The position numbers and the translations under genes were made by a program. A stretch of 59,657 nt of DNA, the filler included. It is 5 parts of 5 records of this genome, joined end to end, with 100 filler letters (N's around TTAATTAATTAA, not from the genome) between each part and the next. Parts side by side here need not be neighbours in the genome. Positions count along the whole stretch, not along the records: positions 18,970 to 32,932 come from SRR22947727_214; 4 more parts are not named here. One strand, 5' to 3'. Every line of letters begins with the position of its first letter. Positions within the stretch are counted from its first letter, which is position 1. Positions 1 through 59,657 of this stretch are shown in pieces. Under the pieces are notes generated by a model that saw only the letters and a program-made list of their open reading frames with translations, was not told the origin of the DNA and searched no databases.

Positions 1-1
1 T

Positions 2-169
2 GTAGCTCAAGTTAGAGAAAATATAGAAATTTCAAATTCTGACTCAATGCCAGTTGTTATTACTAGAAGGAATAGGCAGGAAACGGGAGAATCACTATGT
101 ATAATTAAATTAGATGATTTTTTAGAACTATATAGATTGTTACTTAAAGATAAGGAAACACAAGTTTAG
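2..169 (+). CDS. 3' fragment of a gene truncated by the window edge; possible PD-(D/E)XK Holliday-junction-resolvase-like (Hjc-type) protein
   Basis: Open frame from base 2 to TAG at 167-169: VAQVRENIEISNSDSMPVVITRRNRQETGESLCIIKLDDFLELYRLLLKDKETQV. The PVVxxRRNR...hxLDDFLxL pattern resembles C-termini of Hjc-like phage/bacterial resolvases. Not in the ORF track. Confidence 0.45.
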   Translation, partial: VAQVRENIEISNSDSMPVVITRRNRQETGESLCIIKLDDFLELYRLLLKDKETQV

Positions 170-214
170 TAATATTGCCCCAATTATGACATTTTTTTAA
201 CTCATTAAAGTATC

Positions 215-922
215 ATGGAAACAGACATATTAGAACTGAGTACCCAAGTAAATGATGAATTTACACTAATGTCACTTTTTTTTAGAGCTGACTTAGTTGT
301 TAAGTTAGTTATCTTAATGCTTTTTGCAGCCTCTATTTTTTCATGGGCAATAATAATTCAAAAGATAAAGCTTTTTAATAAGATAAAAAAATTGAGTAAT
401 AACTTTGACTCAGTTTTTTGGTCTGGAAAATCTATAAGTGAAATACAAAAAGAGTTTCAAGACGAAGAAGATTTTCCTGTTAAGAGCGTTTTTGATGAAG
501 CGGTAAAAGAAATAAAAAAGTCAGAAAGTGAAAAGAGTATTTCTTCTCTTCCAAGTCGGCTGGATACTGTAATAGAATCTTCTATAGATTTAGAAACTGA
601 AAAGTTATCAAGTATGTTTAATTACTTAGCTACTATAGGTTCAACTGCTCCATTTATAGGATTATTTGGAACAGTTTGGGGGATAATGAATTCATTCCAA
701 TCCATTGCTATTTCAAAAAATACTAGCCTTGCAGTCGTTGCCCCGGGTATTGCCGAAGCTTTATTTGCAACAGCACTTGGATTACTAGCAGCGATACCTG
801 CTGTAATTGCATATAATTTATTTACTGGCCAGGTAAACAATGAGTCAGCACGTATGTACAGATTTAAAGATCAATTCAATAATATTTTCTTGAGAGGCTT
901 GGATAAAAAGAAGGTGAATTAA
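215..922 (+). CDS. tolQ: Tol-Pal system protein TolQ
   Basis: MotA/TolQ/ExbB motifs [19 protein letters not shown] and [15 protein letters not shown]; first gene of the tol-pal cluster. Confidence 0.95.
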
Positions 923-931
923 TTTTAATTT

Positions 932-1336
932 ATGCCTAGAAATATTAAATCTAAACCTTTTAGTGAAATAAATGTAACTCCGTTTGTCGATGTTATGTTG
1001 GTATTATTAATAATTTTTATGGTTACAGCGCCACTATTAACAGTTGGTGTACAAGTTGATCTGCCAGAAAGCAATGCAGATTCCCTTCAATCTGACAATG
1101 AGCCTTTAGAGCTAACAATATCGAAGGATGGAAATATCTATATTCAAGAAACAGAGATAAACATTAAAGAACTTATTCCAAAATTAATTGCTATCACAGA
1201 CAATAGATTAGATACAAAAATTTATGTTAGAGGCGATGAGGTAATTAATTATGGAAAAGTTATGAGAGTTCTTGGTGAGTTATCTGGATCGGGTTTTTCT
1301 AAAGTAGCCTTAATAACTAAACCTATAACTAATTAA
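932..1336 (+). CDS. tolR: Tol-Pal system protein TolR
   Basis: EINVTPFVDVMLVLLIIFMVTAP signature; follows tolQ. Confidence 0.95.
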   Translation: MPRNIKSKPFSEINVTPFVDVMLVLLIIFMVTAPLLTVGVQVDLPESNADSLQSDNEPLELTISKDGNIYIQETEINIKELIPKLIAITDNRLDTKIYVRGDEVINYGKVMRVLGELSGSGFSKVALITKPITN

Positions 1337-1354
1337 TTATGTGATGTTACGAAT

Positions 1355-2161
1355 ATGCAGTTTTCAATTATTACCTCATCACTTCTTCATGTTGGATTTA
1401 TTATTTTGACAGTTTTAGGCTTGCCTATCTTTAATTCACCAGCAATAGACATTCCTCCAGTCGTTCAAGTTGAAATATTAGAGATCACAGAAAAAACCAA
1501 TGTTCCTGAGATTAGTAAAAGAGAAGTTGAGGAAAAAAAAGATGATAATAAAAAACAAGATAATTTAAAGATTAATCAACCAATTCTTAAGCCAAAAATA
1601 GAAAAGTCTGATGAAAAGGTTAAAGATCCAGTACCTGAAGAAGAAATTATTAAGCCTGAGTTAGTTGAAAAAAAATCAATTGTAAATATGCCTGTTAAAA
1701 AACCAATTATAAAAAAGAAAGATAACTTCGACCCTTTAAAAATTGCGGAACTAATTGACATGGCCCAGGACACTAAGTCTATTGACGATGCCAAAGACGA
1801 AGAATATGAATCATTAGATTCAACTGATACTCTAGTAGATAAGCTAACATTAAGTGAAGAAGACGCCATAAGGTCACAATTTTTAAGATGTTGGAGCATA
1901 CCAATAGGAATGCCTGAAGATGATAGCTTGGTTGTAAAAGTTAAGATATCATTAAGGCAAGATGGTTCACTTATGAAGCCACCTGAAGTAACTGATCATC
2001 AGAGAATGAATACACCAAGTGAGAAATATTTTAAAGTCTTGGCAGAGAGTGCCTTAAGAGCGGTAAGAAGATGTGACCCTATTAAAACACCCTCAATAGA
2101 GAGGTATGAAGACTGGAAAACTCTTCAGCTTAATTTTGATCCAAGGGAAATTCTTAGGTAA
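1355..2161 (+). CDS. tolA: TolA/TonB-like energy transducer
   Basis: N-terminal TM with SxxLH (SSLLH), charged linker, C-terminal domain (CWSIP...SALRAVRRC...LNFDP); lies between tolR and tolB. Confidence 0.85.
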   Translation: MQFSIITSSLLHVGFIILTVLGLPIFNSPAIDIPPVVQVEILEITEKTNVPEISKREVEEKKDDNKKQDNLKINQPILKPKIEKSDEKVKDPVPEEEIIKPELVEKKSIVNMPVKKPIIKKKDNFDPLKIAELIDMAQDTKSIDDAKDEEYESLDSTDTLVDKLTLSEEDAIRSQFLRCWSIPIGMPEDDSLVVKVKISLRQDGSLMKPPEVTDHQRMNTPSEKYFKVLAESALRAVRRCDPIKTPSIERYEDWKTLQLNFDPREILR

Positions 2162-2167
2162 ATTTTT

Positions 2168-3496
2168 ATGATAAAGCAAATTCAATATATTTTAATTTTA
2201 AGCTTGTGCTTAGTAAATAATGTATTTGCATTAATAGAAATTGACATTACAGAAGGTAATAGAGAACCGTTACCAATAGCTATTTCAGATTTTTTTTATG
2301 ATGAAATAGATTCTTCTAAATTAAGTTCAATTTCAGTCAATCTTTCAAATGTTGTTAAGGCTGACTTAGAACGGTGTGGATTATTTGAACCAATAAATAA
2401 AGATGCTTTTATTCAAAACAACTCAGCAATGCACTTAAGGCCAAGATTTGAAGATTGGAGACTAATTAAGTCACAAGCATTGGTAACTGGAAAATTAAAA
2501 ATAGTAGATGGAGATAAATTAAGAGTTGAATTTAGACTATGGGACACTCTTGCAGAAAAAGAAATTGAAGCTTTAGTTCTAATTACTACTTTGGATAATT
2601 GGCGACGAATTAGCCATATGATTTCTGATAAGGTCTATGAAAGATTAACTGGAGAGAGAGGATATTTTGATACAAGAATACTTTATGTATCAGAGAGTGG
2701 TCCAAAAAATCAAAGAATAAAAAAACTAGCTATTATGGATCAAGATGGAGCAAATCATAGACATCTAACAAGTGGCAAAGAATTAGTTTTAACGCCAAGA
2801 TTCAATCCCACTAAACAAGAAATTACTTATTTATCGTATTTTAAAAATCTACCACGTGTATATTTGTTAAATATTGAAACTGGAAATCAAGAAGTAGTCG
2901 GTGATTTTCCAGGTATGACATTTGCCCCTAGATTTTCTCCTGATGGTAGTAAGATTATAATGAGTTTAGCAAAAGATGGTAATTCAGATATATACGTAAT
3001 GGATTTAAAAAGTAGAGTTGTTACTAGACTAACAACGAATTCAGCAATTGATACTTCCCCTAGTTATTCACCTGATGGAAAAAAAATCACATTTAATTCT
3101 GATCGTGGTGGTAGCCAACAAATCTATGTGATGGATAATGATGGAAGAAATCAAAAAAGAATATCAAATAAAGGTGGTAACTATGCAACACCAGTCTGGT
3201 CTCCCAGAGGAGATTTAATTGCATTTACTAAAAACTTTAAAGGTAGTTATGCAATTGGAGTAATGAGAACTAACGGTGAAGGTGAAAGACTGCTAACTGA
3301 AAATTGGTATCAAGAAGCACCATCATGGTCGCCAAATGGTAGAGTTCTTACTTTTTATAGAGAGACTCCTGCTAACGAAGCAGGACAGGGACATTCTTCA
3401 ACATTATGGTCAATAGATTTAACTGGCTTTAATGAGAGAAAAATTGACACTCCACAAGATGGATCTGATCCATCATGGTCAAATTTATTACAGTAA
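2168..3496 (+). CDS. tolB: Tol-Pal beta-propeller protein TolB
   Basis: Signal peptide, TolB N-domain, repeated PxFSPDG/PSWSPNG propeller blades. Confidence 0.96.
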   Translation: MIKQIQYILILSLCLVNNVFALIEIDITEGNREPLPIAISDFFYDEIDSSKLSSISVNLSNVVKADLERCGLFEPINKDAFIQNNSAMHLRPRFEDWRLIKSQALVTGKLKIVDGDKLRVEFRLWDTLAEKEIEALVLITTLDNWRRISHMISDKVYERLTGERGYFDTRILYVSESGPKNQRIKKLAIMDQDGANHRHLTSGKELVLTPRFNPTKQEITYLSYFKNLPRVYLLNIETGNQEVVGDFPGMTFAPRFSPDGSKIIMSLAKDGNSDIYVMDLKSRVVTRLTTNSAIDTSPSYSPDGKKITFNSDRGGSQQIYVMDNDGRNQKRISNKGGNYATPVWSPRGDLIAFTKNFKGSYAIGVMRTNGEGERLLTENWYQEAPSWSPNGRVLTFYRETPANEAGQGHSSTLWSIDLTGFNERKIDTPQDGSDPSWSNLLQ

Positions 3497-3593
3497 AACA
3501 TAAAAAATTCACTTAATTATAACTAGACTTGGAACTATTAAGTAAATAGAGTACTTAATGGGGCAATATTAAATTTTAGGAGAAAATATACAA

Positions 3594-4106
3594 ATGACTA
3601 ACAGCATTAAAACATTTGGCAATTATTTTGCTATCTTGCTATTAACATCATTTCTTGCGGCATGTGCAACAGCACCCACAGAAAATACTTCATCTACATC
3701 TACATCTTCTAGCCAAAGTCAGGTTGTTGGGGGAGTTTACGTTGGAACCGAAACTATAGAAATGTTAGCGGTAGATGTTCCAGATAGAGTTTTCTTTGCA
3801 TATGATAGTTATTCATTGGCTGCTTCAGCTCAAGCAACTTTAAACAAACAAGCAAAATGGCTTAAAGCAAACCCATCTGTTGCAATTGCAGTAGAAGGTC
3901 ATGCTGACGAAAGAGGTACTAGAGAATATAACTTAGCACTTGGAGACAGACGAGCTTCTTCTGTAAAAGATTATTTAATGAGTCAGGGTATCAGCTCTAA
4001 TAGAATAAGTACTATAAGCTATGGTAAGGAACGACCTGTTAAAAGTGGATCTAATGATACTGCATGGGCTCAGAATAGACGTTCAGTTTCAGTCAGAACA
4101 AATTAA
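3594..4106 (+). CDS. pal: Peptidoglycan-associated lipoprotein Pal
   Basis: Lipobox LAAC; OmpA-like domain EGHADERGTREYNLALGDRRA...SYGKERP...NRR. Confidence 0.96.
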   Translation: MTNSIKTFGNYFAILLLTSFLAACATAPTENTSSTSTSSSQSQVVGGVYVGTETIEMLAVDVPDRVFFAYDSYSLAASAQATLNKQAKWLKANPSVAIAVEGHADERGTREYNLALGDRRASSVKDYLMSQGISSNRISTISYGKERPVKSGSNDTAWAQNRRSVSVRTN

Positions 4107-4131
4107 TATTACAAGATTTCAAATCTAACTT

Positions 4132-4168
4132 CAGCTATTTGCCTTTATTTAGACAAATAGCTGTGTTT
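4132..4168 (+). terminator. Stem-loop after pal (terminator or mRNA stabiliser)
   Basis: CAGCTATTTG (4132-4141) / CAAATAGCTG (4154-4163) is a perfect 10-bp inverted repeat, followed by only a weak TGTTT tract. Confidence 0.55.
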
Positions 4169-4184
4169 GACTTATAAAATAAAT

Positions 4185-5159
4185 ATGAGTCACCTTATGT
4201 CTAATTTGAATACTAAAACATTTATTATAGGTTTTATTTTTTTAATTGGATTTAATTCTACAGCCAGCTCTAATTCAATTGAAGATATTATTATTAAGAT
4301 TAATACAATAGAAAATAGAATCAAAGTTTTAGAAAAAGCTACTTTTAATAAAACAAATTCCAGTCAAAGTAATTTTAATGCTAGCAATTATGATTCAATT
4401 ATTACAAAGCAATCAATTCAAATTTCTGAACTTCAAAATCAAATACAGGAATTAACAGGAAGTATAGAAGAAGTTTTATTTAGCTTGCAGACATTAATAA
4501 ATAACTTCAATAATTTTAAAGCCGACACTGAAATGAGATTTTCAGATGTTAATATAGTTTCTTCTGCTAACAATAATCAAGCAGAAGCTCCAGCAGTAAA
4601 TGAAGTTATTGACTATGACTTAGCTCCAAAAAATCTTGGAACACTTAAAATGCCTACAGATGATGACAATGATTTTTCAAGTGAACAAGAAATCACAGCA
4701 ACTATTGATCAAGAAAGTCTAATCTTAGTTGAAGATAAGAAACCTGAATTATTGATATTGCCTGAAGGCTCAGAAGTTGAACAATATAATTTCAGTATAA
4801 ACCTGCTAACATCAGGCGACTATGAAGGGGCAGAAGGTGCGCTAAAAGAGTTTATAAAAATTTCAAAAGATAATGATCTTCTATCAAATTCATTTTTTTG
4901 GCTTGCAGAAACTTATTATGTAAGAGAAAACTATAAAGATGCCGCAAAAAATTACTTATCTTTATATCAGAACCATTCAGATAGCCCTAAAGCGCCAAAC
5001 GGCCTCTTAAAGCTCGGTATTTCATTAGTAAAAATGGGACAATTAGAACAAGGATGTGCCTCATTAGCCAAATTAAGAATAAGTTATCCAGAAACAGAGC
5101 AGTCTATTTTAGATAGAGGCGATATTGAGATTAAGAGAAATGGTTGTAAAGTTAGCTAA
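4185..5159 (+). CDS. cpoB: Cell division coordinator CpoB (YbgF), coiled coil + TPR
   Basis: Follows pal; coiled-coil N-terminus and TPR C-terminus (FWLAETYY...KAPNGLLKLG...GCASL). Start uncertain (TTG 4167, ATG 4185 or 4197). Confidence 0.88.
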   Translation: MSHLMSNLNTKTFIIGFIFLIGFNSTASSNSIEDIIIKINTIENRIKVLEKATFNKTNSSQSNFNASNYDSIITKQSIQISELQNQIQELTGSIEEVLFSLQTLINNFNNFKADTEMRFSDVNIVSSANNNQAEAPAVNEVIDYDLAPKNLGTLKMPTDDDNDFSSEQEITATIDQESLILVEDKKPELLILPEGSEVEQYNFSINLLTSGDYEGAEGALKEFIKISKDNDLLSNSFFWLAETYYVRENYKDAAKNYLSLYQNHSDSPKAPNGLLKLGISLVKMGQLEQGCASLAKLRISYPETEQSILDRGDIEIKRNGCKVS

Positions 5160-6459
5160 GCCAAAAAAATCTAAAAATTTTGATCCTATATTAGAAAATG
5201 ATTTTTTTAACAGTCTTTTAAAATTTAAAATAAATGAAACAATTGCAGTAGCCGTATCTGGTGGATCGGATAGCTTGGCTCTTACTATCTTATTAAAAAA
5301 GTTTTCTATAAAAAATAATATTGAGCTAAGAGCACTAAGTATTGATCATGATTTAAGAAGTTCATCTAAAGATGAATTAAAATGGTTAGCATCCGAGCTG
5401 AAAGAAAAGAAAATAAAACATAAAATAATTAAATGGAAAAACCCTAAGCCAAACTCAAATATTCTTTCAAATGCAAGAGATAAAAGATATGAGCTTTTAC
5501 TTAAAGAATGTGAAAGATTAAATATAAGGTATCTATTTACAGGACATCATTTAGATGACCAGGTTGAGAATGTATTGCTACGACTCATTCGTGGAAGTGG
5601 AATAAAAGGACTTGGCTCCCTTCGTGAACAATTTAAATTCACAAAAAGCAAAGTCAATATTTTAAGACCTTTGTTAAGATATCCAAAAAAAAGCTTAATT
5701 TCCTTCTTAGCAACTGAAAAACAAAAATATATTATAGATCCTACTAATTTTGATACTAATTTTGATCGATCAAGAGTCCGTAAAGTATCTAGCCATCTTA
5801 TTAATGAAGGGTTAAATAATAGACGACTATTAAGCACCATAAAAAATTTAAAGAACGCGAATAATTCAATTAATTACTTGATTAATTCATCACTTAAAAG
5901 TTTTGTTAGGGTAAATAGTCGAGGAATAATTTCTATATTGCTAGAAAGATTTGTGTCACTACCAGAGGAGGTAAAATTTAGATCTATATCTAAGTTACTA
6001 AAATTTGTTGGTAAAGGCAAAAATACTCCTCGATCTAAAAATATCTTGAATGTTTTAAATAGCATATCTGAAAATAACTTTAAAAATTTAACTATAGCAG
6101 GGTGTCTGATAAAAAAGAAAAACAAACAAATACTTATACTACCTGAAGTTACTAGAAAACTAAGCACTACCAAAATTACTTCAAATAATTTTATTTGGAA
6201 TGATCAATATAAGATAATAATGGAAAATGACTTTGCAAAGGGATTATCAGTTCAATATCTTGGAGCAAATGGACTTATGACATTACCAAAAAAATATAAC
6301 AATAAATTGATGAAAGATCTTTATCCAGCTTCTTATCTAAGTTTATGGAAAGGTAAGAAACTAGTTGCAGTTCCAGACATTAACTATTTAATCAAAGATA
6401 TTAGGTCTATTAAAAAATATACTTTAATTGATATTCACCCATACTTAATGGAGAGGTGA
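5140..6459 (+). CDS. tilS: tRNA(Ile)-lysidine synthetase
   Basis: PP-loop AVSGGSDS, DHDLR, GHHLDDQVE, RPLL; conserved cpoB-tilS-ftsH order. ATG 5140 preferred over TTG 5125. Confidence 0.93.
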   Translation: MVVKLAKPKKSKNFDPILENDFFNSLLKFKINETIAVAVSGGSDSLALTILLKKFSIKNNIELRALSIDHDLRSSSKDELKWLASELKEKKIKHKIIKWKNPKPNSNILSNARDKRYELLLKECERLNIRYLFTGHHLDDQVENVLLRLIRGSGIKGLGSLREQFKFTKSKVNILRPLLRYPKKSLISFLATEKQKYIIDPTNFDTNFDRSRVRKVSSHLINEGLNNRRLLSTIKNLKNANNSINYLINSSLKSFVRVNSRGIISILLERFVSLPEEVKFRSISKLLKFVGKGKNTPRSKNILNVLNSISENNFKNLTIAGCLIKKKNKQILILPEVTRKLSTTKITSNNFIWNDQYKIIMENDFAKGLSVQYLGANGLMTLPKKYNNKLMKDLYPASYLSLWKGKKLVAVPDINYLIKDIRSIKKYTLIDIHPYLMER

Positions 6460-6557
6460 TATGTATAAGCTGTTGATTTATATTAAATATTCTGTTTACA
6501 ATAGTCCTTGTAAGTATTGAATAAGTTATTACATATATATTAATAATATTTAAAAAT

Positions 6558-8474
6558 ATGAATTTAAAAAACATAGTTCTTTGGCTATTTATTGGCTTAA
6601 TTATAATTGGATTATTCAATCTCTTTAATCCAAACTCTAATAATACAGCAAACACTCTTGACTTAACATATTCTCAATTCATAGAAAATGTTCAAACTGG
6701 ATCTGTGAATGATGTCACTATTCGAGGCAATAATATTACTGGAAATTTTTCAGATGGTAGAAAATTTAAAACTTACGCAGTAAATGATCCATCTTTAGTT
6801 GAGAAGCTAACAAACATGGGTGTAAATATTTCTGCAGCACCTCTCGATGATGGTTATCCATCTATCTTAGGAATTTTAATTTCTTGGTTCCCTATGCTTT
6901 TACTAATTGGTGTATGGATATTCTTTATGCGTCAAATGCAAGGTGGCAAAGGTGGAGCCATGGGATTTGGAAAATCAAAAGCAAAACTACTAAATGAAAA
7001 TAAAAATAAGGTCACATTCAATGACGTAGCTGGTGTAGATGAGTCAAAAGAAGAGCTAGTTGAAATTGTTGAGTTTCTTAAAGATCCTAGAAAGTTTCAA
7101 AAGCTTGGAGGTAGAATTCCAAAAGGGGCTTTGTTAGTTGGTTCACCGGGAACTGGTAAAACTTTATTAGCACGAGCAGTTGCCGGAGAGGCAGGTGTCC
7201 CTTTCTTTAGTATTTCTGGATCTGACTTTGTTGAAATGTTTGTTGGAGTAGGTGCTTCTCGTGTGCGAGATATGTTTGAACAAGGTAGAAAACATGCACC
7301 ATGTATAATATTTATAGATGAAATTGATGCTGTTGGAAGAAGTCGAGGTGCCGGTTTAGGTGGAGGGAATGATGAAAGAGAGCAAACACTTAATCAAATA
7401 TTGGTCGAGATGGATGGCTTTGACGCACAAGAAGGTGTTATCATAGTAGCTGCAACAAATAGGCCAGATGTACTTGACCCTGCATTACTCAGACCAGGAA
7501 GGTTTGATAGACAGGTTGTTGTACCAAGCCCTGATTTAGTTGGAAGAGAGGCAATATTAAAAGTTCATATGAAAAAAATTTCATATGCTCCAGATGTAAA
7601 CATTAGAACTGTTGCGAGAGGAACGCCAGGCTTCTCAGGAGCCGATCTTGCTAACCTAGTTAATGAGTCTGCTTTGCTTGCTGCAAGAAAAAATAAAAAA
7701 GTAGTCACAATGATTGATTTTGAAGAGTCTAGAGACAAGGTTGCCTTTGGTACAGAGAGAAGATCAGCCGTCATGACGGAAGATGAAATTAAACTAACTG
7801 CTTACCATGAAGCAGGTCATGCACTATGTTCTTTAAATCTTCCAGCTTCTATGCCAATTCATAAAGCAACAATTATACCACGTGGAAGAGCTCTTGGAAT
7901 GGTAATGTATTTACCAGAAAAAGATATTATTTCAGTAACCAGAGAAGAGTATGAAGCTCGAATGATAAGTGCTTTAGGTGGAAGAGTTGCAGAAGAAATA
8001 ATTTTTGGTCATGATAAAGTTACATCAGGAGCATCAAGTGATATTCAGCAAGTAACCAAAACAGCCAGAGAAATGGTTACACAATTCGGTATGAGTGAAA
8101 CCCTTGGTCCAATTCTATATGCTGAAAATGATGAGGAGGTGTTTTTAGGAAGATCTGTTCAAAAACATAAGAATGTATCTGAGGAAACTGCAAAAACTAT
8201 AGATTCTGAAATAAAAAAACTTGTTGATAAATCCTATGAAAAAACTAAAGAAATCTTAAACACAAAAATAGATGATTTGCATACATTAGCTAAAGGCTTG
8301 ATTGAATATGAGACTTTAGAGTTGGAAGAAATTAAAGAGTTATTAAAAACTGGGACTATTAATAGGGCAGATCCAGAAGATGAAATTAAGAACGCAGGGC
8401 CTTCAGTTCCAACTAGTGGAAAGTCTAAACCGGCTACAAATCAAGACTTAAAGCCTAAACCGCAAACATCTTAA
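6558..8474 (+). CDS. ftsH: ATP-dependent zinc metalloprotease FtsH
   Basis: Two TMs, Walker A GSPGTGKT, Walker [17 protein letters not shown] zinc motif. Confidence 0.98.
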
Positions 8475-8501
8475 TATTTTTCATATGACAATGGGGTGAC
8501 A

Positions 8502-9539
8502 ATGAACTTTTATGTGCGCCCAATTTTTTCTAAGCAAACTAGTGAATCTAAAGATTATAAGAAGCTTGGATCTTCAAATTTATTTTTTAATACAATTGAA
8601 ATAATTAGTAGAAATAAAAAAAAAATTAATAAAAAATTTCTAAAATTAAAAGATATTAGATCATTAGAAAAAAAAGAATTTAAAGAAGTATCAAGACAGA
8701 TAAAAGAAATCACTATTCCAAGAAAAAAAATAGCCTCAATCAAATTCGATAATCCAAAAATAATGGGGATACTTAATATTACACCAGATAGTTTCTCTGA
8801 TGGTGGAAAATTTAATACATTGGATAAAAGTACAAAATATGCAGCTCAAATGATAAAAGATGGTGCAGATATAATTGATATTGGTGGAGAATCTACAAGA
8901 CCTGGAGCCACTACAATTTCAGCTACAAAAGAAATTTCTAGAATTATTCCAACAATAAAGAAAATAAAGAATAAAAATAAAAAGATTATTATTTCACTTG
9001 ATACGCGAAAACCTGAAGTTATGAAAGTAGGAATTGAAAATAATGTAGATTTAATTAATGATGTATCTGGGTTGAGGTACAGTAATAAATCAATTGATAT
9101 TATCAAACAAAAAAAAATACCTTTTGTTTTGATGCACTCAGTTAAAAATCCTAAAACTATGCAGTCAAATATAGATTATGATGATGTACTGTTAGATGTT
9201 TATGATTTTTTTAAAAAAAAGATTGCTATATGTGAAAACCAAAGAATTGATAAAAAGTCTATAATATTAGATCCGGGAATTGGCTTTGGTAAAACAGTGA
9301 AACAAAATTTGAACTTAATAACTAATATTGCCTTACTTCACTCTTTAGGCTGTCCAGTCTTATTTGGGTCCTCAAGAAAAAGTTTTATTGGAAAACTGCA
9401 TAAAAATGCATTAGAAGAAAAAAGAATAGGTGGATCAATAGCCACAGTTATTCATGCGTTAAATCAAGGTGTACAAATTTTTCGTGTTCATGATGTTTTT
9501 GAAACTTCACAAGCAATAAAAATTTATAAAAAATTATAA
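8502..9539 (+). CDS. folP: Dihydropteroate synthase with N-terminal extension
   Basis: IMGILNITPDSFSDGG, DIGGESTRPG, DPGIGFGK, SRKSF, RVHDV motifs. Confidence 0.95.
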   Translation: MNFYVRPIFSKQTSESKDYKKLGSSNLFFNTIEIISRNKKKINKKFLKLKDIRSLEKKEFKEVSRQIKEITIPRKKIASIKFDNPKIMGILNITPDSFSDGGKFNTLDKSTKYAAQMIKDGADIIDIGGESTRPGATTISATKEISRIIPTIKKIKNKNKKIIISLDTRKPEVMKVGIENNVDLINDVSGLRYSNKSIDIIKQKKIPFVLMHSVKNPKTMQSNIDYDDVLLDVYDFFKKKIAICENQRIDKKSIILDPGIGFGKTVKQNLNLITNIALLHSLGCPVLFGSSRKSFIGKLHKNALEEKRIGGSIATVIHALNQGVQIFRVHDVFETSQAIKIYKKL

Positions 9540-9548
9540 TTTAATAAA

Positions 9549-10889
9549 ATGAAAAAAAAATATTTTGGTACAGATGGAATTCGTGCGGCTTCAAATAGCC
9601 CTAAATTAAATGGTTTAACTATGATGCGCTTAGGTATGTCTTTAGGAAAACTATTTACTAAGGGAGATCATAGGCACAGAGTTGTTATTGGAAAAGATAC
9701 AAGATTATCAGGTTATACTATTGAACAATCAATCACTTCTGGACTTTTATCAATGGGGCTAGATGTATTTTTGTTAGGTCCCATACCTACTCCAGGGGTT
9801 GCGATGCTTGCAAAATCTATGCGTGCCGATTTAGGTATTATGATTTCCGCTTCTCATAATTCATATTTAGATAATGGTATTAAAATTTTTGATAAATATG
9901 GTAATAAGTTGTCGGATAAAATAGAGCTTGATCTTGAAAGCTTGATGGATTCTAATATTGAAGAGCATCTTGTTAGCCCTGAAAAAATGGGAAGAGCCAA
10001 ACGATTAGAGGATGCTAATGCAAGATATATTGAATTTCAAAAAAATACATTTCCAAAGAAGCTTAATCTAGAAGGCCTTAAGATAGTATTAGATTGTGCA
10101 AATGGAGCCGCCTATAAATCAGCACCAATTATATTGTGGGAACTTGGTGCTGAAGTTATATCGATGGGGGTTAATCCAAATGGTCTAAACATCAATCACG
10201 AATGTGGCTCTACACATCCAGAAAATATGGCAATGCGAGTTGTAGAAGAAAAGGCTGATATTGGGATTTGTTTAGACGGTGATGGTGATAGAATAATAAT
10301 TTGTGATGAAAAAGGAAAAATTATTGATGGAGATCAAATACTTGGACTCTTAGCGCTACACTGGAAAAAATTTAATCAACTATCAACTGATTCCATAGTT
10401 GCAACATCAATGTCAAACTTTGGTTTAGAAGAAATTTTGAATAAAAATAATATTAAACTGCATAGAGCAGATGTGGGCGATAGGTATGTAAAAGAAATGA
10501 TGCTTGATGTTAATGCTAATGTTGGAGGGGAACAATCAGGTCACATAATTCTAAGAGATTTTATTGCAACAGGGGATGGCATGATAACTGCTCTTCAAGT
10601 ACTAAGAATTATTATTGAAAAAAACCAGTTACCAAGTAAAACACTTAATGTTTTTGAGCCATTGCCTCAGAAATTATTAAATTTTGATATAAGTGATGGA
10701 AGTATTCTTCAAGAAAATAAAACCAAACAAATGATCGAAAATTGTAAAGACATGCTTGGAAATGAGGGCAGAATATTTGCAAGAATGTCTGGTACCGAAT
10801 TTTTATTGAGAGTAATGATAGAGTGTAAAAATTCTTCAATTCTTGATAAGGTTATTCATGAAGTTGATTCTTTTTTTATAAAACTTTAA
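9549..10889 (+). CDS. glmM: Phosphoglucosamine mutase
   Basis: YFGTDGIR, ISASHN phosphoserine motif, DGDGDR metal loop, GGEQSGH; follows folP. Confidence 0.96.
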   Translation: MKKKYFGTDGIRAASNSPKLNGLTMMRLGMSLGKLFTKGDHRHRVVIGKDTRLSGYTIEQSITSGLLSMGLDVFLLGPIPTPGVAMLAKSMRADLGIMISASHNSYLDNGIKIFDKYGNKLSDKIELDLESLMDSNIEEHLVSPEKMGRAKRLEDANARYIEFQKNTFPKKLNLEGLKIVLDCANGAAYKSAPIILWELGAEVISMGVNPNGLNINHECGSTHPENMAMRVVEEKADIGICLDGDGDRIIICDEKGKIIDGDQILGLLALHWKKFNQLSTDSIVATSMSNFGLEEILNKNNIKLHRADVGDRYVKEMMLDVNANVGGEQSGHIILRDFIATGDGMITALQVLRIIIEKNQLPSKTLNVFEPLPQKLLNFDISDGSILQENKTKQMIENCKDMLGNEGRIFARMSGTEFLLRVMIECKNSSILDKVIHEVDSFFIKL

Positions 10890-10899
10890 AAGGCTTTAA

Positions 10900-13073
<2,174 letters not shown>

Positions 13074-13081
13074 TAGTATAC

Positions 13082-13108
13082 ATATTGGGTTTTTTAAACT
13101 TATTTCAA
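13082..13108 (-). promoter_or_regulatory. Putative sigma-32 promoter of rpoH (autoregulatory, likely leaderless transcript)
   Basis: Minus strand reads TTGAA-N14-CCCAATAT, ending 8 nt before the rpoH ATG; no Shine-Dalgarno present. Confidence 0.55.
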
Positions 13109-13113
13109 TAGGT

Positions 13114-14094
13114 CTAATTTTTAATCGAATTAATCAAATTACTCAAGTATTCAGGATTAACTACTTGAAATTCAACAACTTTATTTTTAGAAGGGTGCTT
13201 AAATCCCAGAAAATAGGCATGAAGAGCTTGTCCTGGTAAAGCTTTAACCAGTTCTTGAACTGAAGGGTTTAAATTTCTGTATTTAAGCGTAGGAGTTCTT
13301 CCATATACTTTATCGCCAATAATTGAATTGCCTTTTTCAGTTAAATGGACGCGTATCTGATGAGTTCTTCCAGTTTCTAATTTACACTCAACTAATGAAG
13401 CGTATGTATCACCTTTTTTGTCAAAGTATGTTTCTATTGTTTTGTAGTTTGTTATTGCCTCTTTGCCTTTTATTTTTGAAGACATCATCTTAATTCTATT
13501 TTTGTTACTACGCGATATTAGTGAAACTAACTTACCAGCAGTTGGTTTTAATTTTCCCCAACAAAGAGCTATATATTTTCGATTAATAGTATGTTCCTCA
13601 AACTGCTTAGCCAAATTTAAATGAGCTGCATCATTTTTAGCTATAACAAGCAAGCCACTAGTATCTTTATCAATTCGATGAACAATACCAGGCCTACTGC
13701 TATCACCGATTGTCGACAGACTGTTCCCACAATAGTGGATTAATGCATTCACTAAAGTTCCACTTTTATTACCTGCTCCCGGATGAACAACTAAGCCAGC
13801 TGGCTTATTAATTATTAAAATATCCTCATCTTCATAAACAATATTGAGGTTGATATCTTCTCCTAATAACTTCGAACTCTCCTCGCTTTTTTGATTAATG
13901 GAAATTTTATCATTTAATTCAAGTTTATAATCTGGATCTTTTTTAAACTTATTAACAGTTATGAGCCCTTTTTCAATTAAGGACTTAATTTTAGAACGAC
14001 TAATATTTGTAAGATTTTCAGCCACAAACTTGTCTAACCTATAACCAATGTATTTATTTACATTTACTTCAAGATGATGCATTTTACTGTTCAT
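13114..14094 (-). CDS. rluD: 23S rRNA pseudouridine synthase, RluD/RluA family
   Basis: S4 domain RLDKFVA, INKPAGLVVHPG, catalytic HRIDKDTSG, GRTHQIRVH. Confidence 0.93.
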   Translation of the reverse strand: MNSKMHHLEVNVNKYIGYRLDKFVAENLTNISRSKIKSLIEKGLITVNKFKKDPDYKLELNDKISINQKSEESSKLLGEDINLNIVYEDEDILIINKPAGLVVHPGAGNKSGTLVNALIHYCGNSLSTIGDSSRPGIVHRIDKDTSGLLVIAKNDAAHLNLAKQFEEHTINRKYIALCWGKLKPTAGKLVSLISRSNKNRIKMMSSKIKGKEAITNYKTIETYFDKKGDTYASLVECKLETGRTHQIRVHLTEKGNSIIGDKVYGRTPTLKYRNLNPSVQELVKALPGQALHAYFLGFKHPSKNKVVEFQVVNPEYLSNLINSIKN

Positions 14095-14404
14095 GTCTGA
14101 TAATCAAAATAATTTTCGGGGTTTAAAATATCTCGTTATATTCATGGGCATTCTAATTATTGCTGGTGTTATAGTCATTATATCTACGATCATATACAGA
14201 ATAAATGATGAGGCATTATTCACAAGTGATAACTCAAGTATAAGTGCTCCAACTAATATCAAATTACCAAATGGTGCAAAAATTAATAATATTAATAGCA
14301 ATAGCGAAACTATAACAATTCATTATTCAGTAAATGGTAATACTTTTATCAGTATATTCTCCAATAATAATGGAGAGATTGTTAAGAATTTTAATGTTAA
14401 TTAA
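14093..14404 (+). CDS. Small single-pass membrane protein, unknown function
   Basis: N-terminal hydrophobic helix (LKYLVIFMGILIIAGVIVIISTIIY); divergent from rluD. Confidence 0.7.
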   Translation: MSDNQNNFRGLKYLVIFMGILIIAGVIVIISTIIYRINDEALFTSDNSSISAPTNIKLPNGAKINNINSNSETITIHYSVNGNTFISIFSNNNGEIVKNFNVN

Positions 14405-14407
14405 GCC

Positions 14408-16036
14408 TTAGCCTGCTCGAAAAAACTCTACATTATTTGTTTTTAATGACTTGCCCAAAATATAGTCTGAAGCTTTTTCAGCAATCATCACAGTTGTAGC
14501 ATTTAAATTACCTGTTATTATTTTTGGCATTATAGAGGCATCAACCACTCTTAGATTTTCCACACCATAAACTTGCAGTTTTTCATTCACTACAGATGTA
14601 TTGTCTTTACCCATCTTACATGTACCACAAGGATGATAAGCAGTGTCTCCTTTATTTTTTATAAACTCATTAAGTTCTGTATCTGAGTCGACATTTCCTG
14701 GGTTTATTTCTTTACCTCTATATTCATCAAATGCTTTTTGATGAAATATTTCACGAGCTAATCTTATTCCTTCTCTCATTTCAGAAAGATCATGCTCTGT
14801 TTGCATATAATTAAATCTTATTGAAGGAGCTGAAGTGGGATTAGTAGATTTTAGTTTTATCTCGCCTCGGCTAGTAGGACGCATTGGACCAACGTGAGCC
14901 TGAAAAGCATGACGATCAGGGTTAGTCCTACCATGATCTAAAACTAAAGAAGGAAAAAAATGATACTGAATATTTGGATAATCAACCAGGTCGTTACTTC
15001 TAATAAATCCTCCTGTTTCTAAGTTGGAATAAGCAGCCGTTCCAGTTTTAAACAAAAACCATTCAATACCTGTAAACGCCATTTTTATCGGATTATATTC
15101 ATTAAATAACGTTACAGGTTTTTTACATTCGTATTGTACATATGTTTCAAGATGGTCTTGTAAATTCTGTCCAACCCCCTCTAAACTTTGTTTTACTCGA
15201 ATATCCATTTCTACTAGGTGATTTTGTGGACCAATCCCTGATAACATCAATATTTGTGGTGAATTTATTGACCCTGCACATAATAAGACCTCCTCATCTG
15301 CAAAATATTTAATTGAATTATTATTACTAATACATTCAACACCTTTTGCCTTGCCATTTTCTATAATTATTTTTTTTACATTGAGTTTAGTTTTTATTGT
15401 CAGGTTCTTTCGATCTGAGACAGGGTGTAAGTAAGTATGACTTGTACTCTGTCTTTTACCTTTGAAAATAGTTGTATCCATTAATCCGAAGCCTTCTTGC
15501 TTATAACCATTCATATCATTATTTATTTCATGCCCAGCCTGAGCTGCCGCCTCTAAATAAACTTTTGTTAAAATGTTTCCATTTTCAGATCTAGATAATT
15601 TTAGAGGCCCTTGATCATTTCTAAATTCTTCTGACAGGCCTTCTATATTTTCTGATTTCTGAAAATAAGGTAAAACATTAGCATAATTCCATTCTGATAA
15701 ACCAAGTTGTGCCCAATTTTCGAAATCCATGGCATTTCCTCTTACATGAACCATTCCATTATGAGATGAGCATCCACCAAGCATTTTTGCTCTTGGACAG
15801 AACATCTTTCTATTATTCATATAAGTCTCAGGCTCAGTATTATAGAGGTAATTATATTTTGGATCATGCATTGTATAAAGTAATGCAGCAGGCATAGAAG
15901 TTTTCCATGTTTTATCTGATGGACCTGATTCTATAAGTAGAACTTTATGATCAGGGTTTTCTGAAAGTCGATTAGCTAATACACAACCAGCAGAACCAGC
16001 GCCGATTATTATATATGTGTAACTGTCAATTTTCAT
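14408..16036 (-). CDS. betA: GMC oxidoreductase, choline dehydrogenase/oxidase-like
   Basis: GAGSAG FAD motif, MPAAL, GQNLQDHLE, catalytic YHPCGT and GNLNA; next to a betaine-type ABC transporter. Has an atypical GGCSSHN motif (see findings). Confidence 0.8.
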   Translation of the reverse strand: MKIDSYTYIIIGAGSAGCVLANRLSENPDHKVLLIESGPSDKTWKTSMPAALLYTMHDPKYNYLYNTEPETYMNNRKMFCPRAKMLGGCSSHNGMVHVRGNAMDFENWAQLGLSEWNYANVLPYFQKSENIEGLSEEFRNDQGPLKLSRSENGNILTKVYLEAAAQAGHEINNDMNGYKQEGFGLMDTTIFKGKRQSTSHTYLHPVSDRKNLTIKTKLNVKKIIIENGKAKGVECISNNNSIKYFADEEVLLCAGSINSPQILMLSGIGPQNHLVEMDIRVKQSLEGVGQNLQDHLETYVQYECKKPVTLFNEYNPIKMAFTGIEWFLFKTGTAAYSNLETGGFIRSNDLVDYPNIQYHFFPSLVLDHGRTNPDRHAFQAHVGPMRPTSRGEIKLKSTNPTSAPSIRFNYMQTEHDLSEMREGIRLAREIFHQKAFDEYRGKEINPGNVDSDTELNEFIKNKGDTAYHPCGTCKMGKDNTSVVNEKLQVYGVENLRVVDASIMPKIITGNLNATTVMIAEKASDYILGKSLKTNNVEFFRAG

Positions 16037-16081
16037 TATTCAAATTTAGCAAATATTATATCTATAGTATATAAATACATC

Positions 16082-16966
16082 ATGTTTAGAAATATCAATC
16101 CTAATTATGCTATTATGTATTCAACCATTTTATGGGGAACGTGGTGGTATCCACTTCGACTCCTCAATCAATATGGTGATAATAATGCTATGCCAATAGT
16201 TGCTAGTTTTTTAATAGCTACTATTTTACTTTTTATAATCTCATATAAAAAAATTCGTTTTTTTTCTAAAAAAAATATTTATCTAACATTAATAGCAGCA
16301 GTCTCTGGTGGTGCCGCTATGTGCTTATATAATGAAGGATTACTTCGCGGTAATGTTGGAAGAACTATCCTCTTTTTTTATCTTACCTCTGTTTGGAGTA
16401 CGATGATTGAAGTTTATTTTTTGAATAAACCTCTAACTTATTATAGGGGCATTTCTATTACTGCTGGATTTACTGGTTTGTTTATTATGAATGGTATTGA
16501 TCAAGGGAATTTTCTACCAAACTCCGCTGCAGATTTCTATGGAATAGCTGCTGGAATAATATGGTCCTTGGGTGCAACCATGTTAAGAGTTAATGATGAA
16601 TTAGAAATTAATGTTACAACGGCTCTATGTATTTTATTTGGTGCTATTTTTATATTGCTTGCAACACTTCTACCAAACGGACAAACTTTAAGTGGATTCC
16701 ATTTTTCCATAATATCAGAAAACTTAATTCTAATAACAGCAATGGCTTTAATCTGGATAATACCTGCTTATTGGTTAAATGTAATGGGTTCAGATCAAGT
16801 TGATCCAGGGAGAGCTGGTGTATTAATGATGACGGAAGTACTGATAGGATTTGTATCTGCATACTTACTAGCAAATGAATTAATTACTATTAGGGAGGCA
16901 CTAGGAGCCTTATTTATATTGAGTGCTCCACTTGTGGAGCTTCATTATTCTAAAAAAGACAATTAA
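16082..16966 (+). CDS. DMT (EamA-like) transporter
   Basis: About 10 hydrophobic segments with two-repeat DMT architecture. Confidence 0.8.
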   Translation: MFRNINPNYAIMYSTILWGTWWYPLRLLNQYGDNNAMPIVASFLIATILLFIISYKKIRFFSKKNIYLTLIAAVSGGAAMCLYNEGLLRGNVGRTILFFYLTSVWSTMIEVYFLNKPLTYYRGISITAGFTGLFIMNGIDQGNFLPNSAADFYGIAAGIIWSLGATMLRVNDELEINVTTALCILFGAIFILLATLLPNGQTLSGFHFSIISENLILITAMALIWIIPAYWLNVMGSDQVDPGRAGVLMMTEVLIGFVSAYLLANELITIREALGALFILSAPLVELHYSKKDN

Positions 16967-17100
16967 AACATATACTTAGTATATTAAGTAATTTTTTATC
17001 TAATACTAAACAAAAAAAATGAAATTTCTATTTTTTCACTAGAACCGATTCATCATACATGTTTAAATATTTGAATATCTTAATAATTTAGGGGTTAAAT

Positions 17101-18117
17101 ATGAATATAACAAAAAAACTAATGATATCTGGAATTTTATTTCTAGGTATTGCACTCGGATTTGCTGGGTGTTCAGAAAAGAAAGTAGCTCAATCAGACT
17201 GTGGTTCGATTACTGTTGCTGAAATGGATTGGGCATCTGCAGAAATGTTTGCGCATATTGATAAAGTAGTCTTAGAAAATGGATATGGTTGTGAAGTGGA
17301 ACTAGTTCCAGGTGCAACTATGCCAACCGCTACTTCAATGATGGAAAAAGGTGAGCCAGATGTTGCACCAGAGTTGTGGATTAACGCAGTTAGAACTGCT
17401 CTTGATGCAGCAACTGCTGAAGGCAGACTTCACTACGCAGCAGAGGTTTTCTCTGACACAGGTGAAGAGGGCTGGTGGATACCACAATACATTGCTGATG
17501 CAAACCCAGACATCCAAACTGTTGATGATGCGTTAAATCGTCCAGACTTATTTCCACACCCAGAAGGTGATGGAGCTGCAATATATACATGTCCTTCAGG
17601 TTGGAACTGTCAGCTAAGTACTAATAATTTATTTAGAGCTTATGGTGGCGAAGCAAAAGGCTTTAGAATTGTTGATCCAGGTTCAGGTGGAGCACTCGCT
17701 GGTGCAATCGCTGAAGCGTACGGAAAAGGTGAGGGATGGTTTGGTTACTATTGGGCCCCAACAGCAATACTTGGAAAATATCCAATGAAAAAATTAAGCT
17801 TTGATGTACCTCATGATAATGATGAGTGGAATAGTTGTACTTCTCAAGAAGATTGTGCAGACCCTCAGAAAAACTCATGGGTTGTTTCTTCAGTTTATAC
17901 TGTTGTAACTGATCGTTTTAAAAAAGAAGCAGGAATTGGCATGGATTACATTGTCAAAAGAGCACTTCCTAATAATACGATCAATGCATTATTAGCTTGG
18001 AAAGATGACAACCAGGCAACTGGTGAAGATGCAGCAATGTACTTCTTAAAAAATTATAGTGAATGGCATAACTGGGTTGATAGCTCAGCTAAAGCAAAAA
18101 TTGAAGCTGCATTATAA
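17101..18117 (+). CDS. proX: Glycine betaine/proline/choline-family ABC transporter substrate-binding protein
   Basis: MDWASAE, PELW, GWWIP, CPSGWNC, YYWAPT motifs of OpuAC/ProX-like SBPs; lipobox-like FAGC; precedes proW. Confidence 0.85.
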   Translation: MNITKKLMISGILFLGIALGFAGCSEKKVAQSDCGSITVAEMDWASAEMFAHIDKVVLENGYGCEVELVPGATMPTATSMMEKGEPDVAPELWINAVRTALDAATAEGRLHYAAEVFSDTGEEGWWIPQYIADANPDIQTVDDALNRPDLFPHPEGDGAAIYTCPSGWNCQLSTNNLFRAYGGEAKGFRIVDPGSGGALAGAIAEAYGKGEGWFGYYWAPTAILGKYPMKKLSFDVPHDNDEWNSCTSQEDCADPQKNSWVVSSVYTVVTDRFKKEAGIGMDYIVKRALPNNTINALLAWKDDNQATGEDAAMYFLKNYSEWHNWVDSSAKAKIEAAL

Positions 18118-18130
18118 TAACTACTAATAG

Positions 18131-18156
18131 ATAGTGGGCTAATATCAGCCCACTAT
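18131..18156 (+). other. Intercistronic stem-loop after the SBP gene
   Basis: ATAGTGGGCT / AGCCCACTAT perfect 10-bp stem with no U-tract; typical position for differential mRNA stabilisation in ABC operons. Confidence 0.55.
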
Positions 18157-18180
18157 TCTATAGATAAAAAAATTTTCATA

Positions 18181-18869
18181 ATGAATATAGTCGAATTTTT
18201 CACAACATTTCCCGAAATGAGTAAGTCGGGTCTTCGTCTCTTTAAAAAAACAGTAGATGGAGCTTATAGAAGCTTTTCAAGGGAATATGGAGATGCAATC
18301 GAAGCAGTTTTTGATCCCGTTTTGTATTTTTTAGTATGGTTTGAAAAAGTTCTTCAAAATTCGCCTTGGCCATTAGTATTAATGGCATTTTTATCATTAA
18401 TTTATTTTGGAAGCAGAAGCCTTTCTTTAACAGTAGGGTCTTTCTTCGCTTTTTTACTGATAGGGTATTTTGGTATGTGGGAAGATACCATGTCAACAGT
18501 TAGCATAATTGGTGTCTGTACATTTATATCTATAGGACTTGGTATCCCAATAGGAATATTAATGTCTGGATCTGATAGAGCGCGTTCAGCTATCAGTCCT
18601 GTTCTCGATATTATGCAAACTCTACCTAGTTTTGTTTACTTAATTCCTGTAGTTATGCTTTTGGGTATTGGTAAGATTCCCGGGCTTCTAGCGGTTATAA
18701 TATATGCTATTCCTCCAATCATTAGATTAACTGATTTGGGAATTAGGGAAGTTGATAAAGAAGTATTGGAAGCAGCAGATGCATTTGGAGCAAATAGAAG
18801 GCAAAAACTATTTCGTGTTCAGCTTCCTCTTGCTTTACCAACAATTTTTGCTGGAATAAATCAAACAAT
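18181..18869 (+). CDS. proW: Betaine/proline ABC transporter permease, truncated by contig end
   Basis: LDIMQTLPSFVYLIP, RLTDLGIR, EAA loop EAADAFGA...VQLPLALPTIFAGINQT; runs into the N gap. Confidence 0.92.
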
Positions 18870-18969
18870 NNNNNNNNNNNNNNNNNNNNNNNNNNNNNNN
18901 NNNNNNNNNNNNNTTAATTAATTAANNNNNNNNNNNNNNNNNNNNNNNNNNNNNNNNNNNNNNNNNNNN
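18870..18969. other. Artificial contig linker
   Basis: 44 N + TTAATTAATTAA (stops in all six frames) + 44 N. Confidence 0.99.
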
Positions 18970-18970
18970 A

Positions 18971-19663
18971 ACAGGATCAACTCCAGTTGAAAGAAAAGCC
19001 ATTCAAGATTCAGCGCTAGCTGCAGGAGCAAGACGAGTTCAATTAATCGAAGAACCAATCGCTGCTGCTATTGGTGCGGGACTTCCAATTTCAGAAGCCA
19101 CAGGTTCAATGATCGTTGATGTCGGTGGTGGAACAACTGAGATAGCCATTATGTCTTTAGGCGGTGTAGTTTATTCTAAATCACTTAGAGTTGCAGGTGA
19201 TGCAATGGATGCTGCCATCATTAATTACATGAGAAAGAAATTTAATTTATTAATTGGAGAGTCAACTGCTGAGAAAATTAAAAAAGAAATTGGTACTGCG
19301 TTACCAACATCTAATAATGTTTTCTTAATGAAAGGTAGAGACATTAGAACAGGTACTCCAAAAGAAATCTCACTCAGTGAAGAAGATGCATGTGAAGCAT
19401 TAACGCCAATTTTAAATCAAATGTTGGGTGCAATTAAAGAGGCTTTAGAAAATACTCCACCAGAATTATCTGCGGATCTAGTAGATATGGGTTTAGTTTT
19501 AACTGGCGGAGGAGCCTTACTAAAAAATATTGATAAATTAATTTCAAAAGACACAGGTTTACCCGTAACCATTGCTGACAATCCATTAGAGTGCGTTGCA
19601 ATTGGAACAGGCAAAGCTTTAGAGAATGAAGAATTATTCTCTACGATGTTGTCTGAATATTAA
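18971..19663 (+). CDS. mreB: Rod shape-determining actin MreB, 5'-truncated
   Basis: Frame open from the contig start (TGSTPVERKAIQDSA...IEEPIAAAIGAGLP) into VDVGGGTTE, LTGGGALL. Confidence 0.96.
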   Translation, partial: TGSTPVERKAIQDSALAAGARRVQLIEEPIAAAIGAGLPISEATGSMIVDVGGGTTEIAIMSLGGVVYSKSLRVAGDAMDAAIINYMRKKFNLLIGESTAEKIKKEIGTALPTSNNVFLMKGRDIRTGTPKEISLSEEDACEALTPILNQMLGAIKEALENTPPELSADLVDMGLVLTGGGALLKNIDKLISKDTGLPVTIADNPLECVAIGTGKALENEELFSTMLSEY

Positions 19664-19681
19664 TTTAGTTAAGATTTTAAT

Positions 19682-20539
19682 ATGGCAGAGCAACGAGACG
19701 ATTTACTTATAGCACTACGTTATGCTCTTTTAAAAAAGGGAACTAAGCAAAAATTCTCTTTATTTTTTTTAATTATAGTTTCTGTTCTAGTTATTATTTT
19801 AGATAAATTATCTTATTCCTACATTACTAAGACCAGAGCAGTGCTAAACGATTTTATTTATCAAGTAGCCATTGTCACATCCTCTCCAGAAAAATTTACT
19901 AAATATTTGATTGATCGAGGCATTCATCATTACAGCGTTTATGATGAGAATAATTTATTAAAAGAACAAAATGCTGAGCTAAAAGCTCAAGTAATTAATA
20001 ATCAATTTCTAAAAACTGAAAATGAAATGCTTAAGGAAGCGTTAAAATTAAATAGCAATAAATCGATTGAACAAGATGTTTCTGTTATTGCAAAAGTAGT
20101 GATTGACCAAGAAAGCCCTTATTTAAAATCTTTTTTACTGAATAAAGGAACAAGCGATGGCGTAAAAAAAGGCATGACCGTTTTTAGCGATAAATATTTA
20201 ATCGGCACGATTGTTGAGGCAAATTATTTAACTTCTAGGGTATTATTAATTAATGATCTTAATAGTAAGATCCCAGTGATCATCCAAGATTCAAACGTAA
20301 ATGCAATCTTATCTGGCCAAGGAGTTAAAAGAAGAATGGTCTTGGACTACCTGCCTGAACAGTATCAATTAGAACCAGGAAGGAATATTTACACTTCTGG
20401 AAAAGACGGAATTTTAGCTGCAGGTATTGCAGTTGGCGAAACGTATTACAATGAAAAAGACAAAATAGTGGAGGTAAGAACTCTAGCTGATCTTGATCAA
20501 ACACTTTTTGTTCAAATTACAAACGGGCAACTTAGATAA
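19682..20539 (+). CDS. mreC: Rod shape-determining protein MreC
   Basis: N-terminal TM, coiled coil, NKGTSDGVKKGM, SRVLLIND, TSGKDG; follows mreB. Confidence 0.93.
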   Translation: MAEQRDDLLIALRYALLKKGTKQKFSLFFLIIVSVLVIILDKLSYSYITKTRAVLNDFIYQVAIVTSSPEKFTKYLIDRGIHHYSVYDENNLLKEQNAELKAQVINNQFLKTENEMLKEALKLNSNKSIEQDVSVIAKVVIDQESPYLKSFLLNKGTSDGVKKGMTVFSDKYLIGTIVEANYLTSRVLLINDLNSKIPVIIQDSNVNAILSGQGVKRRMVLDYLPEQYQLEPGRNIYTSGKDGILAAGIAVGETYYNEKDKIVEVRTLADLDQTLFVQITNGQLR

Positions 20540-20541
20540 CA

Positions 20542-21057
20542 ATGTTAAGTTTTAAATTTATAAAAGAAAAATTCATAAAATCTTTACCTCTAGTTATTTT
20601 ATATTTTTTATCTCTTAATTCATTCGTTTTAGTCAACGATATTCCAAACATTGATGTTTTTTCCTTTAACTTACAAATGATCATCATTTATTTTTATGCT
20701 TTGAAATTTCCAGAGTATTTAGGTTTTGGCCATGTTTTTTTAATTGGTATTTTTAAAGATGTTTTAATTGGCACACCATTAGGTTCAACGGCACTTTGTT
20801 ATTTAGTTTTATGCTTAGTGGCAACTTATCTAAGGAATGTAACAATAAGACCAAGACTAGCGAGTGAATGGTTTACTTTTGTGCCTGCTTTATTTTTTTC
20901 AAACGCAACCTATTTTACAATCATTAATAATTTTTCAAATCTATCTTTTTACTATGTAGAATTGTTAAGGGTTACTTTCTTTACTTTTTTATTTTTTCCT
21001 ATTTTTTATTTTTTTCTTAATTCACATTTAAAATTATATAACAAAGACAATGCTTAG
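20542..21057 (+). CDS. mreD: Rod shape-determining protein MreD
   Basis: Hydrophobic, GIFKDVLIGTPLG motif; between mreC and mrdA. Confidence 0.85.
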   Translation: MLSFKFIKEKFIKSLPLVILYFLSLNSFVLVNDIPNIDVFSFNLQMIIIYFYALKFPEYLGFGHVFLIGIFKDVLIGTPLGSTALCYLVLCLVATYLRNVTIRPRLASEWFTFVPALFFSNATYFTIINNFSNLSFYYVELLRVTFFTFLFFPIFYFFLNSHLKLYNKDNA

Positions 21058-22990
21058 TTTTAATTCATCAAACATCGTTAGCAAAACAAGGACTATTGGT
21101 AGAAGAATGTTTCTAGTGAGCTCCTTCAAAGCCATAGTTGTTGTTGGAATTCTTGGAAGACTTGCTGCACTTCAAATTAATCAGTTTCAAAAATATTCAG
21201 GCCTATCAGATAAAAACAGATTTAGAGAAACACAAATCGCTCCTCCTCGAGGCATCATCCAGGATTATTTTGGCAAAGAGATAGCCTCTAATGAAAAAAT
21301 TTATCAATTACATATCACGCCAGAGGATGTCCCTAACACTGACACTCTTTTCTTTAAATTAAAAAATATTATTAATTTAACTGAAGAGAAAGTCTTCCTT
21401 TTAAAGAGAAGGATGGCCAAACAAAAAAGATGGGATACCTTAATAATTGCGGATAATTTAACCTGGTCAGAATTTTCTAGAGTAAACCTATTTCTTCATG
21501 AGCTATCAGGCTTAAGACCTGTCGTATCAATTGCAAGAGTATATTCTGATAATGCTTCAGCCCATGTTGTTGGATATGTTTCAGAAATTACACCAAGAGA
21601 TTTGAAGAACAAGACTTATTTGCAAGATTTAAGAATAAAAGAAGTAGCTGTAGGGAAAACTGGCTTAGAGTCTTTATATGATCAACAAATGTTTGGCACT
21701 CCAGGTTATTTAAGATTTGAGGTAAATGCATATGGAAAAAAAATAAAACAAGTTTCCACCAACAATGGCGAAAAAGGAAAAACTTATCGAACTACTCTCG
21801 ATCAAGACATTCAGGTTCACGCTGCTGATTTAATTAAAGACGTAAGTGGAGCAGTTTGTGTAATGGATATCTATAATGGTGACATTGTATCTATGGTTTC
21901 GTCTCCTGCTTTTAATCCTAATGCTTTTGTGCATGGCATTGATGAACAAGATTGGAAAGATTTAATATCGCATAGAGGCAAACCTTTGCTTAACAAAGCT
22001 ATATCAGGGCTTTACCCTCCAGGCTCGACTATTAAAACTTTAACTGCATTATGTGCTTTAGAGAACGATGTTTTCACTACAAAACTAAATGTGGAATGTA
22101 CTGGTTACATTGAACTGTATGGTGATAGATTTCATTGTTGGAAAAAAGAAGGACATGGAATGGTTAATATGCGTAAAGGTATTAAACATTCTTGTGATGT
22201 ATATTTTTATGAAGTCGCAAGAAGACTTGGTATTGATCGTTTAGCAGTTACAGCCAAGAAATTTGGTTTAGGTGAAAAAGTATTAAAAGGTTTTGCTGAA
22301 GAAAAAGCTGGAGTAGTTCCTGGAACAAAATGGAAATTAAATCAATTAGGAAAAAATTGGTATCTTGGTGAAACTTTACATTCTGGAATAGGTCAAGGGT
22401 ATTTTTTAACCACACCTCTTCAGCTTTGTTTAATGACAGCTCAAATAGCTAATGGTGGATACAAATTAAATCCAAGAATTGTAATAAACGATGATGAAGA
22501 TAAAAATCCATTATTAAATTTTTTAAAATTTAGAAATGAAAATCCAAATGATAGCGCTTCTATAGACGATCAACTTAAAAGATTTAATTTAGAGCCTCTG
22601 TTTAGAAACCAAGAAAATATTAATTTTATCAAGGAGTCAATGTTTGCAGCATCTAATGAGCCAGGCGGAACATCTTACGGATCAAGACATAATGAAAAAA
22701 AATTTATTTTTGCTGGAAAAACGGGATCATCACAAATTAAGAGATTTACCCAAGAGCAAAGGGAGGCTGAGGTTAAGCAATCAGATATAGATTATTTAGA
22801 AAGAGATCACGCTTGGTTTGTAGCTTTTGCTCCTTATCAAGACCCTAAATATGCAATCAGTGTTTTAGTTGAACACGGAGGATCTGGAAGTAGTGCTGCT
22901 GCGCCAATAGCTAAGCAAGTCATTCAAAAAGTAATTGAACGAGATGAAGTTAGAAAAGCTTTCACTAATCAATTAGGTGAGGAGGTATAA
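21050..22990 (+). CDS. mrdA: Penicillin-binding protein 2
   Basis: SxxK (GSTIK), SxD (SCD) and KTG motifs; dimerisation domain APPRGIIQD. Confidence 0.95.
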   Translation: MLSFNSSNIVSKTRTIGRRMFLVSSFKAIVVVGILGRLAALQINQFQKYSGLSDKNRFRETQIAPPRGIIQDYFGKEIASNEKIYQLHITPEDVPNTDTLFFKLKNIINLTEEKVFLLKRRMAKQKRWDTLIIADNLTWSEFSRVNLFLHELSGLRPVVSIARVYSDNASAHVVGYVSEITPRDLKNKTYLQDLRIKEVAVGKTGLESLYDQQMFGTPGYLRFEVNAYGKKIKQVSTNNGEKGKTYRTTLDQDIQVHAADLIKDVSGAVCVMDIYNGDIVSMVSSPAFNPNAFVHGIDEQDWKDLISHRGKPLLNKAISGLYPPGSTIKTLTALCALENDVFTTKLNVECTGYIELYGDRFHCWKKEGHGMVNMRKGIKHSCDVYFYEVARRLGIDRLAVTAKKFGLGEKVLKGFAEEKAGVVPGTKWKLNQLGKNWYLGETLHSGIGQGYFLTTPLQLCLMTAQIANGGYKLNPRIVINDDEDKNPLLNFLKFRNENPNDSASIDDQLKRFNLEPLFRNQENINFIKESMFAASNEPGGTSYGSRHNEKKFIFAGKTGSSQIKRFTQEQREAEVKQSDIDYLERDHAWFVAFAPYQDPKYAISVLVEHGGSGSSAAAPIAKQVIQKVIERDEVRKAFTNQLGEEV

Positions 22991-24114
22991 TGTTTTATAG
23001 CAGAGCATCAATCCATACTCCATTTTCTTTCAAAGAAAGATTTTTTAGCATAGATTTTACTTTATTATTTTCAGTTTTAATTTTAGGTGTAATTAGTATT
23101 TTTGCACAATTTTCATCAAGCGGTGGCAATTTTGATTATTTTGCCAAAAGCCACGCTATAAGGTTTGGAGTTTTCTTTATATTTTTCATTCTCATTTCTT
23201 TTATCAATATAAGATTCTGGAACGATTACAGTTTATTAATTTATGCAAGCTTAGTTATATTATTAATCTTAACAAAATTTTTTGGCGTTCAATCTCAAGG
23301 ATCAAGACGATGGTTAAATTTATTTGTTTTTAACTTGCAGCCGTCTGAAATAATGAAGATTGGAATAATATTATTCTTATCCAATTATTATCACAAGATA
23401 TCGACTAATGATGTTAACAAGTTAAAATATTTATTATTTCCTTTGTTCGCAATGACTATTCCTTTTCTATTAGTCGTTACTCAGCCAGATTTAGGAACAG
23501 CAATATTAATATTTTTTAGTGGAGCGATAATTACTTGGTTAGCTGGGGTTAGATGGAAAATATTTGCTTACTTAACTGGCTTGCTAATCATCTTAGCTCC
23601 TATAGCCATATCTTTCCTAAAACCTTACCAAAAAAGTAGAATCTTAACTTTTTTAAATCCAGATGTAGATCCACTTGGTGCAGGTTATCAAATCATTCAA
23701 TCTAAGATTGCCGTTGGCTCAGGCGGGTTAACAGGCAAAGGATTTTTAAATGGTTCGCAAGCTTACCTAAATTATTTACCTGAAAAACATACCGACTTTA
23801 TTTTTACATTATTTTCTGAAGAGTTTGGTTTTATGGGATCGGCTTTAATAATTTTATTATACGCAACAATCATTTACAGAATTACTCGCATTGGAATGTT
23901 AACGCGAAGTATTTTTGCAAAACTCTACTGTTTTGGTTTTGCTAGTGCTTTTTTTGTATTCGTTGCAGTTAATATGTCAATGGTGTTAGGGTTACTTCCT
24001 ATCGTTGGAGCTCCTTTGCCTATTCTTTCTTATGGCGGATCTTCAATGCTTGCCATTATGCTTGGTTTAGGAATTGCAATGTCTTGTAATATTTACAAAA
24101 ACACTACAATTTAA
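22990..24114 (+). CDS. rodA: SEDS peptidoglycan glycosyltransferase RodA
   Basis: LQPSE, QPDLGTA, LPEKHTDFIF, SYGGSS motifs; follows mrdA. Confidence 0.96.
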   Translation: MFYSRASIHTPFSFKERFFSIDFTLLFSVLILGVISIFAQFSSSGGNFDYFAKSHAIRFGVFFIFFILISFINIRFWNDYSLLIYASLVILLILTKFFGVQSQGSRRWLNLFVFNLQPSEIMKIGIILFLSNYYHKISTNDVNKLKYLLFPLFAMTIPFLLVVTQPDLGTAILIFFSGAIITWLAGVRWKIFAYLTGLLIILAPIAISFLKPYQKSRILTFLNPDVDPLGAGYQIIQSKIAVGSGGLTGKGFLNGSQAYLNYLPEKHTDFIFTLFSEEFGFMGSALIILLYATIIYRITRIGMLTRSIFAKLYCFGFASAFFVFVAVNMSMVLGLLPIVGAPLPILSYGGSSMLAIMLGLGIAMSCNIYKNTTI

Positions 24115-24196
24115 TAGTTTAATATAAGTTAAAAATATTAAAATAATTCTTGCCAAAAATCAGGATAACTGATTAAATTTTCAAAAATTAAATATT

Positions 24197-24622
24197 ATGT
24201 TTGGCGAAAATAAAGATAAGTTAATCAAGGTTGTTGTTGAAAAATCAACTATTGGTGGAGATTTTACCATTGAAGGATTAGTTAATTCAGCAGGTGAAGT
24301 AGAATTGGGTGGATCTATTAAAGGACCCGTAAATGTTAAAACTTTAATTATTAGAGAAAAAGGCTCAGTTATCGGAGAGGTAAATTGTGAAAATATTCAG
24401 GTAGATGGGTTTCTTGATGGAAAAATTTCAGCTCAATCTGTGAGCATAGGTTCAACTGGCGAAGTTGTTGGCGATATTGAATTTACGGATAACATAAAAG
24501 TTGAGGAGGGAGCTTCTTTAGATGGTCATATTAAAAAAGTTGCTCTAGTAAAAATTGAAAATAAAGTAACTAATTTTCTTAATACCACAAAAGAAGTTAG
24601 AAAAAGCTTACTTAAAAAGTAA
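24197..24622 (+). CDS. Bactofilin (polymer-forming cytoskeletal protein)
   Basis: Beta-helix repeats IEGLV/IKGPV/VIGEV/LDGKI/VVGDI and IKVEEGASLDG. Confidence 0.85.
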   Translation: MFGENKDKLIKVVVEKSTIGGDFTIEGLVNSAGEVELGGSIKGPVNVKTLIIREKGSVIGEVNCENIQVDGFLDGKISAQSVSIGSTGEVVGDIEFTDNIKVEEGASLDGHIKKVALVKIENKVTNFLNTTKEVRKSLLKK

Positions 24623-24684
24623 GTAAATCTATTTGCATAAAATACCACATTTAAGCTAAGTCAAATTTAGAGTATTCAATCCCT

Positions 24685-25932
24685 ATGAGTGAACAAAACT
24701 GTAAATCAGCAGGCATTATTGGTGCCGGTATCCAAGGCATTTGCATTGGTCTACAATTGTTAAAAAAAAATATTCCAGTAACAATTTTTGACAAAAACGA
24801 TCCTGCAAGAATGGCATCTTATGGAAATGCGGGACATTTTTCACCGTATGCTGTTTTGCAATTTAATAGACCAGATATTTTAGTGAATGTTCCAAAAATG
24901 CTTTTTAGTTCTTATGGGCCTTTAGCCCTAAAATGGAGTTATGTGCCAAAACTTTTACCTTGGATTTATAATTTTGTTAAAAATTGCAATACTAAATCTA
25001 TGTTACATACCGCAAAATACATGCATCAAATTTTAGATTTAGCTTTAGATGCTTATGATGAAGTTTTTAAGGAAATCGATACAACTGGATTAGTTGAAAG
25101 AAAAGGGATTATTTATATTTGGACTAAAGAAAATCTAAAAAGTAGAGAATTAGAAATCAAAGTAAGAAATGATTTAGGCGTTAAACAAACTTTAGTGACA
25201 AAATCTGAAATTTTAGATTTAGAACCTAATCTCCAACCTATTTTTGACTCTGGAGTTCTGTTTGATTATGCCTGGCATGCAAGGGACCCTCACGGCATAG
25301 CTAAAAAACTTTTTGATTTATTTATTGAAAGAGGTGGTAAATTTATTAAAGAAAATGTTGCACATGTAGAGCAAACTAAAGTTAATGAAACTTTAATAAA
25401 GACAGATAGTAAAGATTATAAGTTTGAAAAAATAGTTATCGCTTGTGGAGCTTTTTCAAAAAAATTAACTGATCAATTAGGAGAAGACATTCCTCTTGAT
25501 ACTGAGAGAGGTTATCACGTTCACTTTAAAGGCATGGATCATCTTTTAAATAGAGCGGTTATTAATTTAGACCGAGGTTTTGGTTTAACGCCAATGAACC
25601 AAGGATTAAGAGCAGTTGGCACAGTTGAGTTAGGTGGATTAGACAATCCACCTTCAAAGAAGAGAATTGATTATATTGTTCGATGCGCAAAAGAACTGTT
25701 GCCTCAGTTAGAAAATCATGATGATGAGTGGCTAGGCTTTAGACCAACTTTACCTGATTTTCTCCCTGTCATAGGACCCTCTTTAAAAAATAAGAATATT
25801 ATCTATGCTTTTGGCCATCATCATTTAGGCTGGACTTTAGGCGCTATTACTGGGAAAATTGTATCTGGAATAGTTGCAGGAGAAAAAACAAACTTAGATT
25901 TAACTCCTTACCATTCCTCAAGATTTAACTAG
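24685..25932 (+). CDS. FAD-dependent D-amino acid dehydrogenase (DadA-like)
   Basis: GAGIQG, ASYGNAG, ERGYH, WLGFRPTLPDFLPVIG, FGHHHLGWTLG. Confidence 0.85.
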   Translation: MSEQNCKSAGIIGAGIQGICIGLQLLKKNIPVTIFDKNDPARMASYGNAGHFSPYAVLQFNRPDILVNVPKMLFSSYGPLALKWSYVPKLLPWIYNFVKNCNTKSMLHTAKYMHQILDLALDAYDEVFKEIDTTGLVERKGIIYIWTKENLKSRELEIKVRNDLGVKQTLVTKSEILDLEPNLQPIFDSGVLFDYAWHARDPHGIAKKLFDLFIERGGKFIKENVAHVEQTKVNETLIKTDSKDYKFEKIVIACGAFSKKLTDQLGEDIPLDTERGYHVHFKGMDHLLNRAVINLDRGFGLTPMNQGLRAVGTVELGGLDNPPSKKRIDYIVRCAKELLPQLENHDDEWLGFRPTLPDFLPVIGPSLKNKNIIYAFGHHHLGWTLGAITGKIVSGIVAGEKTNLDLTPYHSSRFN

Positions 25933-25939
25933 GATATTT

Positions 25940-26830
25940 TTGTCAAAAAACGCTATAGCTTATACTTTATTAGTTGCAGCCACCTTTGTTTGGTCTGCCA
26001 ACTTTATTGTGGGAAAATTTGCAACTTTATTTCAGGTCCCACCTTTGTCTCTCAATTTTTATAGATGGACCATCGTGTGGATTTTACTGCTTCCTTTTAC
26101 ATATAAAGAAATCTTTTCAAAAATTGATGAAGTAAAAAAGAATATAGGCCTGTTCATCATCCTAGGAATTACTGGTGTAAGTATTTTTAACTCAGTTGTT
26201 TATTTTGCACTAAATTATACACAAGTTATTAATGCTTTATTAATGATATCTGTCATTCCAGTTACCGTAATTTTTTTGTCCTCGGTTATAAAAGTTGAAA
26301 AATTTAATTTCTTACAATTATTAGGCTTAATTGTTTCATTAGTTGGTGTAGTAACGATTATAACCAACGCTGATATAAACAAGATATTATCTTTAAGCTT
26401 TAACAAGGGTGATGTTTGGATGTTAGTAGCAGTTTTTTCTTGGGCTCTTTATTCAACCTTATTGAAAAAAAGAAATTTACCTTTTACGCAACTATCATTA
26501 TTACAAATCTTTGTAACCATAGGCTTGTTTTTCTTATTTCCTCAATTTGTAGGTGAGCAAATGGCCAGCAAAGAAATAACTTATAATAAAGCCTTCTTTT
26601 TAATTTTAACCTTTGTGGTTTTCTTCCCGTCTATGTTTGCTTTTTACGCTTGGCAGAAAGCAATTGAAATTATTGGACCTAACCGATCAAGTATATTTTT
26701 ACATTTAATGCCATTATTTGGAGCAATAATGGCAATCTTAATTTTTAAAGAAAAATTCGAGTTATATCATTTTATTGGTGCAGCTTTTATAATTTCAGGT
26801 ATTTATTTGTCTAACCAAAAAAAATCATGA
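25940..26830 (+). CDS. DMT (EamA) transporter
   Basis: Two EamA repeats (WSANFIVGK...; GDVWMLVAVFSWALYS); TTG start. Confidence 0.87.
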   Translation: MSKNAIAYTLLVAATFVWSANFIVGKFATLFQVPPLSLNFYRWTIVWILLLPFTYKEIFSKIDEVKKNIGLFIILGITGVSIFNSVVYFALNYTQVINALLMISVIPVTVIFLSSVIKVEKFNFLQLLGLIVSLVGVVTIITNADINKILSLSFNKGDVWMLVAVFSWALYSTLLKKRNLPFTQLSLLQIFVTIGLFFLFPQFVGEQMASKEITYNKAFFLILTFVVFFPSMFAFYAWQKAIEIIGPNRSSIFLHLMPLFGAIMAILIFKEKFELYHFIGAAFIISGIYLSNQKKS

Positions 26831-27777
26831 TTAAAATAGCTGTATTAGATGATTATCAAAATGCTTTTGAGCGAGTAATTGAAATTGATCAATATGCTGA
26901 CAAGTATGAGTTTCAAATCTTCAACGAACCTTTTGCAAGTGAAGCCGACGCTACGGTTGCGCTGCAAGAATTTGATGCTCTTTTTATAATGAGAGAAAGA
27001 ACACCGATGACTAGATCTTTGTTTGAGTCGCTTCCAAATTTAAAATATTTAATGACGAGTGGAATGAGAAATAAAGCTATTGATTTAGAAGCCGCTAAAA
27101 GCAAAAACATATTAGTTTGTGGCACAGAAATAAATTCAAACCCAACGGCTGAATTGGCTTGGACTTTAATATTAGGATTAGCAAGAAATGTTAAGCTAGA
27201 AATTGATGGAATGTTTCAAGGATATTGGCAATCAAGTATTGGATTAGAGTTAAAAGGAAAAATGTTAGGACTAATAGGTCTTGGTAAAATTGGATCTCAA
27301 ATGGCTAAAATAGGCCAAGCTTTTGGTATGCAAGTTGCTGCTTGGAGTGAAAATTTAGATTTAAGTCATGCAAATAAATTAGGTGTTCTACCAATGACAA
27401 AAGAGGATTTGTTATCTCATTCTGATTTTATCTCTATCCACGTTGTTTTAGGTGAACGATATATAAATTTAATTACAGAGAAAGAAATTAAACAAATGAA
27501 AAAAACAGCTTTTTTAATTAATACATCAAGAGGTCCAATTATTAATGAAGTAGATTTAATTAAAGCCTTAGAAGATGAAACAATTGCTGGAGCAGGATTA
27601 GATGTTTACGACAAAGAACCTTTACCACAAGATCATAAATTAAGATTTTTACCTAACGCACTTCTTTTGCCCCATCTTGGATACGTGACTGCAGAAAACT
27701 ATGCAATTTTCTACACTCAGATGATGGAAAGTTTAGACTCCTGTTTACAAGGAAAACCCCTTCGATTACTTTCTTAA
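26827..27777 (+). CDS. D-2-hydroxyacid dehydrogenase (SerA-like)
   Basis: GLGKIG, INTSRG, LDVYDKEP, PHLGY; LDDYQ...MRERT N-terminus. Confidence 0.9.
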   Translation: MIKIAVLDDYQNAFERVIEIDQYADKYEFQIFNEPFASEADATVALQEFDALFIMRERTPMTRSLFESLPNLKYLMTSGMRNKAIDLEAAKSKNILVCGTEINSNPTAELAWTLILGLARNVKLEIDGMFQGYWQSSIGLELKGKMLGLIGLGKIGSQMAKIGQAFGMQVAAWSENLDLSHANKLGVLPMTKEDLLSHSDFISIHVVLGERYINLITEKEIKQMKKTAFLINTSRGPIINEVDLIKALEDETIAGAGLDVYDKEPLPQDHKLRFLPNALLLPHLGYVTAENYAIFYTQMMESLDSCLQGKPLRLLS

Positions 27778-27893
27778 GGGTTACTTTATCTTAATCAGCT
27801 TGATATAAAGAATCAGTTAAAGAGGTTTGTATTTTTTATTTATAGTTTAATTAAGTTTTAGGTAATTAACCGCGAACTAAGAAAATTTGTTTT

Positions 27894-28322
27894 ATGAAAA
27901 AATTATCTATTTTAGTTTTTACTTTTCTATTTCTTACCGGATGTTATCAATCTATGGCACTACTTGGTCCAGCCACTGGAGCTGCAAATGGAAAAGTTGT
28001 TCAATCCTCACTTCAGTCAGCTGCTAGTTATGGCATAAAAAAACAAACGGGTAAGTCTCCCTTTGAACATATAGTAGCTTATTCAGAACAAAAAGATTTA
28101 GAAAATTGTGGAGAAGAGAATAAACAAACTAAAAAATGCCTAAACTTAAATGAAAAATTATTATCAGCTCAATCATTAGTTGAGCAAAAAGATCAAATTA
28201 TTTCAGAAATTAAAACGGAGTCTAAAGAAGTTATACAAGAAAAAGCAAAATCAGCTAGAGAGCTAGCTATTTCTGTTCAAGCAGCGATTATAGAAAAATC
28301 AAAAATTAAATATCTAGATTAA
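27894..28322 (+). CDS. Putative lipoprotein, unknown function
   Basis: MKK-hydrophobic-LTGC lipobox. Confidence 0.7.
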   Translation: MKKLSILVFTFLFLTGCYQSMALLGPATGAANGKVVQSSLQSAASYGIKKQTGKSPFEHIVAYSEQKDLENCGEENKQTKKCLNLNEKLLSAQSLVEQKDQIISEIKTESKEVIQEKAKSARELAISVQAAIIEKSKIKYLD

Positions 28323-28705
28323 CTCGAAGGCAAGTTTTCATTTTTCCAGCCTTGGTCTTCACCATTACCTTCAAAACCATCACTTATATTAATACAGTTA
28401 AATCCTTCTTGTGATAATAATTGAGCTGCCATCATAGATCTTGCACCCGATCTACAAATGATTAACAAATCTTTTTTTATGTCAGCTTTATTTTTTACTT
28501 CAGCAACAAATCCTTTATTAGCCTCTGGGTCTGGTGATCTTTGGATAGTTATAAAATGTGTCTTGATACCTAGCGCTTCACCATTAGGTTTTCCAATTTG
28601 ATCCCATTCCTCTTTGGTTCTGACATCTAAAAGTTCGATATTTTTATTATTATTTAAAAAAGATTTAATGTCCTTACTAGGTAAATTTCTTATTTGTTTA
28701 GACAT
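28319..28705 (-). CDS. Single-domain rhodanese/sulfurtransferase
   Basis: LLDVRTKEEW, active-site CRSGARS, GFEG...GW. Likely ATG at 28705, 1 nt after the metE stop. Confidence 0.88.
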   Translation of the reverse strand: MSKQIRNLPSKDIKSFLNNNKNIELLDVRTKEEWDQIGKPNGEALGIKTHFITIQRSPDPEANKGFVAEVKNKADIKKDLLIICRSGARSMMAAQLLSQEGFNCINISDGFEGNGEDQGWKNENLPSS

Positions 28706-28706
28706 T

Positions 28707-30965
28707 TTAAATTTTTCTAAGTTCTTTTGCTGCCAAAACCATTTTAGATAAAGCATCTATAGTTTCAGGCCATGCACGAGTTTTTAATCCACAATCAGGG
28801 TTAACCCATATTCTAGTTGGATCAATTAATTTTGATGCTTTCTGAATTAGCTGTTTCATTTCATCCGTTGAAGGTACTCGGGGTGAATGAATGTCATAAA
28901 CACCTGGTCCAATTTCATTTGGATATTTAAATTTTTCAAAAGTGGTTAAAAGTTCCATTCTTGATCGAGATGTTTCAATGGAAATTACATCCGCATCTAA
29001 CGCAGCAATAGAATCGATTATGTCCTCAAATTCTGCGTAACACATATGTGTATGAATTTGAGTTTCATTTTTAACTACAGCTGCAGAAATTTTAAAACAA
29101 TCTACTGACCAATTTAGATACTCTTTCCAATCTTTTCGTTTTAGTGGCAAACCTTCTCTTAAAGCAGGTTCATCAATTTGAATCATCCGGATACCATTTT
29201 TTTCTAAATCTTCCACCTCATCACGAATAGCAAAACCTATTTCTTGTGCTGTATATTTTCTTGGTTGATCATCTCTAACAAAAGACCATTGTAAAATGGT
29301 AATAGGGCCTGTTAACATTCCTTTAACAATTTGCTTTGTTTGTTCTTGGGCAAATTTTGACCATCTCACTGTCATAGGATTTGGCCTAGATACATTTCCA
29401 AAAATAATTGGTGGCTTAACGCAACGAGAACCATAACTTTGTACAAATCCACTAGATGTAAAAGTAAATCCATTTAATTGTTCACCAAAGTACTCAACCA
29501 TATCATTTCTTTCAAACTCACCATGTACGATTACGTCAATACCCATCTCTTCTTGTTTTCTAATCGCGTCTATTGTTTTATCTTCTAGGAATTTGTTATA
29601 ACTTTTCTCATCAAGCTCGCCTCGTTTAAATTTTGCACGTGCTTGCCTTACATCAGTAGTTTGAGGGAAAGAACCAATTGTTGTTGTTGGAAACTTTGGT
29701 AAACCAAAAATACCCTTTTGTATTTTTGCTCTTTCTACATAACTAGATTTCCTCTCAGTTATTGATTTATTAATAGTTTTTATTCTATCTTTGACTTTAT
29801 CATCATGAATCAGTTTAGAAGTTTTTCTATCCTGAACATCTGCTGTATTTTTATTAAGTTCTTCTTGATGAGAGTTATTATCTATTACATTTTTAATAAC
29901 ATTTAACTCTTGTAGCTTTTGTTTTGAAAAAGATAGCCATCTTTTTATTTCAGCAGGAACTTTTTGCTCTAAATCTAAATCGTAAGGGGTATGCAAGAGA
30001 GGGCAAGATGATGCAATGATAACATCATTAGAAATATTACTCTTAATGAATCCAATTTTTTCTTGTAAATTTGACTTCCAAACATTTCTTCCATCAACCA
30101 CGCCCAAAGATAATTGTTTATTTGAGTTTTTAACGTAGTTTTTATTTTTTGTTCCTCGGACTAGATCTAAATGAATAGCATCTACATTACTTGCAAATAC
30201 TTCTTTTTTAATATCTTCATTTAAGTCTTCAAAGTAAGTTGCAACTAAGATCTTACTTTTGCCAGCTGCAACCTTAAGTTCATTTAAGGTATTTTTGATT
30301 TGAGATACGACATCTGTATCTAAATCTTTAACCAAGATAGGCTCATCTATTTGTATCCATTCCGCGCCAAGCTCAGAAAATTTTTTAATAACATCCTTGT
30401 AAACAGGTAATATTTTACTTAACAAATTAATCGTTTTATTTCCGTCTATACCTTTAGCTAATAATAAAAATGATAACGGACCTAAAATAATTGGCTTTGT
30501 ATTATATCCAGCAGCTTTTGCTTCTTCATATTCTGCAAAGGGCTTATTAGAACTTAACTTAAAATTTTGGTCTTTTGATAATTCTGGAACTAGATAATGG
30601 TAATTTGTATCAAACCATTTAGTCATTTCTAAAGCCGGCACATCTAATTCAGCTGTTTGTGAACCACGAGCCATAGCAAAATAGGTCTTAAGATTTACTT
30701 CATTACCATCCCATTTGTATCTTTTAGGTACTGCACCTAATAAGCAAATAGCATCGAGCACATGATCGTAAAAAGAAAAATCATTTGAAGAAATTAAATC
30801 AACACCATTATCCTTTTGCGTCTGCCAATTTTTTTTTCTTAAATCTTTAGCAACATTCTGTAATTCATTTTCTTGGATTTCACCTTTCCAAAATTGTTCT
30901 AAAGCTTTTTTTAATTCTCTTTTAGGTCCTATTCGTGGGTAACCAATGGTTGCTACTTTAATCAT
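28707..30965 (-). CDS. metE: Cobalamin-independent methionine synthase
   Basis: Full-length two-barrel protein: GYPRIGPKRELK, MTKWFDTNYHY, TTTIGSFPQT, zinc ligands HTHMC, ISIE and NPDCGLKTR. Confidence 0.97.
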   Translation of the reverse strand: MIKVATIGYPRIGPKRELKKALEQFWKGEIQENELQNVAKDLRKKNWQTQKDNGVDLISSNDFSFYDHVLDAICLLGAVPKRYKWDGNEVNLKTYFAMARGSQTAELDVPALEMTKWFDTNYHYLVPELSKDQNFKLSSNKPFAEYEEAKAAGYNTKPIILGPLSFLLLAKGIDGNKTINLLSKILPVYKDVIKKFSELGAEWIQIDEPILVKDLDTDVVSQIKNTLNELKVAAGKSKILVATYFEDLNEDIKKEVFASNVDAIHLDLVRGTKNKNYVKNSNKQLSLGVVDGRNVWKSNLQEKIGFIKSNISNDVIIASSCPLLHTPYDLDLEQKVPAEIKRWLSFSKQKLQELNVIKNVIDNNSHQEELNKNTADVQDRKTSKLIHDDKVKDRIKTINKSITERKSSYVERAKIQKGIFGLPKFPTTTIGSFPQTTDVRQARAKFKRGELDEKSYNKFLEDKTIDAIRKQEEMGIDVIVHGEFERNDMVEYFGEQLNGFTFTSSGFVQSYGSRCVKPPIIFGNVSRPNPMTVRWSKFAQEQTKQIVKGMLTGPITILQWSFVRDDQPRKYTAQEIGFAIRDEVEDLEKNGIRMIQIDEPALREGLPLKRKDWKEYLNWSVDCFKISAAVVKNETQIHTHMCYAEFEDIIDSIAALDADVISIETSRSRMELLTTFEKFKYPNEIGPGVYDIHSPRVPSTDEMKQLIQKASKLIDPTRIWVNPDCGLKTRAWPETIDALSKMVLAAKELRKI

Positions 30966-30983
30966 TTATCTTCCTTTTTTTAA

Positions 30984-31385
30984 TTAATCTTTATGATGTT
31001 GCCAAAGCTTATCTGTTCCACCAAAGTGGCCCCAGTCACTATCAGCTTTCATTGTACTACTAATTCCACCTCTTGGACGAAATTGTATCTCTAGCCTTAA
31101 CCTGAAAGGTTTGTAAGCTTCGATCAAGTGTTTATACATTACATCGATCGCACGCTCATAACTTATGATCGTATCTCGATATTGTAATAAGTATTCTTTT
31201 AAACTTTTTAATTCGACAGTTGATTTTTCACCATGAAACCAAATTTTAATGTGCCCAAAATCAGGTTGGTTATGTACTCCCATAAAAGTAAATTCAGGAA
31301 TATCAATATATTGTTCATATCCACTAGCAGGATTAGGTATGGACTTTAAAAGTTTACCGTCAATTTTGTCCCAAAGTTTTTTCAT
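30984..31385 (-). CDS. QueF-like T-fold protein lacking the catalytic cysteine
   Basis: PEFT..., QPDFG, QueF motif ELKSLKEY and PRGGIS are present, but PEFTFMGVH replaces PEFTxLCP; the protein has no Cys at all. Confidence 0.85.
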   Translation of the reverse strand: MKKLWDKIDGKLLKSIPNPASGYEQYIDIPEFTFMGVHNQPDFGHIKIWFHGEKSTVELKSLKEYLLQYRDTIISYERAIDVMYKHLIEAYKPFRLRLEIQFRPRGGISSTMKADSDWGHFGGTDKLWQHHKD

Positions 31386-31397
31386 ATGAATTTTTTA

Positions 31398-31428
31398 TTA
31401 CCCCACTAAAAAATTTTTAGTGGGGTAA
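31398..31428. repeat. Perfect 15-bp inverted repeat between metY and the QueF-like gene
   Basis: TTACCCCACTAAAAA-A-TTTTTAGTGGGGTAA; followed by A-rich, not U-rich, sequence on the coding (minus) strand. Confidence 0.85.
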
Positions 31429-31434
31429 ATCTCT

Positions 31435-32724
31435 TTATGCTAATGCCTGTTTAATGTCAGCAATAATATCATCGGGATGTTCAATACCAATTGATAGTCT
31501 AACATATCCAAGAGTTACCCCAGCAGCTAACTGCTCTTCAGGCGAAAGTTGACTGTGAGTAGTCGAGGCTGGATGAATAGCTAAACTTCTTGCGTCACCA
31601 ATGTTTGCAACATGGTAAAGCATTTTAAGTTTATCTATAAATTTAGCACCGGCTTCAACTGTACCTAAGTCAATACCAACAAGAGCGCCATCACCACCCT
31701 TTAGATATTTTTTTGCACGAGCTAAAATTTCTCCATCATAGTTTGTTGAATAAATAACTTTCTTCACACTTTTGTGAGATTTTAAAAACTCAACAACTTT
31801 TGCTGCATTATTGTTATGTTGTTTCATTCTAAGCGCTAATGTTTCAAGCCCTTGGATGATCTGGAAAGCATTAAATGGACTTAATGGAGCCCCCAAGTCT
31901 CTAAGCACTACAACTCTTGCTCTGATGACAAAAGGAATGTTTGCTCCAGTTAATACCGGAACAGCATCTGCCCATACAGCACCACCATAACTTTGATCAG
32001 GTTCATTAAGTAATGGTTGTCTTTTTCTATCTTTAATCCAATCAAAGTTTCCACCATCAACTATAATTCCACCAATGGAAGTACCGTGACCACCAATGTA
32101 TTTAGTCAGTGAATGCATTACTATTGCAGCACCATGTTCTAAAGGCTTACAAATAATTGGTGCAGCAGTATTATCCATAATTAATGGAATTCCTTTTTTT
32201 CTACCAATATCTGAAACTTCTTTAATTGGAAAAACTCTCAAATATGGATTTGGAAGCGTCTCTCCATAGTAAGCTCGAGTTTTATCATCAGTTAACTTTT
32301 CAAAGTTTTTTGGATCAGCAGGATCTGCAAATCTAACTTCAATACCTTGTTGTCTTAGAGTATTTTTAAATAAATTTACTGTTCCACCGTACAAGTCAGT
32401 TGAAGCAACAATGTTATCACCAGCTTGTGCTAAGTTTTGGATACAATACGCAGAAGCAGCTTGTCCTGAACCTACTGCTAAAGCAGCAACACCACCTTCT
32501 AAAGCAGCTACTCTTTTTTCAAGAACGTCTACTGTTGGATTCATAATCCGCGTATAAATATTACCAAATTCTTTTAAACCAAATAAATTTGCAGCATGTT
32601 CTGCATTTTTAAATTGGTAAGAGGTAGTCTGGTAAATAGGTACCGCTACTGATGTTGTTGCTGGGTCTGCTCTGTAATCAGATCCATGCAATCCTATTGT
32701 TTCCGGATGTTTTAAATCAGCCAT
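31435..32724 (-). CDS. metY: O-acetylhomoserine aminocarboxypropyltransferase (sulfhydrylase)
   Basis: PIYQTTSY, YTRIMNPT, PLP lysine HSLTKYIGGHG, ANIGDARSL, RLSIGIE. Confidence 0.95.
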   Translation of the reverse strand: MADLKHPETIGLHGSDYRADPATTSVAVPIYQTTSYQFKNAEHAANLFGLKEFGNIYTRIMNPTVDVLEKRVAALEGGVAALAVGSGQAASAYCIQNLAQAGDNIVASTDLYGGTVNLFKNTLRQQGIEVRFADPADPKNFEKLTDDKTRAYYGETLPNPYLRVFPIKEVSDIGRKKGIPLIMDNTAAPIICKPLEHGAAIVMHSLTKYIGGHGTSIGGIIVDGGNFDWIKDRKRQPLLNEPDQSYGGAVWADAVPVLTGANIPFVIRARVVVLRDLGAPLSPFNAFQIIQGLETLALRMKQHNNNAAKVVEFLKSHKSVKKVIYSTNYDGEILARAKKYLKGGDGALVGIDLGTVEAGAKFIDKLKMLYHVANIGDARSLAIHPASTTHSQLSPEEQLAAGVTLGYVRLSIGIEHPDDIIADIKQALA

Positions 32725-32828
32725 TTTTTTTCTCCCTTATTGTTTCTCTGTTTGTGCTCATCATTTCTCTCCTTTTTGTTAGGAGAAAACGAGTAGCCGT
32801 TAAACGAGGGGTTTAATCTAGTATTCAT
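32712..32828 (-). CDS. Putative 38-aa leader peptide (uORF1) initiated from the riboswitch RBS
   Basis: AAGGAGAAA-ATG at 32828; MNTRLNPSFNGYSFSPNKKERNDEHKQRNNKGEKKWLI*; stop overlaps the metY start region. Confidence 0.4.
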   Translation of the reverse strand: MNTRLNPSFNGYSFSPNKKERNDEHKQRNNKGEKKWLI

Positions 32829-32829
32829 T

Positions 32830-32894
32830 TTCTCCTTTTTAGTACTTCGGCAAAATGCCAGGTGTACAATATGGTTCAAATACCCGGTTTAATT
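32830..32894 (-). promoter_or_regulatory. SAM-V riboswitch
   Basis: Minus strand AATTAAACCGGGTATTTGAACCATATTGTACACCTGGCATTTTGCCGAAGTACTAAAAAGGAG. P1 CCGGGT/ACCTGG, UUUGAAC loop, pseudoknot TTGTAC/GTAC(T)AA, small GGCA/TGCC hairpin, ends in the RBS; upstream of metY, as known for SAR11 SAM-V RNAs. Confidence 0.9.
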
Positions 32895-32906
32895 TTAGAT
32901 TGTTCC

Positions 32907-32932
32907 AAAAAAAAACCACCGACTAAAGCGGT
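32907..32932 (-). terminator. Rho-independent terminator of an upstream gene, truncated at contig end
   Basis: Minus strand ACCG-CTTTAGT-CGGT-GG followed by T9. Confidence 0.55.
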
Positions 32933-33032
32933 NNNNNNNNNNNNNNNNNNNNNNNNNNNNNNNNNNNNNNNNNNNNTTAATTAATTAANNNNNNNNNNNN
33001 NNNNNNNNNNNNNNNNNNNNNNNNNNNNNNNN
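32933..33032. other. Artificial contig linker
   Basis: 44 N + TTAATTAATTAA + 44 N. Confidence 0.99.
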
Positions 33033-33034
33033 TT

Positions 33035-33541
33035 AGAGTTCCAGCAAGTAATATTTTACTTGGTGAAGGAAGGGGTTTTGAGATTGCTCAAGGAAGATTA
33101 GGTCCAGGAAGAATTCATCATTGTATGAGGTTGGTAGGAGTTGCACAAAGAGCACTAGAATTGATGTGTAAAAGAGCAAATCAAAGGGAAGCATTTGGAA
33201 GAAATTTAATAAAATTTAGCAGTGTTAGACAGGATATTGCAAAATCAGAATGTGAAATTCAACAGGCAAGGTTGCTAACTCTAGCGGCAGCGGATAAAAT
33301 TGATAAGTTTGGAGCTAAAGAAGCTAAAAACTTAATCGCCATGATAAAAATACAAGTTCCCCAAATGACCTGCGATGTAGTTGACAGAGCAATACAAATT
33401 CACGGAGGAATGGGAGTTAGTCAGGACACACCTTTAGCAAGATATTATGCTATGGCTAGGGTTCTCAGATTAGCGGATGGACCAGATGAGGTTCATATGT
33501 TTCAACTAGGAAGAAATTTAGCAAAACAATATGAGGTATAA
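33035..33541 (+). CDS. Acyl-CoA dehydrogenase (ACAD10/11, FadE2/LvaC type), 5'-truncated
   Basis: Frame open from the contig start: RVPASNILLGEGRGFEIAQGRLGPGRIHHCMR...AIQIHGGMG...RLADGPDEVH. Confidence 0.92.
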   Translation, partial: RVPASNILLGEGRGFEIAQGRLGPGRIHHCMRLVGVAQRALELMCKRANQREAFGRNLIKFSSVRQDIAKSECEIQQARLLTLAAADKIDKFGAKEAKNLIAMIKIQVPQMTCDVVDRAIQIHGGMGVSQDTPLARYYAMARVLRLADGPDEVHMFQLGRNLAKQYEV

Positions 33542-34289
33542 AGATAAAATAGTACTGATAACAGGAAGTGGTTCTGGTATTGGAAAAGCGGCTGCAATAG
33601 CATTTGCTAAGGAAGGGGGTAACATAATTGTTTCTGATTTAAATAAAGAGAATGGATTAAATACAGTTTCAGAAATAACAAATAATAAAGGAAAGGCAAC
33701 ATTTTTCAAAGCCGATGTTTCTAATTTTCAAATGGTTGTTGATTTAATGAATTTTATAGTTGATAAATTTGGAAGACTCGATGTTGCAATAAACAATGCT
33801 GGAGTTGGTGGAGACTACGCTAAAACAGCTGACATAACTTTGGAATCATGGGATAAAACAATGCTGGTAAACTCTACAGGAGTTTTTTATTGTATTAAAA
33901 ATCAAATTCCAATAATGCTCAAACAAGGTAATGGAGTTATCTTAAACACTTCATCAATAGCTGGAATTCGTGGATTACCAAATGCTGCCGGATATTCTGC
34001 TAGTAAACATGCAGTAGTAGGAATCACAAAAACAGCAGCAATGGAATATGCAAAAAACAATATTAGAGTGAACGCCATTTGTCCAGTTTTTACAGTTACT
34101 CCTATGTTTGATCCAGTTGCTATGGATAAAATAAAATCTGGAATTTCTGAAAAACTAAAAGCAAATGTTCCCATGAAACGTTTTGCTGATGTGATGGAAC
34201 AAGTAAATACGATGCTATGGTTATGTTCTGATGAAGCAAGTTTTATAACTGGTCAAGCAATTTCAGTGGATGGAGGATTAACAGCTTAG
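33531..34289 (+). CDS. Short-chain dehydrogenase/reductase
   Basis: TGSGSGIG, NNAG, YSASK catalytic motif. Confidence 0.93.
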   Translation: MRYKDKIVLITGSGSGIGKAAAIAFAKEGGNIIVSDLNKENGLNTVSEITNNKGKATFFKADVSNFQMVVDLMNFIVDKFGRLDVAINNAGVGGDYAKTADITLESWDKTMLVNSTGVFYCIKNQIPIMLKQGNGVILNTSSIAGIRGLPNAAGYSASKHAVVGITKTAAMEYAKNNIRVNAICPVFTVTPMFDPVAMDKIKSGISEKLKANVPMKRFADVMEQVNTMLWLCSDEASFITGQAISVDGGLTA

Positions 34290-34293
34290 AATC

Positions 34294-35355
34294 ATGAAAC
34301 AAAAAGTTAGAAAAGGTGAAGAATTAAATGAAATTAATCTTAAAAAATTTCTAAAAAAAAATGGATTAATCTCTAAAATAAAAAGTGATTTAGATGTTTT
34401 ACAATTTTCTAATGGATTTTCAAATCTAACATACCAACTCAATATAGAAGAAAAAGAATATGTCATAAGAAAACCGCCAAAAGGTGCTGTTTATGGTCAC
34501 GATATGGGTAGAGAGTACAAAGTACTCAATGGTTTAAACAATGGCTTTAACAAGGCTCCTATTGTTTACACCTACTCTGATGATAATAATATAATTGGAA
34601 CTCCATTTTATATAATGGAAAAAGTTAATGGAAGAATAATAACGCCTAGAGAATTAAAAGAAAAAACGATTCCATCAAAAGATTATTCAACTATTTCGAA
34701 GACATGGTTAAATACAATGGTAGAGTTACACAATCTGGACTATAAGAAGTTGGGACTATCTGAACTTGGAAAACCAGAGGGCTATGTAGAAAGACAAGTT
34801 AGAAATTGGGGAAAACAGTATTTAAAAGCAGCAACGGATGATATAAAAGAAGCTAAGCTTATAATGAACTGGCTTAATGATAAACAACCTAATCAATACA
34901 AACACAGTTTAATACACAACGATTACAAATATGATAATGTTGTTTTCAGTTCAGATTCTTGGTCAAAGATTAACTCAATTTTAGATTGGGAAATGTGTAC
35001 TATAGGAGATCCGTTAATGGATTTAGGGACATCAATAGCTTATTGGGCAATGGCTTCAGACCCTAAGGGGCTTAAAACAGCCTTTGACTACCCGACTTCA
35101 TTGGAGGGAAATCCATCAAGACTTGAAGTTGTTGAAATGTATGAAAAACAGACTGGAGAGGCTGTGAATAATTTAGTGTTTTATTATGTTTATGGACTTT
35201 TTAAAATAGCTGTAATTGTTCAACAAATTTATTTTAGGTACAATAAAGGTTTAACAACGAATGAAAAGTTTAAGAATTTAAATAAGATTGCTGAAATTTT
35301 ATGTAAAATTGGTTGGCAATCTATTCAGAAAAATAGAATAGAAAATCTTTTTTAA
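34294..35355 (+). CDS. APH-family phosphotransferase (ACAD10/11 kinase domain, LvaA-like)
   Basis: QFSNGFSNLTY, HDMGREY, HNDYKYDN, LDWEM...GDPLMDLG. Confidence 0.9.
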   Translation: MKQKVRKGEELNEINLKKFLKKNGLISKIKSDLDVLQFSNGFSNLTYQLNIEEKEYVIRKPPKGAVYGHDMGREYKVLNGLNNGFNKAPIVYTYSDDNNIIGTPFYIMEKVNGRIITPRELKEKTIPSKDYSTISKTWLNTMVELHNLDYKKLGLSELGKPEGYVERQVRNWGKQYLKAATDDIKEAKLIMNWLNDKQPNQYKHSLIHNDYKYDNVVFSSDSWSKINSILDWEMCTIGDPLMDLGTSIAYWAMASDPKGLKTAFDYPTSLEGNPSRLEVVEMYEKQTGEAVNNLVFYYVYGLFKIAVIVQQIYFRYNKGLTTNEKFKNLNKIAEILCKIGWQSIQKNRIENLF

Positions 35356-36065
35356 TGAGTAAAATATATTTATTTAGACACGCTCAAGCTTCGATAGGAA
35401 AAGCAAATTATGATGTATTATCCCCAAAGGGTGAATCACAAGCCGCAGAATTGGGTAAATTTTTATGTAAAGAAAAACTTGTTTTTGATAAAGTTTACGT
35501 TGGTAACTTGCAAAGGCAAAAACATACTCAAGAAATTGTAGCCAAACAATATAAAAATATTGGATTAAATATGCCTTTACCTACTATTTTAGAAGGTCTT
35601 AATGAGCATCAAGCTACTGACGCAATGAAAATAGAAATGCCAAAGATGATTGAAGATAAATATCTGAAATCGTTAAAAGAAAAATTCATGAAAAATCCAG
35701 ATAAAAAACATTCTTACATGATGTTGGGATTTAAATATTTTTTACACAAATGGGTTAATAATGAAATTATTATTGAAGGAATAATTCCATGGTCTGAGTT
35801 CAGAAAAAATTCAATAAATGCAATAAAACATATAACTAAGGATATTAAAAAAGGAGAACAAATCGCAGTATTTTCATCAGGTGGTACAATAAGTTCTATA
35901 ATTGGAGACGTTTTAAAGTTAAATAATGAATTAGTAGTTGCTGATTTGAATTTTTCTGTGAGAAATACATCATTCTCCACCCTACTATATTCAAATAATG
36001 AAACAAATCTTTTAACTTTCAATGAATTACCTCATTTAAAAGATGATATGATAACCTTTGTATAA
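35355..36065 (+). CDS. Histidine phosphatase family protein
   Basis: RHAQAS...YDVLS N-terminal motif, LNE, SSGGTI, FNELPHL. Confidence 0.85.
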   Translation: MSKIYLFRHAQASIGKANYDVLSPKGESQAAELGKFLCKEKLVFDKVYVGNLQRQKHTQEIVAKQYKNIGLNMPLPTILEGLNEHQATDAMKIEMPKMIEDKYLKSLKEKFMKNPDKKHSYMMLGFKYFLHKWVNNEIIIEGIIPWSEFRKNSINAIKHITKDIKKGEQIAVFSSGGTISSIIGDVLKLNNELVVADLNFSVRNTSFSTLLYSNNETNLLTFNELPHLKDDMITFV

Positions 36066-36073
36066 TATAAAAA

Positions 36074-37627
36074 ATGAGAAAAGATTTAGACGAATTTTAC
36101 AAAAGAAAAGAATTCCTTAAAGATGAAAATAGATCTGAATCTGTAAAAAAAAGACATGGTAAAGGAAGTAGAACTGCAAGAGAAAATATTGACGATTTGT
36201 GTGACAAAGATTCATTTAATGAATTAGGCTCTTTAATTATAGCTGGACAAACCAAAAGATTATCAAAAGAAGAATTGATTGAAAAAACACCTGCTGATGG
36301 TTTAGTAGCTGGTATTGGAAATATTAACGGAAAAGCATTTGGAGAAAAAATTTCAAAATGTTGTGTAATGAGCTATGATTATATGGTTCTTGCAGGAACT
36401 CAAGGAGGCTTTAATCATAAAAAAACCGACAGATTAATTTCAATTGCTAAAAAAGGGAATCTGCCCATAGTATTTTTTGTTGAAGGTGGTGGTGGAAGAC
36501 CTGGGGATGTAGATTTCGATGCTATTAATTCCGGTGGGTTAGATCTTCCAACATGGACAGAATATGCAAAACTAAGTGGTAAAGTACCAAGGATTTCTAT
36601 TGTTTCAGGAAATTGCTTCGCAGGAAATGCTGCAATAGCTGGTTGTTCAGATATAATAATAGCAACTAAAAACAGTTCTATTGGAATGGCAGGTCCAGCG
36701 ATGATTAGAGAAGGTGGTTTGGGAGATTTTAAAGCTAGCGAAATTGGACCATCAAAAATTCAATATGAAAATGGAGTAATAGATATATTAGTTGAAAATG
36801 AAAAAGAAGCAGTAGAAAAAGTAAAATTATATCTCTCCTATTTTCAAGGAAATAACTTAAAATGGAAAACTGGAAATCAAAATCAAATTCATGATTTAAT
36901 TCCTGAAGACAGAAAATACGCCTATGATGTGACAAAAATACTTGAATGTATTTTTGATCAAAATTCCGTTTTAGAATTAAGAGGAGGGTTTGCAAAAAAT
37001 ATGATAACCTCACTTGCTAGAATTGAAGGAAAAGCAGTTGGTATCATTGCCAATAGCACTAAACATCTTGGAGGAGCAATTGATAGTGATGCATCTGAAA
37101 AAGCTTCAAGATTTATGCAATTATGTGACGCTTTTAATTTACCACTAATATCATTTTGTGATACTCCAGGATTTATGGTAGGACCAACTCACGAAAAACT
37201 AGCACTAGTAAGAAAGACATCTAGATTTTTTATAAATGGAGCTAACTTAAATATTCCGATCATAACCATAATACTTAGAAAAGCCTACGGCCTTGGTGCA
37301 ATGGCAATGGCTGGTGGTAATTTTCATGAATCTTATATAACAATTAGTTGGCAAACTGGAGAATTTGGCCCGATGGGTTTAGAAGCAAGTGTTGAGCTTG
37401 GTTTTAAAAAAGAATTAGACAATACAAAATCAAAAAAAGAGAGAGATAAACTTTATAATAAATTAGTAAAGGAGGCTTACAAAAAAGGGAAAGCCATAAA
37501 TGCAGCATCAACTATGGAAATTGATGAAGTTATTGATCCCGCAAAAACTAGAGATAGAATTTCAAATGCTTTAAATAGTTATAGTCCTAAAGAAATTCAT
37601 AGTAAAAAAACTATAGATTCATGGTAA
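36074..37627 (+). CDS. Acyl-CoA carboxylase carboxyltransferase subunit
   Basis: DYMVLAGTQG, EGGGGRPGD, GNCFAGNA, DTPGFMVG, RKAYG; no biotin carboxylase or biotinyl domain. Confidence 0.88.
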   Translation: MRKDLDEFYKRKEFLKDENRSESVKKRHGKGSRTARENIDDLCDKDSFNELGSLIIAGQTKRLSKEELIEKTPADGLVAGIGNINGKAFGEKISKCCVMSYDYMVLAGTQGGFNHKKTDRLISIAKKGNLPIVFFVEGGGGRPGDVDFDAINSGGLDLPTWTEYAKLSGKVPRISIVSGNCFAGNAAIAGCSDIIIATKNSSIGMAGPAMIREGGLGDFKASEIGPSKIQYENGVIDILVENEKEAVEKVKLYLSYFQGNNLKWKTGNQNQIHDLIPEDRKYAYDVTKILECIFDQNSVLELRGGFAKNMITSLARIEGKAVGIIANSTKHLGGAIDSDASEKASRFMQLCDAFNLPLISFCDTPGFMVGPTHEKLALVRKTSRFFINGANLNIPIITIILRKAYGLGAMAMAGGNFHESYITISWQTGEFGPMGLEASVELGFKKELDNTKSKKERDKLYNKLVKEAYKKGKAINAASTMEIDEVIDPAKTRDRISNALNSYSPKEIHSKKTIDSW

Positions 37628-37628
37628 T

Positions 37629-37660
37629 AAAAAAAGCCTCGAAATTATCAAGGCTTTTTT
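37629..37660. terminator. Bidirectional rho-independent terminator
   Basis: AAAAAAAGCCT-cgaaattatca-AGGCTTTTTT between convergent genes. Confidence 0.8.
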
Positions 37661-37676
37661 ATTAATAATTATTTTT

Positions 37677-38603
37677 TTATTTTAATAAAGATGCATTCCA
37701 ATATGCATTTCTTTGAGTTATTTTACCATCATTATCAAAATCATCTAAATAAAAAACAGGAACTATAACTTTTTTACTATCTGATTGTCTAACCATTGTG
37801 AAATTCCACCAAGACTGAACTACTTTTGAATCTCTCCAATCATACTCAAGGTAATCAGGATATCCAGTTTCATCAAGTGAAGTAATTGTCCAACCTGAAA
37901 GTAATTTTGCATCTCTAGCTCTAATTTCATCTTCATTCATTCCTTTAGATTCGTTTGAATCAATATAGTTAGCATTTTCAGTGAAAAAACTAAATGCTTT
38001 ATCTACGTCTCCATTAGCAAATGCATACATTAATTTTCTAACAGTATTTATATTTTCATGATTAATATATATTTTACCATTTTCTCTTTCAGCGTACGAA
38101 TTACGCATATTTATAAAACTAGCTTCATTTGTATATTCTTGAACTGCTTTAATTAATTTATTATCGTTACTTACTAAATATAATCTATGTACAGGGGCAT
38201 CAAATTTAGCTCCAGTGTTCTTGTTAACTCCATACAAATGATCCCAAGTCTGAACCCATAGCTGATTCCCTTCTTTATATTCAATTGCATCAGGATATGC
38301 ACCTTCTGATCTTTTGATTTGAAAATAATCCATATTATTTACCCACCATGTCATGTTTCCCACAAATTGTTGTTTAGTCCAACCTTTTGCATTTTTATTT
38401 AATCCGACTCCGTTGAAAATTTTAAAATCTTCAGCTAAATAAGATTTAGCTTTATCCAAATCCCCTGAAATCCAAGCATTTTGAAAAGATTCAACCATAT
38501 TAATTGCAGGATGATCAACATAAACAGTACCGTTTTTCTTTTTTTTCTGAGCACTAACAGAAAAAGTGATAAGTGCTATAAGCATAAATGTAATTTTTTT
38601 CAT
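37677..38603 (-). CDS. Secreted tandem NTF2/SnoaL-like domain protein
   Basis: Signal peptide (SVSAQ); two related halves (NGTVYVDHPAIN...GDLDKA and NGKIYINHENIN...GDVDKA); C-terminal FDNDGKI. Confidence 0.75.
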   Translation of the reverse strand: MKKITFMLIALITFSVSAQKKKKNGTVYVDHPAINMVESFQNAWISGDLDKAKSYLAEDFKIFNGVGLNKNAKGWTKQQFVGNMTWWVNNMDYFQIKRSEGAYPDAIEYKEGNQLWVQTWDHLYGVNKNTGAKFDAPVHRLYLVSNDNKLIKAVQEYTNEASFINMRNSYAERENGKIYINHENINTVRKLMYAFANGDVDKAFSFFTENANYIDSNESKGMNEDEIRARDAKLLSGWTITSLDETGYPDYLEYDWRDSKVVQSWWNFTMVRQSDSKKVIVPVFYLDDFDNDGKITQRNAYWNASLLK

Positions 38604-38672
38604 AATTTTTTATTAGATTAAGATATCTAATATATAAAATATTTAAAAAAAACATTCTTTTAAGAACGTTAA

Positions 38673-39317
38673 TTATTTTTTAACAACAATAAATGTGGCT
38701 TTAGCTCCTGTGGAGAGATTCCACTGGTTAGAAGATATTAAAGAATTCGAATCATCAAAGACTCTTAATTCAGCTGTATTTGGTCCAGAACTACCTTGAT
38801 TTAAAGCAGTAAAATCAATTTTATTAAAACCTTTAGAAAGTGGTAGTTTAAATCCTGAAAAAGTAGATTCTAAATACAAATTATAAATAACTATAGAATC
38901 ATTTACAGAAATTCTAACTCTGTCTCCGTCGACATATTCGAAGTCTCTACATAATATATTTACATAGCTTGAGCCAGTAGAAACATCTCCTAAATATGCA
39001 CCCTTATTGTAATCATTTGGTTTCTTGTCTTTTTCTCTATTTAATTTTTTCAAATAAATATCTCCGGGATTTAAAAAATTTTCTTTTTTGTCTAATCTTT
39101 TTACTGTCGAAGACTTTTCTTTTTTCTTTAAGGAAAAATAATTAGGATTCGTGGGAGTTATATCTAATTTTTTTAAAGCTGCTGAAGCCGGAGGTAAAAG
39201 TTCAATTTTTCTTTTTGAATTTTCAATTTGAGAATAGCTAACAAGGGAAATAGTTAGAAAAAAAATAAGATTAATTCTAATTGATTTTATGCTATTTAAA
39301 AAAAAATTAAATTTCAT
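38673..39317 (-). CDS. Hypothetical secreted protein
   Basis: Signal-like segment ending SYSQ; beta-rich C-terminal domain (VDGDRVRISVND...ALNQGSSGPNTA). Confidence 0.7.
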   Translation of the reverse strand: MKFNFFLNSIKSIRINLIFFLTISLVSYSQIENSKRKIELLPPASAALKKLDITPTNPNYFSLKKKEKSSTVKRLDKKENFLNPGDIYLKKLNREKDKKPNDYNKGAYLGDVSTGSSYVNILCRDFEYVDGDRVRISVNDSIVIYNLYLESTFSGFKLPLSKGFNKIDFTALNQGSSGPNTAELRVFDDSNSLISSNQWNLSTGAKATFIVVKK

Positions 39318-39376
39318 AATTTATTACACGCAAATATGATGCCTTTTAAATAATATAATCTAAAAATAAAGTTAAA

Positions 39377-42300
39377 TTACTTAAAATATTTCTTGTGTTT
39401 GAAATAAGAAGCAAAACCAAGAATAAATACAAAAAGAGCAGAATAGTATACAAAATCAGGTGTAATTATTTTATCACCACTTGCATACGAATGTAATCCC
39501 GATAAGTAAAAATTAACACCAAAATAAGTCATTAAAATACTAGCGTAGGCAATTATTGACATTAAATTGAAAATCCATTTTCCTCTTAATCCTGGAATCA
39601 AACGCATGTGTAAGATAAAAGCATAAATCATAATACTGATTAATGCCCATGTTTCCTTAGGGTCCCATCCCCAATATCTCCCCCAACTTTCATTAGCCCA
39701 TTGGCCTCCAAGAAAATTACCAATTGTAAGCATTATTAAACCTACAGTTATTGTTAACTCATTAATAATGGTTAACTCTTTTAAGTTTAAATCGATTTTT
39801 TTCTTGTTCTTATCATTTGTAATTAAAATAAGAAACAAAGAAACAATACCAAGTATCATCCCAAGTGTTAATGGACCGTAACTTCCAACTATAACTGAAA
39901 CATGAATCATTAGCCAATAACTATCTAAAACAGGCACTAAATTTGCAATTTCAGGATCCATCCAGTTCCAATGAGAAATCATCAAAATCATAGCAGCAAC
40001 AAAAGAGGTAGAAGCTAAAGTTAAATCAGATTTCCTTCCAAAAGCTAATCCGATTCCAACAGTGGCCCATGCTAAATAAATCATTGATTCATATGCATCA
40101 CTCCATGGAGCATGACCAGAAATATACCATCGTGCAATTAATCCTAAAGTGTGTATAATAAATAGTAAAACAATAGAATACTTTGAAATAACAATAAGAT
40201 AATTTAAAAACTTTTTATCGTTAAAAATTTGAAATATTAGAAAAATAAACATGAAAGTTCCAACATACATGTACCAACTAAATAAACTTCTAAATATATC
40301 ATACTTATTATATAAGATTTCTGCGTTTATTTTATCTTCCGAGGGTAATACTGAAGAACCATACTTGTTTTGGAAGCCTTTTATACTTTCTAAGATTTTA
40401 GTTGAATTTGCATAATCATTAATTTCTACGTCATTCTTTAACGATCCAATATAAAGTGGTAAAATATTTTTAACATATAATGAATCTATTCCCTTGAAAT
40501 CGTTAGTATTTAAATCTTTAAAAGAAACCCACTTATTATTTACATCATTTGGAATTGGAAAAATTGTTAAAATTTTTCCATCTAAAGCTGAAAACAATAA
40601 ATTAACTTTTCTATCAGTTTCTATAAAATCTTTTTCAAACGCGTTAGGTAACGCAGATTTGTAAGATCTTTCAAGCTGCTTGGCAATTTTATAATTCCCT
40701 TTCTCATCAAAGAAATCAACAAAAGCAGCGTATTTATCTTTATTATTTATTCCAATAATTTTACGCAAACTATCGTTCCCTCTTTTTAAATATATAATTG
40801 GAACATTATACCACAGTAAAGGATCTTTAGTAATAGATAATAAAAATTGATCAGCATTTAGATTTTTATAAGAATCAGAATAACTAACCTTTCTTAAAAT
40901 TTCGGAAGCAAAAGTATTTAGTGGCTTCATCCTTCCACCAGAGTCTTGTATAACTAAACTACCAAATTCAGCTGCATGTAATTTATCAATAGGATTATTA
41001 ATTATAATAGAATCAATCTGCTTTATATTGATTTTTTGTTGATGATCATGCAAGTCTTGTGAAAAAACTAAACCTGAAAATAAAACAAATATCAGTGTTA
41101 AATTTTGTTTCTTTATTTTAACTTTTTCAAGTTGTTTAGCTAAATCTTTAAACCGAGTTTTTCCAAAGAACATAATTCCCAATAAACCGATGTAAAGTAA
41201 AAAGTAACCTATGTAAGTAATTAATGTACCAAAATAATCATGGTTTACAGAAAGAACAGTACCCTTTTCATCAGGATCAAAACTTGCTTGAAAGAATCTA
41301 AAACCAGAATGATTCAAAATATGATTCATATAAATATCATAATCAAATGTATCTTCATCAATTACAGTAACCTTGCTCATAAAACTACTGTAACTTTTTT
41401 CTGTTCCCGGATATTTTTCAGCTATAAAATCGTTTAGCTTAATTTCAAACGGCAACTTATTTTCAAGAGAACCGTATTTTAATAAAAATTCTAAACCCCC
41501 AACTTCTATTTTTTTTGGATCATTAACAATTCCCTTAGCTCCTAGCAATCCAATTTCTTTGGAATCTCCGTTTGATGAAACTTTTAAAAACAAACCATCT
41601 TGTTGTGTTTCCTCATCAGATTTAATGATTTCAAATCTTCCATTAATAACGGGATTTGGAAAAACAAATTGTAATCCAGCAGTGTTGTATAATGATCTTA
41701 ATTGTAATACTTGGTCCGTATTTTGTTTAAGATCTCCTTGCATTTGATCTGCCATACGCATAAAGTCTCCATCAAACGGACTGTTAATAATTAAATCACC
41801 ATTATAATCACTTATATTTATAGCTCCTTCAGTTGGCTTATTTAAAGCAAATAATATATTGTGAACACTAGTCACTTCACCAAATTTAAGGAAGTGTTCG
41901 TGCCTATTACCTTTACTTGCCTCTACAATTTTCAAATATTTTTCACCACTTTCATCTTCAACTAATCCTTCTTTAGCATTTTCAATAAAATCTACATATT
42001 CAATCGTGAAATCCTGACCTTTTAAATCATAATTCCAACTGAAATTATTGTTTGTGAATTCAGAAAATAAAAAGTCATCTTGTAACATTCTTCTGTTTAC
42101 TACATCATCAATTTCTCCATCTACAATAGCTGTTAAATAAGTTTTTTGTGAAAGGAATGTATTTGAAGACGTGTTTTCTCTTATTGGCATTACACCTTCA
42201 TATCCGATATATCTTGTAACACCGGCTCCCAATATTATTAAAATCCAAGAAATGTGAAGCATTAAAACTGGCCATTTATTAAGCTTTAAAAGATTGTATC

Positions 42301-42502
42301 TTTTAATATTAAAAGAAAAGTTTATTACAAAAACTACTAAAATAAGTTCAAACCAAGTAGCATTATAAATCAAAATTTTAGCTGTTACCGTTCCATAATC
42401 ATTTTCAATAAAAGTTCCTATTGCCATGGCTAATGCATAAACAATAAATAAAAAGGCAGTAAGTTGGGTTGATACTAGAAAAGAAATTAATTTTTTACCC
42501 AT
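39377..42502 (-). CDS. ccsA: System II cytochrome c biogenesis protein, fused CcsB/ResB-CcsA
   Basis: N-terminal ResB-like region (GTFIEN, LHIS, RFFQAS) and C-terminal WWD domain WGRYWGWDPKETW...SGLHSYA. Confidence 0.92.
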   Translation of the reverse strand: MGKKLISFLVSTQLTAFLFIVYALAMAIGTFIENDYGTVTAKILIYNATWFELILVVFVINFSFNIKRYNLLKLNKWPVLMLHISWILIILGAGVTRYIGYEGVMPIRENTSSNTFLSQKTYLTAIVDGEIDDVVNRRMLQDDFLFSEFTNNNFSWNYDLKGQDFTIEYVDFIENAKEGLVEDESGEKYLKIVEASKGNRHEHFLKFGEVTSVHNILFALNKPTEGAINISDYNGDLIINSPFDGDFMRMADQMQGDLKQNTDQVLQLRSLYNTAGLQFVFPNPVINGRFEIIKSDEETQQDGLFLKVSSNGDSKEIGLLGAKGIVNDPKKIEVGGLEFLLKYGSLENKLPFEIKLNDFIAEKYPGTEKSYSSFMSKVTVIDEDTFDYDIYMNHILNHSGFRFFQASFDPDEKGTVLSVNHDYFGTLITYIGYFLLYIGLLGIMFFGKTRFKDLAKQLEKVKIKKQNLTLIFVLFSGLVFSQDLHDHQQKINIKQIDSIIINNPIDKLHAAEFGSLVIQDSGGRMKPLNTFASEILRKVSYSDSYKNLNADQFLLSITKDPLLWYNVPIIYLKRGNDSLRKIIGINNKDKYAAFVDFFDEKGNYKIAKQLERSYKSALPNAFEKDFIETDRKVNLLFSALDGKILTIFPIPNDVNNKWVSFKDLNTNDFKGIDSLYVKNILPLYIGSLKNDVEINDYANSTKILESIKGFQNKYGSSVLPSEDKINAEILYNKYDIFRSLFSWYMYVGTFMFIFLIFQIFNDKKFLNYLIVISKYSIVLLFIIHTLGLIARWYISGHAPWSDAYESMIYLAWATVGIGLAFGRKSDLTLASTSFVAAMILMISHWNWMDPEIANLVPVLDSYWLMIHVSVIVGSYGPLTLGMILGIVSLFLILITNDKNKKKIDLNLKELTIINELTITVGLIMLTIGNFLGGQWANESWGRYWGWDPKETWALISIMIYAFILHMRLIPGLRGKWIFNLMSIIAYASILMTYFGVNFYLSGLHSYASGDKIITPDFVYYSALFVFILGFASYFKHKKYFK

Positions 42503-43863
42503 TTATTTGTGAAATTACAATCTTGGTTGTCTTTATTAATATTAATGTATGTATCCTCGATTTTCTCGATCATCCAACTTTGAATTCTTTTAAGTTGTTT
42601 TTCTTTGAGAGCTAATTCTTTAATTTTTATAAAATCCTGAGAATAGTCAGCAATGTGTTCATCAAATCTATTACTGACTTTTAATATTTTATATTTTTTC
42701 ACACCTCTCTGATCTTCATCTAATAACGGCATTGATATTTCATTGTCCTTTAATCTTTGTGCTTGACTGTATAGTACTGGATCCATTTTTGTTAACTCAA
42801 AACGAGTGTCTCCTGTTGTTGGGTTGATTAAAACACCTCCATTACTTCTAGTCTCAATTTCATCAGAAAGCTCTTTAGCTGCTTCAGTGAATGTCAGTTC
42901 ACCATCGACAATTCTTTTTCTAATTAAATCAATAGTTCTTTTAGCTTCAATAATGGCTTCATTGGTAACATCTGGAATTAATAGTATATGTCGAGCATCA
43001 ACTTCTTGTCCTCTTATTTTTTCAACTTTTACAATATGCCAACCGCTTTCAGTTTCGAAAGGATCGGAGACTTCACCCTCCCTTAACCTGTAGACTGCAT
43101 CTCTAAATTCTTTATGCATTGTTGGTCTATTTCTATTTAGAGTATACATACCACCAGTTGCTCTAGATCCAGGATCTTGAGAGTACAAAATTGCCTTTGT
43201 TGCAAATGATGAACCGTTTACTACAATATCGTTCTTTATAGTTTCTAATCTTCTAATAACTTTATTCTTTTCATCATCAGAAACTTCTGGATTTATAACA
43301 ATTTGAGCTAATTCTAATTCAGCTCCAAACACTGGTCTTTCATATTTAGGAATAGAATAAAAGAATTGTCGAACTTCATCTGGTGTAATTTCAATTTCTT
43401 CAACTATTTTGTTCTGCATAAGCTCAGAGAGTTGTCTAACTTTATTTATTTCAAATAATTCTGATCTAAAAACTTGTTCATCATTTTTTTTATAAAATTC
43501 AAGAACTTTCTCAATGCTTCCAATTTGATCAACAAAATAATCTATAGTTCTATCTACGTAGGAATAAATAGAATTATTATCGACCTGTAAACTATCTTGC
43601 TCGGCATGGTGAGCATAAAGTTTATCTTCCATTAGCTTTCCTAATAGACTACATCTTGTAATATTTTGAGTTGATACACCTTGAGATTGAAGGTCAATAA
43701 GCGTTTTATCGACATCAGATTCTAAAATAACGTAATCACCAACTACAGCTGAAACTCCATCAATCTTGATTTTTGTCAGAAAATTATTACTCTCTGTTTC
43801 TTGACTAAATCCGATAGTAGTAAAAAATAAAATTATTAAAAAGTAATTATTAATTGGTTTCAT
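42487..43863 (-). CDS. SurA-like parvulin peptidyl-prolyl isomerase
   Basis: IDGVSAVVGDYVILESD N-domain; two parvulin domains (SQDPGS...GG, FETESGWHIV, RHILL). Confidence 0.88.
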   Translation of the reverse strand: MKPINNYFLIILFFTTIGFSQETESNNFLTKIKIDGVSAVVGDYVILESDVDKTLIDLQSQGVSTQNITRCSLLGKLMEDKLYAHHAEQDSLQVDNNSIYSYVDRTIDYFVDQIGSIEKVLEFYKKNDEQVFRSELFEINKVRQLSELMQNKIVEEIEITPDEVRQFFYSIPKYERPVFGAELELAQIVINPEVSDDEKNKVIRRLETIKNDIVVNGSSFATKAILYSQDPGSRATGGMYTLNRNRPTMHKEFRDAVYRLREGEVSDPFETESGWHIVKVEKIRGQEVDARHILLIPDVTNEAIIEAKRTIDLIRKRIVDGELTFTEAAKELSDEIETRSNGGVLINPTTGDTRFELTKMDPVLYSQAQRLKDNEISMPLLDEDQRGVKKYKILKVSNRFDEHIADYSQDFIKIKELALKEKQLKRIQSWMIEKIEDTYININKDNQDCNFTNKWVKN

Positions 43864-44698
43864 AAAATTCTAATTCATTTTGTTGAAGAGCATCTTCTAT
43901 TATTTCGTTTTCAAATTTACTAATAAACTCTAGTTTTTTCTTGTTTAAAAGCACTTGTTTTAAAGTCGATTTGATATAATCAAATGGAGCAATATCATTT
44001 TTAAGTTTATAATCTTTTATGTTAATCAAATATAGTTCCAAAGAATCTTGTAATCTATAAAATAACTTATTTTTAACAATATTTTGTTTTAATCTATCAT
44101 TAATCTCAGGGATTTTATTAAAAAACACATCTTTATTAATCCATAAAGAGTCATTAAAATAATATGAGGAAAATTGTAATGATATTGAGTCTAAAAATAT
44201 TTTATCACTTTGTTTAAATCTTCTGAATCTTTTAACTACGTCTTTTAAATTATAATTTTCACTATTTATTTTTAAATACCTAGCATTGATTATTTCCTGA
44301 TTAAGTTTAAAATTTAGTTTATTCAAATTGTAATATTCTCTTACAGATTCCAGTGAAATAAAAGTATCTATTGCAGATTTAACTATCTTTTCCTGGTAAG
44401 CATATGAAAATAATTCATTTTTATAAGACTCTATTAGTTGATTTAAATTTTCCTGCTTTTCATCTCCCAAATTTACAAGAGCTTTTTTAAATAGTAATTT
44501 TTCTTTTGCCCAGTCGTCAATACGATTTTTAACAAAAATCACACTGTCTTCTTCGTTAAGTCCTGTAGGAAAGACTTCAATTAAATCGGATGTATAATAA
44601 AACTCATCTCCCAACCTAGCTAAAACTTTATCAGGTTTATTTTCTATAAAATCGCAGCTAACAAATAAGAAACTAATTAAAAATAAATATACTTTCAA
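43850..44698 (-). CDS. Lipoprotein, foldase/PPIase-associated
   Basis: Lipobox FVSC, VLARLG; lies between guaB and the SurA-like gene, as in Bacteroidota. Confidence 0.7.
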   Translation of the reverse strand: MKVYLFLISFLFVSCDFIENKPDKVLARLGDEFYYTSDLIEVFPTGLNEEDSVIFVKNRIDDWAKEKLLFKKALVNLGDEKQENLNQLIESYKNELFSYAYQEKIVKSAIDTFISLESVREYYNLNKLNFKLNQEIINARYLKINSENYNLKDVVKRFRRFKQSDKIFLDSISLQFSSYYFNDSLWINKDVFFNKIPEINDRLKQNIVKNKLFYRLQDSLELYLINIKDYKLKNDIAPFDYIKSTLKQVLLNKKKLEFISKFENEIIEDALQQNELEFYETN

Positions 44699-44705
44699 AA
44701 TAAAA

Positions 44706-45546
<841 letters not shown>

Positions 45547-45646
45547 NNNNNNNNNNNNNNNNNNNNNNNNNNNNNNNNNNNNNNNNNNNNTTAATTAATT
45601 AANNNNNNNNNNNNNNNNNNNNNNNNNNNNNNNNNNNNNNNNNNNN
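45547..45646. other. Artificial contig linker
   Basis: 44 N + TTAATTAATTAA + 44 N. Confidence 0.99.
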
Positions 45647-45931
45647 GGGCTTGAAGTAGTCGGTCCAAAGGATCAAGAGTTCTTTCTTGGTCTTTTGGGC
45701 TTCATCTTCCTTGACCGCAACGAAGCGAGCAAAGGTGTTGAGAGCAGCGTGGTGGTCTCCAGCAGAAGCAGGAGCCTCAAGCGCCTTGAGCTTCTTGGTC
45801 ATCGCGAGCACTGCTTCAGCGTGAACACGAGCTGAAGCAGGGTCATACACACCGCAGGGTCCGTCGCAGTGGGCTTCAACGGTGGAAGCGGGCAAGGAGC
45901 GAACGATCGCTGATAGAGCCGAGCGAAGCAT
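45647..45931 (-). CDS. sodN: Nickel superoxide dismutase precursor, 3'-truncated
   Basis: 20-aa leader followed by the Ni-hook HCDGPCGVYDP; LWTDYFKP. Confidence 0.96.
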
Positions 45932-45990
45932 CGGGTTTGAAACAGAATTTTCGGTTCGACAAGCCTACCTATGGATGACCTTCTTAGGGA

Positions 45991-46605
45991 TCACTTTTTG
46001 ATGTCTAGTAGTTCCACTTCAAAAATCAGGGTTGCGTTTGGAGGGATCACGCGGCCTACACCACGCTTGCCGTAGCCGAGGTCAGGGGGGATCACCAGCT
46101 TGCGCTTTCCGCCCACTTTCATGCCTTGCACGCCTTCATCCCAACCCTTGATCACCCGACCGGCCCCAAGCGGAAATTCAAACGGGGTGCCACGGTCATA
46201 GCTGGCATCAAATTGCGTGCCGTCTTCGAGGGTGCCGCGGTAGTTCACCACCACGTTTTGTCCAGAGCTGGCTACGTCACCAGTGCCCACAACGAGATCG
46301 GTGATTTTTAGGCCACTCGCGGTGACCTGAGGTTTCTCTGCTTCCATCGGACCGCCGAGGGCTGAGGCGTCAGCCAGGTTGGTATCGGGAGCCATCGCAA
46401 ACAAAGTGGGATTGGGGTTGTCGGGGTCGAGTTCCATGGGATTGGCCACGGCCTGAACGACAGCCTCTTGGACAGTCGTCGCATTGCTGCTGGCCATGGT
46501 GGATGGCGTTGCGGCAATCACCGTGGAGGGCGACACCAATTGGCTGATGAACGCCACCATCAGACAGGACACAAACACAGCGGTGCTGATCAAGATCTCG
46601 CGCAC
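45991..46605 (-). CDS. FKBP-type peptidyl-prolyl isomerase
   Basis: [41 protein letters not shown]. Confidence 0.95.
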
Positions 46606-46639
46606 AGATTTCTGCTCGATTCAATCCAATTCTGGCAGT

Positions 46640-46969
46640 TCATTCCTCGCGCTCTTTCTGGCGTAACTGCTGCTCAAGGCGATCGATTCTTCCGCGCAGC
46701 TCATCCAGTTCTCGCTGACTGGCCAAACCGAGGTCCTGGATGATGTTGTCGCGATTGCGTTCGAGGTTGCGGCCCATCTGCTGCTCGAGTTCTGGTGTTT
46801 CGCCGCGCAAAGCCTTGAGCACATCGTCCACAAGGGCCGAGGCATGGGTTGAATCAAGGCGGCCGCTGCTTACCCATTCCTGGGTGACGTAACGCAGCCG
46901 ATCGGCAACAAGCGTTGTGGTGCCGAGTCCTCGAAGAAGAAGCTGTTGCAGGGGATTACCGGTATCCAT
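46640..46969 (-). CDS. Phasin-like coiled-coil hypothetical protein, 109 aa
   Basis: MDTGNPLQQLLLRGLG...LGLASQRELDELRGRIDRLE; the C-terminal part of the 306-aa track ORF, whose upstream part is an antisense shadow of lnt. Confidence 0.75.
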   Translation of the reverse strand: MDTGNPLQQLLLRGLGTTTLVADRLRYVTQEWVSSGRLDSTHASALVDDVLKALRGETPELEQQMGRNLERNRDNIIQDLGLASQRELDELRGRIDRLEQQLRQKEREE

Positions 46970-47021
46970 AGCCATACGGGCGCGTCTGGATTCAGGATGG
47001 CTTGATCTCCCGCCACTGACC

Positions 47022-48539
47022 ATGGGAAATGACCGATCCCTGGTGCTTTTGCAGGGGCTGCTGGGGGGACTGTTGGCAGGCGTTGCCCTGACGATGTCGG
47101 GCCCTTGGTGGATGGTGCCGGCTCTGGCGCTGCTCTGGGCCGCGTCTCCTAGTTCTCTGGCCTCCGCGCTCTGGGGTGGAGTGGCCGTCCTCGTGAGCCA
47201 TCGCTGGTTGCTGGGGTTGCATCCCTTGATGTGGATCGGTGTTCCCGCCTGGCTCAGCCTGCCAGTGGCTGCTGGGATCTGGTTGGCCTGTGCCCTGCTG
47301 GCCGCCCTGTTGCTGGCCTGTTGGAGTGGTCTTGTGAACCGCCTGCCCTTGCGGGGAAGCTTGAGCCATGCCGTGCTGGCTGCGGCTGTTTGGGGGTTGG
47401 CGGAAGTGGCCCTATCGCAAAGCCCTGTGTTTTGGATTGGCGTCGGTGGCAGTGTGCTCCCGGCCGATCCACCCCTCGCTGCGTTGAGTCGCTGGATCGG
47501 TGAGGGCGGACTGGCTGCTCTGCAACTGCTGCTCGGCTGGTGGCTGTGGCGTTTGCTCACGATGTCTCGTAGAGACTCGGGTTGGCCTGGACTGCTCGCT
47601 GGCGGCCTGCTGAGCCTTGTTGTTGTTCACGGGGTAGGGGCCCGGCTGCTGCAGACCCCTTCAACAATTGGAGGGGAAGCCGATCTGTCGGAGTACAGCG
47701 TTGGCCTCTGGCAACCCGCCATTCCCACCCGTGAAAAATTTTCTGCGCAACGCCAACGGGATCTGCCCGGACGCCTACAAGCTGCGCTTCAAGAGGCTGA
47801 TGCCGCTGCTGCGGACTGGCTGATGGCACCAGAAGGCACATTGCCGCTCAACGATTCCCTCAGCGCACCGGCTCCGATTCCATTGATGAGCGGGGGGTTT
47901 CGCTGGTCGCGGGGACGTCAGCACAGCGCCATGGTTTTGGTGGAGGCTGGAGGCACCACTCCGGTGGCCTCGATTGATAAGCATCGACTGGTTCCATTGG
48001 GGGAGTGGGTTCCGTCCTGGCCAGGCCTCAGCGGCCTTTCGGCCATCGGCGGCCTGGAGGCTGGAGAGCCATCCAGGCTGTGGAGTTGGGGTGGTCCACC
48101 CGCTGCCGTTGCCATCTGCTACGAGATCAGCAATGGAGCGGCCTTAGCTCGCGCCGTTGCTGATGGGGCGGAGTGGATCCTTGCTGCAGCCAACCTTGAC
48201 CCCTATCCCCGCCTCCTTCAGCAGCAGTATTTGGCTTTGGCTCAGCTGCGCAGTTTGGAAACGGCCAGACCGCTGCTATCAACAGCGAATACCGGTCCAA
48301 CGGCCATGATCCGAGCGAATGGGCAGGTTGCACAGCGCTTGGCGTCGTTTGATCCAGGCCTGTTGGTGGTGCCATTTCAACCCCGTAAGGGTTTGACGGG
48401 ATATGTGCGCTGGGGAGAGGCTCCCCTGCTGTTGATCATCGGAGCCTCGTCGCTGATGTTGATCAAATCGGCGAGTCGATCAGGCCCCCGCCCAGCACGG
48501 CCTCGCCGTCGTAAAACACCGCCCCTTGACCAGGCGTGA
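47022..48539 (+). CDS. lnt: Apolipoprotein N-acyltransferase
   Basis: Multiple TMs plus nitrilase triad APEG / KHRLVPLGE / ICYE; start re-assigned to ATG 47022. Confidence 0.9.
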
Positions 48540-49620
48540 TCGAAAACTGTGGCTCCTGGAAGGTGAGCTTGCAGCGATGAGGGCGATCTCCGGCTTGATC
48601 TTCAGCATTGGCTTCGATGCAGGTGAGATGGGCACTCACGGGTTCGCTGCGGTAGCGCACTTGCACCTCCACCTCCATGGCTGAGCCGAGTGGGGGTGCG
48701 GCGATCGAGACCCAGTTCACAGCGCCAACCTCGCAGCCTGTGCGGCCAGCTTCTGCCCTCGTGGCGACCACCACCTGGTTCATGGCGGCATCGAGTTTCA
48801 CCACATGTAGCGGTTCACTCCAGGCAATTCCTAAGCCTTTGCGCTGACCAATGGTGAAGTGTTCAATGCCGTCGTGCTGTCCGACCACCGTTCCGTCTTG
48901 CAAAACGATTTCGCCGTCTCGTGGCGGAAGGTAGGCATCAAGGAACGCGCGCATGGAGCCGTGGTGATCGGCCAGGCAAAGGTCTTGGCTTTCTGGCTTG
49001 TCGGCGGTGCGTAATCCGTGGCGCCCGGCTTCAAGGCGGGTGTCGGCCTTGGTGAGTTCGCCGAGTGGGAAGACCACGCGCGCCAAGACCTCCTGGGGCA
49101 GGTCATAGAGGAAATAACTCTGGTCTTTGCGGCTGTCGAGACCTCGCAACAGCTTCCAGCGGCCGTTTTCCTGGTCCAGACGGATGCGGGCGTAATGACC
49201 TGTGGCGATCCTGGGAAGATTGCGTTCCCGTTCGGCCCAGGCGAGCATCGGCCCGAATTTCACAGCCCGGTTGCATTTCGAACAGGGCAGGGGTGTGATG
49301 CCAGCCCGGTAGCCATCCACCAATCCTTGAACGATTTCGCGAACGAACGTATCCCTTGAATCCACCACGTGGTGGGGCACCCCGAGTTGTTCACAGATTC
49401 CGGCAGCATCCACCAAGCCTTCGGCGCAGCATGCTCCTTTACCGCTCATCAGCCAGAGCGTGAGGCCCTCCACCTCCCAGCCGGCTTCCACCATCAATGC
49501 TGCGGTGAGTGAGCTGTCCACCCCGCCGGAAAGGCCGACGGCCACACGATGCTCTCCAGGCCATTGGCGCAATCGCTCCAGGGCCTCGGCACCGGCTGGG
49601 GTTGCTGTGAGGGTGCTCAT
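48463..49620 (-). CDS. mnmA: tRNA 2-thiouridylase
   Basis: SGGVDSS PP-loop, [30 protein letters not shown]; start approximate (49620 or 49623). Confidence 0.95.
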
Positions 49621-49665
49621 CATGGCCTCGGCCGACATGGGCGGGCATCGCTGTATCACTCCATA

Positions 49666-51243
49666 GTGAGGGCCCCGTCTGTTTTTGGCTTGGTCTGGCC
49701 TCGTCTAGATGCGGAGCACTGGCTAGTCAGTGCCGAACAAATGTTGGCCTTGGAGCAGGAATGGCTGGGCAGTGGTTTGCCCGTTGCCGCCTTGATGGAG
49801 GCCGTTGGCCAAGCGATGGCTGAGTGGTGTCTTCAGAGGCCAAAGCGTTTGGAGCAGGGAGTATTGGTGTTGGTGGGACCAGGCCACAACGGTGGTGATG
49901 GGTTGGTGGTGGCCCGGCGTCTGCTGCATGCCGGAGTGGAGGTCAGGCTGTGGGCGCCGCTGCCGCTCCGGCAAGCACTCACCCAAACGCATTGGCGTCA
50001 TCTCGAGTGGCTTGGCACATCAGTTTTGAAGACGGATCCGGATCCAAGGGATTCAGGTCTCTGGGTGGAAGCTCTGTTTGGCTTGGGACAACACCGTCCA
50101 CTACCGGAAGCATTGGCGTTGTTGCTAAGCGAACGCGAGCGTGTTCAGCCCGGCCGGCTGATCAGCTTGGATGTGCCTGCGGGGATGCATTCCAACCACG
50201 GCCGGGTCGAGGCAGGCGGAGGGGCGGTGGCCTCCGACACGTTGTGCGTGGGCCTGGTGAAACGGGGGTTGGTTCAGGACGCAGCTCTGGCCAACGTGGG
50301 GCGGGTGCATCGCTTGGATCCGGGTGTCCCCTCCCAGTTGATCGAGCAACTGAGGCCAGCGGCTGTGCTGCGGGTGATGGCAAAGGATCTGGCAACCCTG
50401 CCGGTTCCCCAAGATGCGCCAACCGCGATGAAATATCAGCGCGGCCGTGTGCTGTTGGTGGCAGGAAGCGAGCGCTATCGCGGCGCAGCACTCCTGGCGG
50501 CACAAGGGGCCATGGCCAGTGGGGTGGGAAGTCTTAGAGCGGCCTTGCCTGAGGCTGTTGCTGATGCCATCTGGCAATGGATTCCTGAGTTGGTGCTGTC
50601 GGCGGGATTGCCAGCTGCCGCCTCGGGGGGGTTGGCCTGGGGGCCATGGCTGGCTGATGACGATCTCTCTCGCTTGGATGCGCTGTTGCTGGGGCCTGGG
50701 ATTGGTGCGTTAAACGGGCAGTGGGATGCCTGGGCAGAGCCCTTGCTGTCGTTTGAGGGGCTGCTCGTCCTCGATGCCGATGGGCTCAATGCCTTGGCCG
50801 CCTCGAAGCACGGCTGGCGCTGGCTTTGCCGGCGTGAGTTCCCAACCTGGATCACCCCGCATCCCAGCGAATTTGCAAGGCTTTTCCCTGACTTCAGCAG
50901 GCTGGAGCCGCTGGAGAGCGCGCAATCGGCTGCGGCAGAAAGCGGAGCCGTTGTCTTGCTTAAGGGGGCTCATTCGGTGATTGCCGATCCGAATGGGGTG
51001 GTGCATCAACTCGTTGACACCTCGGTGCAGGTGGCTCGCACAGGCCTGGGCGATCTGTTGGCTGGATTTGCGGTGGGCTGGGGTGCGCGCTGCTGGGCTT
51101 GCGGAGAGGAGCCGCGGGGAACAGACCTTGCCGCAGCCGCTTTGCTTCATGCGGAGGCGTCACAAACCAGTGAAGAAGCCACGAGTGCCAGTGAGATTGG
51201 CAAAACCCTTGCTGCGCTCACCCGTCAGATTTGCGCGAATTAA
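49666..51243 (+). CDS. nnr: Bifunctional NAD(P)H-hydrate epimerase/dehydratase
   Basis: [15 protein letters not shown] (YjeF-N), [31 protein letters not shown]; start approximate. Confidence 0.9.
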
Positions 51244-51395
51244 TAATTAAAAAATTGATGAAGTTTGAAAATGCACACAATTCAAAACGCGCAAATGTGT
51301 CGTTTTCCTTTCACGAATATGGAGGGTTTCTGAAAACATTTGGGTTTATCGTTTTTTCATAGGAAAGTCTCTCCACGCCCAAGAGACGAGTTGAC

Positions 51396-52337
51396 ATGGT
51401 TTCCTCAACAGCTCGGACCTCCGAGACCCAGAGACGCAGAAGCAGTGACCCAATTAGTTGGTACCTCTCGACGATTGGCCGAATACCACTGCTGACCGCT
51501 GCTGAAGAAATTGAGCTTGGAAATCAGGTTCAGAAGTTCATGGAGCTCACGCAGGACGGCTCGGTCTCTGCTGACAGCGAGGAGTTCAGTTCCAAGGATC
51601 GACGCTTGATTCGCGTTGGTCAGCGTGCGAAGCAGAGGATGATGAAGGCCAATCTTCGTCTTGTGGTGAGTGTCGCGAAGAAATATCAAGGCAAAGGCCT
51701 TGAGCTTCTCGATCTCATCCAGGAGGGATCGCTGGGCTTGGAACGGGCTGTTGAGAAATTTGACCCAACCCGCGGCTATAAGTTTTCGACCTACGCCTTC
51801 TGGTGGATTCGCCAGAGCATGACGCGGGCAATCGCTTGTCAGTCACGCACCATTCGCCTCCCGGTGCACTTGAGCGAGCGTCTCACCACGATCCGCAAGG
51901 TGAGTTTGGATTTAGCTCACAAGCTCGGAGCGATGCCGAGTCGTCTCGAGATTTCAGAAGCCTTGGACATGCCTGTTGAGGAGCTCGACTCCTTGCTGCG
52001 CCAAGCGCTCACCACCAGCAGTCTTGATGCTCCCGTGAATGGAGAAGATGGTCGCAGCTTCCTTGGTGATTTGATTGCTGATTCTTCTGCGGAAGAACCA
52101 CTAGACAAGGTTGAGCAGCGCATTCACCATGAACAACTCGGCCGCTGGTTGAGTCATCTCAGTGAGCAAGAGCAACACGTGCTCACGCTCCGTTTTGGAT
52201 TAAACGGCAACGAGCGCCACACCTTGGCTCAAATTGGCCGTTTGCTCGATGTTTCGCGTGAACGTGTCCGCCAGGTGGAATTGAAGTCGCTACGTAAGTT
52301 GCGCAATCTCACCCGTCGGATGTCTCCAACGTTCTGA
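51396..52337 (+). CDS. Group 2 sigma-70 factor (RpoD/SigA family)
   Basis: YLSTIGRIPLLT, NLRLVVSVAKKY, DLIQEG, FDPTRGYKFSTYA, SRERVRQVE; lacks region 1.1. Confidence 0.95.
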   Translation: MVSSTARTSETQRRRSSDPISWYLSTIGRIPLLTAAEEIELGNQVQKFMELTQDGSVSADSEEFSSKDRRLIRVGQRAKQRMMKANLRLVVSVAKKYQGKGLELLDLIQEGSLGLERAVEKFDPTRGYKFSTYAFWWIRQSMTRAIACQSRTIRLPVHLSERLTTIRKVSLDLAHKLGAMPSRLEISEALDMPVEELDSLLRQALTTSSLDAPVNGEDGRSFLGDLIADSSAEEPLDKVEQRIHHEQLGRWLSHLSEQEQHVLTLRFGLNGNERHTLAQIGRLLDVSRERVRQVELKSLRKLRNLTRRMSPTF

Positions 52338-52507
52338 TGGATCGATGAGCTGCTGGTCATCAACGTATTTCATCACTTTTTGATGGATGTCTAGAAGCTG
52401 GAACTGCGAGTCTTATGGGGCTTCAGTTCCCAGTGGCCTACGGCGCTAGTACGAACGTTTAACAACAAGGTGATTCATTTCTGCCTTCATCTCTAGAGAC
52501 GTGACAC

Positions 52508-52714
52508 TTGACCGAACCCAAACAGCCGAACAAGCCAAGAGCGCTTACCTATACGGAAATGATGAACGGTGGCAAGCAACAAATAGATGAGGCAACGCAG
52601 CAGAGTGAGCTTGAGCTTCAGCGCAGAAAAGATCAACAGGAGCGCTCAATCGAACACCTGGAGCAGTCCTTCAAGTCTGAACCCGATCAAATTTCAGCTG
52701 GCAATGGGATCTGA
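52508..52714 (+). CDS. Small hypothetical protein, 68 aa
   Basis: TTG start; charged helical sequence (TYTEMMNGGKQQIDEA...); no recognised family. Confidence 0.5.
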   Translation: MTEPKQPNKPRALTYTEMMNGGKQQIDEATQQSELELQRRKDQQERSIEHLEQSFKSEPDQISAGNGI

Positions 52715-53183
52715 TGAGTGCGCTTGCTTGCCTTGTTGTCTCAGAATTTCTTGCCTATCTGATCGCTCAGTTCCAAAAGAGCAGCTCCTCCAGCAAACGC
52801 ACCACGGCTTGGCGTGAAGCTTCAGGGCTTGTCTTTGAAAGGGAGCTGCGATTTCAGATCTAACAGGAATACGAGACCGGAATGGAACCCAACAATGCTG
52901 ATGGGTATGCCGCATCCAGAGACTCTCTCGTTAGCCACTTGGCTTCCAATCTCTTGATGCTGTAAAACATGCGGCTGGCGATAGAACCGTCTAGGCGTGA
53001 TGCTGAGGAGTTCTTGGGTCAGCACTGCAGTCTTCTTGATCAATGGCAGGTTAAGCAGCAACAGAGATGGCAGAAACCAACAGCCCAAGGGAGAGACAAC
53101 TGAGCATGAGGCGTCATTGAGATGCAGTAAAGATTCCTCGCTTGTGCTGCTGTCCGCTGCAGTAGGCAGTTTCAGCTTTGCTG

Positions 53184-53283
53184 NNNNNNNNNNNNNNNNN
53201 NNNNNNNNNNNNNNNNNNNNNNNNNNNTTAATTAATTAANNNNNNNNNNNNNNNNNNNNNNNNNNNNNNNNNNNNNNNNNNNN
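53184..53283. other. Artificial contig linker
   Basis: 44 N + TTAATTAATTAA + 44 N. Confidence 0.99.
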
Positions 53284-53284
53284 A

Positions 53285-54262
53285 AACTTTCCTAAAATAA
53301 TTAGTAAAATATTACCTTTTGCACTTTTTTTTAGCTTCTTATACGTCATTTCAAAATATGAATTAAGTAATGAGTTAATGATTTTTTGGAATTTTGGAAT
53401 ACATAAAATTAAATTAATTAATTTTTTTTTAAAAATTTCATTAATAGTTTTATTTTTACAAATTTTATTAACTGCTATAATTGTCCCAAAGACACAGGAT
53501 ATTGCAAGATCTTTTCTTAGAACTTCAGATGTTAATTTTTTTGGAAACTTAATAAAACCAAAAAAATTTAATGATACTATTAAAGGATTAACAATCTATA
53601 GTGAAAGCAAAGATGATAAAGGTGATCTTATTAATATATATTTAAAAAAAGAAAGTAATGAAAATAATTTTCAAATAACATACGCAAAAAAAGGTATTTT
53701 TAAGAGGATTAATAATTCACAAATTTTAGAATTAATTAATGGTGAAACTATTAGTCGAACAAATAATGAGATAACTAAATTTAGTTTTTCAAAATCAAAT
53801 TTAAACTTGAACAATCTAGAGACGAATACAACTACTTATATTAAGACACAGGAAATTTCAACATTCAATCTTCTTAAATGTTACGACAATTTATTTGATT
53901 TAAAAATGATTAAAAATAGTAAAACTTTAAAAATTGAAAACTGTAGTTTTGGTAATTTAAGTAATATTAACAAAGAATTATACAAAAGATTAATCATTCC
54001 ACTTTATATTCCATCGCTTGTACTTGCATCTTTATTATTAACAATTATTTCAAAAGAAAATGCATATTATTTAAATTTTAGAATTATTACTTTTATAATT
54101 GGTATTTTAATTATAATTAGTTCAGAAATTACATTAAGTTTTATAAATGAAAATTTAACAAAAAATTTTAAAATTTTAGTAATACCATTTATTTTAATAA
54201 TATTTTTATACTTAATGTTTTTTTTTAAATTTATAGTTCATCCAAAAAAGATAAGAAGATGA
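53285..54262 (+). CDS. lptF: LPS export permease LptF, 5'-truncated
   Basis: Frame open from the contig start (FPKIISKILPFALF...SNELMIFWNFG); YjgP/Q architecture; precedes lptG. Confidence 0.85.
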   Translation, partial: NFPKIISKILPFALFFSFLYVISKYELSNELMIFWNFGIHKIKLINFFLKISLIVLFLQILLTAIIVPKTQDIARSFLRTSDVNFFGNLIKPKKFNDTIKGLTIYSESKDDKGDLINIYLKKESNENNFQITYAKKGIFKRINNSQILELINGETISRTNNEITKFSFSKSNLNLNNLETNTTTYIKTQEISTFNLLKCYDNLFDLKMIKNSKTLKIENCSFGNLSNINKELYKRLIIPLYIPSLVLASLLLTIISKENAYYLNFRIITFIIGILIIISSEITLSFINENLTKNFKILVIPFILIIFLYLMFFFKFIVHPKKIRR

Positions 54263-55332
54263 AAACTTATATTAAATTTTTATTTTTAATATTTTTAAAA
54301 TCATTTTTATACATCTCTTTAATAATGTTTAGCCTCATATTTATTTTAAATCTATTGAGTGAATTGGAATTTTTTAAAGAGATAAATGTAAATATTTTTG
54401 TTCCAATTTACTTATCTTTATTAAACTCTCCTTCATTATTATTTGAGATGTATCCATTTATTTTTTTAATTTGCACTCAGTTATTTTTTATTTCAATTTT
54501 TAAAAATAATGAAATAACTATATTTAAATATTCTGGCCTGAAAAACTCAAAAATTTTGATTGTGGCAAGTATCGCGACTTTTATTTTAAGTTTAATTATA
54601 ATAACAGTGTTTTATAATCTTTCTTCAAATTTAAAAAATTTTTACTTGGAAATTAAATCAAACTATACAACTGATAATAAATACTTGGCAGTAATAACAA
54701 AAAATGGCTTATGGATAAAAGATAAAATCGAAAATAACACATTAATTATCAATGCATCAAAAATAGATAAGAATTTTTTAATAAATACATTTATTTCTGA
54801 ATTTGATAGAAATTATAATATTATTAGAAATATCAAGAGTGAAAAAATTGATATTAAAAGTAAAATTTGGTTAATAAATAACCCAATAGTTTATAAAGGA
54901 GATGAAAAGATTAATGATGAATTAATCACTATAAGGACTAATTTTAATTATAAAAGAATTCAAAGCTTATTTTCAAACTTATCATCTTTAAGCTTTCTAG
55001 AACTGCTAGAACTAAATAAAAACTATAAGCAATTGAATATTTCAACAATTGAGATTGATGCTCAAATTTTTAAGATTATTTCATACCCATTTTTTCTCAC
55101 TTTGATGACGCTTTTTTCAAGCGCTGTAATGTTTAGAATAAGGAACGTAGATAGTGTTACATTTAAGATTTCAACAGGGCTCTTTTTTTCTGTTATAATT
55201 TATTATATTAATAATTTTTTTGTTGTCCTTGGTTCTACTGAAAAAATTGCTATGACGATATCCATACTGATACCAATATTGATGCTTGCGCTAATTAATA
55301 TTTTTTTGCTCTACAATATAAATGAAAAATAA
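54259..55332 (+). CDS. lptG: LPS export permease LptG
   Basis: TM-jellyroll-TM layout, NNEITIFKYSG, GLWIKD. Confidence 0.85.
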   Translation: MKTYIKFLFLIFLKSFLYISLIMFSLIFILNLLSELEFFKEINVNIFVPIYLSLLNSPSLLFEMYPFIFLICTQLFFISIFKNNEITIFKYSGLKNSKILIVASIATFILSLIIITVFYNLSSNLKNFYLEIKSNYTTDNKYLAVITKNGLWIKDKIENNTLIINASKIDKNFLINTFISEFDRNYNIIRNIKSEKIDIKSKIWLINNPIVYKGDEKINDELITIRTNFNYKRIQSLFSNLSSLSFLELLELNKNYKQLNISTIEIDAQIFKIISYPFFLTLMTLFSSAVMFRIRNVDSVTFKISTGLFFSVIIYYINNFFVVLGSTEKIAMTISILIPILMLALINIFLLYNINEK

Positions 55333-57969
55333 ATGATAAAAAATATAAATCATATAATTAAAATTTTTATAATTAGTTTTTTTTTAAGTTCAAGTGCAAA
55401 TAGTAATGAACAATTTAATTTTGACATTAACAACATAGAAATTTTGAATCAGGGAAATTTTTTCAAAGGAACTGCGGGTGGTATCGTTTCAACGAATGAT
55501 GGATTAACTATTGAGGCAAAAACTTTTGAATATGATAAAATTAAAAATATTCTCTATGCTTATGAAAATGTAGAAATTATTGATAAACTAAATAATTATA
55601 AAATTTATACAAATAAAATAATCTATTTAAAAAACGAAGAAAAAATTTTTACCGAAGGAAATTCTAAAGCATATAATAATGATGGTATAATAATTAACGC
55701 AGATAAATTTGAATATGATAAATTTTTAAATATTTTGAATGCTAAAAAAAAGGTATCAGTTTTTGATGAAATAAAAAATTATAAAATTTTTTCTGAAAAT
55801 ATTACTTATTTTAAAAATCAACAAAAATTTTATTCCTCAGGTAACACAAGCGCAATAATTAAATCAAAATATGAATTTAACTCAACGGATGTGAATTTTT
55901 TGAGAAATGAAATGGAATTAAGTTCTATCCATAAATCAACTATTAAAAATATTAAAGATAAGTCATTCTATGAGTTTGAGAATTTTAATTACTTAATAAA
56001 TAAAAATATTTTAAAAGCAAAAAATATTATGGTCATTACTAACTCTGAAGTTCCAATATCTCAATCTGATAAATATTTTTTTAATGATGGTATTTTTGAT
56101 ATAGAGAAAAAAAATTTTACAGCAAGTCAAACAAGAGTTCATCTAGAAAAAAATATTTTTGATAGGAAAGAAAATGATCCACGACTGATAGGAGTTTCAT
56201 CAAAAAAAGAGAATGATATCACAATTGTAAATAAAGGGTTATTTACAAGTTGTAAAAAAAATGAGAAATGTCCTCCATGGCACATAACTGCCAAAAAAAT
56301 TAAACATAATAAAAAAACTAAACAAATCATTTATGATAATGCGGTTTTAAAGGTTTATGACATTCCTGTATTATACTATCCAAAGTTTTTTCATCCCGAC
56401 CCAACTGTTGAAAGACAATCAGGATTTTTAAGACCACAACTTAATAGCTCAAATATTTTAGGCTCCTCTGCTAGTATACCATATTTTAAAGTTCTTGCTG
56501 AAAATAAAGATTTGACTTTCATGCCAACATTTTTTGATAGCAAAACTTTAAAAATAGAAAATGAATATCGTCAAGAAAATGAAAATTCTTCTCTTATTGT
56601 AAACTATGGTCACGTAAATAACTATAATTCACCATTACAAAATAATAAAAATAGCATAAATCATTTATTTGGAAAATATTCTAAAAATCTATATCTAGAA
56701 AATTTTAATGAAAGCGATTTGGATATTTCTGTTCAGAAAATTACAAATGATACATACTTAAAAGTTTTTGACAAATATATTCCAGACTCTATTTTAAAAC
56801 CACAGAATCAAGACACTTTAGCTTCTAAAATTCAAATAAATTTAACACATTCTGATTATACTTTTTTCACTGGTGCAGATGCTTATGAAAATTTATCAGG
56901 AAAAAACAGTGATAGATATACTTATGTTCTGCCCTATTATAAATTTTCAAAAAATTTAAATTATGATTTTATTGAAGGTTATTTAAATTTTTCTTCCAGT
57001 GGAAATAATACTCTAAAAAATACTAATACTCTTAGTACTAGAGTTATTAATAATTTAAAATACAATTCTGAAGATCATTTTTCTAATCAAGGATTTAAAA
57101 CTAATTTTAATTTGTATCTTAAAAATTTAAATACTGTTGCAAACAATGATGCTACTTACAAATCAAGTCCTCAAGCTCAATTGGATAGCATATTTGAAAT
57201 AAGATCTGAGTTACCTCTTATTAATAATTCTGATATATATTTAAATACTTTAATCCCAAAAGTATCTTTTAGAATAAATCCTGGAAAAATGAAAAATTAT
57301 TATAATGAAGTAAAAAAAATAACTGTAAATAATATTTATAGTATTGATAGGATTGGTTTAGATGATGCGTTTGAAAGCGGTCAATCTTTAACTCTTGGTT
57401 TTAACTATAGAAAAGAAAACAAAGAAATTTCTTCAAAGTATTTTGATTTTGAATTAGCTACAGTTATTAGGGATAAAAAGAATGATAAAATTCCAAAAAC
57501 TAGTACTATAAATAACAAATATTCAAACTTATTTGGTTCTGCAAGTTATAACTTTATTGATAATTTCAAACTTAGATATAATTTTTCATTGGATAATAAT
57601 TTGGAGGCTATTGAATATAGCTCTGTTACAGCTGATTTTGCAATAGCAAATTTTAAAACAAAAATTGATTTTATTGAGGAAAATTCTGTAATTGGAAATA
57701 CAAATTCAATTAAAAATGAAACAAAATTTGATTTTTCAGAAAACAATACTCTTAAATTTAATACAAGAAGAAATAGAAAAATAAATCTTACAGAATATTA
57801 TGACTTTGTTTACGAATATACTAATGATTGTTTGGTAGCAGGACTTAAATATAGAAAAACATATTATGAGGATAGAGATCTTAAACCAGCTGAAGATTTA
57901 ATGTTTACTATAACATTATATCCCCTAACAAATTATGAGCAAAAAATAGATCAAAATTTTTATAAATAA
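55333..57969 (+). CDS. lptD: LPS assembly protein LptD
   Basis: FTSC...CPPW, PDPTVERQSGFL, C-terminal YTNDC; order lptF-lptG-lptD-surA-pdxA. Confidence 0.9.
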   Translation: MIKNINHIIKIFIISFFLSSSANSNEQFNFDINNIEILNQGNFFKGTAGGIVSTNDGLTIEAKTFEYDKIKNILYAYENVEIIDKLNNYKIYTNKIIYLKNEEKIFTEGNSKAYNNDGIIINADKFEYDKFLNILNAKKKVSVFDEIKNYKIFSENITYFKNQQKFYSSGNTSAIIKSKYEFNSTDVNFLRNEMELSSIHKSTIKNIKDKSFYEFENFNYLINKNILKAKNIMVITNSEVPISQSDKYFFNDGIFDIEKKNFTASQTRVHLEKNIFDRKENDPRLIGVSSKKENDITIVNKGLFTSCKKNEKCPPWHITAKKIKHNKKTKQIIYDNAVLKVYDIPVLYYPKFFHPDPTVERQSGFLRPQLNSSNILGSSASIPYFKVLAENKDLTFMPTFFDSKTLKIENEYRQENENSSLIVNYGHVNNYNSPLQNNKNSINHLFGKYSKNLYLENFNESDLDISVQKITNDTYLKVFDKYIPDSILKPQNQDTLASKIQINLTHSDYTFFTGADAYENLSGKNSDRYTYVLPYYKFSKNLNYDFIEGYLNFSSSGNNTLKNTNTLSTRVINNLKYNSEDHFSNQGFKTNFNLYLKNLNTVANNDATYKSSPQAQLDSIFEIRSELPLINNSDIYLNTLIPKVSFRINPGKMKNYYNEVKKITVNNIYSIDRIGLDDAFESGQSLTLGFNYRKENKEISSKYFDFELATVIRDKKNDKIPKTSTINNKYSNLFGSASYNFIDNFKLRYNFSLDNNLEAIEYSSVTADFAIANFKTKIDFIEENSVIGNTNSIKNETKFDFSENNTLKFNTRRNRKINLTEYYDFVYEYTNDCLVAGLKYRKTYYEDRDLKPAEDLMFTITLYPLTNYEQKIDQNFYK

Positions 57970-57973
57970 CTAA

Positions 57974-58906
57974 ATGTATAAAATTAAAATATTGGTATTT
58001 CTGATTATTGTATTTTTTCTGAGATTTGAAAATGCATTTTCATTAGAAAATAAAATTTTAGTTAAGGTAAATAATGAGATTATTACCTCAATAGATATTG
58101 TAAATGAGATAAAATATCTAAAAACCATAAATCCAAGTATTAATGAATTAAATGAAAATCAAATAATAGAAATATCAAAAAATTCACTCATAAGAGAGAA
58201 GATTAAAAAAATCAAAGTAGAAAATTTTTTTGATGAAATCACTTTAGAAAATAAGTATTTTGATGTATTGGTTCGAAACACATACAAACAACTTGGCTTA
58301 AAATCTATAAAAGAATTTGAAACTTATTTAACTAATAATGAAATACTTTTTGAAAAAGTTAAAAAAAAGACTGCCATAGATGCATACTGGAATAAGATAA
58401 TTTATGAAAAATTTTCTTCCAAAATTAAAGTAAATGAGAAAGAAATTAAGTTAAGGATATTATCAAATGATAACCAAAAAATTGACTCTTATGAGCTATA
58501 TGAAATTTTATTTAATATACCCAATAAAGAAAAGCTTGATGAAAAATTTAAGATAATAAAAAATGATATTAAAAAAAAAGGTTTTAAAAATGCTGCACTT
58601 ATTCACAGTATATCAGATAGTGGCAAAAATGGTGGCAATCTAGGTTTTGTAAATTCTAAATCAATTAATAAAAAAATTCTTAGAGAAATAAATAAATTAC
58701 AAATAGGCGATTATACAAGACCGATAATAATTCCAGGAGGATTTTTAATTCTAAAATTAAATAATATTAAAAAAAGTGAAGAAAAAGTTAATATAGATAG
58801 TGAAATTGAAAGATTAAAAATACTAGAGATGAACAAGCAGTTAAACCAATATTCAAACTTATATTTTAATAAGATAAAAAAAGATATTGTCATAAATGAA
58901 AAATAG
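57974..58906 (+). CDS. surA: SurA-like periplasmic chaperone/PPIase
   Basis: KVNNEIITSIDI N-domain; parvulin-like SISDSGKNGGNLG; between lptD and pdxA. Confidence 0.82.
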   Translation: MYKIKILVFLIIVFFLRFENAFSLENKILVKVNNEIITSIDIVNEIKYLKTINPSINELNENQIIEISKNSLIREKIKKIKVENFFDEITLENKYFDVLVRNTYKQLGLKSIKEFETYLTNNEILFEKVKKKTAIDAYWNKIIYEKFSSKIKVNEKEIKLRILSNDNQKIDSYELYEILFNIPNKEKLDEKFKIIKNDIKKKGFKNAALIHSISDSGKNGGNLGFVNSKSINKKILREINKLQIGDYTRPIIIPGGFLILKLNNIKKSEEKVNIDSEIERLKILEMNKQLNQYSNLYFNKIKKDIVINEK

Positions 58907-59657
58907 ACCAATTTTAATATCAGCGGGTGAACCAAACAGTATTTTTTCTGAAATATTAATTAAAACTATAAAATTTTCTAAATTCAAAAGTCCAATTTTA
59001 TTAATTGCTTCAAAAAAATTATTTCAAGCACAATTAAAAAAACTTGGAATTAAAGTTAAAATTAATTTAATAAATAAAGATAGTAATATTAAAAATAACC
59101 TTAGATATAACGAGCTAAATTTAATAGATATAAAATATAATCAAAAAAAACCATTTGAAAAAATATCAAGTAAATCAAAAAAGTATATTGAGGATTGTTT
59201 TGATTTATCTATTTTTTTGTTAAAAAATAAATTAACAGATAAATTTATTAATGGTCCAATATCAAAAAAATTTTTTCTTAAAAAAAAGTTTAATGGAATA
59301 ACTGAATATTTGGCTGATAAAACAAAAACAAAAAAATTTGCAATGATAATTCATAACAAAAATCTTTCTGTTTGTCCTTTGACCACTCATCTTCCAATCA
59401 AATATGTTAATAAAAAAATTAATAAATTGGAAATAATCAGTAAAGTAAAACTTATTAGTAACTTTTGGAAAAAACAATTTGGTAAAAAAGTAAAAATTGG
59501 TGTAACAGGATTAAATCCACATTGTGAGAGTATTGATAGTTTTAATGAGGATAAAATTATTATTTTACCTGCAATTAAAAAATTACGAAAACTTAAATAT
59601 AATATTGAAGGACCATTAGCAGCAGACACTATTTTTTTAAAAGATAATAGAAAAAAA
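58896..59657 (+). CDS. pdxA: 4-hydroxythreonine-4-phosphate dehydrogenase, 3'-truncated at window end
   Basis: MKNRPILISAGEPNSIF..., TTHLPI, GLNPHCE, GPLAADTIF; absent from the ORF track because it has no stop in the window. Confidence 0.88.
   Translation, partial: MKNRPILISAGEPNSIFSEILIKTIKFSKFKSPILLIASKKLFQAQLKKLGIKVKINLINKDSNIKNNLRYNELNLIDIKYNQKKPFEKISSKSKKYIEDCFDLSIFLLKNKLTDKFINGPISKKFFLKKKFNGITEYLADKTKTKKFAMIIHNKNLSVCPLTTHLPIKYVNKKINKLEIISKVKLISNFWKKQFGKKVKIGVTGLNPHCESIDSFNEDKIIILPAIKKLRKLKYNIEGPLAADTIFLKDNRKK

Follow-up and report, generated by a model that had tools for sequence, protein, structure and literature searches.

A cysteine-less QueF-like protein in the metF slot of a SAM-V-led SAR11 methionine operon is a candidate flavin-free methylene-THF reductase

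What does a QueF-like protein do between metY and metE, behind a SAM-sensing leader? The locus that raises this question lies in a 59,657-nucleotide stretch of DNA (the window), made of five parts joined with filler. Using gene calling and Rfam we found, on the minus strand, a SAM-V aptamer followed by metY, a QueF-like gene that we call QueFL, metE and a rhodanese gene, with intergenic gaps of 49, 18 and 1 nt (Table 1). This confirms the four co-oriented genes that the first-pass annotation had described. That these form a single SAM-controlled unit, as it had proposed, is supported by the identical four-gene order in three related loci (L001, L002 and L003) and by RNA-library contigs, which bridge all three gene junctions in 4 of 4 runs from 4 studies; these contigs are no proof of a single transcript, as DNA carry-over is possible. 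MetY scores above the TIGR01326 cut-off of 495.1 bits, its PF01053 match spanning residues 16-428. MetE contains both Meth_synt_1 and Meth_synt_2 and exceeds the cut-offs of NF003556 (541 bits) and TIGR01371 (930 bits). The rhodanese (PF00581 cut-off 22.2 bits) carries in its translation the active-site Cys loop CRSGARS, which we take to be the catalytic loop; its longest possible ORF begins at 28756, inside metE. Judged from its sequence, the operon would serve SAM-repressed methionine synthesis, and its host would be a brackish/freshwater SAR11 bacterium of IIIa/LD12 type. It is not the self-contained route once suggested for it, as homoserine must be activated, and sulfur obtained, by functions encoded elsewhere.

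Table 1. Positions of the operon, its leader and adjoining features in the window.
Feature	Position	Strand	Details
Lipoprotein-like gene, convergent	27894-28322	+	3' end overlaps rhodanese end
Rhodanese, single-domain, loop CRSGARS	28319..28705	-	128 aa from MSKQ start; PF00581 34.7 bits
metE, cobalamin-independent methionine synthase	28707..30965	-	752 aa; NF003556 1118 bits, TIGR01371 1082 bits
QueFL, cysteine-less QueF-like T-fold protein	30984..31385	-	133 aa; PF14489 66.2 bits
metY, O-acetylhomoserine sulfhydrylase (PLP enzyme)	31435..32724	-	429 aa; PF01053 391.5 bits, TIGR01326 571.6 bits
Upstream ORF 1 (uORF1), 38 codons	32712..32828	-	ATG 4 nt past SAM-V GGAG; reaches and overlaps metY start
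Upstream ORF 2 (uORF2), 15 codons, MMSTNRETIREKKNG	32717..32764	-	stop codon overlaps metY ATG (ATGGCTGA)
SAM-V riboswitch aptamer, Shine-Dalgarno AAAAAGGAG at 3' end	32829..32894	-	RF01826, 75.4 bits
Intrinsic-terminator hairpin, 3' part, and T9 run	32907..32932	-	truncated in window by artificial join at 32933
Artificial contig join, N44 + TTAATTAATTAA + N44, not biology	32933-33032	.	one of four such joins

SAM-V was the sole Rfam family at gathering threshold across the whole window (gathering 41 bits, E 1.4e-10, model positions 1-66 of 66), and it is also present in L001-L003 and L127-L131. SAM-V ahead of metY is already known, being the arrangement published as the archetype: in the passages of PMC5069961 cited here, SAM binding and translation repression are described for the aptamer on metY of 'Ca. 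Pelagibacter ubique' HTCC1062. The window has the same aptamer family ahead of the same gene. It differs in an approximately 100-nt relay of upstream ORFs from the regulated Shine-Dalgarno to metY, and in that its operon goes on with QueFL, metE and the rhodanese gene, whereas HTCC1062 is stated in those passages to be without metE and metH (PMC5069961). The operon had been proposed as undescribed; its SAM-V-metY part was known, but the inserted QueFL-metE pair is new.

The SAM-V Shine-Dalgarno is located 104 nt upstream of the metY ATG and is followed at once by a small upstream ORF instead: GGAG at 32835-32832 is followed at 32828 by an ATG that starts uORF1, not metY. The ORF in this position starts with ATG in the window and L001, GTG in L002 and L003, and ATG in L127 and L129; its length and frame vary among relatives, and it is always open at least to uORF2. 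The uORF2 Shine-Dalgarno sits in a UCUCCU/AGGAGA hairpin in the centroid fold, and the peptide core xTxRET(I/L)R is retained in L002, L127 and L129. The whole leader folds with a z of -1.91, and 7 of 200 shuffles fold as well. A direct arrangement, with the SAM-V Shine-Dalgarno abutting metY, is found in L130 and L131. We propose that the aptamer would gate translation initiation at its own Shine-Dalgarno, which would serve uORF1 and lead via the conserved uORF2, with its stop over the metY ATG, into metY. The artificial join, one of four in the window, lies 39 nt upstream of the aptamer; because it is artificial, the sequence beyond it is unrelated to the operon, and the true upstream sequence was read from L001, a 99.3%-identical MAG contig. 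There the upstream region is intact and contains a promoter, a SAM-II-like element (RF00521, 22.5 bits, below the gathering threshold of 36; E 0.0049 in a 361-nt search) and then the terminator, ACCACCGCTTTAGTCGGTGG-T9.

The position of QueFL is best understood from other SAR11 genomes. Of 201 evenly sampled Pelagibacterales genomes, 13 encode a full-length MetE. A strong MTHFR match (E <= 1e-82) was found in 12 of the 201, which are exactly the MetE genomes minus G001, and all 12 have metF immediately upstream of, and co-oriented with, metE. In G001, the thirteenth, QueFL occupies the metF slot. G001 is the only QueFL carrier among the 201, with a 100%-identical QueFL and DNA 99.3% identical to the window, and a search of its genome (a MAG of ~1.0 Mb, completeness not given) returned no MTHFR candidate. 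Within a set of 61 G001 relatives, QueFL and full-length MetE are confined to the same two genomes, G001 and G003, and none of the 37 genomes listed first of these 61 gave an MTHFR match. Both G001 and G003 are MAGs of ~1.0 Mb with no stated completeness, and for this lineage metF absence was judged on these two. The missing step that the first-pass annotation had assigned to a T-fold protein can thus be sharpened to the metF slot, in genomes without a metF match.

MetE of the window is 77% identical to that of G004, a metF-metE genome. QueFL resembles the MetF of other SAR11 in occupying the same slot immediately upstream of an orthologous metE, behind a SAM-responsive leader. The two are unrelated in sequence and fold, MetF being a TIM-barrel flavoprotein and QueFL a T-fold protein of 133 aa, and what we claim is functional analogy, not membership. 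A rhodanese orthologue directly follows metY in 3 of 5 near relatives checked (SAM-V-metY-rhodanese in G205 and G216, SAM-V-bhmT-metY-rhodanese in G220). This argues that QueFL-metE is a two-gene module inserted between metY and rhodanese, and we read metY-rhodanese as the ancestral operon core in the clade. The sulfur supply from rhodanese to MetY in the first-pass annotation is a putative one, the pairing of these two genes being simply the usual background here.

The protein is non-canonical, as had been noted at first. It contains no cysteine in its 133 residues, and profile alignment with B. subtilis QueF (4f8b) places Gly36 in the column of the catalytic Cys55, which is exactly the column at which the C55A mutant entry 4fgc differs from 4f8b. 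Both C55A and C55S abolish QueF activity, according to the portion of PMC13740343 cited here. The same alignment pairs Asp62 with Asp42, the E78-Y85 motif with E58-Y65, and F95-H96-E97-D98 with S75-Y76-E77-R78. The QueF/NADPH motif is kept (ELKSLKEY in QueFL versus ESKSLKLY; pattern E(S/L)K(S/A)hK(L/Y)(Y/F/W)), and so are the two acidic residues, Asp and Glu, that bind the 2-amino-4-oxo-pyrimidine ring. G36, D42, L59, K63, S75, Y76, E77, P93, R105, G106 and G107 are invariant among 41 cysteine-less sequences. Glycine stands at the Cys55 position in 41 of 41 of these and also in the 68 viral and 61 metagenome ORFs scored, from 80 loci of each kind. An AF2 model (pLDDT 90.7) has B. subtilis QueF as its top PDB matches (TM 0.78-0.80, 28% identity). 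QueFL scores below the TIGR03139 (preQ1 synthase) cut-off, 76.9 versus 86.9 bits, and canonical QueF forms a clade apart from it (100/97). The family search returned PF14489 only, with no match to PF02219 (MetF) or to a flavin-binding family.

With unimodular QueF (YkvM type, 4f8b/4fgc) QueFL has in common the T-fold, the ELKSLKxY NADPH motif and the equivalents of Asp62 and Glu97. It differs in an invariant Gly for Cys55, Tyr for His96, Arg for Asp98, the absence of Cys99, an additional C-terminal DSDW..GG..W motif, and neighbours that are methionine and SAM-cycle genes rather than queCDE. Archaeal QueF-L has lost NADPH use. This archaeosine synthase (5jyx/5k0p; TMq 0.63-0.67, 14% identity) is likewise a T-fold QueF paralogue recruited to another reaction, but it retains the cysteine, the title of 5jyx naming a covalent thioimide intermediate. 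QueFL is the reverse, with the cysteine gone and the NADPH motif kept.

Beyond the window, a link of QueFL to met genes was found in many genomes and viruses: it occurs beside methionine/SAM-cycle genes in soil bacteria and in many uncultured phages. Such a gene lies within 1.5 kb of QueFL at 22 of 80 viral and 21 of 80 metagenome loci, compared with 0 of 28 loci for the canonical QueF control, and within three genes at 20 of 80 and 18 of 80. Because near-duplicates are present among the viral and metagenome loci (30 groups at at least 85% identity in the 68 scored viral loci), these counts overstate independence. About three quarters of QueFL loci have no methionine-related neighbour. The viral contig L125 encodes MetK-QueFL-MetH-AhcY in overlapping genes, and no MTHFR was found on this 273-kb record (82% complete) or on a second QueFL record (289 kb, 96% complete). 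Among the metagenome loci are the gene orders metB-QueFL-hom and metB-metY-metX-QueFL-hom, as well as a split metH with QueFL between its two parts. Canonical MetF was found within three genes of QueFL at 0 of 160 loci. ThyX, another methylene-THF user, lies within three genes at 6 of 80 metagenome loci, an adjacency that fits a DHFR role as well as an MTHFR role. Sulfur-trafficking or assimilation genes (rhodanese-TusA-cysteine desulfurase, CysJI, sulfatase) stand beside QueFL at 7 of 80 metagenome loci, which an MTHFR role does not specifically explain. Two genomes with QueFL next to a sulfatase, G426 and G666, do carry an MTHFR homologue (119 bits) and DHFR; the MTHFR of G426 belongs to a catabolic-type cluster, MttB-corrinoid-MetV-MetF-pterin methyltransferase-RACo. 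Our literature search found no paper on QueFL.

The metF slot, the lack of MetF matches and the conserved residues point to an MTHFR-like role. It is, on balance and by a modest measure, probable that QueFL acts as an NADPH-dependent counterpart of methylene-THF reductase, supplying MetE or MetH. MetY would make homocysteine (or methionine, from methanethiol), and MetE would methylate homocysteine with 5-methyl-THF supplied by QueFL in place of the flavoprotein MetF. Having lost the cysteine of covalent catalysis and kept the NADPH motif, the general-acid Asp and the ring-anchoring Glu, QueFL would move hydride from NADPH straight to the N5-iminium carbon of 5,10-methylene-THF. This carbon would be topologically equivalent to the exocyclic imine carbon reduced in the second, non-covalent half-reaction of QueF. 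The same family may serve methyl cycles built on MetH or MetE in other bacteria, and in many uncultured phages QueFL would be an auxiliary gene beside MetK, AhcY or MetH. In mycobacteria NAD(P)H reduces methylene-THF without flavin, through a flavin-independent MTHFR that is a divergent MetF-family member. It is a precedent for the flavin-free reduction proposed here, although QueFL has another fold.

QueFL might instead be a different NADPH-dependent pterin or folate reductase, such as the missing DHFR of ThyX organisms, with the common folate pool as its sole tie to methionine synthase. ThyX immediately precedes QueFL in the 6 metagenome loci mentioned, G001, G003 and G004 are all without DHFR_1, and the conserved Glu/Asp pocket and NADPH motif would suit any pterin reductase. 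However, G004 and other SAR11 genomes without QueFL also have no DHFR_1, so SAR11 covers the DHFR step another way. Within SAR11 QueFL follows MetE and metF absence, not ThyX; the MetK-QueFL-MetH-AhcY cassette misses exactly the MTHFR step; and DHFR and QueFL coexist in G426 and G666. We regard this role as unlikely. A role in mobilising or assimilating sulfur for homocysteine or cysteine synthesis, for example reductive sulfur release or transfer with rhodanese-type proteins, seems improbable to us. The window operon ends with a rhodanese gene, and QueFL is found with rhodanese, TusA and cysteine desulfurase in L166 and L174, with rhodanese in L150 and L164, with rhodanese and TusA in L168, with CysJ-CysI in L191, and with a sulfatase in G426 and G666 (two genes off in L157). 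Yet QueFL has neither a cysteine nor a known sulfur-handling motif, its conserved residues are binders of a guanine- or pterin-like ring and of NADPH, and sulfur-assimilation genes occur at 0 of 80 viral loci, including the MetK, MetH and AhcY cassettes. In SAR11 the rhodanese gene stands beside metY without QueFL (3 of 5 relatives), while QueFL comes and goes with metE.

The mixed contexts of QueFL, with DUF2452 at 12 of 80 viral loci, a U5 RNA methyltransferase at 11 of 80 metagenome loci, and DNA polymerase III alpha and ClpP also among its neighbours, would suit a non-catalytic binder or regulator of the methyl cycle (of folate or a SAM metabolite, for instance) or an enzyme of unrecognised reaction, the metF slot being coincidental. 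The strict conservation of the catalytic-type Asp42 and Glu77 and of the NADPH motif across ~30-50% identity argues against this, as does metF in the slot in 12 of 12 other MetE-positive SAR11 with no metF match in QueFL genomes; we consider it quite unlikely. Most improbable of all is the automatic annotation as a preQ0 (7-cyano-7-deazaguanine) reductase or other queuosine/7-deazaguanine enzyme, which draws on the PF14489 match, JGI names such as '7-cyano-7-deazaguanine reductase', TGT in G001 and G003, and viral locus L044, where a canonical bimodular QueF immediately precedes QueFL. TGT is present in G001, G003, G004, G205 and G426, with or without QueFL, and these five genomes contain no real QueC, only weak PP-loop matches in 380-607-aa ORFs. 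Canonical QueF, in its own clade, occurs in 0 of 201 Pelagibacterales genomes, and Met/SAM-cycle neighbours at 0 of its 28 loci versus about one quarter of QueFL loci. The catalytic Cys whose C55A/S replacement kills QueF (in the cited portion of PMC13740343) is missing across the subfamily. We rejected QueFL as a nitrile reductase on the invariant Gly at Cys55, the sub-cut-off TIGR03139 score and the preQ0 pathway genes not found in those five genomes.

Returning to methylene-THF reduction, the metF slot and the methionine/SAM-cycle neighbours suggest that a central one-carbon step may have a new enzyme family in QueFL. We give an even chance to a wider reading of the sequence data: that QueFL is a new flavin-free, NADPH-dependent MTHFR family derived from QueF with loss of covalent catalysis, which took the place of MetF in situ in some SAR11 lineages, completes the methionine operons of soil bacteria and of bacteria with type IX secretion genes, and is spread mainly by large uncultured aquatic phages. 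If so, such phages would operate a full methyl cycle from their own genes while infecting, with QueFL acting beside their MetK, AhcY and sometimes MetH.

The first-pass annotation had described a SAM-V riboswitch followed by four co-oriented genes separated by 49, 18 and 1 nt (metY/QueFL, QueFL/metE and metE/rhodanese), and gene calls, Rfam and protein family matches bear this out (see table). SAM-V was the sole Rfam family at gathering threshold across the entire 59.7-kb window, and the translated rhodanese carries the loop CRSGARS. The second gene encodes a QueF-like protein (QueFL) that scores below the preQ1-synthase equivalog cut-off (TIGR03139, 76.9 vs 86.9). The available part of the HTCC1062 study already reports SAM-V upstream of metY, bhmT and mmuM and a response to sulfur limitation (PMC5069961). 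As a kind the operon is ordinary; its QueFL component belongs to an uncharacterised, widespread and mostly viral family.

Features of the operon, its leader and the loci compared with it (positions are those of the window unless a contig is named)
Feature	Location	Strand	Details
SAM-V aptamer (RF01826)	32894..32829	minus	75.4 bits vs gathering 41
metY	32724..31435	minus	429 aa; TIGR01326 571.6 bits vs cut-off 495.1
QueF-like gene (QueFL)	31385..30984	minus	133 aa; PF14489 66.2 bits
metE	30965..28707	minus	752 aa; NF003556 1118 bits
Rhodanese	28705..28319	minus	128 aa counted from MSKQ start; PF00581 34.7 bits
Tandem leader	L001 4343-4490; window part 32907-32932		promoter + SAM-II-like + terminator hairpin/T9 + SAM-V
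Upstream ORF 1	32712-32828	minus	38 codons
Upstream ORF 2	32764..32717	minus	MMSTNRETIREKKNG; own Shine-Dalgarno within UCUCCU/AGGAGA hairpin
Artificial joins	18870-18969, 32933-33032, 45547-45646, 53184-53283		N44-TTAATTAATTAA-N44; linkers between contigs
metF-metE locus of G004	L124 2954-7392	minus	metF overlaps metE by 4 nt; PLP enzyme 389 aa
BhmT-like homocysteine methyltransferase	L128 (G220) 2844-3902	minus	352 aa; between SAM-V and metY
Methyltransferase cluster of G426	L126 (G426 C4) 1138-8755		MttB family, corrinoid protein, DUF1638, MetV-like (DUF5981), MetF, pterin-binding methyltransferase, RACo
Split-metH loci with QueFL	L169 3239-5738; L172 623-4900		contigs with type IX secretion (CHU_C) protein

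The window, a pseudo-molecule, combines at least five contigs, and because of its four artificial joins gene neighbourhoods are not readable across the join points. The join at 32933-33032 truncates the operon leader 39 nt upstream of the aptamer; the acyl-CoA dehydrogenase fragment on the far side of this join has nothing to do with the operon. Contig L001, from the closely related metagenome-assembled genome G001, is 99.3% identical to the window over 4601 nt and extends further upstream. The order ATP-grasp gene, leader, metY-QueFL-metE-rhodanese is also present in two relatives' loci (L002 and L003), whose QueFL is 89% identical. The RimK-like ATP-grasp gene (305-308 aa; L001 3419-4342, L002 519-1445, L129 280-1197) is conserved just upstream of the leader and lies outside the riboswitch-controlled unit.

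Upstream of the operon L001 carries, in order, a TTGACA/TATAAA promoter-like pair, a SAM-II-like element (RF00521, a sub-threshold 22.5 bits vs 36, E 0.0049), a hairpin followed by T9, and the SAM-V aptamer. Position 32915 is the first T past the terminator stem: RNA contigs from two studies finish there, and one other run continues through it. These contig ends are no more than a weak hint. Folding of the whole leader gave a z of -1.91. The ATG at 32828, 4 nt past the SAM-V Shine-Dalgarno sequence, opens upstream ORF 1 and not metY, whose own ATG lies 104 nt downstream. Upstream ORF 2 ends over the metY start (ATGGCTGA), its stop overlapping the metY ATG. In L002/L003 and in the relatives' loci L127/L129 the first upstream ORF has another length and frame yet stays open, and the second has a peptide core, xTxRET(I/L)R, conserved among the leaders of L127, L129 and L002. 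The insert of about 90-105 nt that holds both ORFs and separates the SAM-V Shine-Dalgarno from metY is absent in two other relatives' loci (L130 and L131), where the Shine-Dalgarno directly abuts the metY ATG. Judging from this layout, the upstream ORFs may form a translational, or translational-coupling, relay that links the start site gated by SAM with metY.

Fourteen RNA-library runs contain at least three quarters of the sampled words of the operon. We examined contigs from four such runs, belonging to four studies, and found that they bridge metY/QueFL, QueFL/metE and metE/rhodanese in 4/4 runs, for example X7 record 29 (29598-31907) and X2 record 9 (28345-29358). A single transcript is not provable from contigs, and DNA carry-over is possible. 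The depth of the RNA contigs declines from metY to metE and rhodanese in 4/4 runs, although contig depth cannot rank genes.

QueFL contains no cysteine. We aligned the best 150 of 921 representative proteins (E <= 0.001; library clustered at 50% identity), and these split into canonical QueF, with the motifs ..TS(L/V)CP.T.QPDF.. and ..(F/H)(H/Y)E.., and a large cysteine-less group with ..TF(L/M/E/I)G...QPDF.., ..SYER.., PRGGISS and a C-terminal DSDW..GG..W. A profile of 41 cysteine-less sequences was then aligned to B. subtilis QueF. QueFL Gly36 falls opposite Cys55, the one column at which the C55A entry 4fgc differs, Asp42 opposite Asp62, E58-Y65 opposite the QueF/NADPH motif, and S75-Y76-E77-R78 opposite F95-H96-E97-D98. 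The AlphaFold model of QueFL (pLDDT 90.7) is a T-fold, and its best solved-structure matches are B. subtilis QueF (TM 0.78-0.80, 28% identity). In the tree canonical QueF forms a separate clade (100/97), and SAR11 QueFL groups with two other cellular sequences (98/86), nested among viral sequences. A review describes two QueF subfamilies with invariant Cys, Asp and Glu and reports that C55A and C55S are inactive; the available part of this November 2026 review does not use the term 'QueF-like' (PMC13740343). By its sequence, then, QueFL is not QueF.

Next we compared methionine genes across 201 evenly sampled Pelagibacterales genomes, in which G001 stands in for the genome of the window. QueFL was present in 1/201 (G001), and no canonical QueF was found in the 201. 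Full-length MetE (PF08267, E <= 1e-20) occurred in 13/201, and a strong methylene-THF reductase (MTHFR) match (E <= 1e-82) in 12/201, which are exactly the MetE genomes minus G001; no MTHFR candidate was found in G001. By comparison of coordinates, metF immediately precedes metE in the same orientation in 12/12 MTHFR-positive genomes. One of these, G004, has a SAM-II-like leader followed by metF, metE and a Cys/Met PLP enzyme, and its MetE is 77% identical to that of the window. The SAM-II-like match upstream of its metF came from a permissive scan and is sub-threshold (25.5 bits), and no riboswitch reached the Rfam gathering threshold in this locus or in that of G426, a non-SAR11 genome with QueFL. 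QueFL therefore occupies the slot which, elsewhere in Pelagibacterales, belongs to metF next to the same metE.

Among 61 relatives of G001, QueFL was found in two (G001 and G003), and full-length MetE in the same two. MTHFR matches were absent from the first 37 relatives listed (0.5-1.1 Mb), and weak matches (18.6-30.4 bits) occurred in 20 of the remaining 24. Each of five near relatives that lack QueFL and metE has SAM-V and metY, at 86-91% identity: rhodanese directly follows metY in G205 and G216, G220 has SAM-V-bhmT-metY-rhodanese, and no rhodanese follows metY in G212 and G209. These arrangements indicate that metY behind SAM-V, with or without rhodanese, is the background, into which the pair QueFL-metE has been inserted. 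The operon seems able to take up alternative modules for homocysteine methylation, either bhmT or QueFL-metE. HTCC1062 is without metE and metH, and among seven SAR11 genomes metE is listed only in HIMB114, according to the part of that report available (PMC5069961); up to three metE copies and no dmdA are described for IIIa and LD12 genomes in the accessible text of another (PMC10030771). In SAR11 genomes without full-length MetE there are short MetE-like proteins that have the C-terminal catalytic domain only (PF01717, about 98-115 bits); a short MetE-like ORF also lies in G001 (C4:5123-6109), and G005, G011, G043 and others have similar ones of about 350 aa.

Searches for QueFL gave 277 clusters at 90% identity; IMG/VR contributed 220 confirmed relatives and JGI metagenomes 398 or more, and 80 loci were kept from each of these two. 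Among cells QueFL is rare: in a Pseudomonadota sample 317/401 genomes had a QueF-family match (a tally that includes the unpublished genome G618). The two best matches come from G001 and G426 (E about 1e-52 to 1e-54) and contain no cysteine; canonical QueF accounts for the next 28 loci fetched (E about 1e-30 to 1e-31), and all further matches have lower scores. In G426 and its relative G666 (2/61 relatives of G426) a sulfatase comes after QueFL, and their QueFL is 73% identical to that of the window. A QueFL-profile ORF was found in 80/80 viral loci, and 68/68 scored viral ORFs are cysteine-less. The only PHROGs match for the family is phrog_5949, annotated 'GTP cyclohydrolase', and in the ESM Atlas the matches were QueF-named clusters only, with Uroviricota as the commonest taxon (a lead only). 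When deposited phages were searched by tblastn with SAR11 and viral QueFL, hits of at most 39% identity annotated as QueF or GTP cyclohydrolase were obtained, and no close cysteine-less member.

The first-pass annotation had linked the QueF-like gene to met genes, and a neighbourhood survey found this link elsewhere. A Met/SAM-cycle gene lies within three genes of QueFL in 20/80 viral and 18/80 metagenome loci, counts that are inflated by near-duplicate loci, and three quarters of loci have no such neighbour. Within 1.5 kb, a Met/SAM-cycle ORF was found in 22/80 viral and 21/80 metagenome QueFL loci vs 0/28 canonical-QueF control loci. The corresponding three-gene counts, viral and metagenome, were 0/80 and 7/80 for a sulfur gene, 0/80 and 6/80 for ThyX, and 0/80 and 0/80 for canonical MetF. 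The 68 viral loci scored first form 30 groups at >= 85% identity, and in 6/30 MetK and/or AhcY lies within two genes of QueFL. A 273-kb viral contig carries DnaJ-MetK-QueFL-MetH(1178 aa)-AhcY with overlapping genes; MTHFR was found neither on this record, which is 82% complete, nor on a second viral record of 289 kb and 96% completeness that has QueFL-AhcY. A viral contig scan with the viral MetH matched its own contig only. Metagenome arrangements include metB-like-QueFL-homoserine dehydrogenase, metB-metY-metX-QueFL-hom, QueFL-metK-ahcY, QueFL divergent from metH-x-metK-ahcY, and QueFL between the homocysteine-binding half (343 aa) and the pterin/B12/activation half (904 aa) of a split metH.

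Two other associations were seen on viral contigs. In 12/80 viral loci (for example L084 6586-7011, L063, L060 and L044) and in one metagenome locus a DUF2452 protein (PF10504, about 140 aa) is encoded no more than three genes downstream of QueFL, usually as its immediate neighbour, and may be a QueFL partner. On the viral QueFL contigs L111/L123 (1500-5967) a DUF444-SpoVR-PrkA trio stands just upstream and a PP-loop ATPase just downstream; a trio of this type has reportedly been seen in pelagimyophages.

Methylene-THF reductase is the one step that the cassettes with QueFL lack and that was not found in the SAR11 genomes with QueFL. On balance we favour the reading that QueFL replaces MetF, transferring hydride to the methylene-THF iminium carbon at a QueF-type site. 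QueFL retains the conserved Glu, the general-acid Asp and the NADPH motif, and the nucleophile that it has lost is required only for nitrile (thioimide) chemistry. Since a QueF-type site already reduces an imine in its second half-reaction, it would be pre-arranged for this transfer. By our reasoning, the carbon borne by N5 of the methylene-THF iminium would be peri to the 4-oxo group, like the exocyclic carbon borne by C7 of 7-deazaguanine. To our knowledge folate is the sole pterin of the methyl cycle. That T-fold enzymes hold purines or pterins via a conserved Glu is established and restated in the accessible part of the review (PMC13740343). Genomic evidence points with unusual coherence to a role for QueFL at the MetF step, and from conserved residues, fold and genomic pattern we lean towards QueFL being an NADPH-dependent methylene-THF reductase analogue. 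A literature search, with most subscription journals outside its coverage, found no paper connecting the QueFL family with methionine synthesis or MTHFR.

Several observations bear on other explanations. G426 and G666 carry MTHFR and DHFR besides QueFL, which weakens strict complementarity with MetF. However, the MTHFR of G426 lies within an MttB-corrinoid protein-DUF1638-MetV-like-MetF-pterin methyltransferase-RACo cluster that resembles the catabolic MtgBCD-metF2 arrangement, as described in the available text (PMC12478193), so this MTHFR need not serve methionine synthesis; the cluster looks like a system that demethylates quaternary amines and feeds the oxidation of methyl-THF. The ThyX neighbours of QueFL (ThyX-QueFL) would suit a role as DHFR equally well, but SAR11 genomes are without DHFR_1 whether QueFL is present or absent. 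Sulfur-gene neighbours in metagenome loci (QueFL-rhodanese-TusA-cysteine desulfurase and QueFL-CysJ-CysI) suggest a wider tie to the sulfur/methionine regulon, or another QueFL function in some clades. The weakest explanation is a queuosine role as preQ0 reductase. SAR11 genomes have TGT irrespective of QueFL, and the five genomes checked for QueC yielded no true one. A viral contig (L044 4422-5360) has a canonical bimodular QueF (QueF_N + QueF, 312 aa) directly upstream of QueFL, and their standing side by side indicates that the two are not redundant copies.

Nearly all cells use methylene-THF reductase to commit one-carbon units to methionine and SAM, and we know of it as one flavoprotein family. 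If QueFL does act as MetF, a T-fold enzyme of 133 aa unrelated to that family would solve a central metabolic step in a new way and be a clear case of fold re-use through loss of a catalytic nucleophile, and many genes automatically annotated '7-cyano-7-deazaguanine reductase' would need re-annotation. It would also close the apparent MetE-without-MetF gap in metabolic reconstructions of brackish and freshwater SAR11. Phages could then carry a full methyl cycle, which would bear on how DNA methylation and SAM-dependent steps are fuelled during infection.

Follow-up and report, generated by a model that had tools for sequence, protein, structure and literature searches.

The window analysed here, the whole stretch of 59,657 nucleotides in which parts of five records of a Pelagibacteraceae metagenome-assembled genome (MAG) are joined end to end, carries inside a methionine operon a gene for a small relative of QueF, the NADPH-dependent preQ0 nitrile reductase. 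The protein lacks the cysteine with which QueF forms its thioimide, and the question is raised of what such a protein does beside a methionine synthase. The preliminary description of this locus had proposed a probable new T-fold enzyme that is not a canonical preQ0 reductase; this core proposal holds in the present analysis, in which the protein belongs to a conserved T-fold subfamily with ties to the metabolism of methionine and folate. The same description had named a MetF-like reductase, a dihydrofolate reductase-like enzyme and a pterin-binding regulator as options. The answer put forward here, whose substrate is read from genomic context and whose chances are judged to be about even, is that the protein reduces 5,10-methylene-THF with NAD(P)H and without a flavin, i.e., that it acts as a non-homologous analog of MetF and would feed 5-methyl-THF to MetE or MetH.

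A methionine operon headed by a SAM-V riboswitch

The features of the region are given below in the order of transcription.

32829..32894, minus strand: SAM-V riboswitch aptamer at the operon head (full-length match to Rfam RF01826 with 75.4 bits; gathering score 41)
31435..32724, minus strand: metY, which opens the operon and encodes O-acetylhomoserine sulfhydrylase, a PLP enzyme (Pfam Cys_Met_Meta_PP, 391 bits; NCBIfam TIGR01326, 571.6 bits, above cut-off)
31398..31428, no strand assigned: 14-bp perfect hairpin in the 49-nt spacer between metY and the QueF-like gene (terminator-like scan, on the plus, non-coding strand only)
30984..31385, minus strand: Cys-less QueF-family T-fold gene (133 aa, ATG start)
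28707..30965, minus strand: metE, cobalamin-independent methionine synthase (NCBIfam NF003556, 1118 bits, and TIGR01371, 1082 bits, both above cut-off; Pfam Meth_synt_1 and Meth_synt_2)
28319..28756, minus strand: Rhodanese-domain protein, last gene of the operon (Pfam Rhodanese, 34.3 bits)
28252..28269, minus strand: terminator-like hairpin and T-run, downstream of the rhodanese gene (consensus scan only)

The SAM-V aptamer, metY, the QueF-like gene, metE and the rhodanese gene, in this order, constitute a SAM-V-controlled operon, in accordance with the earlier placement of the gene in a methionine operon next to metE. The QueF-like gene is located 49 nt downstream of metY, and metE starts 18 nt past its stop codon; the rhodanese ORF overlaps the end of metE, and an internal ATG at 28705 lies 1 nt past the metE stop. 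The hairpin in the spacer may be an intercistronic structure or an insertion scar, and the hairpin that follows the rhodanese gene is likely the end of the operon. The substrate of MetE is 5-methyl-THF polyglutamate. As had been noted before, no que genes are found nearby: none was detected among the ORFs between 26 and 37 kb, four of which were scanned with Pfam and NCBIfam profiles and the others read by eye.

In two related loci (L002 and L003), SAM-V is also present upstream of metY and a rhodanese gene after metE. Among the 80 genome loci that were compared, metY and metE flank the QueF-like gene in five, all of them Pelagibacterales-like, and the gene was found in one of 151 sampled Pelagibacterales genomes. 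The methionine-operon (metY/metE) placement is limited to a small SAR11 subclade.

A Cys-less subfamily of the QueF T-fold family

The protein, whose translation contains no cysteine at all, matches the Pfam QueF family PF14489 with 66.2 bits against a cut-off of 27.3, and its matches in the Protein Atlas are 'QueF family' clusters only, many of them viral. With the NCBIfam QueF-II equivalog TIGR03139 it scores 76.9 bits, short of the 86.9 cut-off, and with TIGR03138 it scores 32.7 bits (cut-off 293.45). The top sequence match is the unimodular, YkvM-type QueF of B. subtilis (PDB 4f8b; phmmer, E 1.3e-9), a protein of about equal size and 32% identity, and the best Foldseek matches of the AF2 model (pLDDT 90.8) are the B. 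subtilis QueF structures 4fgc and 4f8b (TM 0.75). The likeness to unimodular QueF that had been seen by eye is thus found at the level of profile and fold.

The alignment with B. subtilis QueF agrees with the residues picked out earlier. The aspartate of 'QPDF', which is the general acid/base Asp62 in QueF, is kept as Asp42; the QueF/NADPH motif is retained as ELKSLKEY (residues 58-65); and PRGGI is retained at residues 104-108, with Arg105-Gly-Gly107 among the key residues. A review that treats QueF defines the motif as E(S/L)K(S/A)hK(L/Y)(Y/F/W) and numbers the thioimide cysteine Cys55 (PMC13740343). In contrast to QueF, Gly36 occupies the column of this cysteine and is directly followed by a one-residue deletion (phmmer). 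QueF Phe95-His96-Glu97 corresponds to Ser75-Tyr76-Glu77, so the ring-binding Glu is kept as Glu77, but it is preceded in the subfamily by an invariant Ser-Tyr, with Tyr in place of His, and followed by Arg.

QueF-L, the archaeosine synthase of Crenarchaeota (PDB 5JYX), is likewise a QueF-family T-fold paralog with altered chemistry, and ranked 44th among the Foldseek matches. According to two sources, QueF-L retains the Cys and forms the thioimide (PMC5485725) and carries out no NADPH-dependent reduction (10.1101/2023.04.13.536721); the Cys-less subfamily is the reverse, with the NADPH motif retained and the Cys lost. GTP cyclohydrolase I (FolE) also belongs to the T-fold superfamily (Foldseek TM 0.63-0.67), but its identity to the protein is 12-16%, and the Pfam QueF model matches whereas the FolE model does not. 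The Pfam scan revealed no DHFR/FolA homology (PF00186) and no match to MTHFR (PF02219) at E up to 0.1; the protein is therefore at most a functional analog of MetF and not a member of that family.

The replacement of the cysteine is shared by the relatives of the protein and goes beyond chance. Glycine is found in the Cys column in 24 of 24 close homologs, in all 63 diverse members and, by motif match, in 77 of 78 phage copies. When the 150 best cluster representatives are compared, the column holds Gly in 72 and Cys in 62; S-Y-E is missing from every one of the 62 Cys rows, and the 72 Gly rows have it in 57 cases, a gap there in 11 and a different sequence in four. Residues E31, G36, D42, L59, K63, S75, Y76, E77, P93, R105, G106 and G107 are invariant in the 63 diverse members, and E58, K60, S61 and Y65 of the NADPH motif are at least 90% conserved. 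The hallmarks are TF-x-G and S-Y-E-R, and a C-terminal 'DSDW..GG' extension is present in many members. The proteins constitute a large, widespread and distinct Cys-less subfamily of the QueF T-fold family. A search among longer proteins found no recurrent fusion to a folate enzyme; the fusion partners were singletons, namely peptidase M19, a methyltransferase, a SAM hydroxide adenosyltransferase domain (twice), MFS and proline dehydrogenase. In full-text searches of main articles, neither a QueF subfamily without the Cys nor an MTHFR resembling QueF was found described; supplements, e.g., the phage QueF alignments of 10.1101/2023.04.13.536721, may contain relevant alignments.

It is extremely improbable that the protein is still a preQ0 reductase that works without its Cys, or a decaying QueF pseudogene. 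The first of these would agree with the name '7-cyano-7-deazaguanine reductase' given to the product by one annotation source, with the QueF-like gene being the sole PF14489 match in two carrier genomes (G003 and G004), and with the presence of both QueC and TGT in G004. However, the score is under the NCBIfam equivalog cut-off, and the C55A and C55S variants of QueF are inactive according to the review cited above (PMC13740343). Of the five carriers tested, all of which have TGT, a genuine QueC is present only in G004 and was not found in G001, G003, G109 and G230, and a canonical bimodular QueF coexists with the Cys-less copy in two genomes (G002 and G005). Displacement of canonical QueF was considered for the order of G004 and rejected: five of five non-carriers are likewise without canonical QueF, and a pattern of displacement is therefore not seen. 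As for decay, dN/dS was 0.035-0.092 for eight of the ten pairs among five Pelagibacterales copies, the other two being a near-identical pair (0.34) and a saturated one; these low values and the hundreds of intact homologs rule it out. The earlier statement that this is not a canonical preQ0 reductase is thereby upheld, and the Gly in all close homologs argues likewise against a single decaying copy.

Loss of the canonical nucleophile would also be in keeping with a non-catalytic binder of folate or pterin, that is, a carrier, chaperone or regulator which passes methyl-THF on to methionine synthase or responds to folate status, and the tight linkage to both metE and metH described below would suit this role. 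Yet E58, K60, K63, Y65 and Asp42 are invariant or nearly so in the 63 members, which is unexpected for a mere binder, and a binder cannot provide the missing MetF step in genomes that have MetH and no MetF. We consider such a role improbable, and the regulator among the earlier options fits poorly with the conserved NADPH-motif and acid/base residues.

Gene neighbourhoods, phage relatives and the distribution of MetF

In other bacteria, the gene is found at many loci with methionine synthase or with thyX. The C-part of metH adjoins it in 28 of the 80 loci and the N-part in 23; with both parts adjacent, the gene is located between the halves of a split metH (Bacteroidota), often with a 10-nt overlap with the upstream gene. 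Altogether, metH or metE adjoins the gene in 33 of the 80 loci. A SAM-I riboswitch heads all six split-metH operons tested, and none of ten other loci without adjoining metE or split metH contained a riboswitch at gathering score. In 16 loci, thyX is directly upstream; in Syntrophorhabdus-like genomes the gene follows thyX. In Pleionea the gene is divergent to a full-length metH, in a Marinimicrobia MAG it directly follows a Pterin_bind gene, and in one Bacteroidota genome it lies within cysH-cysD...cysN. At the 80 bacterial loci, no que genes occurred among the neighbour clusters that recur, nor among 40 neighbours scanned at 12 of these loci; in this the bacterial loci differ from unimodular QueF, the neighbours being methionine, SAM-cycle or thyX genes and not que genes.

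Relatives of the protein were also detected in viral contigs (215), 80 of which were kept for neighbourhood counts. The gene is next to ahcY in 35 and near metK in 26 of these viral loci, and in T4-like phage contigs it lies beside metK and ahcY. The clade of the copy in the window is mostly phage, with genes of T4-like phages in the majority, and in PHROG the copy matches a single family, which bears the name 'GTP cyclohydrolase'. Some phage loci contain a module of the gene with folE, a phosphoribosyltransferase gene and queE-like and PTPS/queD-like genes (12 and 11 of 80 for the module genes); at L174 and L205, folE, the phosphoribosyltransferase gene, a queE-like radical SAM gene, metK, the QueF-like gene and a PTPS/queD-like gene are all located within 20 kb. 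A QueD-like gene is at position +1 in 10 and a QueE-like gene is present in 11 of the 80 viral loci. In four phage loci, 78 of the 113 called ORFs, with the shortest left out, gave no Pfam match to QueC or TGT/DpdA.

The modules with folE, queD-like and queE-like genes hint at a deazaguanine or pterin substrate. They favour another explanation, in which the protein is an NADPH-dependent reductase of a different pterin or 7-deazapurine intermediate and the methionine-cycle link is indirect; candidate substrates would be the carbonyl or imine of a FolE-QueD/PTPS-QueE product or, in a role in metabolite repair, oxidised folates such as 5-methyl-dihydrofolate. PTPS-family genes, present in three of three Cyclobacteriaceae-type carriers tested, are in line with this explanation, the T-fold Glu recognises a ring common to both compound classes, and the linkage to thyX as well as the co-occurrence with MetF in some genomes would be accounted for more easily. 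On the other hand, it leaves unexplained both the placement between metH halves behind SAM-I and the carriers that keep MetH without canonical MetF; in the majority of phage loci, the stretch examined contains ahcY or metK but neither queD nor queE; and four of the five carriers tested yielded no QueC. Taken as a whole, this explanation is regarded as unlikely.

For the methylene-THF reductase proposed here, the distribution of the gene against MetF is of particular relevance. In the order of G003, the gene was found in 7 of 201 genomes; MTHFR (PF02219) above the cut-off was present in 166 of 194 non-carriers and in none of the seven carriers, an absence which, like the other gene absences given here, is soft because many carrier genomes are MAGs (that of the window is about 1.0 Mb). 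MetH is present in six of the seven. In the order of G002, the gene was found in 11 of 201 genomes, and canonical MTHFR (at least 257 bits) in 134 of 190 non-carriers and in none of the 11 carriers. Across 53 carriers, MTHFR occurs in 2 of 21 in which the gene is beside methionine synthase versus 23 of 32 in which it is elsewhere. Fisher tests, which take the genomes as independent and ignore phylogenetic non-independence, gave P values of 2.8e-6, 3.1e-6 and 1.2e-5, respectively. The QueF-like gene is thus phyletically complementary to MetF in two orders and linked to methionine synthase. It travels with methionine-cycle genes, mostly in MetF-less genomes, and so it is a possible unrecognised substitute for MetF.

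This complementarity does not extend to every lineage. In the order of G004, where the gene is found after thyX in 32 of 96 genomes, MTHFR-family genes were detected in 13 of 14 carriers tested and 10 of 10 sampled non-carriers, and no MetF complementarity is seen in this thyX-linked clade. A canonical-scoring MTHFR is also encoded by, among others, Marinoscillum (L049, whose metH operon contains the gene), Pleionea CnH1-48 (L031), marine bacterium AO1-C (L056), a Flavobacteriales MAG (L014), three Bacteroidales MAGs and two Carboxylicivirga. Pleionea sediminis encodes MetH and no MetF. MTHFR-like genes of low score (105-145 bits) co-occur with the QueF-like gene as well. Ten genomes in the order of G003 have MetH or MetE with neither canonical MTHFR nor the QueF-like gene, so the absence of MetF does not require that gene. 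In Pelagibacterales/SAR11 the comparison is uninformative, as the gene is present in 1 of 151 genomes and canonical MetF in 6 of 61, most of the others having a weak 19-30-bit match to a MetF-like frame of 240-310 aa. The preliminary description had foreseen neither the confinement to a SAR11 subclade, nor the mostly phage clade, nor the presence of MetF in some carriers.

A dihydrofolate or dihydropterin reductase in place of FolA was the other enzymatic option raised earlier. It draws on the 16 loci with thyX directly upstream, on the lack of DHFR_1 in all 13 thyX-linked carriers tested and in two SAR11 MAGs, and on chemistry, since dihydrofolate is reduced at its N5=C6 imine, adjacent to the one-carbon position proposed below. 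However, none of the 96 genomes in the order of G004 has FolA, and 64 of these are also without the QueF-like gene, so that the absence with or without the gene marks a lineage trait. Of 59 carriers, 42 have FolA, among them all metH-linked ones, and ThyX does not produce dihydrofolate. Substitution of DHFR is accordingly left without support, and we judge it very unlikely. Of the anti-correlations suggested earlier, that with metF is thus observed in two orders and not in the order of G004, and that with folA is not observed; among the options, the MetF-like one gains from the adjacency to metE and metH, the SAM riboswitches and the MetF complementarity, and the DHFR-like one loses ground.

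The proposed reaction and its significance

Under the proposal of a methylene-THF reductase, the substrate would have been switched from preQ0 to a reduced folate, and the direction and mechanism of the reaction can be modelled on QueF as follows. Glu77 and backbone contacts would anchor the 2-amino-4-oxo-pyrimidine ring that is common to pterins and 7-deazaguanine. C7 of 7-deazaguanine and N5 of a pterin are each bonded to the ring-fusion carbon beside C4=O, and the N5-linked one-carbon unit of methylene-THF could thereby take the place of the C7-nitrile/imine carbon of preQ0. Asp42 may protonate N10, which would open the imidazolidine ring to an N5-iminium, and NADPH bound on the retained E-x-K-x-x-K-x-Y helix would give a hydride to the exocyclic carbon, a counterpart of the second, imine-reducing half-reaction of QueF. 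No thioimide would be needed in such a mechanism, so the Cys would be dispensable, and the changes of Cys to Gly and Phe to Ser would make the pocket larger. It is also conceivable, though rather improbable, that two successive hydride transfers take place on the same carbon, as in QueF, to convert methenyl- through methylene- to methyl-THF; the linkage to thyX would then be explained too.

The likeness to MetF, an FAD-dependent TIM-barrel, would lie in the supply of 5-methyl-THF to MetE/MetH only. The two have no sequence or fold relationship, and the T-fold protein, with 133 aa as compared with about 300 aa for MetF, would not be expected to contain a flavin site. A flavin-free precedent for the proposed activity is provided by the mycobacterial flavin-independent MTHFR (Mfr/MsmMTHFR), in which methylene-THF receives its hydride directly from NAD(P)H (PMC11094777, PMC10586308; Price et al. 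preprint); Mfr, however, is a TIM barrel and a distant relative of MetF. In that preprint, MetF and its mycobacterial flavin-free relative are regarded as the sole routes to 5-methyl-THF (Price et al., 10.1101/2020.04.21.054031). A genome with MetH or MetE and without MetF is for this reason counted as incomplete in methionine synthesis.

Tentatively, and at somewhat less than an even chance, the subfamily may represent a third, independently evolved methylene-THF reductase, a flavin-free T-fold enzyme of 133 aa that arose from QueF through loss of the thioimide Cys and replaces MetF in several bacterial phyla. In T4-like phages, it would be an auxiliary gene beside metK and ahcY that sustains the SAM/methyl cycle of the host, and a SAR11 lineage would apparently have captured it from such phages into a SAM-V methionine operon. 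If this is true, hundreds of '7-cyano-7-deazaguanine reductase' annotations would be corrected, and a pathway hole would be closed in Cyclobacteriaceae-like Bacteroidota, in Kangiellaceae/Pleionea and in some marine lineages. The subfamily would then offer a clean case of the conversion of a nitrile reductase into an iminium reductase by loss of the nucleophile, and would reveal a phage auxiliary gene for one-carbon supply to the SAM cycle.

The cysteine-free QueF-like protein

The QueF-like protein is encoded in a methionine operon, where it and the regulatory element ahead of the operon occupy the following positions.

30984..31385, minus strand: QueF-like ORF, 133 residues, zero cysteine
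32829-32894, minus strand: SAM-V riboswitch, 75 bits, ahead of metY

The protein matched Pfam QueF (PF14489) at 66.2 bits (cut-off 27.3) and fell below the cut-off of the NCBI QueF-II equivalog model (76.9 vs 86.9 bits). Aligned by phmmer with B. subtilis QueF (4f8b; E 1.3e-9), the protein has Gly36 in the thioimide cysteine column, directly followed by a one-residue deletion, and Ser75-Tyr76 where QueF has Phe-His ahead of Glu; it retains the QPDF aspartate (Asp42), the NADPH-binding 'QueF motif' (ELKSLKEY, 58-65), PRGGI and Glu77, the glutamate that anchors the ring. The solved structure closest to an AlphaFold2 model built from a 63-sequence alignment (mean pLDDT 90.8, pTM 0.85) was B. subtilis QueF (TM 0.75, 32% identity), followed in order by V. 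cholerae QueF, GTP cyclohydrolase I and QueF-L. The ORF, Pfam match, alignment and fold bore out every element of the preliminary description of a Cys-less QueF paralog.

A word-indexed search returned 277 homologs. Identity is 71-98% among the 120 listed, to which one source gives the name '7-cyano-7-deazaguanine reductase', and Gly36 and 57 further positions are invariant in 24 of them. A profile search over 1.84 billion cluster representatives gave 2098 matches at E <=1e-3, and the best 150 were aligned to the profile. Among these best 150 of 2098, the catalytic column holds Gly in 72, Cys in 62 and Pro in 1, with 15 fragments; Ser-Tyr-Glu is found in 0 of the 62 Cys rows and in 57 of the 72 Gly rows (gapped in 11, different in 4), and Gly occupies 45 of the top 50 ranks and Cys 40 of the bottom 50. 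Because the Gly/Cys split tracks Ser-Tyr-Glu and rank in the best 150, the Cys-less proteins are, judged by sequence, a distinct subfamily. The subfamily is marked by x-E-x-T-F-x-G...Q-P-D and S-Y-E-R, with a C-terminal DSDW..GG tail in many members, and E31, G36, D42, L59, K63, S75, Y76, E77, P93, R105, G106 and G107 are invariant across 63 diverse members. A decaying pseudogene beside Cys-retaining close homologs, the alternative envisaged earlier, was ruled out by this conserved Gly-bearing subfamily, with its invariant Gly36, and by low dN/dS among five Pelagibacterales copies (0.035-0.092 in 8 of 10 pairs; of the remaining two, a near-identical pair gave 0.34 and the other was saturated).

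Many homologs carry a Cys at S-Y-E-R-C (alignment position 79), which is Ala in the window's copy. We equate this position with B. subtilis QueF Cys99, which pairs with Cys55 in a protective disulfide; the homologs may retain their Cys from a QueF ancestor. A protective disulfide in QueF is named in the title of PDB 5udg and, without residue numbers, in passages of PMC5372742.

Gene neighbourhoods in bacteria and phages

The window's locus matches the Pelagibacteraceae MAG locus L001 at 100% identity. From metY (O-acetylhomoserine sulfhydrylase) to the QueF-like gene downstream there are 49 nt, and from that gene to metE 18 nt; a rhodanese gene directly 3' of metE is followed by a terminator-like hairpin. 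The SAM-V riboswitch and identical gene order recur in loci L002 and L003, and the gene is rare in SAR11 (1 of 151 sampled Pelagibacterales genomes). The rhodanese-domain gene (28319-28756, minus strand), also present in L002 and L003, is translationally coupled to the end of metE, and its protein could deliver sulfane sulfur to MetY; the lineage is presumably without assimilatory sulfate reduction. Between the SAM-V aptamer and metY (32715-32828, minus strand), two short upstream ORFs were seen by eye, each with an AGGAG-like site; the first, of about 38 codons, begins at 32828, and the TGA of the second, of 15 codons, overlaps the metY ATG, an arrangement in which translational coupling may link riboswitch control with metY. 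The met operon begins right at a contig end: the window consists of joined MAG contigs, positions 32933-33032 are an N run containing a linker with stops in all frames (ttaattaattaa, 32977-32988), and ORF 33125-33541 reads, by eye, as the C-terminal part of an acyl-CoA dehydrogenase-like gene truncated at the junction. Record SXSU01, labelled a Bdellovibrionales MAG, holds SAR11-like metY, QueF-like, metE operons on three contigs (L002, L004, L005; 83-89% identity to the window), which points to a mixed bin or to several Pelagibacterales strains in it.

Scanning one genome per species yielded 266 relatives; 80 loci were kept, and their neighbours were clustered and the clusters annotated. Only Pelagibacterales-like loci have metE and metY flanking the gene (5 of 80). 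Where metH is split, its homocysteine-S-methyltransferase half is the upstream gene in 23 of the 80 loci and its pterin-binding, B12 and activation part adjoins the QueF-like gene in 28; the gene therefore lies between the two, in Cyclobacteriaceae-like and other Bacteroidota, and often shares 10 nt with the upstream half. Full-length metH and the gene diverge in Pleionea, Kangiellaceae and other Gammaproteobacteria; the gene follows thyX at 15-46 nt in 16/80 loci (Syntrophorhabdus-like), and was found once 3' of a stand-alone Pterin_bind gene (Marinimicrobia) and once inside cysH-cysD...cysN. A SAM-I riboswitch heads all six split-metH operons tested (L016, L026, L022, L039, L049, L072); together with SAM-V in Pelagibacterales, this places the gene under two unrelated classes of SAM riboswitch in two phyla.

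IMG/VR contained 215 relatives, of which 80, with 65-79% identity to the window protein, were kept; the Cys-less motif is present in 77 of the 78 called copies. The viral contigs look like T4-like phages; their recurrent neighbour clusters have genes all in one direction, and they carry a T4-type terminase, UvsY-like and RecA-like proteins, ribonucleotide reductase and 5'-3' exonuclease. S-adenosylhomocysteine hydrolase adjoins the gene in 35 of the 80 viral loci (at +1 in 34), SAM synthetase is near it in 26 (at -1 in 13), and PTPS/queD-like and queE-like genes occur in 12 and 11. The order in two 20-kb viral windows is folE, phosphoribosyltransferase, queE-like, metK, QueF-like gene and, further on, PTPS; no QueC/TGT-family match was found in the 78 of 113 called ORFs scanned at four phage loci (shortest ORFs left out).

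The viral contigs L174 (5003-14764) and L205 (2332-11406) share a T4-like phage module of folE, phosphoribosyltransferase, queE-like radical SAM, metK, QueF-like, PTPS/queD-like and DUF3307 genes, with no QueC or DpdA/TGT among the ORFs scanned in their 20-kb windows; the module may encode a deazapurine or pterin pathway acting at the nucleotide level. In viral contigs L175 (12034-16857) and L210, the QueF-like gene and ahcY precede sugar epimerase/dehydratase genes and C- and O-methyltransferases (TylF-like), a plausible SAM sink that would explain the methyl-cycle genes.

A FastTree phylogeny splits the family into two clades. The Pelagibacterales and Halieaceae copies nest in one of 61 sequences, 51 of them viral (support 0.996), so the window's copy was probably exchanged with phages, in either direction; the other clade (69) is bacterial, comprising Bacteroidota and Gammaproteobacteria with the thyX-linked group nested inside. 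The common theme is that the gene travels with N5-linked one-carbon folate consumers (MetE, MetH, ThyX) or SAM-cycle enzymes (MetK, AhcY).

Co-occurrence with folate and queuosine genes

Replacement of DHFR, for which a check for anti-correlation with folA had been proposed, gained no support: 42 of 59 genomes carrying the QueF-like gene (carriers) encode FolA, including all metH-linked ones. In the order of genome G004, 32 of 96 genomes are carriers and none of the 96 has FolA; the absence of FolA from thyX-linked carriers is therefore uninformative on the QueF-like gene.

As for queuosine synthesis, genuine QueC was found in only one of five carriers (G004) and TGT in all five. Canonical bimodular QueF accompanies the QueF-like gene in genomes G002 and G005; in the order of G004, a canonical QueF of any kind was found in 0/5 carriers and 0/5 non-carriers. 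In passages of a 2026 QueF review, YkvM and YqcD are the sole subfamilies recognised, and C55A and C55S QueF are described as inactive (PMC13740343). Unlike the QueF-like protein, QueF-L retains the Cys, according to a passage of its description (PMC5485725), and an excerpt of a preprint describes it as without NADPH-dependent reduction (10.1101/2023.04.13.536721).

The proposed anti-correlation with metF held in two orders and failed in a third. In the order of G003 (201 genomes), the gene occurs in seven, at 157-171 bits (canonical QueF scores about 45 with the same profile), and MTHFR (PF02219) exceeds the cut-off in 166 of 201 genomes and in 0/7 carriers (Fisher P 2.8e-6). In the order of G002, 11 of 201 genomes are carriers, and canonical MTHFR (at least 257 bits) is present in 0/11 vs 134/190 non-carriers (P 3.1e-6; shared ancestry is uncorrected in these phyletic tests, and many genomes are MAGs); low-scoring MTHFR-like genes (106-113 bits) occur in two carriers only. 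In the order of G004, MTHFR-family genes are found in carriers and in 10/10 sampled non-carriers alike, and MetF complementarity does not hold. Across the 53 carriers of known MTHFR status, the enzyme is encoded in 2/21 where the gene adjoins methionine synthase, 12/13 where it follows thyX, and 11/19 elsewhere; genomes of the first kind are almost always without MetF.

MTHFR is missing or only weakly matched (below about 1e-7) in 39 genomes of the G003 order, among which MetH or MetE is present in 6/7 carriers and 10 non-carriers, and the other 22 non-carriers, mostly <=1.7 Mb, have neither methionine synthase. The ten (G010, G040, G055, G056, G119, G139, G162, G163, G178, G202), six with a weak PF02219 match only, reflect either assembly gaps or yet another route to methyl-THF. 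Low-scoring MTHFR-family genes (106-121 bits, 330-350 aa; G005, G207, G208, G444, G511) are found in the Halieaceae carriers and, within the G002-order sample, in just the two carriers; they may represent a distinct, perhaps catabolic, MetF subfamily. Canonical MTHFR (282-301 bits) occurs in only 6 of 61 sampled SAR11 genomes (Pelagibacterales G254-G313), and 41 have only a 19-30-bit match over profile positions 44-273 in a 240-310-aa frame, resembling the truncated MetF-like ACIAD1783/PP_4638, of unknown function in passages of 10.1101/2020.04.21.054031.

Predicted function

The simplest function for the context, the SAM riboswitches and the absence of MetF would be NAD(P)H-dependent reduction of 5,10-methylene-THF to 5-methyl-THF, a prediction to which we give about an even chance. 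By analogy with QueF the chemistry is plausible. The exocyclic imine on C7 of 7-deazaguanine, reduced in QueF's second half-reaction, would be the model, with the N5-iminium of ring-opened methylene-THF taking a topologically equivalent position and the Glu-recognised 2-amino-4-oxopyrimidine common to both ring systems; a nucleophilic Cys would be unnecessary for iminium reduction, and the retained Asp could be the acid opening the imidazolidine ring. Flavin-free MTHFRs with direct hydride transfer are known, with a different fold, from passages of PMC11094777 and PMC10586308. Against methylene-THF reduction stand the several genomes that have MetF as well, the clade linked to thyX, the ten MetH/MetE-positive genomes with neither MetF nor the QueF-like gene, and the folE/queD/queE neighbours in some phages.

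No description of a Cys-less QueF subfamily or QueF-derived MTHFR was found in the main text of the openly accessible literature, and passages of the QueF review, the QueF-L paper, a paralog review, a phage 7-deazaguanine preprint, the Price et al. methionine-synthase preprint and the GapMind 2026 preprint hold no mention of it. The protein is a QueF-family member with a predicted new substrate and role, and the prediction is specific and cheaply testable.
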